DNA of 54,231 nucleotides from Salpingoeca rosetta (GCA_033442325.1 JAWQFM010000015.1:1277096-1331326); one strand, 5' to 3'; counted from the stretch's first letter, positions 1 through 54,231 are shown. Notes: generated from the letters alone by a model not told the origin. Numbers and translations are program-made.

Positions 1-7
1 GGACGAC

Positions 8-98
<91 letters not shown>
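8..98. repeat. (CA)n microsatellite, representative of dozens of (CA)/(GT)/(CT) tracts in introns and spacers across the window
   Basis: Directly visible. Confidence 0.95.
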
Positions 99-291
99 AG
101 AGCAACAGTAAGGGAAACAGCAAGAGCGTACCCCCGTTGGCGTCTGTGGCGCTTCTTCAACAAAGCCCGTGAATGACAGCTGACGATGTGCAAGCAAACA
201 TTGTTGCGTGGGGGGGGGTGAGAGAAACGAGCAAGCGAGCAAACAATGGCACCATCGCAACACATTGGCACACAGGGATGTGGCGGCGGTG

Positions 292-332
292 TTAGCTTGA
301 GGACGAAAAATAAGCAGACTGGACGGTGGCCA

Positions 333-373
<41 letters not shown>

Positions 374-1778
374 AACGGAGGCGCACGCAAGAGCTCACAC
401 ACACGCTCGCACGCACAGACACACACAGAGACAGACACATGCGCGCGCACACAGACACACACACACACGCATGCACACACACAGACATGTACAGACCTTC
501 TCGTATTCGTCGAGCACCAAACTGTCGAGATCTAAAGGAGGAGAACACGAGCGAGGAAGGGTTGCACGAAGAAGATGAGAGGAAGATGAACGACAAGCAC
601 AGGAAGGTGGAGTGCAAGAAAGAAAGGAGACATGCACAAGTGAGCACTTTCCACAACACATACACACACATACACACACACATACATACATACGAACATA
701 CACATCAGCACGCACCCTTGCTGAGGTATGATGATTCCTGCTCAAAGGCGAGCTTCTCTGATCGGTACGCCTCAGCACTCGCATCGTGGAGGTCGCGCGC
801 AGCGGCGTCGCTTCGGACATCTGCCGGCATAAAATGGTGATGAAGAGGTGGTGGTGGTGAGGGCGCCCAAGAAGGAGACGAAGAGTGAGACCGAGAGCGT
901 GTGTGCGAGAAATGCACGGCTTCCTGTGTACACAAACCCACACACACGCGCGCGCACAACACAAACCCACACTCCCTCACACGCTCACATACACACACGC
1001 GCGCACACACAACACAAACCCACACTCCCTCACACGCTCACACACACACGCACACACGCGCACACCCACTTGCGCTGCGCGCAAACCACCTTTCAGTTTC
1101 CGCATGAAGAGCCGGGACTCCTGAAGAGAAAGAAAGGGCACCCGAAACGCAAGATGGCATTTGGTCAGCAAGAGCAAACAAGTGCACAGTCTGGCAATCC
1201 TCCGAGCGCGGGAAACGCAGAACAGCTACAACAGCAGCAGCAACAATGACACGAAGATTTATGGCATGCGTGTGACGGGCCCACCTTGTTCAGCTTGTCT
1301 GCCATCTCTGTTGCAATCTAATGAAATGTGCGGTGTTTCAAAGTGAGCACAGTCATGTCCAATCAAAATGAGAAGCACAAATCGTAAAGGGGGTGAGAGA
1401 CACAGTCAGCCGCCGCAAGCAAGCATCGCCACTTCACACGCACAAAGGCTTCAAAGACGTACGCACACGCACACAAAGAGAGAGAGAGAGAGACAAAGAG
1501 ACAGAGAGGGGGAGGGGGCGCACACTCACACTCACACTCACACTTATTCACTCACTCACTCACTCATTCACACACACACTCTCTCTCTCACAAACACACA
1601 CACACACACAGTCACGCACGCACCAGCGGCTCGGTGCACTCAAACACGTAGACGGTGTGATCGCCTTCCTCCCGCTCGCCAGGTTGTGAGTCCCGTGCAA
1701 GGAACACACTGCAGTGGCCACCACATGCACAGACCCCGTCAATGCTCATTGAACCATCACAACACCACCACGGCAGCA

Positions 1779-1811
<33 letters not shown>

Positions 1812-2520
1812 CAAAGCACACACACACAACACGCTCAACACACACAAGCGAACTGGAGCAGCAAGCGGAACATGACCATGACGATGACGATGACGGCAGA
1901 CCGATAGTGCAACAACTACACGGCACGAAACAAACTTACAAACAGCGACCGTTGGCGCCGGCCAAAAGAATGTTGAAGATGTTGACATCGGCAAAGACAG
2001 ACGGGAACCCCCCACTGAGCGTCGTGGCAAACCCTGAGCCCACAACCTCACTGCCACCACCGCTGCTCTTGCGCTTCTTCTCCTTCTTTCTTCGCCATGG
2101 CGTGAGCCAACGGCCACCCTCCTCCTTCTCTGTCGAGCTGCGGTTGCTTCTGCTGTCGCTGTCGTCACCGTCGCCGTGACCGTCGCCGCTTTCCGCGCTC
2201 GTCCGCCGGTCCCGCGTGCTGCTCGCGCTCGCGCTGCCCTTCTTGCCCTTGCGCCCCTTTGTTCCCTGGTCACCGCCCACACCACCGCCTTCCGTGCTGT
2301 CCTTTGTTGTTGTTGTTGCTGTTGCTGTTGTTACTGTTGTTGTTGTTGTTGTTGTTGGCCGCACGCATTGCACGCCGTGTGAAAACAGGTGGACCACCAC
2401 GGCCTCTCGCTCGCTCCGCGCAAGCACTCGTGCAATGGCCAAGTTTGTCTTGCTCAGGTCCCGCCGCGCCGACGGCGGCAGCTGCTCCGTCCCTCGCAGC
2501 ACCACGTTGTACGACGTCAT
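292..2520 (-). CDS. Putative PTB/PID (phosphotyrosine-binding) domain adaptor, ~290 aa, 6 exons
   Basis: Exons 2520-1940, 1708-1624, 1120-1090, 820-716, 531-497 and 318-292 all have GT-AG ends and matching phases, ending at TAA. The translation has PTB-like elements: YNVVLRGTEQL, AIARVL, VHLFSHGVQCV, NIFNILL...RCFVFLARD...HTVYVFEC. A T/G/S/K-rich insertion interrupts them. The family call is by eye. Confidence 0.6.
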
Positions 2521-2694
2521 GGTGGTGGTTGGTTGGTGTGTTTTGGTTGGTTGGTCTGTTTGCGGCGTTGAAACTGCATTCTATGATGTCGTCTTACTCA
2601 ATAATTCCGACACCACAAAAGTCACATTTCGGATGTGCCTGCCTGCATGCATGCAACTTTGCCCACCCAGTTGTGGAAGTGCATCCAAAAAGCA

Positions 2695-2735
2695 TGACTC
2701 ACTGACATGACTCACTGCCACGGATGTGACTCAGC
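2695..2735 (+). promoter_or_regulatory. Cluster of three TGACTCA (AP-1/TRE-type bZIP) motifs in a divergent intergenic region
   Basis: TGACTCA at 2695-2701, 2708-2714 and 2727-2733 (the last reads TGACTCAGC), between divergent starts at 2520 (-) and 3340 (+). Function is inferred. Confidence 0.4.
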
Positions 2736-3339
2736 CACAGCCGCACCACACCCCTCTCTCTGTTCTTGCTGCTGTTGATTGCTCGTGGCCATCTTGAGGC
2801 TCACTGAGTGTGTCCCAGCAAAACCTTCGCCCATCCAGTGTCACTGAGTGCTCTGCCTTTGTTTGTGTCTTTTGTTGTTGTGCCTTTGTGCGTGTTGTGC
2901 GTGTGTCTTGTTGTGCGTCGTTTTGTTTTGTCCTTGTTTGTCTCTGTCGTGTGTCACACATCGAGAACACCACAGCGCCACAGTGCCAAGCTCGGTGCTT
3001 GTTGGTTTTCGAAGCCTTCTCGCCTTCGCTTGTTGTCCCCCCCCCCCCAATTTCTCTCTCTCCAGAGGGTTGTCGACTTGTTTCCCACCACCACCCACGC
3101 ACAGGCGCACGGCCGCCCACAGCCAATACTGCTTGTTGTTGTTTTGTTTGGCGTGCGAGAAACAGCGCAGCTCATTTTCCCGCACACTCCATCCAACCAC
3201 ACTTTGTCGCATCTTGCCGCACTCTGTCTGTCCTGAGAAGAACGCCGACAAGCAACACCACATCTCATCACACGAACCGACGCACACACCATCAGCCCCT
3301 TCCGTTCGACCTTCTGTCCGACCTTCCTTCCATCCGACC

Positions 3340-3885
3340 ATGTCCGAGAAGCAGCCACCAACGGGCCGAGGCCTCGGCGAGCGGGATGAGCAGCCGCCAC
3401 CATACTACCAAGCCCACCACGATCGCGTGAATGAGGAGGAGCCGCGCCGTGGCTTCGGAGAAGGCCAGCGGTCGCGCACCGCACGGGCCGTTGCCGAGTT
3501 TCCCGAGTACCAGCGGGTCCAACGCGTCTCCCACGAGCGCCAGGAAGAGTTCCGCAACACCATAGCAGGTGACAAGCAGCCTGAGCGGCGGCAGCCTGAG
3601 CAGCAGCGTGCCCGACACCCCCAAGTGCAGGAGGAAGACGAAGGCGCGCGTGATGACCGCCAGCAATACGAAGAAGCTTCTGCTCCGAAAGCCACTCCTG
3701 GCAAGAAGCGTTACAATCTGGAACCCATCGAGCACGTCAAGCAACGCGCCGAGCAAGCACCCCCCTCCGCTGAGAAGTACCTCCTTCTGCTTTGGGTGAG
3801 TTCCAAGATTGCCATTTTGATGTGTGACAGCTGGTTCTATGTCGCAACACAGCAAAACGCATTTCCAAACACGGACGTTTTGCGC

Positions 3886-3932
<47 letters not shown>

Positions 3933-4808
3933 CGCTGTGAATACGCTCGATTTGCCCCTCAACTCTTGCCATTGCTGTTGTTGCCCTTCGTTCTCCCCCT
4001 CACGTTTCGCAATCCCCCCCCCTAACACACCACGCACACACAACGCATGCACTGTCATCCAGGTTGGGCTGGTTTCTGTCGTGACTGGCCGTAGCCCCAC
4101 AAGAAAGACGCAACTGCTACGGCTGTTGCAGGATTCGAAACAACGCGCCGAGGAGGAAGAATACCTTGCGTGCGACTTAGACAGCTTTGACCGCATCGAG
4201 GACGACATCAACGCAGCCCAGTGGGAGGAGGCTCGCGCCAAAACCGAGTGCTTGCTGAGCGTCATCCGCCCGTTTGACATCCACAAGACACGGTACCTCA
4301 TCGGCCAGAGCCGCGTGTACGCAGCGGCAATGAAAGGCAGAAACGTCATCGTCTTCCTCGGTCGCTCGGGCGCCGGCAAATCCACCACCCTGCTCTACCT
4401 CTCCGGCTGCGAGATGATCCAGCGCGACAACGTCTATCACGACATTGGCCCTGCCCCCGGCGCTGCCCCCGAGGGCTTCAACGTCAACCCAAACCCCGAG
4501 TCAGAGACAGCGTACGTGCGTGACCTTCGCCTGCCAGCTGAGTTTGTGGACGAACTCGATGTTGACCTGGACGACGACACAATGGACATCTTCATGCTCG
4601 ACACCCCAGGTCAGAGGCGTTCAACCTTGAACCACAACACACCCATATTCCACCAGCCGTCGTCGCTTGCACACGTGCGCACACACACACACACATACTC
4701 ACACCGCACACGAACACACACACACGCACACGCTCCCATGCATATACTCCCACATATGCACATACGCACACGCACACGCACACACGCACACACACACACA
4801 CACACACA

Positions 4809-4847
<39 letters not shown>

Positions 4848-7800
4848 ATTTACATCTTTGCTCACCGCTTGGTCTCTGTTCCGTCGCCCGCACCTGAACT
4901 TTGCAGGCATTGGAGATAACTGCGGTCCAGAGGTTGACGTCGCCAACACCATCGGCATCCACCACGCCCTCAAGTCATGCAAGGGCTTCTGGCCCGTCGT
5001 TGTGCTCTCAAAACGCGACGGAAACAACTTTGAGCAGAGCAGAGACAGCTTGAAAGTTGCATCAAACCTCTTCAAGAACATGAGCAGCATCAAAAGTCGC
5101 CTGTCTTTCCTCTTCACCAAGTATGACAGCGTCGACGAGCACGCTGCGATTGAAGAGGCCTTCAAAGTCATCAACGAGCAAGTCCGGAAGTTGCCTGCTG
5201 ATGATCCTTACCGTATCATCGTCAAGGCTGTCAGCAACAAGCTGAGGCGCTTGCGCGGAAAAGAAATTGTCCTCCCACTCGACCCAGATCGCATAGTTGA
5301 TCACCTGAACGGCATGCTTGAGAAGGGTCCTGTCAACGCTAGGAACGTGGCCGACCAGCCATCCCTCCTCTCCACGTCTGAGACTGCAATGGCTGACCAG
5401 GCTCGCCTCAACCTCGATGCCATCCAGTTTGCCATGGAACGTGGCGAGTACGACCTCGCCGTTCAGCGCGTCAAGGAACTGCAGGACCTGCAGGAGGTGG
5501 TGCCGTCCGAGGAGGTGACGCGAGGCATGCGGGACGCTCAGCAGGCGATTGTGCAGCACCTTACGCGTGAGTTCAACGCTGTGGTGGAGCGCATCAACGA
5601 GTTCAAGGATGCTTCCACCGGCTTCATTGCCGTGGATGTGCTGGACACCCTCACCGCCATCGGCAACGCCACCCGCTTCTTCCAACACGAGCTGCCAAAC
5701 CTCGACCTCTCCGCCGTCTCTGCAGAGGTGACGGCCTCCGCCCTTGGCGACCTGGTCAACACACTGCAGCGGGACGTGGGCCGCGCTGAGCTCTCCGCCC
5801 ACGCGCGCGTCAACCAGGCCAACAAGCTGCGCACCCTCGTCAGCGCCATCAGCAGCATCCCTGCCGAGCGGTACGAGAGCGCTGCGCAGGGCCTCGCAGA
5901 CGAAGTGCTTTCGATGCAGCGGCGTGCTGTTGAGGCGCTCGAACAGCGACAGCTGCACGAGGCAGGCGATCTAGGCACAGCCACGCTGCAGGCTGCAGAC
6001 GCCTTTGCCGCCCACCTCGACGCCACCCGCACGGCCCAGCTGACAGGCGCCAGCGTGGGCTCCAGTGGCGCCGGCAGCAGCGGCAGCACATCGTCAACAA
6101 CAACAACAACAACAACAACAACAACGACGACGACGAGCACTGCCAGCAGCCAGAAGACCAGCGCCAGCAGCCTCCCTCAGCAGGTGGGCGAGTTCACCGG
6201 CCAAGTCGAAGTCGAAGCAGGGACCGCCCAGTCAGCGTCGCAGCGCATTGCTCCCTGGCGGGAGGCGTTCACCAAGTCATTGTTGGCTCTGATCCGTCAC
6301 CCATTTCAGCAAGCTCGTCACGCCCTCTCCGAACTCACCCCAAACAACTTGGGCCTGAAAGGACAGCCCGCTGTGGACGCGTTGGCAACAGCGCTGGCCC
6401 TCATCACCGATGTGCAGAAGACGCCTCGGCTTGCAGCCGTCATCGGCGCTCAGCAGCTGGAGTCGCTACTCGACCAGCTTGTGTTCGTGTGCGACGAGCA
6501 CCTCACCCACATCATCGATGAGATCAAGCGCGTGTGCCAGCAGGACCTGACCGACGCTCTTCAGCAGGCAGAGCCGCTTGTGATCCACCTCATCCGATTC
6601 CGCGACTTGCCCTCCGTAGACTTGGCGCGAAAGTACGCCCGCCACGAGGCCGCAGCGCGTGCAGAGGTTGTCCAGGTCGTTGGCACTGCCCAACAGCTCG
6701 TGCGCGACATTGTTGGGCACAAGCTCTTCAACAAAGACAACGCCGCTTACCGAGACAGGGCATTTTTGCCGGGCTTGTTGCAAGCCCTCAAAGCGGCCAC
6801 GTTTGCTAACCAGCTGCAGCCAAACATGATCGACACGACCATCGATACGCTGATCCGCAACGTGCGAGATGAGGCCTACCAATTCGTTGCGGTCGCCACC
6901 CGCATGCCCATCCAGCTCGACAACCCCGACATTGTTCCTGATGTGGCGGATGCAATCGACCAGCTCTCCGGTTTGCGTGCATTGGGCAGCGTCCTCGAAG
7001 GTGTCGATGAGGGCTACACCAAGGCCATTGATCATGTAAACGCAGGTGTTCAGCATATCATCGAAGACACGGAACGGTTTTTCTCTGAAATCCCAAAAGC
7101 CCCTGCCACCACCAACGCTGACGCGAGCGATGGCGACACGCGCCTTGACTTCCAGCTCGACCTGCGACGTGTGCGCCGCATTCACTACTTCCTCCACAAG
7201 GCGACAAAGGAGTGCATTCTCAACCACTACATTGCCAGCATCAACGATTTGAAGAACCTGCTGGAGGTCTCCATGATCAGCTATGGCGTCTACATCAGTA
7301 AATGCCTCTCCCACATCAGCACCGACGTGCTCCAAACGTTCGTGGACGAAGCGGCTTCCGATCTGGCGGCCGCCACCAAACGCCTGAGGACTGCTTGCCT
7401 CACGCTCCAGATCCGACTAGAGGACCTGCAGCGCATGGAGAAAGACTTTCCGGAACTGCATGAGCTGGCGTTCCAGACCACGCCACGAGAGCTCATCCTC
7501 TTGCGTCAGGATGCACAACATCGAGAAACCGAGTGCGAGCACCTCAAACACAGAGGCTTGCTGCCGGAATTACACCGTCACGTGCTGGCTGCAGGCGTTT
7601 TGCGTCAACTTGACGGCGTCCTCGATCTCCCACCAGGCGGCACGTACAACAACCTGTACGAGCGATTTGTCAAGGCAACGAGCGACTACGATGAAGACAC
7701 TCAGCGGCAGTTGACTGAAGCCATTGACCGCCGTGACTTCGGGCAGGCTGCCACTCTGCTGAGGCGCCTTCGCCACACAGGAACGACACCGCGGCCCACA

Positions 7801-10800
7801 TTGGACCAGTCAATTCTCACTGCGGTTGATGCCGTGTACTCCGAAAGCTGGAATCTTGCTCGTCAGATTACAACTTACTTCATGACGGGTGATGAGCTGC
7901 TCGCTCGGTTTGAAGATCTCGGACGAGCATTGCGTGATGTCAAGTCCACCAACGCCCTGCACGCTGCAGACTTGAAGCTCGTCAGCGACGAGCAGGCCAA
8001 GGAGTGGGAGGTCAAGCTCATCAACATGCAGCAATCGATGCACGAGTTCTTCCTCAGCGAGTGCATGTATGCAGAGGATAACATGCAGCGGTGTTGCTTT
8101 GCACTTGCCAAGGAACAACTCAATCTCCTACAGGCGTGCCTTGGAGCTGTTGCCCAAGAACTTGAGGGTCTGGACGATGTACAGGCGCGCATCAGCGACC
8201 TCAAAGCAAGCATTCTCAAGGGCCCCGAGGAGGCTGTTGCTGCCTTTGAGGGCTTGACATTGGAGGAAACCACCCGCAACCCACCACAGATTCTGACGCA
8301 CCTTGAGCAGGAGAGCGCACACATCAAGTCAGCGGTGAACGAGCACATGAGGAAGCTGCTGTCAGATTTTCGTGCACGATTGACAGCGGAAGACGTGACA
8401 AACGTAAACCAGGAGACAGTGACTCAACACTTGGACCACTTCAAGGCCCTCTGCCCTGACGACATCCAGCAGCAAGTGGACGTGGTCGCCGATGAAATTT
8501 TGGCGACGCTTCGCCAGCGCATCGCAACGCGCGCAAATCAGCTTGAGGAGCGTTTGGAACAGGATGACTGGGATGCTGTCAGGGCAGACGTGGAGGCGGC
8601 TCGCAAGCGAACAGGCGGCGAATTGTCAACCAAGATCTATGCGCAACTCACCGCAAAGGTCGAAGCCATCGCTGATGAGGCCTTATGCGCTCTCGACCGA
8701 AAACACGGACGCCAAGTGTTGCAGGCCGTGAGGCGTCTCGCCAAGTGCAAGGAGGTTGGCGTGCCAGCTGCCGCAGCAAAGCTGAAGGGGATCGTGCAGC
8801 AAACAAGGACCAAGCTCAGCAATGAGGTCCACATTATTGCTGATATGTTGGCCGCCCCACAACTCACCGAGACAGGAGCCGTCACACACGATGCAGTTGG
8901 GGCGTTCGTGAGCAGCTTTATCTACGCGCTCTATTTGGAGACGGCAGGCAATGTTGCCATCAAGCCGGCGACTCCAGCGGCAGGTGGTGCTGCGCTCAGT
9001 CGCTCTCTCAGCTTTGACGAGGCCGGCTCCATCCTGGATGACCTCTTCCAACGCGCCCATTCCTGTTCCGACGCAGCCGCGAAGCTTATGGAGGACGTGA
9101 ACAACTTGAAGTCTGCAATGAAGGAGCTCGAAGCTTCCAAAGTCGACTGGAAACAGTTTGCTGTCGGCAACACAGACTCGCTGGTGTACCAGTGTCGTCT
9201 CCTCGCTGCTCTCGGGACAGAACTGGCGAAGCCGTTGATCGCGCGGGAACTCAACCCTGGACCAGATGTGGTAGATGCCTGCATCAAATGCAAGGACAAC
9301 CTGGACAAGGCGCTCAAGGATGTGGACGAGCTGACGAGCCAGTGGTGCGAAACGAGCCAATCCATCGACGTGCTCGACGCTCGTTTCAACGTCAACTCAG
9401 AGGAGAGGCACAAGGCCTACTCGCGGCTGTACTGCACCCAGCGCTTGCTTGACCTGACCCATGACCTCGTCTCCTACGCCAATAACGGTGGCACTGCCCA
9501 GCTGAGACGGGTCAACTTTGCAGATTTTGTGGACACACAGGAGCAACAGATCAGCATGAGGCTCAAGAGTGCGCAAGCGTCCCGCAAGTACGACGAGCTG
9601 AATAGCCTCATGGACCACCTGAACAACATTGCTGCGCTCAGAAATGCCAAGCCACCGCCGTCTCTGGCAAAGTCAGTCGGATCCAAGCCAAGCTCTCCGT
9701 CGAAGGGCAAGCGAGGCAAAGGACGAGGCCGAGGGTCGAAACGAACCCTTCCGGAGCGATCGAATGGAGCGCGCCAGGCTTTTCAAACACCAGCGATGAT
9801 GGACCTTCAAACCCATCTCATGGAAGATGCGAACAAGCTGGTCGGCGAGTTGAAGCGCGCAAGAAGCAACGACGCCATTGCGCGCGCTTTGGTTGAGCTT
9901 CAGAAGATGGCTGACGGCGTGGAGTGTGTTCGTGATAGCATCACTCGGCAAGTGAGCGATTTCCTGGAGGTGTACAACAGGAAGAGCGAGACAAGCATCC
10001 CCAAACTTGGGCTGTGCCTTGAGCAACTCAAGTCGCCCGAAGCACAGCGTGTGCTGCAAGGATATGACGTGTTCACTGGGTATCTGCGTCGCCTCTTCAA
10101 CAACAAGATCAGCTCTGTGGGCATCGACGACGCGCTGAAGACGCTGTTGAAGGATGGCATCAATCACATGAGTGACAGCCACAAAACGGATCTCAAGACC
10201 ATGTATGATGAATTCTTGAAGCTGTACCACGACAACCTGAAAATGATCAAGGATGGGCAAAAGGCGGTGGACGCCCTTGCTGCTCGTGCCAAGACTTGCG
10301 CAGCCAAGGTGATGGACGAGCCTGATTTGCACAAGGATCAGCTCGATTGGACCGTTGACATGAAGGATGCGCTGCCACGACTTGTCGCCAACATCTTTGG
10401 CATGTGGACGCTGCACCATGCCAGCAACTCAAACCAGGCACGCGAGGAGCTCCTGCAGCCACACCCTTCCCAAGCCCTGGCCATCTTCCGCCTGCTTGGC
10501 GTTGGCACTGCGAAAGACGAGCTGCACTCCAACCTTGTGCAGGTCCTGACAGGACAAGGCAAAGCCGTCATCTTGGCTGTCACAGCATCTGTGCTTGCGC
10601 TGTACGGCATGCACGCCAGCGTCGCCTGCTACTCCGAGTACCTCAGCGTTCGTGACCACAAGGACTTCTCATTCTTGTTTGACAAGCTTGGCGTGGCTGA
10701 TTGTATCGAGTACGGCACGTTCAACGCCCTGTGCGAGTCGCACATCAACAAGGAGGGTGACATCCGCGAGCGCGTGCAGCACCTGATTCAAGAAGACGAG

Positions 10801-12912
10801 TTCTGGAAGCCTGGTCTAGTGAAGCGTGCCAAGGACAAAGCAGCTGCCTGGAAGGACAAGGCAGCAAGCTACTTCCCTGGAGGCACCAGCTCATCCAAGG
10901 TCCCACGGCCTCGCGTGCTGTTGATTGACGAGGTGGACGTGGCACTCGACCCAAGCATCATGAGCAACACGTACGCGCCCAACTGCAAAGTGACCAACCA
11001 AGCAATCAGGAAGTTGGTGATGTTCTTGTGGGACAACCGCGCAAGCAGGCTTACGTTTGCCAGGGTGTCCACCTCCGAGCAATACCAGTCTGTGCTGTCC
11101 TCACTGCAAGCCCCCTATCACGGTCTCCTCCGAAGCTGCGTGAACGCCATGATTATTGACCTGCAATCGTATGAGAACCACGGGTACGTGTTTGAGGGCG
11201 GCCGCATCGGTTACAAGCTGCACGACACCATCAACTACAAGATGCGCATGCGCTACAAGACCTTGTTTGCGCTCATGCACGAGCTTGAGAAGGCCGGAAC
11301 AGATGTCCACCGATCAAAGGACGTCAACACGGAACTCACCTTCCTCATCAACTGTGGCGCCTTCTCGTACTTTGAGGTGCAGCGCACGTTCGCCTGCACA
11401 CTCGGTGTGACGGGCACGCTCAAGGACCTGTCTGCTCCCGAGTTCAAGGTTTTGAAGGAAGACTACGGCATTCAGACATGCACGGTGATGCCGTCCATGT
11501 TTGGCGCGTCGCAGCTCAAGCCGTTTGAGGCAAACGACCTGAAGATTGTGCCCGCTGACCAGTACCATCTGACCACCACCCAGGAGATTCGCAAGCGCCA
11601 TGGACAGGGCCGTCCGGTGATTGTTCTGTTTGAGACGGAGAGAGACTTGCAAGAGTACTACCGGCACGACTCCCTTGGCGCCCTCATGCAGAACGTGCAG
11701 ATTCTGAGCGAGACGCTCTCCGCTTCAGAGAAGGAGACGATTGTGCGCAAGGCAACGCAGCAGAAGCGCATCACCCTTTGCACCCGCTCGTTTGGGCGCG
11801 GCGTGGACTTCCAGGTGCGTGACCCGGCCATCCCAGACAAGGGCGGCGTGCACGTGCTGCAAACGTTCTTGGCAGAGACGATGGCTGAGGAGCGGCAGTG
11901 CATGGGCCGCACGGCTCGGCAGGGTGAGCCAGGCAGCTACTCGATGGTGCTGTGCCGTGAGCAGCTAGAGAAGTTTGATGTGGACTTTGAAGCGCTCGAC
12001 AAGCAGGAGAGCAGTCACGAGCTGCGCAAGTATCTTCACAAGAGGCGGGATGAGGCGTTTGCGAAGAAGTTCAAGCAGTCGTACGAGATTGCGCGGGCTG
12101 TGAAGAAGGAGCACGAGGAATCGATGGCGTTCCTTGAGGAACTGAGTGACGAGCGCAAGGCTGAAGTGGTGAAGAAGCTTGAGAAGTGGAACTACACGCG
12201 CGAGGTGGCCTCCAAGGTCACGCGCACATTCTACGCACTCGATTGCACGTGCTCCATGGGCACAAATCTCAAGAAGACGGCACAGGTCATTGGCGTGGTC
12301 TTTGAGCGCATCGAGAAGATCCTCACAGATGCCGGCTTGCTTGGCAACAGCGACGTTGCAGTGCAGCTGGCGGCATACCGCAACTACAACGTGGATGCAG
12401 ACCAGCTGTTGCAGGTGTCTGGGTGGGAGCAGAACCCGCTTGCGCTGCGGCAGTTTCTGTTTGGCCTGGACGTGAACGGTGGCTGGGGCAACGAAGCGAT
12501 TGAGGTTGCGCTTCACCGCGCCAACATGGAGAAGGGCGTGTCGCAGGTGATTTTGATTGGCGACGCACCAGCCAACTCCCCAGATGAGGTGGCTGCTAAG
12601 CGCAACCATCGTCGTGAACGTTACTGGTCCAAGTTTCCCGAGTTTGCCAAATCCACGACCGCGGAGGCAGAGCTGCGAGAGCTGGCAAGCAAAGGCATCC
12701 CAGTTCACGCCTTCTTCATTGATCCTCGCGCCAAGAACTTCTTCAGACACGCTGCTCAGATGACTGGTGGGCGCTGCGAGTTCCTGGACATTGAGAAGGC
12801 GTCTGGCGCCGACCAGCTCACGAATCTTGTTTCCGAAGAGCTGCTGCGGCGCGCGGGCGGCGAACAAGGCAACCAACTCGTCGACACCTATCGAGCCACC
12901 TTCTGCAAGTGA
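3340..12912 (+). CDS. Giant multidomain protein (~2,979 aa): N-terminal P-loop GTPase, long helical region, SecA-type DEAD-like SF2 ATPase, C-terminal vWA domain
   Basis: Exons 3340-3795, 4132-4609 and 4907-12912 are phase-consistent. GTPase motifs: G1 [10 protein letters not shown]3 LDTPG|IGDN across intron 2, G4-like FTKYD. SecA-like motifs: [52 protein letters not shown]. vWA MIDAS: [22 protein letters not shown]. Confidence 0.85.
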
Positions 12913-12915
12913 TCT

Positions 12916-12980
<65 letters not shown>

Positions 12981-12986
12981 GTGTGC

Positions 12987-13036
<50 letters not shown>

Positions 13037-13288
13037 GTGTGTGTGTGTTCTGTTTTCACCCTTTCACCAAGCAAGGCATTTTGCCTTCAACCAACAAGCT
13101 CTCTTATTGACCTTGGATCTTGGTTCCTTCACGTGCGTCCTACTGTTGTTCGAGGCACGCGTGGCGTTGTATTCGTTCATGTTTTTGTTTTTGGTGTCGC
13201 TCATGTTTTTGTTTTTTGGTGTCGCTTTCCTCTTTCTCTTTTGTTCTTTTCGTACCCAACGTTGATTGCATAAATGGATGAAATGAAC

Positions 13289-16072
13289 TTAGAGAACAAG
13301 ATTTGGCGCCAGAATCCAGTCAGTGTGTGTTTGGGTGTGTGAGTGTGTTTGTGTGTGTGTGTTTGAGCAGACAGGGCTTCTCACATCTGCAAAACTGAGT
13401 TGGTGACGATCAACGACTCGTTTAATCTCGCTTCTTCTGACATCGATGGCCTCGATTTCTATGCAAAGCAAGTGCTCATACAACGACCGCCCACTGTCCC
13501 ACCAACTCTATGCCTTTCCTTCCCGCCCACGCCTAAGCTACGAGTTCGTCTCTGTCGCCTTCATCTCCCTCCTCTGTCGTTCCTTCCTTGCTCAGGTGCT
13601 CCAGGAACGAGTACACCACCGCCTAGAGATGTTTGTGTGTGTGTGTGTGTGTGTGTGTGAGTTTGTACGTGTGTGTGTGTGTGCGTGTGTGTGCGTGTGC
13701 GTGCATGTGTGTGTGTGTGTGCGTGTGTGTGTGCGTGCGTGCGTGTGTGCGTGTGTGTGCGTGCGTACATGGGTGTTCGTACGTGAGCGCAAAGCAGGGC
13801 ACGCGTGAGATGTGCGCACACGCTGTCAGCTTGTCACGCAGGCATAGACACGGCAAACAGGCTGCTGACACAAAGCACGTGGGTGACAGGTTGCTGTCTT
13901 CCTTACCTGGCCGTTGACCAGGTTTTGGATGCGGATTCGCTCGTTGGGGAGATGCGCGCCGTCTGAGCTCTGACCCATCGGCAGGTGCAGGGCGGGCGCC
14001 TCAAAGTGGTCGACCAGCATGCACGTGGTGTGCATGGTGCCACCCTCGCACACAAGCAGCGGCTCACAGCCCCACACCTGTTTGATGTATGCGAGTGAGT
14101 GAGTGAGTGAGTGAGTGAGTGAGTGAGTGAGTGAGTGAGTGAGTGTGTATGTGTTTGTGTGTGTATGTGAGTGAGTGAGTGAGTGAGTAAGTGAGTGAGT
14201 GAGTGAGTGAGTGAGTGAGTGAGTGAGTGAGTGAGTGAGTGAGTGAGTGAGTAAGCGACCATTTGTGTGTGTGTGTGTGTGTGCGAGTTGAGTGGGCGAG
14301 TGTGAGTGTGTGAAAGTACTTGTAAGGCAAGCAAGCTGCGAGAAGCTGCGACTATGAAGGGAAGTGCAACCGTGTTCCTTACGCGACAGGAGCATGAGGC
14401 ATGATAGCGTGCTGCCCCTACCTCTTTTGTTGCCGCTCGCGCTGCCCCAAAGTACGGGCTGGATGTTTCGCTGCGCCACCACTGGCTCACCTGCACCACC
14501 TCCACAGAGAGCTGGCACAGAACAACATGAAATACAAGAGAAGAGATGAGGAAAGCAGCGTTCGTTTGAATGCGAGCCGGACAAAGCATGAGCACATCAC
14601 AACATCTCGCGTGAGTGCACATGGGCGCACACACATCCACGCAATAAACGTGTGAGGACTGCACATGTAAAACCGCGTCTCATCACACAACACCAACAGC
14701 ACAAAACAACACAGCAACAACAACGTGTGGGGCCAACCTGGTTGCCGGAGTTCCTCTTGTTGAATTCGTGTTCGAGGTGGTGACGCACAACCGTGACAAT
14801 CTCATCTGCCTTTTGATCGGGAACAAAGCGAATGCTCACCTGAAAACAACACAGATGTATGTGTGTATGTATGTATGTATGTATGTATGTATGTATGTAT
14901 GTATGTATGTATGTATGTATGTATGTATGTATGTGTGTGTGTGTGTGTGTGAGTTGATGACTCTTCTCGGGCGCACGTGTGTTTCAACTTCCACTTCCAC
15001 TACAGTCCTTCCTGTGTTGACTTGCCTGGGCAGTGGCCTTGTGTGGAATGACTGAGAACGCTTGGTCACCGTTGCTGGTCTGCACGTTCGTGATGGAGAG
15101 TGTGGGCTCTGCCCAGCGAGCACGCAGCGCGTTGCGTTCGGCCGCCTGTGCCAGCCGCTGCACGCCAAGCTCGTGCCGGTATTGCGTGGTGTCAAAGGCA
15201 ATGCGGTCGAATGCCGCGTCGTCGTCCTCACTCGAAGCGCGCACGTCTTCGTAGAATCTGCGCCAAGATGTGTGTGATTGTGTATGTGTGTGAGTGGGAG
15301 ATTGTGTGTGTATGTGTGTGAGTCTGTGTGGGTGCATGGAGACAAAGGCGGCTAACAAACAAACAAACAAACAAACAAACAAACAAACAAACAAACAAAC
15401 AAACAAACAAACAAACAAACAAACAAACAAACAAACAAACAAACAAACAAACAAACAAACAAACAAACAAACAAACAAACAAACACACACACACACACAC
15501 ACTTTCTCGTTCTCCCGCACACTCACCCGGGAACGCAGACCCGGCCTGCCCCGTCCACGAGTGTTCCGAGAATGTAGCACAGGTCAATTGTCGGCTCAAC
15601 AACGGCGCCACCGTCTACACCCGCGTGCACGTTTTGTCTGCACATGACGAGGAGAAAGTATGCCGAAGGGCAGGGCATGAGCGGGTGTGGTTGAGCGTGC
15701 GTGGATCTGTGTGCATGTGCCAGTGTGGCTGTGCAAGTGTGGCTGTGCATGTGCGTGCAAACTGTGTGTGTTGTGGCTCCACAGGGCACAGGTGTTCGTG
15801 CATACTTTGGACCCTGGACGGAAACAACCATGCGAATGTGCCCTCGCATTGCATATGTCAAGCAGGGCCGCTCGTCGTCAATCCAGTAGTTGTTGCTGAT
15901 GAAGATGTAGTCAATGCCTGCAGGCAACCCAAAACATCATTACGAACATTGCATCATCATTGTCAGTCGTCAAACAAGCAAGCAGGTGTTGGAGGATGAG
16001 ACGACGTTGGTAAGAAAAGGATAGAGGAGGCAATGAAGGTTGATCGCAGCACACACGCACACACACGCACAC

Positions 16073-16152
<80 letters not shown>

Positions 16153-18386
16153 CACAACACACGCTCGTGGATGCACGACGTCCACGCTCGGCGTGGTGGT
16201 GATTCTGTCCAGGGCTTCTTGATGACCTCCGCTGCGGTTCTCATCCTCACCCTCATACATAATGATCATGTTCACGACGCACTTGTTGTCGCTCTGCACA
16301 CATGCTCACAATTTCTCGGCTGGTTGCTGAAGCACGAAAAGGAGAGTGTAAAGTGGCAGTGTGTCAGTGANNNNNNNNNNNNNNNNNNNNNNNNNNNNNN
16401 NNNNNNNNNNNNNNNNNNNNNNNNNNNNNNNNNNNNNNNNNNNNNNNNNNNNNNNNNNNNNNNNNNNNNNNNNNNNNNNNNNNNNNNNNNNNNNNNNNNN
16501 NNNNNNNNNNNNNNNNNNNNNNNNNNNNNNNNNNNNNNNNNNNNNNNNNNNNNNNNNNNNNNNNNNNNNNNNNNNNNNNNNNNNNNNNNNNNNNNNNNNN
16601 NNNNNNNNNNNNNNNNNNNNNNNNNNNNNNNNNNNNNNNNNNNNNNNNNNNNNNNNNNNNNNNNNNNNNNNNNNNNNNNNNNNNNNNNNNNNNNNNNNNN
16701 NNNNNNNNNNNNNNNNNNNNNNNNNNNNNNNNNNNNNNNNNNNNNNNNNNNNNNNNNNNNNNNNNNNNNNNNNNNNNNNNNNNNNNNNNNNNNNNNNNNN
16801 NNNNNNNNNNNNNNNNNNNNNNNNNNNNNNNNNNNNNNNNNNNNNNNNNNNNNNNNNNNNNNNNNNNNNNNNNNNNNNNNNNNNNNNNNNNNNNNCGAGT
16901 GAGTGAGTGACTGAGTGAGTGAGTGAGTGAGTGAGTGAGTGAGTGAGTGAGTGAGTGAGTGAGTGAGTGAGTGAGTGAGTGAGTGAGTGAGTGAGTGAGT
17001 GAGTGAGTGAGTGAGTGAGTGAGTGAGTGAGTGTGTATTTGTGTGTGTGTGTGTGTGTGTGTACTTGTGTGTTTGTGCGTGCACGTACGTGCGTGAGTGG
17101 GTGAGTGAATGAATGCGTTGTGTGTCCACTGCAACACAGCAATTGCCTTCACACCAACAAATGAACCACTCCTCGCCCCTAGGTCGCATGCATACCCTCT
17201 TCTCCCTTCACGCATTCTGCAACTCACGACTTGTGTTGTGCTGCAGCCGTGGTCCTTCAGGACTTGTTGGAGGTAGCGGGCGGCATCAAAGCATTCGCCT
17301 TTCAGTGACTGGTCACTCGACACCTGTGGCAGGTGGGGTGGTGGCGGTGGTGGTCAGCGACTGGGACACAGAGGAAGTGTGCGATGAATAGGACACTGCA
17401 TGACAGAAGACGAAACCGACAGGGGCACCCAAGAGGTTCATTGAACCATAAAAACAGGCGTGCATGTGTGCGCATCTGCAACTACAACGAACCGATTTCA
17501 GCGACACAAACTCCTCCAACATTTCATGCAGATGCGATTCAGAGTATGACAGGCGCTTCTGCTGCACGTGGCATTGGAGACAAGGGAGGGACGTGTCATG
17601 TTTGAACACGTGGAGGTGTGGCCAGAGCCGCACACACGCAAACATGCGGGCAGGTGCAAAACCAAGGAAGCGACCAAACCACGAACACAACACAAGACAA
17701 CACACAATCAAAACAAACCAACCCAAGTCATGCACAAAGCAGACAAGCCAAGGCATACACACAATACAACAAACCACACCACAACAAACCAAACCGCAAC
17801 AACCAAACAGCGCGTACATGTGCGCCACGGACATTGAGCTGCTGCTGGTCCGCCTTTGGGGTGTCGGCAGCGCCGGTGAGATCGCGCGGGAGAGACCAGA
17901 TGCGCATGTTGTGGTCGACGGCAGAGAAGAGGCGGTGTGACGCCACGTCAATCATCATGCACTGCACGGGCCCAGGCGACCCGTGGCCAAGGATAAACCG
18001 CTGGCACCACGGAAGGAGAAGGGAAGGAGGAGGGTGGAGGAAGGAGGAGGGATGAGATGTGGTGAGGGGCGTGGCGTGTGTATGATGCATATCTGTGTGC
18101 GTGTATGTATGTATATCTGTGTGCGCGTGTGTGCGTGTGTGGCAAGGAGAAATGGTTGCGTGTTTGGGTTCGTTTGGAAGGGATCACGTACAGGGCTGAG
18201 CGTGGATGGGGAGATGAGGTGGATGCTGCCATCGTCCAAACCACTGCAAGTACACGCACACACACAATTGCACAAGAGCATATGACAAGGCGGATGAGAA
18301 TGGTAACCATTGCAGCACGTAAGACGCAAGGTATGCACACACAGACACACAGACACACACACACACACACACACACAGGCACACAC

Positions 18387-18417
<31 letters not shown>

Positions 18418-18451
18418 CACAGGCACACAGACACACAGGCACACACACACA

Positions 18452-18506
<55 letters not shown>

Positions 18507-18938
18507 GCACGCGACATGCATACGCACCAGAAGAGAAATGGGTCGACGAGTGCGAGACTGAGGACCTCTGAAGGAAAGTGCGTGCACATTCCTGTCGAGC
18601 ATGCATTGTCAATGTCCCACGAGCGCACAGTGCAATCCCTAGGACAGGTGTTGGAGAAGGTCGGCGTGTTGGAGTTGGTTGAGGCTTCGACGACGAAATT
18701 TTCAGTTGAACACCACCAAACGCCCGCGTTCACACACAGACACAGACACAGACACAGACACACACACACACAATCACACACACAATCAATCACAAACAAA
18801 CACACGCACACACACACACAATCACACACACCATCAGCACACCTGCTGCAAATAAACGCGAGTGAGAAAGAAGGGGCAGTGTTGACCTTTGATGCACGCT
18901 GCTGAAAATGGGCCTTCACCGTCGCCTTGCACGCGAGT

Positions 18939-19013
<75 letters not shown>

Positions 19014-21984
19014 GCACGCACACACACACACACCACACCACACACACACACACACATGCACACGAACGATCCCTCATTTGTTTCACCTCGTTGAAGTCAT
19101 CCAGTGCAAACTGCTTGAGGGTGTCGAGTGCCACGTCACCACTGCGCTGCTGCGAATGCACGCGCTCAATTGGATGCAACATGACGTCAACGGGAAGCAT
19201 GCGAATCTTCGTGTCCTGGAAGCCAGCAAACAGCGACCTGCCCAATATGGCAAGTGAGGTGACGTCACCCATACCGAGAAAGGAAACCGTCATGAGTGGC
19301 GAAAAGGGGGCGTTGGCCCTCCACGATCGCACGGTGCTGTCACTCGAAGCACTGAACAGAATGTGGTCCTTGTCCTTGTTCGAAACAGCCTTGCCCTCGC
19401 TCGTGTTGCTGCTGCTGCTGCTATCATCATCATCACCATCACCACCACCATCATCATGGCCATTGTCACCATCACTGCTGCTGTGGCAGCGTGCGTTTGC
19501 GTGTGCTGTTGATGTGAGTGAGAGCACTGCGTCGTCGTGGCCTTCCAGCTGCGCCAGCCGCCTCCACTGCACACATGTGCAAACGTCAATGGAGATGTGC
19601 GCGTGTGAGTAGTGTTGTGATGAGTGCGAGGGTGTGTGTGCACGTGTGTGCATGTGTGTGTATGTGTGTGTATGTGTGTGTATGTGTGTGTATGTGTGTG
19701 TATGTGTGTGTGTGTGTGCGTGTCATTATAGGCGTTGGAAACCAGAATTGTGTGTTGTCAGAGTAAATGTCCAAATCAAAGCTGCGTCACAACCAAACAA
19801 TACAAAAGGGCAGCAGGCGACATCCACGGCGGCATGACAAGGGCTCACCGTCTCGGAATCCCAGACTGTGATGGTGCTCGCATTGGACCCCGTAAACACC
19901 AGCGAGCCAACAATCTCAAAGCACAACACATTCGCTGTCGTGTGCGTGCGTATGCGCATGTGTATGTGTGTATGTGTGTATGTGTGTGTTGGAGTACGTG
20001 AACCATGTGAGCAATGGCGCAGCCATGTTTGTGGGCAGTGAATGGAACATGGACAACGCCACTATCAACGCGTGTTCATTCACACCAACATGCTGTGTTC
20101 CACTCCACGTGTATGCAGGAGCATGCATGTTTGTGTGTGTGTGTGTGTGTGTATGTGTGTGTGTGTGTATGTGTGTATGTGTGTATGTGTGTGTATGTGT
20201 GTGTGCGTGCATGCGTGTGTGTGCATGTGTGTTCGTATGAGGAAGAAGCTCACCCGTGTGTGAGATGTCGTGGTGCCCAGCAGTCATGCTGCTCACATCG
20301 CAATTGGCGACGGCTGGAACGAACAGACAACAGCGATCGTCACAGACAGGTGAACCAGGGATGAGGAGCCGGTCCACAATTAAGAGAACATGGCAAAGTA
20401 ACATGCACATGTTGTGCATGTGCACACCCAGCACAAGCGAGCAAACACCAACAAACACAAGCATGTGAAACAAACAAACAAACAAGCAAGCAAGTGAGCA
20501 AGTGAGCGAGCAAACGAAACACGTGTGCGGCACCTTGTGCAGACTTTGGGACGCATGAGCGGGTGAGGCAGTCTGTGACGCTTGGATGGCAGCTGGGCTG
20601 TTCGCCATGAATGGGAGACAGCAGCACGTCAATCTCGCGTGAGATTGTCAGCGTGTACCCAGGAGGGACAGGCAACCTTCACGTACGGCGATCGTGTTGA
20701 TCAAGCAGTGGTGGATTGGATGGCGATGGTGAGGGTGACGAGTGGGTGCCAGAGTCACGTGCAGTGATGTGAACCTGCATCTTCACAGGCACACACAGAC
20801 ACAGACAGACAGACAGACACACACACAGGCACACACGCACACAGAACAGACACAGACACACAGACACAGACACACAGACACAGACACACACACACACAGA
20901 AACACACACACATGCACACACACACACACACACACGCACACACACACCAACCAGTCGGAGGTGGTGTTGGTGAGGGGCTCTGATGCGACGATAACAACGC
21001 GATGCCTCCGGTCCGCGTGCGACATGCGGTAAACGCCCATCGAATCATGTACGCATTCATAACCGGCACCTGCTGAGAAGTAGAGCGTGGCTGCACCCGT
21101 CTGCGTGCTGTCTGGGTCGCGAAGATAGCGCGTGCACACGGTGTGCTCCCCGTCCGTCAGCACAAAGTTGAGCATGCTCGCCTGCCGCAGGTTGTGCTTG
21201 TCTGCGAGCGTGTCAAGGTCCTTGATGACGGACACCACGTGCTCCCGGATTTGCTCGCACGTGAGCGGGGTGGATGGGTCGCGTGGCAGCCTGTTCAGGA
21301 ACATGGCGAAACAAAGCGCCGAGTCGCTCGAGCCCTATGCGAATTGCGGAGGGGGTTGTGTGTGTTTGTGTGTTTGTGAGTGTGTTTGTGTGTTTGTGTG
21401 TGTGTGTGTGTGTGTGTTTGTGAGTGTGTTTGTGTGTGTGTTTGTGTGTTTGTGTGCGTGTGTGTTTGTGAGTGAGTGTGTGTGTTTGTGAGCGCGTTTG
21501 TATGTTTGTGTGTGTGTTTGTGAGTGAGTGTGCGAGAGTGTGTGAGTGTATCTACCAACTGTGCTGTGCGAACGATTGTGTACGCGCGTCAACACGCACG
21601 CGCGTCCACATGAGTGTCTGCATATGCACGTATATGAGCCTGTCCCGGTTCCCCAGCACGTACCCTGGCGACTGCAAAGTCAAACGCGTCTCCCTCGAGC
21701 GTTGGAAGAACAAGGCGGCGCACGCGCTCAAAGTTGCCGATGTTGCCGTTGTGCATGAACATGTACCGCCCAAACCGAAACGGGTGGCAGCTGCAAAGGA
21801 GAGACAGACAGGTGGGCAAGGAGAAGATGAGTGAAGCAGGTGTGAGATTGCAGTCGTTCATGGTACAGACATGCCGTATCAGGAAATAGCAAATGCAGCA
21901 AACACAGCAAACCACAGCAAGCGCAGCAAACACAACAAAACACAGCAAGCAGGCCTATTGTCACGCAGAGACATTTCCACAAAC

Positions 21985-22045
<61 letters not shown>

Positions 22046-22940
22046 AGTTCGGTGACGTCTGTGCCTTCCGTCGCTGCGCGGACGTGTGCAAAGACGATGG
22101 AGGCGGTGATGCTCTCCGAGAGCTGGCGCAGGTTGGTGCTGTTCCATGCCGGCCCCGTCCCCGTGAAGACGCATGGCTCCGAGCGCTGGAAACACGTGCC
22201 AGCGAGCGACTCTGAGTTTGGCGGTGGGATATCCGGTCCGTGGGCTTCGAGACTGGCCCTGTGTCGGGCCTCTGCCGTGGAGGAGAAAGAGCACGGCGCA
22301 TGGTGCTGCTGCTCTTGCTGCTGTTGGTTGTCATTGGCGTCCTCATTCTCGCACGACTCACGCGGGCTCGTTGTTGTGGAGCAAGACGAGTGCTCTGGCT
22401 GCGCGCGGTGGTCCTGAGGCCCTTGATTCGGCCGCAGTTCAGCTGCACACGTGCTTGGAGAGTCCTCCAGCACAGGCACCAGCGGATACCACCCAAGGCC
22501 GAACCCATCGCCGTTCAAATACCCTCGCTCCGTCACTCGCTCCCGTGCTGGTTAGAGTTGTCAGGGGGAGGGGGGGAGGAAACAGAAGGGATCATTGCGT
22601 GTGCGTGTATATGTGTGTGTGTGTGTGCGTGAGTGTGTGTGTAGGTGTGTGAGTGTAGGTGTGTGTGTAGGTGTGTGTGTGTGTGTGTGTGTGTGTGGAG
22701 GTGTGTGTGTGTGGAGGTGTGTGTGTGTGCGTGTGTGTGTGTGTGTAGGTGTGTGTGTGTGAACACAACATGCACACACACACACACACGTACGCACACA
22801 CACACACACATACACACGCGTGCATGTACACACACATGCACCCAACCTGCGTAGCTCTGGCGGATGATACTGCGGCTTGGGCGTGTCACCAAGTGGGCGG
22901 GCGCAATGGGCGGCCCAACGTACGCTGTAAGACGGCACAT
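13289..22940 (-). CDS. Dug3-Dug2 fusion: class II (Ntn) glutamine amidotransferase + WD40 repeats + M20 peptidase-like domain; probable gamma-glutamyl-cleaving glutathione hydrolase
   Basis: GATase II motifs: MCRL start, [58 protein letters not shown]40 motifs: [49 protein letters not shown]20 motifs: [69 protein letters not shown]. About 20 exons, with phases checked continuously from 22940 to 17323. Part of the M20 domain probably lies in the N-gap at 16371-16895. The last exon (13622-13289) is less certain. Confidence 0.85.
14093..14252. repeat. (GAGT)n tetranucleotide microsatellite, intronic
   Basis: Directly visible tandem GAGT; a second tract is at 16897-17032. Confidence 0.9.
14866..14933. 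repeat. (ATGT)n microsatellite, intronic
   Basis: Directly visible tandem repeat. Confidence 0.9.
15354..15484. repeat. (AAAC)n microsatellite, intronic
   Basis: About 32 perfect copies visible. Confidence 0.95.
16371..16895. other. Assembly gap (N run) inside the Dug3-Dug2 gene
   Basis: 525 Ns. The expected M20 segments (HxD and GRG..D.KG) are absent from the flanking exons, so they likely lie here. Confidence 0.95.
17061..17104. repeat. 44-bp dispersed repeat, copy 1 (identical copy at 34162-34205)
   Basis: gtacttgtgtgtttgtgcgtgcacgtacgtgcgtgagtgggtga occurs at both loci, each preceded by (GAGT)n and (GT)n. Confidence 0.8.
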
Positions 22941-23471
22941 CCCCCCAATACTCTACGCTACCTCACCCAACAACAACAACAACAACAACAATAACAACAA
23001 CAACAACAACAACAACAACACAACAATAACAACAACAGCAGCAGTGATGAGCGATCCTGCTCCACTCGCTCCACTTGCTTCTTGCTTCGCTCGGCGCAAC
23101 GCGTCCGCCTTTGCCTTTTCTTTGTTTTGCCTCTTGCTCGTTCCTGCCGCGCCTTTTCTTTGTCTGTGTCGAACTTTTGTTGAAACCTTCAACAAATCGT
23201 CTACTCAGCTGATGAGTCAGTGCGACAATTGGTGAATATCTTTAAACAAAGGCCGGGAACCTTTGGCTTGCCTCTTGGTTGTGCGTGCGTGCGATGTCTC
23301 CAGCAGCCAGCCACACCACACCATTCATCCTCATTTCGTGGCTGTCTTCGTCTTGTTTGTTGTCTTTCTTCTCGCTCGTCCTGTTGTAAAACATAACAAC
23401 ACCTCAGCCATCCCCTCCGGGTTGCAGCAGAATCAACTGACGTGAGACGTACACACAAGCATACCACAACG

Positions 23472-25773
23472 ATGAAAGTGTCCTCTTCGCTGGTGGCCAC
23501 CAGCGTGTTTGCTGCTGCGGTCGTTTTGACCGCCGCCATCGTTGCACCTCACGCCGTCAGTGGACAGTCCACCCCAGTGCCAGTCCCACCACTGGCCAAG
23601 AACGCCTCTTCAACACCGATGCCAAGCAATGCCACGACGACACCTGTGATGCCAGGCAATGTGACCACCACACCTGTGATGCCAGGCAATGCCACGACGA
23701 CACCTGTGATGCCAGGCAATGTGACCACCACCCCGATGCCAAGCAATGCCACGACCACACCTGTTATGCCAGGCAATGTGACGACAACAGCTATGCCAAG
23801 CAATGTGACCACCACCACGACCATGCCAGGCAATGTGACGACAACGACCGCTAACATGACGACCACGACCACGACCACGACCACGGCCACGAACACGACC
23901 ACGACGACGACCACCACAACCACAACCACAACCGTGGCGCCTGCTGGCCCGTTCGATCTCCAGTACCCAGATGACAAGCCAGCCTTCCGTGTCATGTTCT
24001 CCAAGGTGAAGGTCGTCATTGCCAGTTTCGAGTACATAGCATGCCCTGTGGGCTCGCCAGACAAGGGGTGCTTCCCGGGCGAATTCTTCGTCAACTCCAA
24101 GGCAAGCGATGAAAGCATGGTGCAGGTCACCTGGCGTCCCACAGACACGACGCAGGCACAGCGCGTCAACGGCCTCATGTTCGACCTGAGCGGCGACTCC
24201 ATCAGCAGCGTGTCTGTTCTCAACTCGTTTCCCAACGTGTCCGCGACTGTTGAGTTCCCGGGGGATGCCATCACCTCCAACGCCACGACCTCCTTCCAGT
24301 GCACGCGTCTGCCCATCGCTGGCGCTGCCGTCAACTCGACGGACCAGCTCATCTTCTTTGACCTGCACATCCAGGCCGGGATTGCGCCCACAGCGGCAGG
24401 CAACTTCTCGCATGCAAAGCAGTGCCAGGGCATTCCATCAACGACCACAACCACGACCACAACCACGACTACAACCACAACGACCACAACCACAACCACA
24501 ACCACAACCACAACCACAACCACAACCACAACCACCAGCAACTCCACAGCCTCAACGACATCCAGCAACAGCACCAGCACCAGCACCAGCACTTCGACCA
24601 CAACCACCACAACCACGATCACCACGACCGTGGCGCCTGCTGGCCCTTTTGATCTCGAATATCCAGAACAGCACCCGGCCTTCCACGCGGTGTTCTCCAA
24701 GGTGAAGGTCGTCATTGCCGATGTCGAGTACACGGCGTGCTCCGTGGGCTCGCCAGATGGGGATTGCACGCAGGGCGAGTTCATTGTGGATGCGGATGTG
24801 AGCCACGACGCCGTGGTGCAGGTCACCTGGCGTCCCACAGACGAGACGCAGGCGCAGCGCGTGACCGCCCTCGTCTTCGACCTCAACCAGGACACCATCA
24901 GCAGCGTGTCTGTTCTCAACACGTTCCCCAACGTGTCTGAGCAGGTGCACTTCCCGGGGGATGCCATCACCTCTAACGCCACGACCTCCTTCCAGTGCAC
25001 GCGTCTGCCCATCACTGGCGCTGCCGTCAACTCGACGGACCAGCTCATCTTCTTTGACCTGCACATCCAGGCCGGGATTGCGCCCACAGCGGCAGGCAAC
25101 TTCTCGCATGCAAAGCAGTGCCAGGGCATTCCATCAACGACCACAACCACGACCACAACCACGACGACCACAACTACAACTACAACCACGACGACCACAA
25201 CCACGACAACCACAACCACCAGCACCTCGTCTGCAGCATCGTCATCAGCAGCGTCCACGTCGACAACAGCAACAGGGACCGGCAGCACGACCACGGCTGC
25301 TCCATCCACAACAGCAAAGCCCTCCAAAACGGGCAAGGGCAAGTTTGGGCCCGGCGCTATTGCTGGCGTCTCCATCGGTACGTTGTGCAACGAACCCGTG
25401 TCAAAAAAAAAAGGGGGGGGGAAGGGAGTGTAACGTGTTTGTATGTTTGCGTGTTTTGTGTGTGTGCGTATCGTTGGCGTGCCGTTGCGCACGTTAATTC
25501 GTGCGTCTGCTGTGTTGGTTTTGGTGACGAGTGGCGAAACACACCCACCGATATCACGCACACTCGTTTTCTTCATCATTTCAACCTTATTAATACTCAC
25601 TCACACCACCACCACCGCCACCACCACCACCGCCACCACCATCAACAGTTGTGCTGGTTGTTGTCGGCGGTGCGATTGCGTATGTGATTCGCTCCCGCCG
25701 CCGCCGCCGCCTCCAGGAGTACGGCATTGTCACAAACGAGGAGTTTACAGACGATGACATCATCGACGAGTGA
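23472..25773 (+). CDS. LAMP-like (lysosome-associated membrane glycoprotein) type I membrane protein with mucin stalks and two LAMP-like domains
   Basis: Exons 23472-25377 and 25649-25773. It has a signal peptide (MKVSSSLVATSVFAAAVVLTAAIVA), Thr-rich hinges, and two repeats of TSFQC...DLHIQA...NFSHAKQC, resembling the LAMP pattern SYxC/L.vQAF/FG.A..C. TM segment AIAGVSIVVLVVVGGAIAYVI is followed by the tail RSRRRRRLQEYGIVTNEEFTDDDIIDE with a YxxPhi motif. Confidence 0.7.
23616..23850 (+). repeat. Coding minisatellite (27-30 bp unit) encoding MP(G/S)N(A/V)TTT(PV), one N-glycosylation sequon per unit
   Basis: About 8 imperfect copies of atgcca(a/g)gcaatg(cc/tg)ac.ac.ac... Confidence 0.85.
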
Positions 25774-25978
25774 ACCCCTGTGCTACATGTCGTGTAATCA
25801 TCACGGCATGTGTCGCTTCGTTTCCATTTTCAAACTCATCTCTGCCTTTCACACACTTCCGTTGCTTTCCTGTTCCCATGTCTTAACCTTGCCCCCCCCA
25901 TGTCCATGTCCATGTACGTACATGTATGTGAGCTCGTGTTTATGTGTCCATGTGTGTGTGTGTGTGTGTGTCCATGTG

Positions 25979-26009
<31 letters not shown>

Positions 26010-42940: not shown

Positions 42941-43143
42941 GGCACCGTTGAGCGCACTGGCGAGAGCGGCATGATCCCCAGCAACTACATTGAAAAGGCC
43001 GAGGGTGGTGCCGAGGCGTCCCAGCCACCAGCACAGCCGGAGCCCCAGGCTGAACCAGAGCCGGAGCCCCAGGCTGAACCAGAGCCGGAGCCACAGCCAG
43101 AGCCAGAGGCCCCCGCTGGCGTACGTTACACTCACCTCCTGTG

Positions 43144-43174
<31 letters not shown>

Positions 43175-43634
43175 CTGTGTGTCTGTGTCTGTGTGTCTGT
43201 GTGTGTGTGTGTTTGGACGCATCTTTTGCTGTCGCCTCTGGTGTCGTTGTTTGGCTTGCCTTGGCCATGAGCTCTGCGGTTTGTTGACTTCATGTCACCT
43301 CATCGTGGCCCTCCCATTTCGTTTCCTCCTTGCCCGCTCACTCCTTTTCTGTTGCGTGCATTCACCGTTTGGCCTGCCCCCCCCCCCGCCTCTTTCCCAT
43401 TCACCCTTGCTGTTGCGTGCAGGACAAGTGGCGTGCGCTGTACGACTACGACGCGGCGGACAGCGACGAGGTCTCGTTCCAGGAGGGCGATGTCATCATC
43501 AACGTCCAGATTATCGACGAAGGCTGGGCTCAGGTGCGCCTCCATCATGCCTGTTTTGCTTGGAATCGTTGTCTCCACGCGCTTTCCGCCCTTCTTCCCT
43601 AATCTCCTCTCTCTCTCTCTACTCCCTCCTCTCT

Positions 43635-43720
<86 letters not shown>

Positions 43721-43946
43721 CATATCTGGCTGTCTCTTTGTCAATCCTCACTTGCACTCTCAAGTCATTGCTACCGACCACTTGCGCAGCTTGCGCACGT
43801 TTGCACGCACATCCCTCACCGCGCCTCACCTCAATTATTGCCTTGCTTTGGACTGTGTGTATCCCGCTTTCTTTTGCATTTAGGGCACCGTTGAGCGCAC
43901 TGGCGAGACGGGCATGATCCCCAGCAACTACATTGAGCAGCAGTAA
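41254..43946 (+). CDS. LASP: LIM and SH3 protein (LASP/nebulin family): LIM, 2 nebulin-like repeats, Pro/Glu linkers, two SH3 domains
   Basis: Exons 41254-41271, 41452-41520, 41757-41851, 42029-42095, 42312-42707, 42941-43120, 43423-43533 and 43884-43946. LIM: [32 protein letters not shown]. Nebulin-like: [29 protein letters not shown]3 x2: A(V/L)(F/Y)[15 protein letters not shown]...[24 protein letters not shown]. Confidence 0.9.
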
Positions 43947-43956
43947 ACTGCCATTG

Positions 43957-44011
<55 letters not shown>

Positions 44012-44861
44012 ACCTCGTGGCTTCTCCATGTCCCCCGTCCACTGCTTCCACAACTACCACGGACTGCAACACATCAACTGCAGCCACTTCCACTTCCACC
44101 ACCGCCACCTTCACCTTCACCTTCACCATTACCTTCCTCTCCTTTGTATCCGCGTGCGCTCTTGCTTTTGTGTCACACCTTACCATAAACTGAACATGAG
44201 CCGGACAAATGTGCCTATCATGCCATGTGCCAGTGGAGAGCGGTGGCGTGTCGAGTCGCGTCGTGTCGTGCATGTGTGCGTGTGTGTGCTTCCTTGCACT
44301 TGCTGCCAGCACAACCCAACCCTAATCAAAACGGCACGAACGCGCAGCACACCACACACCACACCGACCAGGCACCGTGCATGTGCTCTGCGTGATGTGG
44401 GGAACAGAACGATTGCGATTGCTTCATTGCTCGTGTTGCCGCAGTATGTACGACTGACTGTATTTGTTTGACTGAGAGGTAACAGGCTGAAAGTCCTACA
44501 TAAGAAGCAAGTTGTCCCTGACACACACACACACACACACATGAATAGCAAAGGGAAGACCAAAAGAAGAAGAAGAAACATGTGCCGTAAGTGGCGATGC
44601 TCATGCTGATGACGATGATGACGATGACGACACCAAGAACCGAAAAAAGAAAAAAGGAAGGACAGAAAGACAAAGGGCAACCAAGAAGGTGGCGCGTATG
44701 CGTTCACGTAATCACGTTGAGGTCCATAAGAACAAAAGCAGTTTGGTTGTTCGCTTACAGGCATTCGTATCATGCAATCAAGAATGAAGCAACCAACACA
44801 TGCGGGTAATTGTCGTGAAAGCACGAGTACAAGAAGCATATCACAAACACAAACACAAACA

Positions 44862-44950
<89 letters not shown>

Positions 44951-44960
44951 CATCACAAGG

Positions 44961-47372
44961 CTATGGCGGCACGAGCCACGATGCGGCCGGGGCAGTGCAC
45001 CCGCGCCCATCGAGAAACGTTGGCAGCGACGAGCGACGAGCAGACACCATCGCCGAAGACGCGCACGGCTGCGACGACGGACGGATGGGTGCTGGTGGCG
45101 GCGGGGTTTGTGCTGTTGGTGTTGTGGCAGCGAAGGTGGCGGTGGCGCCGTTGCCGCGGAACATTGCGCCGGCGCTCCTTGCGCGCTCCGTGAACAAGGG
45201 GTTGGTGTCACTGTGGAAGTGGTAGCTGTGGCGGTGGTGGCGGTGCGTTGCATAGCTGGGGCGATGGCGGTGGTGGTTGTGGTCGCGGTCAAGGTCAGAC
45301 TGGGAGCTGGCGCCACCAAGATGACGATGGTGGTGATAATGTTGATGTTGTTGGTGCTGATGCTGATGATGCTGATGCTGATGATGCTGATGATGCTGAT
45401 GCTGATGATGCTGGTGATGGTTGAACGAGAGCGGCGATGACGATGGCGATGCTGACGAGGATGGAGGGCCCATGGTGGCGTGTTCCAGGACCGTGTCCAG
45501 GCTGCCTCGACGCGATGCGCCCAGCGACGCAGCAAGAACGTGGTAAGGCTGCTGCTGCTGCTGCTGATGATGATGATGGGGGCGAGCGTGGTGCAGGGTG
45601 TGGACGTTTTCGGTTTGACGGCGTTGGTGTGCACCAGTGTTGATGCTTGCGTCCTGTTCGCTGCGTTGCGGTGCGGCAGTTCGGGACATGTGTGCGGCAG
45701 CACAGGCCCCGTCTGCTGCCATCGCCGCGTCGAAACCTGTGCATGCTGGTGCAGAATATCGGCGCGTGGCCAGCATGTGCAGCGGCGACGGTGACGCTGC
45801 GCCATCCCGCACAACATCCTCGAATGCCCGTGTTGGCGATGTCGCTATGGCAGCAGCAACGTTGGTGTGGATTGTTCCCAGTGGCTGCCGCTGCTTGGAT
45901 ACATCAGCATGAACTTGCTGATGGTACTGCTGCTGTTGCTGTCTGCCTGCTGCTGCCATCGTAGCCAGTGCCGCTGTGAGCTGGTGCGGTGGTTGGTGCG
46001 CAGCCCTGTAGTTGAGCAGCTGTTGTGCAAACCAGTTGGCAACCAGCGGCGCAGAGTGCCGCCGCACAGATGCAGGATGCAATCGCGACGACTGCTGCTG
46101 CTGCTGCTGCTGCTGTTTTTGTTGTCGGTCAAAGCCGTGCATCTGGTCCAGGTTGGCAGATTTGCGGCGCTTCGTTGGCTCGTCGCCACTGCCAACACGC
46201 GGCGGCGTGGGCGGCTTCACAGCTGGAGCCGCGGTCGACAGCAACGGTGGCGCTGATGATGATGGTGATGATGAGAGCACTGCTGTTGCTGCTGCTGGTG
46301 CTGCTGATGATGATGATGATGGTGATGATGAGAGCACTGTTGCGGTGGCATCCGCAGCTGGCACCACGGACTGCTGCTGCTGCTGCTGGTCTTGGGGGGT
46401 CGTGGTCACATCAAGACGGCTGTCGTCATCCTTGTCGGTGTTATCGTCGGCAGCAGGAGGGGCGGGCCTGTGGCGGAGGCAGGCAATGCGGTCGTCGCGC
46501 TGGCGATGTGCACACACGGCGACGGCGTGGGCGAGGTTGTGGACGTCCTGATGCGCAGCATGCACCACACCAAACAGCGACGCCCGCCACGCATCCGCGG
46601 CAGCAAACGCCTTGGCGGGCGCGCACGTGCTGCTGGGATCAAGGTCGATCACAGTGGCAGCAGCGGTGGCGGTGGTGGCACGCACACTGCCTTGTTCTGC
46701 TGTTGCGGACATGGCGGGACGCTGGTTTTCATATCTGTCCCCACCAAGCTGTTCTTGCTGGTGTTGATGGTCTGAAGGAGGGGACGAAGCTGAATACTTG
46801 GCCTTCTTCGCCTTCTGGCCGCTGTGTGGCGGCGTGGCTGCCATCTCCTGCGTGCACGTGCTCGCTGGGGACGCAGGTGCGCCTGTCGTCGCCGTGGCGA
46901 TGGCGGTGGTGGCCGTGGCGGCGGCGGAAGTCGTGGGTGGTGAATTGGAAGCTGCAGCGGTTGCAGTGATGGACGACGATGACGGGGGTGCAGCGGGCTT
47001 CCGTCTGTTTCGGGTGAGGGCCAGTGCTGCACGCACCTCCTCTGCGCTGAACACGTCCTCGTTGTTGTTGTCGGTGCATGCAGCCATGCTGAAGTCGGCG
47101 CTGGTGTTGCTGTGGGTTGTGTCCATTGCGTGCTTATGGTCACCATCGCCATCATCGTTGCCTTCGCCACTGTCATCGCGGGCAAAGGTGTGATGGTGCA
47201 TGGTGGTCTGCTGCTGTGGTTGCTGCTGTGGTGGTGCTGGTCGTTGTTGCTCGGCCTGGCGGTCGCTGATGGGGTGCTGCTGGGCAATGGGTTGCTCAAA
47301 GGCTGCATCAAGCACGATGCTGCTGTCTTTGGTGTGGGCCATCTCCATGCGATGCTTGTGAGTTGAAGACAT
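44961..47372 (-). CDS. Intronless 803-aa low-complexity, probably disordered protein with multiple RRxS motifs
   Basis: A 2.4-kb open frame free of (CA)n tracts, with Q/H/T/S/A runs typical of this genome's exons. No globular domain recognised. Confidence 0.6.
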   Translation of the reverse strand: MSSTHKHRMEMAHTKDSSIVLDAAFEQPIAQQHPISDRQAEQQRPAPPQQQPQQQTTMHHHTFARDDSGEGNDDGDGDHKHAMDTTHSNTSADFSMAACTDNNNEDVFSAEEVRAALALTRNRRKPAAPPSSSSITATAAASNSPPTTSAAATATTAIATATTGAPASPASTCTQEMAATPPHSGQKAKKAKYSASSPPSDHQHQQEQLGGDRYENQRPAMSATAEQGSVRATTATAAATVIDLDPSSTCAPAKAFAAADAWRASLFGVVHAAHQDVHNLAHAVAVCAHRQRDDRIACLRHRPAPPAADDNTDKDDDSRLDVTTTPQDQQQQQQSVVPAADATATVLSSSPSSSSSAAPAAATAVLSSSPSSSAPPLLSTAAPAVKPPTPPRVGSGDEPTKRRKSANLDQMHGFDRQQKQQQQQQQQSSRLHPASVRRHSAPLVANWFAQQLLNYRAAHQPPHQLTAALATMAAAGRQQQQQYHQQVHADVSKQRQPLGTIHTNVAAAIATSPTRAFEDVVRDGAASPSPLHMLATRRYSAPACTGFDAAMAADGACAAAHMSRTAAPQRSEQDASINTGAHQRRQTENVHTLHHARPHHHHQQQQQQPYHVLAASLGASRRGSLDTVLEHATMGPPSSSASPSSSPLSFNHHQHHQHQHHQHHQHQHHQHQHQQHQHYHHHRHLGGASSQSDLDRDHNHHRHRPSYATHRHHRHSYHFHSDTNPLFTERARSAGAMFRGNGATATFAATTPTAQTPPPPAPIRPSSQPCASSAMVSARRSSLPTFLDGRGCTAPAASWLVPP

Positions 47373-48906
47373 TGTTGTTGAAGAAGAAATGCGAGCTGGG
47401 GGTGGTCATGAGTTGAAAAGCAGAGTCAAGTGTTGGCAGTGCTGTCGCTGCATTGGAGGACAGCGCTGCTGGTTGTGGTACTGCTGCTGCTGTTGTTGTT
47501 GGTGCTGGTTTCCGGACGGCTGCAACAACAACAGCAGGGAGGAGCGAGCTTGGGCTCCGTGCAGTGAGTGAGGCCAGCAGGTTGGCTTATGTCGCTCTTC
47601 AGCCTTTCTCCCCCACCACTGTTCGTTCAAGCCCCAAGCTGGAGACGGGGAGCAAGATCGTGTGCGCCTACAACAAGAAGCGGAGGCAAGCAAGTTGCAG
47701 CACAGAAATGGCACATGCGGCAGACGTGTGAGGGTTGCGTGATGCAGCCGCTGCCTGACGCGGCGGGAAGGGCAATGTGAAAGGAGCAGAAACAGAAACG
47801 TGCAAGAAAATGAGAACAAAGGAGGCGAGGAGGAGCGAGTGGGAAAGCGGGCGGGTGATGACACCAAAAAAACCAGGCAGACCAGATAAGACACCATCCA
47901 GCCGACAGAACAAACAGACAAGACCCGACGGAAAAAGTGACAAGTCGTGAGACATGACTGTTTGTTTGCTGGTGGGAGAGTCGTTTGTGACATGACACCC
48001 AGACACCCAAAGATGACGATTCTTTGTGCTGGGGATGGTGGTGACATGACAACCTCGCTAGGCCAACACAACAACAACAACAACAGCGGCACGACCAACC
48101 AACCAACCAACCAAACACACGAGCCTGTTCATTCGTATCACAATCGGAATGAATGCTGATATCATCACGCGCGCGCGCTCTCGCGTGCAACCTCACCTCA
48201 CGCACAACCACAGCACACCACCACAGCCACAGCACAGCACAGCCTCTTCCTACACACGCACCTGTATTGGGTGGTTGTCGACGCGCGTCGTGTCCGCGTG
48301 CCTTCTTTTGCTTCTTCTTGATGCGATGATCTCTGTCCTTCTCGTGTGTGATTGTCTGAGTCGTTGATCCGTTTGGAGCGACAAGCAAGCGAGCGAGCGA
48401 GCAAGAAGTCAGGCGAGGACGCAGAAAGATGAAAGAAGAACCGGAGAAAAAAAAAAGCGCCCTTTCGTGTCGCTTTGGCTTGGCTTGTGGCACGCAGGCG
48501 CGTGCGTGCAGGTCGCGCAGCGGGGTGGGAGCGGGCAAACGAATGGATGCGGTGGCGATGATTTTGACAGCAACCCCAAAATGGAGGACGAACGGGCGTG
48601 TGCGCGCTGCTTGTGCGTGTGACCTTTGTGAGTGCCCACGGCGCGAGGCAAGCCGCAGCCAGAAAAAGCAGAAGCAACGGGCAAGGCAACGGACGACGTC
48701 ACACACAACAGCGTGAGCAACTACAGGAGGAGGAACACGATTGTTTAGGGGTTGCGGGTGTTTTGTTTTGGTTGCACGGATGCACGAGCAAGCAAAAGAA
48801 ATATGCACAGTCAGCAGAAAAAATTGTGTTGTGCGTTTTTATGAAGGTTGCGGGTTGAAATCCCCAAGTAGCTTTTGGTTTTTTTGACGTGGAACGAGAC
48901 GACACG

Positions 48907-48968
48907 ATGGTGGCAGCGCACAAGAAGAAGCGACCACCCAAAGAACAACTCAGGGTAAAAAGAGACGT

Positions 48969-49063
<95 letters not shown>

Positions 49064-50123
49064 CGTGTTTGCGTTTGCGTGTGTTTGTGTGAATTGCTTG
49101 CACTCGTGAACATACTTTGCACAGTCTTGCTCACACACACACACACACACACACATACACACACGCACACACACGCGCGCACACCAGATGACGACTACAA
49201 GGCGTTTCTGGAGGAGCTGACAAAGGAGCCGGAGCCGCTGCCGTCACTCAACGAATGGCTCAAGCAGAAGGAACAGGCCCTCAAGGAGGAAGAAGGTTGG
49301 GGCCATGCCTTCTGTACGCGCACATGCGTGTGTGTGTGTGTGGGGGGGGGGGGTATGCGTCGACAACATTCACGCACACCACCACCTTCATGCTTGCTCT
49401 CATTCTCGCCGTCATTCTCATTCTCAGTTGACCATTGCCTTCATTGACACTATCGTTGTCGTCTTCACAGAGCTGGCTGCGTCAACACCGCTGCAGCTGT
49501 ATGTGAAGAACTTGGACAAGAAAACCAATATGGTGCGTCGTGCACGTTGTTTGTTCCACTGCACCACGCCAACACATACACACACATGTATGCAAATAAG
49601 CATGCGCGCATAGCATGCACCACGTATGCGCACTCGCCCTGCATAGCATGCACCACGTATGCGCACTCGCCCTGCACTCACACATCACGCACCACGTACC
49701 GTCACCCTGCACTCACCTCACACTCACCTGCGTGCCTGATGGGTGCAGCCGAAACGCAAGAAGGACAAGAAGAAAGACAAGAAAGACAAGAAGAAGAAGG
49801 AGAAGAAAGACAGGAAGAAAGAGAAGCGAGCAAAGGCCCAGCAGGAGGCAGCGGCCGCAGCGGTACGTCGTGCCAGAATGTGATTGCATCCTAGATGCTA
49901 TGCCCGTGTGTGCGTGCGTGTGTGCGTGCGTGTGTGTGTGTGTTGAGTTGGGTGTGAATGTCTTGATTATTCGTTTGTTGCCATGTCGCGGTGTGCCGTG
50001 TACACGTCCCGTCTCACTCCGCACCCATCGCAATCATGTTTCTGGTTCGTTCTATCAGCAGGCAGCAACCAAGCCCTCCATCCATCCTACACAGCAGCAG
50101 CAGCAACAACAACAGCAACAGCA

Positions 50124-50182
<59 letters not shown>

Positions 50183-50829
50183 GGCCGCCAACAAAACCCA
50201 AGCAGCAGCAGCAGCAGCGTGATGGCGGCGATGCGTCCCGTGGATCGCGGCGCAAGGAGCGGACCCCACGTGGCGGCGGCATCTACCAACCGCCAGGTGC
50301 ACGCGGTGCTGCCCGTGCCCGCGACGGTGGCGAGCGCGCTGGCGATGGTGCTGATGGCGGCGCTGGTGGTGGTGGTGGTGGTGGTGGGCACGCTAGCGAT
50401 GAGCAGCAGAAGCGTCGGGAGAAGCGTGCGCGGCAGCGGGAGCGAAGACGCGACAAGGCCGCCCGCAAGGATGGTGAACAGGGTACACCACAGCAGCAGG
50501 TGCATCGTGATGATGATGGTGATGCGGGCAGTGCACGTGGCCGTGGTCGTGGTGGTGGCCGTGGTGGCCGTGGTGGCCGTGGCCGTGATCGTAACAGGAA
50601 GAAGCGACAGCAACACGAGCCGCAGCCCAAGCTGTTGCAGCGTGGCCAGGATCTTCCGCCAATGCCAACAACAGAGGGCGGCGGCGGTGGTGGTCGTGGG
50701 GGAAGGGGCAGAGGAGGCAGAGGAGGAGGAAGAGGAGGAGGTGGTGGTCGTCGTGGTCGTGGTCACAGGGGTGGCGGTCGTGGTGGTGATGCTTCTTCTG
50801 CTTCTCCTCATCAGCCTCGTCAACAATAA
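48907..50829 (+). CDS. UPF3: UPF3/Smg-4-like NMD factor; RRM-encoding exons not visible
   Basis: Exons 48907-48954, 49188-49295, 49471-49532, 49749-49862 and ~50062-50829. DDDYKAFLEEL and STPLQLYVK resemble the UPF3 post-RRM motifs DpdY..FLE and TPLl.yl. These are followed by a K/E-rich coil, GIYQPPGAR (like the EJC-binding motif LYQPGAR) and an RGG tail. Confidence 0.65.
49608..49673. repeat. 33-bp perfect tandem duplication, intronic
   Basis: gcatagcatgcaccacgtatgcgcactcgccct x2. Confidence 0.9.
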
Positions 50830-51016
50830 AGAATTGTGCACCCTTTTTGAGTAATGATTTCCGATAAATTTCGTCAATCTCAGTGAACGACGACGACGAC
50901 GACAACAGCGAAGGACACAAGAAGAGAGGAGAGGCTGTTGTTGTTTCATTAGCGTGTGCAGCAAGAAGCAAGCAGGAAGACTGTATGTCAGTGCTGCCAC
51001 CCACCGCTCCATCATC

Positions 51017-51503
51017 ATGGTGTCCCAGTAAGTACAGCAGCAGTGCATGTGCGCGCGTGTGTGTGTTTTGGTCGTGTGTTGCTTGTGTGCGCTTGTGATT
51101 TGTTTTCGCGTGGTGCTTGTGTGCGCTTGTGATTTGTTTTCGCGTGGTGCATCTTTGCAACTGTGCGTCTTCGCTGACGCGCCTGCTAATCGCGATGACT
51201 TGACGTGCATGGTGTGTGGTGTGGTGTGTGAATGCTTTTTGTTTGGTTGCGTGTTTTGCAACTTTGCAGGTATGTCGGACCACTGCTGAAGGTGGTTATC
51301 CTGGCCCTCGTCGCAGCTGTTGCGTTCAGCAGCCGCCTTTTCGCCGTCGTTCGATTCGAAAGCATCATCCACGAGTTTGATCCCTGGTACGGACGGCAGC
51401 GCATCGTGCCACGAGCGACATCGCAAGCATGCACCGGTTCACTTACATGCGCTACATGTGTGTGGGGGACATGTGTGCAGACAACAAGCTTTTCTCACCG
51501 TTA

Positions 51504-51552
<49 letters not shown>

Positions 51553-53875
51553 CACGCACGCACTCGCACACACACACACACACGCACTCGCACACACACA
51601 CACGCACGCACTCGCACACAATACACACACGCACTCGCACACACACACACGCACGCACTCGCACACAATACACACACAACTCAGGTTCAACTACCGCGCC
51701 ACAGCGCAGTTGACGGAGAACGGGTTCTACGAGTTTTGGAACTGGTTCGATGAGCGTGCCTGGTATCCCCTCGGCCGCATTGTCGGTGGCACGGTGCGTT
51801 CCACGCGCGTGAAGCGATCCAACCCGCTCCGTTCACTCACCCCCCCCCCCTCTGTTTCACACTTTGCTCGTCTTCACACACACTGCCCACGCTTGACCCG
51901 TTTAACCAGCATGCCTTGCGTTTGGCATTGCCACTCATCACTCCCCTCCCTTTTCCCGCCCTTGTCGTTGTTGCGTGTCAGGTGTACCCTGGCCTGATGG
52001 TGACGTCCGGCACCATCCATTTTGTGCTCAACTCGCTGCTGCACATTCCCGTGCATATCCGCGACATCTGCGTGTTCCTGGCGCCGCTCTTCAGCGGGCT
52101 GACTGCTCTGGCCACGTTTGCCTTCACCAAGGAGGTCTGGAACGACGCAGCAGGCCTCTTTGCAGCAGCCTTCATCGGCATTGGTCAGACACATGTTGTG
52201 TGCGTGCGTATTTTTGTGTGCGTGTGTGTGTGTGTGTGTTGTGTGTGCTGTGGTTGTGTCTGTGTTGCGACTCTGTGTGTGTGTGCGTGTGTGTGCGTGT
52301 GTGCATGTTTGTTATGTGTGAATCTCCAGCTTGCTTGCGTATGTTTGTGTTATGTCGCATGCTTGCTTGCCTACGTGTTGCACACGTGCTTCCCCCGCCC
52401 CCTCCATGTTTGGTTTGCACCTGCTGATACACCACCTCATGCCCCGCCCCCCTCCTTCTGCCCTGTACCCATTGCTGCGCCGCCCAGTCCCCGGCTACAT
52501 CTCACGCTCCGTTGCGGGCTCGTACGACAACGAAGGCATCGCCATCTGCTTGCTCATGGTCAGTCACCGCATCAACAAGCGTGCGCGTGTTCGTGTGTGT
52601 GTAGGTTTGTGCGCGTGTTGTGTGTGTGTGCGCGTGTGTGTGCGCGCGCGCGCGTGTGTGTGTGTGTGTGCGATATGCAGTTTATGTGCCTTTGCTCTCA
52701 ACAGCTACCCTCATGTGCTCATGCTCCCCCCCCCCCTCAAACACCACGCGTGCCACCAGACGACGTACTATCTGTGGATCAAGGGGGTGAAGACTGGCAG
52801 CGTGGCGTGGGCCGCACTCTGCGCCCTCGTCTACTTCTACATGGTCGGCGCATGGGGTACGACTCGACACGACACGAGCATTGAGCATCGTGGTGGTGGT
52901 GGTGGTGGTGATGTGCCTGTTGTGTTGCTGCTTTGCTCGCTTGGCTTTGGGTGAGTATGGTGTTTGCTGTGTTGTTGATTGCTTGTATGATCGTTGAGAC
53001 ACCTTTTTTTTTTTTTTTTTTGTCTCCGCTCTTTTACACCGCCACAACTCGTTTACCCCTTTTCACACCATCGCTACGTCACACCCCCTCCTCCCCTCGT
53101 CCCTCTTGTTCAGGCGGGTATGTGTTCATCACCAACCTGATTCCGCTGCACGTGCTTGCGCTGATGGTGATGGGCAAGTTCACGTCGCGCGTGTACACGG
53201 CCTACACCACCTGGTACATCCTCGGGCTCATCCTCTCCATGCAGGTCCGGCAATCGATGCACGTGATTGTGGCGGCGGCGGTGGGGGGGGGGGAGGTGGC
53301 TTGCTCGCATCCCTTTGTTTGTTTGTTTGTTTGTTTGTTTGTTTGTTTGTTTGTTGCTGCTGTAAATCGTGGACGTGAGCGTGAACTTCCGCTCCGCCAC
53401 ACCCCACGCTCCCCACCCAACCACTCAACCATACAAGTACCACCACCGCTAACACCAAACACCAACCACCAACCCGCCACCACTGTTGTTATTCCTTTAG
53501 ATTCCGTTTGTCGGGTTTCTGCCGCTCAAGACGAGTGAGCACATGGCTGCATTTGGCATGTTTGGCCTCTGCCAGATCTACCAGTTTGTCTCGTATGTCC
53601 AGACCAAGGTCTCTAAGGCCCGTAAGTTTTGTTGTCTGTGCACGCACGTGCGTGTTTGTGCGTATTTGTGCGTGTTTGTGCGTATGAGGTTGCGCTCGCT
53701 CGCACCACAGGCCGCACTGATGCATGATACGGTCACATGTACATGCACCTCGCGTGTATGTTCACACACCAACATACACCCTCTTGTTTTGTTTTCTCAC
53801 ATACATGTTCACATATTGGACTGTCGATTAAACACACACACACACACCACAACACAACAAACAACACACACACAC

Positions 53876-53974
<99 letters not shown>

Positions 53975-54129
53975 CAACGCCAACCGCTGTCGGGTGCAGA
54001 GTTCCAGACGCTGGCGTGGTCTGTCTTCTACGGGGCGCTTGCGCTTGCTGTCCCCGGGCTGATGGTGCTGACGCACCTCGGATATGTCGCCCCCTTTCAG
54101 TGGCCGATTCTACTCCCTCTGGGACACCC
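51017..54129 (+). CDS. STT3: Oligosaccharyltransferase catalytic subunit STT3 (STT3B-like); 3' end beyond the window
   Basis: An 11-nt first exon (atggtgtccca|gtaagt) splices in phase to 51270. Motifs: [18 protein letters not shown]|[19 protein letters not shown]|[34 protein letters not shown]|[28 protein letters not shown] (the last needs a 1-nt frame correction). Confidence 0.95.
53877..53973. repeat. (CAA)n trinucleotide microsatellite, intronic
   Basis: About 32 copies visible. Confidence 0.95.
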
Positions 54130-54231
54130 GTGCGCTCACTGTCCAGCGCAGCGCTATCAGGGCAGGTGGTATCTGGGGTCGCGGTCAATGTGTCCGCGCT
54201 GGACGTGTGTGCGTGTGCTTGTGTTGAATGT

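Follow-up and report, generated by a model that had tools for sequence, protein, structure and literature searches.

The window analysed here, a 54,231-nucleotide stretch of the Salpingoeca rosetta genome (GCA_033442325.1 JAWQFM010000015.1:1277096-1331326), encodes a giant protein in which a GTPase, a long helical-looking region, a relative of the SecA ATPase and a vWA domain follow one another, and the question that it raises is what a SecA-like motor does in such a chain. A preliminary description had proposed a GTP-gated protein unfoldase or an anti-pathogen effector. The locus at 3340-12912 is an intact gene of three exons (3340-3795, 4063-4609 and 4907-12912) on the plus strand, as are all features given below, and its spliced product has 3,002 aa, which corrects the earlier figure of ~2,980; every motif listed in that description was found where it had been placed, and the large GTPase/SecA-like/vWA gene is confirmed. 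Exon 1 (aa 1-152) opens with an ATG at 3340, with no in-frame ATG found upstream of it, and encodes a polar, acidic, low-complexity head that contains a PPPY motif (3394-3405) and a conserved block, KRY.LEP.E.V..R, which together with the junction aligns with a transcript of Microstomoeca roanoka and with paralogue B. Intron 1 (3796-4062; 267 nt, GT..AG) contains a (GT)n microsatellite, and its junction, ...LLLLW|VGL..., has ...TLLW LDL... as its counterpart in P0001. Exon 2 (aa 153-335, ending on the first base of codon 335) encodes a helical lead-in, followed by the G domain's first half. Intron 2 (4610-4906; 297 nt, GT..AG), with its AC/CT microsatellites and a TGA codon in frame at 4846-4848, interrupts the Gly codon of the DTPG motif at a position identical in paralogues B and C, and the remainder of the protein (aa 335-3002 plus the stop) is encoded by a single 8-kb exon.

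The possibility that the GTPase exons form a separate transcript is countered by the transcriptome of the sister species M. roanoka, also a choanoflagellate, which contains a complete 2,809-aa ORF on a single transcript that is colinear across both exon junctions. The Salpingoeca RNA-seq reads over the gene are thin, sense-strand and 95-99% identical, with none on exons 1-2 and none spanning a splice joint. A scan of the 3,002-aa protein found neither a signal peptide nor a membrane segment, which bears out the earlier statement on targeting peptides; the one 19-aa hydrophobic window in the whole protein lies inside the motor, and the gene product is predicted to be soluble and cytosolic.

The conserved N-terminal block (4189-6021; aa 195-706), which is split by intron 2 and was delimited from the family alignments A1 and A4, comprises a TRAFAC GTPase domain (4378-5412; ~aa 258-503) followed by a conserved helical bundle. 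Its G1 motif GRSGAGKST (4360-4386) and switch-I SET (4501-4509) are located in exon 2, G3 DTP(G) spans intron 2 (4600-4609 plus 4907-4908), and G4 FTKYD (5113-5127) is in exon 3; GxxGxGKST, SET and DTPG are invariant or near-invariant across 72 sequences, and the P-loop, the switch-I Thr, the DxxG and the G-domain fold together place the domain in the TRAFAC class. The fold comes from the M. roanoka orthologue, modelled with AF2 (pLDDT 87). The top matches of this model are Toc34, GIMAP2 and GIMAP7 (Z 13.6-13.9), and its alignments with Toc34, GIMAP and Era cover 155-192 residues at Z 12-14; the lead of Toc34/GIMAP over Nog1 and Era is less than one Z unit, and EngA is also nearly tied. The resemblance to the GIMAP/AIG1, Toc34, GBP, Mx and IRG large GTPases lies in the TRAFAC fold of the G domain and in the helical extensions after it, whereas the window protein has no Pfam match to the AIG1, GBP or dynamin families, AIG1 being absent even at E up to 0.1. 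Membership of the AIG1/GIMAP family was rejected on these two grounds, the missing Pfam match and the lack of a distinct best structural match, so that of the earlier assignment the P-loop GTPase stands while its AIG1/GIMAP/IRG label is reduced to a likeness of fold. G4 sets the protein apart from the large GTPases in another respect: it reads TKYD in the window and TKCD in the M. roanoka orthologue, with a family consensus of TKYP or TKFP that has no Asp, and because this Asp is not conserved in the giant-protein family, specificity of the predicted GTPase for guanine is putative.

Between the GTPase block and the motor lies a divergent region (6022-9876; aa 707-1991) of helix-favouring composition, which opens with a Ser/Thr run (6073-6141; aa 724-746). 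BLAST aligned it with just 1-3 of 249 homologues, an Atlas search with it gave no match, and its identity among the paralogues is 57-58% vs 80-88% for the motor. These data, together with the composition and the modelled helical flanks on which its helicity is based, suggest that the ~1,300-aa centre is a fast-evolving helical rod; the helical stretch of over 1,500 aa described earlier holds to that extent.

The C-terminal module, for which an AF2 model of 1,011 aa (pLDDT 86) was used, begins with a conserved helical lead-in (9877-10146; model residues 1-90, from alignment A2 and the model) and continues with the SecA-like module (10147-12201; model residues 91-775), which is recognised by Pfam, by PDB sequence matches, by Foldseek and by VIA. 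Pfam SecA_DEAD (31.1 vs a cut-off of 24.6), P-loop_SecA (32.6 vs 27) and Helicase_C all score above their gathering thresholds; searches of the PDB reach SecA chains at E 1e-10 when the query is the single sequence and at 1e-17 when it is the family profile, and Foldseek returns SecA at 5e-17, followed by the next structural class at 2e-7. The VIA superposition (Z about 25) pairs model residues 91-810 with SecA residues 11-750, and 450-557 residues align to full-length SecA vs 384 to the motor-only construct 3bxz. A DEAD-like NBD1 and an NBD2 are present in the module, and their motifs I, II, III, V and VI correspond to those of SecA and SecA2, the preprotein translocase ATPases of bacteria and plastids: Walker A TGQGKA (10549-10566, the TGQGK at 10549-10563), DEVD (10927-10938), GVTGT (11404-11418), GRGVDF (11794-11811) and GRTARQG (11905-11925), of which D351, E352, D354, G513, T514, R641, G642, D644, R678 and R681 are invariant in the family alignment. 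Also shared with SecA/SecA2 are a predicted alpha/beta insert of ~150 residues at the position of the PPXD, between motifs II and III (10939-11391; model residues 355-505), and a 42-residue scaffold-like helix after NBD2 (12022-12147; model H716-757), and the HMM alignment is colinear through NBD1, PPXD and NBD2 with B. subtilis SecA residues 95-552 and TIGR03714 positions 221-590. The motor differs in having 15-19% identity to SecA/SecA2, in being embedded at residues ~2,080-2,770 of a 3,002-aa chain and in apparently lacking a membrane or SecYEG context. It was rejected as a SecA orthologue: among the equivalog models used as a test (TIGR00963, NF009538, TIGR03714 and others), the best NCBIfam SecA model reaches 57.8 bits vs a cut-off of 930, and the remaining ones 22-54 bits vs 725-1100.

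The full set of SecA-like motifs claimed before is present with one exception, in that the Mg-binding Ser/Thr of Walker A is replaced by Ala. The window copy shares TGQGKA with paralogue B and with its orthologue in M. roanoka, whereas GKS or GKT is found in paralogue C and in 227 of the 228 other homologues; the remaining catalytic motifs are all intact. Because Walker A reads GKA, not GKS/T, a processive ATP-driven motor is less likely in the window copy, which, as far as its sequence indicates, is more probably an ATP-bound clamp or switch, and the earlier interpretation is weakened in this respect.

Structural alignments with SecA stop at SecA residues ~730-750, and the predicted vWA domain begins at about model residue 778, which would leave no room in the model for a wing domain and finger after the helix. 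The vWA domain (12208-12909), identified by structural matches and by Pfam matches of homologues, has a D-x-T-x-S MIDAS (DCTCS, 12241-12255) and a beta4 Asp (IGDA, 12553-12564) on a Rossmann-like fold; VIA aligns 188-196 residues of model residues 778-999 to integrin beta-I domains at Z 17-18, and alignments A2/A3 show no variation in the Asp, Thr and Ser of the MIDAS or in the beta4 Asp. Pfam recognises VWA_4 in 14, VWA_2 in 11 and VWA in 5 of the 45 aligned homologues, while the window's own sequence remains below the thresholds, so that the MIDAS-bearing vWA proposed earlier is upheld by fold and invariant residues and not by a Pfam match of its own. The model suggests that the SecA-derived two-RecA module keeps the PPXD-position insert and the scaffold-like helix and that a MIDAS vWA replaces the wing domain and two-helix finger, the C-terminal tail of SecA being apparently displaced as well.

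The architecture is the norm of a family that comprises 813 clusters at E below 1e-30: of 140 homologues with a length of 2,500 aa or more, 128 contain all three blocks. Its eukaryotic members include choanoflagellates, foraminifera, a vampyrellid, a diplonemid, Hexamita, Tetrahymena and bdelloid rotifers, with no fungal, plant or vertebrate protein among the named matches, and its bacterial members, from a GTDB scan, belong mostly to Legionellales, Coxiellaceae, Chlamydiae, Wolbachia and gammaproteobacterial MAGs, of which the Wolbachia and Chlamydiae loci match the motor part only (query residues about 56-760). In the tree, bacterial and eukaryotic sequences are interleaved. Some heads in the family, those of bacterial copies among them, are U-box or Ulp1/RickCE-like (deubiquitinase-like), and the head of one member combines a true GBP domain with jacalin. 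The paralogue count and dN/dS comparison suggested there gave three intact copies in the Salpingoeca rosetta genome with omega 0.22-0.44, which, judged from their sequences, are under purifying and not positive selection (omega of about 0.35). The window gene is accordingly an intact, selected member of the "eukaryotic secA-domain" giant-protein family.

What this member does can be proposed with about even confidence: it would be a machine that captures proteins under the control of nucleotides and that serves in conflicts between host and microbe. In a target protein, an acidic residue may be captured by the vWA MIDAS; the SecA-like clamp may hold an extended polypeptide segment under the control of ATP, the GTPase may gate assembly or activation, and the variable rod and head may set target or partner specificity; the setting would be a conflict in which eukaryotes, as bacterivores or as hosts, face intracellular bacteria that have their own copies, some with ubiquitin-system heads. 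The pattern is of a conflict type because of the patchy distribution in bacterivorous protists and rotifers, the lineage-specific paralogues, the fast-evolving middle and the copies in intracellular bacteria. For the anti-pathogen, cell-autonomous immunity reading of the preliminary description, the patchy range, the paralogues and the intracellular-bacterial copies speak in favour, whereas the purifying omega and the PADLOC defence models, which gave no match for the window protein and only noise-level matches for homologues, speak against.

It has to be considered whether the gene serves its host at all. A horizontally acquired passenger or decaying relic would fit a gene with no more than two introns, which both lie towards its 5' end, and with a single 8-kb exon, the truncated fourth copy with its stop codon, the Ser-to-Ala change in Walker A, the very thin RNA coverage and the bacterial homologue P0002 as second-best match (42% identity); it is very unlikely, given three copies whose frames stay open over about 2,670 codons at the omega values above, spliceosomal intron positions common to the paralogues, an orthologue that is a complete transcript in another genus and catalytic motifs that are otherwise all intact. 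The purifying selection would also suit a housekeeping mechanochemical remodeller, either stripping factors from a large cellular assembly in the manner of midasin/Rea1 or remodelling membranes or the cytoskeleton, the GTPase with its helical stalk recalling dynamin-like proteins. In midasin a long helical linker joins the motor to a terminal MIDAS/vWA, and the window protein resembles it, and the MoxR-vWA systems, in combining an NTP-driven motor with an integrin beta-I-type MIDAS vWA, a long helical linker and a giant chain. Its motor is, however, an SF2/SecA-type two-RecA module and not an AAA+ ring, an extra GTPase is present, and no sequence relationship with midasin was found beyond a P-loop match. 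The patchy distribution without fungal, plant or vertebrate proteins among the named matches, the interleaved branches, the several diverging paralogues with their mosaic identity, the largely intracellular lineages of the bacterial copies and an omega of about 0.35, which in our judgement seems high for a core machine, make such a role improbable.

The motor itself could be directed at nucleic acids, as in an SF2 helicase or sensor analogous to RIG-I-like receptors; the two-RecA module would then bind RNA or DNA, with signalling left to the GTPase and vWA. E. coli SecA is reported to have RNA helicase activity, Helicase_C matches above its cut-off, and DEAD-box, DinG and XPD structures are matched too; the SecA matches are nevertheless 10-12 orders better (1e-17 vs 3e-5; 5e-17 vs 2e-7), and the module retains both the insert that is specific to SecA, between motifs II and III, and a motif VI of SecA type (GRxxRQGxxGS), which renders this explanation unlikely. 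Retention of the PPXD-position insert and of the scaffold-like helix, with SecA as the closest known protein, might conversely point to a true translocation motor at an organellar or endomembrane channel. We consider this highly improbable, since neither a signal or transit peptide nor a membrane segment was found, the NCBIfam SecA models give 22-58 bits vs cut-offs of 725-1100, the scaffold-like helix leads into a vWA domain at the point where the wing domain and two-helix finger would be, and ~2,100 residues of other domains precede the motor. With no targeting signal, an organism that lacks a plastid and scores far below the SecA equivalog cut-offs, the SecA relative is therefore probably repurposed outside Sec translocation, as the preliminary description had supposed.

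The existence of the family was already noted in passing in 2012-2014; the three-NTPase architecture appears not to have been described before, as far as the passages of those papers on these genes go. The relevant passages of Duplouy et al. 2013 (PMC3639933) report "eukaryotic secA" giant genes in hosts including insects, Daphnia, Tetrahymena, Polysphondylium and Salpingoeca, with Salpingoeca sp. named among the matches, and describe their movement from eukaryotes to Wolbachia (wBol1_1091, wBol1_1092) and from eukaryotes to Amoebophilus (Aasi_1610, Aasi_1144). The window gene resembles those genes as presented there in being very long and intron-poor, in its C-terminal secA domain and in the transfers from eukaryotes to intracellular bacteria. 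The treatment of these genes in PMC3639933 and PMC4256840 concerns the secA domain and horizontal transfer, without a GTPase, a vWA/MIDAS, a PPXD-position insert or a mechanism. Legionella fallonii lfa2470 appears in PMC4256840 in its list of eukaryote-derived genes, and SecA-like domains are noted among Amoebophilus effectors in PMC3482391.

The protein encoded at window positions 3340–12912 (+) is a real, unusual member of a family already noticed in the literature, in which a predicted GTPase-fold block, a divergent central rod and a C-terminal module made of a SecA-like motor and a vWA domain succeed one another in one chain. The reading frame is interrupted only once, by a TGA at 4846–4848, which lies inside a 297-nt GT..AG intron (4610–4906) that is rich in AC/CT microsatellite and splits the Gly codon of the DTPG motif; the other GT..AG intron (3796–4062, 267 nt) carries a (GT)n run. 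In the resulting splice model three exons of the forward strand (3340–3795, 4063–4609 and 4907–12912) are joined into 9,009 nt encoding 3,002 aa and a stop, so that the single chain proposed in the preliminary description is retained, while its length of ~2,980 aa is corrected by splicing. No in-frame ATG was found upstream of 3340. Microsatellites make up much of both introns, with (GT)n at 3878–3940 and (AC)n/(CT)n at 4668–4855. The exon 1/2 junction (YLLLLWVGLVSVV) was considered as a possible membrane anchor and rejected, as its hydrophobic stretch is limited to ~15 residues and charged residues occupy this place in the orthologue.

Three 2026 RNA-seq runs of the species yielded 11–77 reads that thinly cover exon 3, all of them sense, as the stranded library predicts, and nearly all 95–99% identical to the window, with no read on exons 1–2 and no splice joint. 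Since the reads provided no joint, the transcript structure was judged by comparison with paralogues and an orthologue. The intron at DTPG occupies the identical position in both full-length paralogues (B and C), and P0001, a complete 2,809-aa open reading frame among the transcriptome sequences of the choanoflagellate Microstomoeca roanoka, is colinear with the window protein from aa 123 to the end, spanning both junctions; the earlier proviso that the GTPase exons might form a separate transcript is not borne out by this colinear frame. The RNA reads of 95–99% identity probably stem from a diverged allele or strain. Run X1 is DNA-like, its depth being even through the introns, and its contigs share with all RNA reads a consistent set of differences from the window between 5479 and 6669 (e.g. 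at 5661, 5665, 6221 and 6426–6468). The gene seems to exist in a second version, an allele or a strain variant, which is the version visible in RNA.

The C-terminal module (aa 1992–3002) is 30–42% identical across all homologues and was modeled by AF2 with a pLDDT of 85.9 and a pTM of 0.81. Residues 91–810 of the model superpose on SecA and SecA2 structures with Z values of 22–25 and 450–557 aligned residues, versus 384 for the motor-only construct 3bxz, and Foldseek places SecA (E 5e-17) ahead of the next class, DEAD-box and DinG proteins (2e-7). Likewise, the family profile aligns to residues 95–552 of Bacillus subtilis SecA in a single stretch, covering NBD1, the preprotein cross-linking domain (PPXD) and NBD2 and taking in SecA-typical segments near the PPXD exit and motif III. 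A 42-residue helix succeeds NBD2, and the vWA domain (model residues 778–999) matches integrin beta-I domains with Z values of 17–18; the Asp, Thr and Ser of its metal site (MIDAS) and the beta4 Asp are invariant in the family alignments. The combination of SecA-type motor and MIDAS-bearing vWA domain read initially from the sequence is therefore confirmed by these matches. Folds had to be identified from models because profile searches against PDB sequences gave generic P-loop matches only for the N-terminal block and no match for the vWA domain. The vWA domain of the window protein falls below the Pfam thresholds; among 45 homologues VWA_4 was detected in 14, VWA_2 in 11 and VWA in five. Judged by its sequence, the protein is no SecA orthologue: the NCBIfam SecA and SecA2 models score at most 58 bits versus cut-offs of 725–1100, and identity to canonical SecA is 15–19%.

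The N-terminal block (aa 195–706), conserved in 102 of the fetched homologues, carries a G1 motif GxTGxGKST, a switch-I SET(R) and a DTPGFxDTxGPEVD motif that are invariant or nearly so in the family alignments, and a G4 of the form FTK[YF] from which the Asp is mostly absent. The orthologous segment, modeled by AF2 with a pLDDT of 87, shows a TRAFAC G domain with helices after it, and by this model the N-terminal domain is a GTPase-fold domain. Its closest folds are Toc34 (Z 13.9), GIMAP2 (13.8) and GIMAP7 (13.6), with Nog1, Era and EngA trailing by no more than about one Z unit, and the Foldseek matches also include Mx, dynamin, mitofusin, GBP and IRG. Of the AIG1/GIMAP/IRG-type GTPase suggested in the preliminary description the GTPase fold hence stands, and membership of AIG1/GIMAP is not supported, given the near-tied Z values and the P-loop fragments that are all Pfam finds in this domain. 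A complex prediction of the G-domain homodimer with GTP and Mg returned a score of 0.01, which speaks neither for nor against binding. The central region (aa 707–1991) can be aligned hardly beyond the choanoflagellate clade and is the part least conserved between the paralogues (57–58% identity); it is enriched in helix formers and poor in Pro and Gly, and a query of the ESM Atlas with its 1,284 aa gave no usable match. It opens with a Ser/Thr tract that includes 13 Thr codons in a row (within window 6073–6141), and this tract marks the boundary between the conserved block and the divergent rod.

The assembly holding the window (55.4 Mb, 68 contigs) contains two further intact copies besides the window copy (A), namely B, about 710 kb upstream on the same contig (G000:C15:~558.6–567.4 kb), and C on contig 31 (G000:C31:~422.5–431.5 kb). 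A fourth copy (L004, G000:C31:328449–329285) is a C-terminal fragment of the last 290 residues, i.e. the vWA domain, with 82–86% identity and an internal TAA, and is probably a pseudogene remnant. Pairwise omega among the three intact copies lies between 0.22 and 0.44 in every region, which supplies the paralogue number and dN/dS proposed earlier as a check. Compared over window 4909–12909, identity is mosaic: in the vWA domain A and B are 88% identical versus 64–67% to C, and in the rod B and C are 80% identical versus 57–58% to A. Together with a dS that ranges along the gene from 0.15 to 0.9, this pattern suggests gene conversion among A, B and C. The Walker A Ser/Thr of P-loop NTPases normally ligates Mg-ATP. 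In A (window 10549–10566), B and the M. roanoka orthologue the motor Walker A reads TGQGKA, the Ser being replaced by Ala, whereas paralogue C keeps the Ser (GKS), and a Ser or Thr (GKS or GKT) stands at this position in 227 of the 228 other homologues fetched. Because this usual ligand is Ala, the motor of copy A, whose remaining motifs are all intact, may bind ATP with slow turnover. The GKA and GKS paralogues constitute a natural experiment on the importance of ATP hydrolysis.

Scanned in full by HMMER, the C-terminal 870 aa retrieved 5,270 representative clusters at E <= 0.001, 813 of them (50% identity clustering) at E <= 1e-30, and in proteins of ~3,000 aa the match is nearly always C-terminal. 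All three blocks are present in 128 of the 140 fetched homologues of at least 2,500 aa, and the architecture accordingly extends well past this genome; a search for it across protists and animals had been proposed earlier as a check. The closest protein is that of M. roanoka (55% identity in the C-terminal module, 37% over the full length), and named eukaryotic members occur also in the choanoflagellate Salpingoeca macrocollata, the foraminifera Reticulomyxa, Nonionella and Bolivina, Leptophrys, the diplonemid Sulcionema, Hexamita, Tetrahymena and, with many paralogues, bdelloid rotifers. In a scan of GTDB with one genome per species, bacterial relatives were found mainly in Legionellales, Coxiellaceae, gammaproteobacterial MAGs, Chlamydiae and Wolbachia, and on lone MAG contigs labeled Margulisiibacteriota, Actinomycetota, Curvibacter and Francisella/Thiotrichales; weak matches in Lentilactobacillus, confined to NBD2, are probably ordinary SecA or SecA2. 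The two bacterial members examined have ordinary bacterial genes around them and no conserved partner. One of them, P0002, is 42% identical to the window protein in the C-terminal module and comes from a genome whose housekeeping genes are those of an ordinary bacterium. In the tree of the C-terminal module A, B and C group with M. roanoka with full support, and bacterial and eukaryotic branches are intermixed; being midpoint-rooted and long-branched, the tree leaves the direction of transfer unsettled. PADLOC models gave no match to the window protein.

Very long "eukaryotic secA" genes were reported by Duplouy et al. (2013; PMC3639933) in insects, Daphnia, Tetrahymena, Polysphondylium and Salpingoeca sp., with transfers into Wolbachia (wBol1_1091, wBol1_1092) and Amoebophilus. 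Gomez-Valero et al. (2014; PMC4256840) counted the SecA DEAD-like lfa2470 of L. fallonii as a eukaryote-derived gene, and Zhang et al. (2012; PMC3482391) listed SecA-like helicase-related and GIMAP-type domains among the Amoebophilus effectors. The accessible portions of these three accounts contain no mention of the GTPase–rod–SecA–vWA layout, the MIDAS, the insert at the PPXD position or a function, and full-text literature searches found no functional study of any family member. Secondary SecA_DEAD proteins tied to type I secretion (PMC4452313) were set aside, being described as bacterial and located in a type I secretion gene neighborhood.

How the observed architecture, its conservation, the distribution and the selection acting on the paralogues might be combined can be outlined as follows: the vWA MIDAS would capture a protein ligand, the SecA-like clamp would, controlled by ATP, hold a polypeptide in extended form, the GTPase would gate assembly, and the rod and head would supply specificity, the probable setting being a conflict of eukaryote and bacterium. 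Rival readings, which we regard as less likely, are a helicase or sensor acting on nucleic acids, a remodeller with a housekeeping role, a relic and a true translocase. The most far-reaching version of the conflict setting, which we regard as rather improbable, is that the family represents a hitherto unrecognised kind of machine for cell-autonomous immunity in eukaryotes, which would assemble in a GTPase-gated manner on a bacterium or its vacuole, capture a bacterial protein by the MIDAS domain, and hold or unfold it in the SecA-derived clamp for ubiquitin-dependent disposal, a bacterial secretion motor being thereby redirected against bacteria.

The suggestive link to ubiquitin comes from the heads of some homologues and from a short motif. 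Among the variable heads are a U-box (three of 60, including P0022 of a gammaproteobacterial MAG; bacterial wherever the source is known), an Ulp1/RickCE-like, i.e. deubiquitinase-like, peptidase, and GBP with jacalin. A PPPY motif of the WW-domain-binding PPxY type (window 3394–3405, aa 19–22) occupies the equivalent N-terminal place in copies A and B and in the orthologue of M. roanoka, being the sole PPxY of each chain; upstream of paralogue C it was not detected. A ubiquitin ligase of the Nedd4 type may dock at this motif. In an immune machine of the kind outlined, the choanoflagellate PPPY motif might serve to bring in an E3 ligase with WW domains, and intracellular bacteria would have captured the gene and added their own U-box and deubiquitinase heads as counter-weapons. 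If it does act in such a conflict, the family would constitute a new type of effector machine in early-branching holozoan immunity and help account for giant proteins of Legionellales, Chlamydiae and Wolbachia.

SecA is regarded as a dedicated secretion motor of bacteria and plastids; here a SecA-derived module is predicted to work in the cytosol of eukaryotes that lack plastids, as a permanent fusion with a GTPase and a MIDAS domain, in a family that passes between hosts and their intracellular bacteria. Since Salpingoeca rosetta is genetically tractable and its biology is governed by bacteria, the function of the family is directly testable there.

Two further observations concern the surroundings of the family. 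Flanking the bacterial P0002 gene are four repeat proteins of the TPR_12/NPHP3 type, all very large (L043:1–9798 and 20330–22738). In the S. rosetta assembly, open frames of 1,689 aa (G000:C6:619443–624509; L046:944–6010) and 1,530 aa (G000:C16:871879–876468; L047:1380–5969) end in a C-terminal SecA_DEAD domain (E about 1e-10) with just 28% NBD2 identity to the window protein, and look like a second, distinct kind of eukaryotic SecA-like protein.
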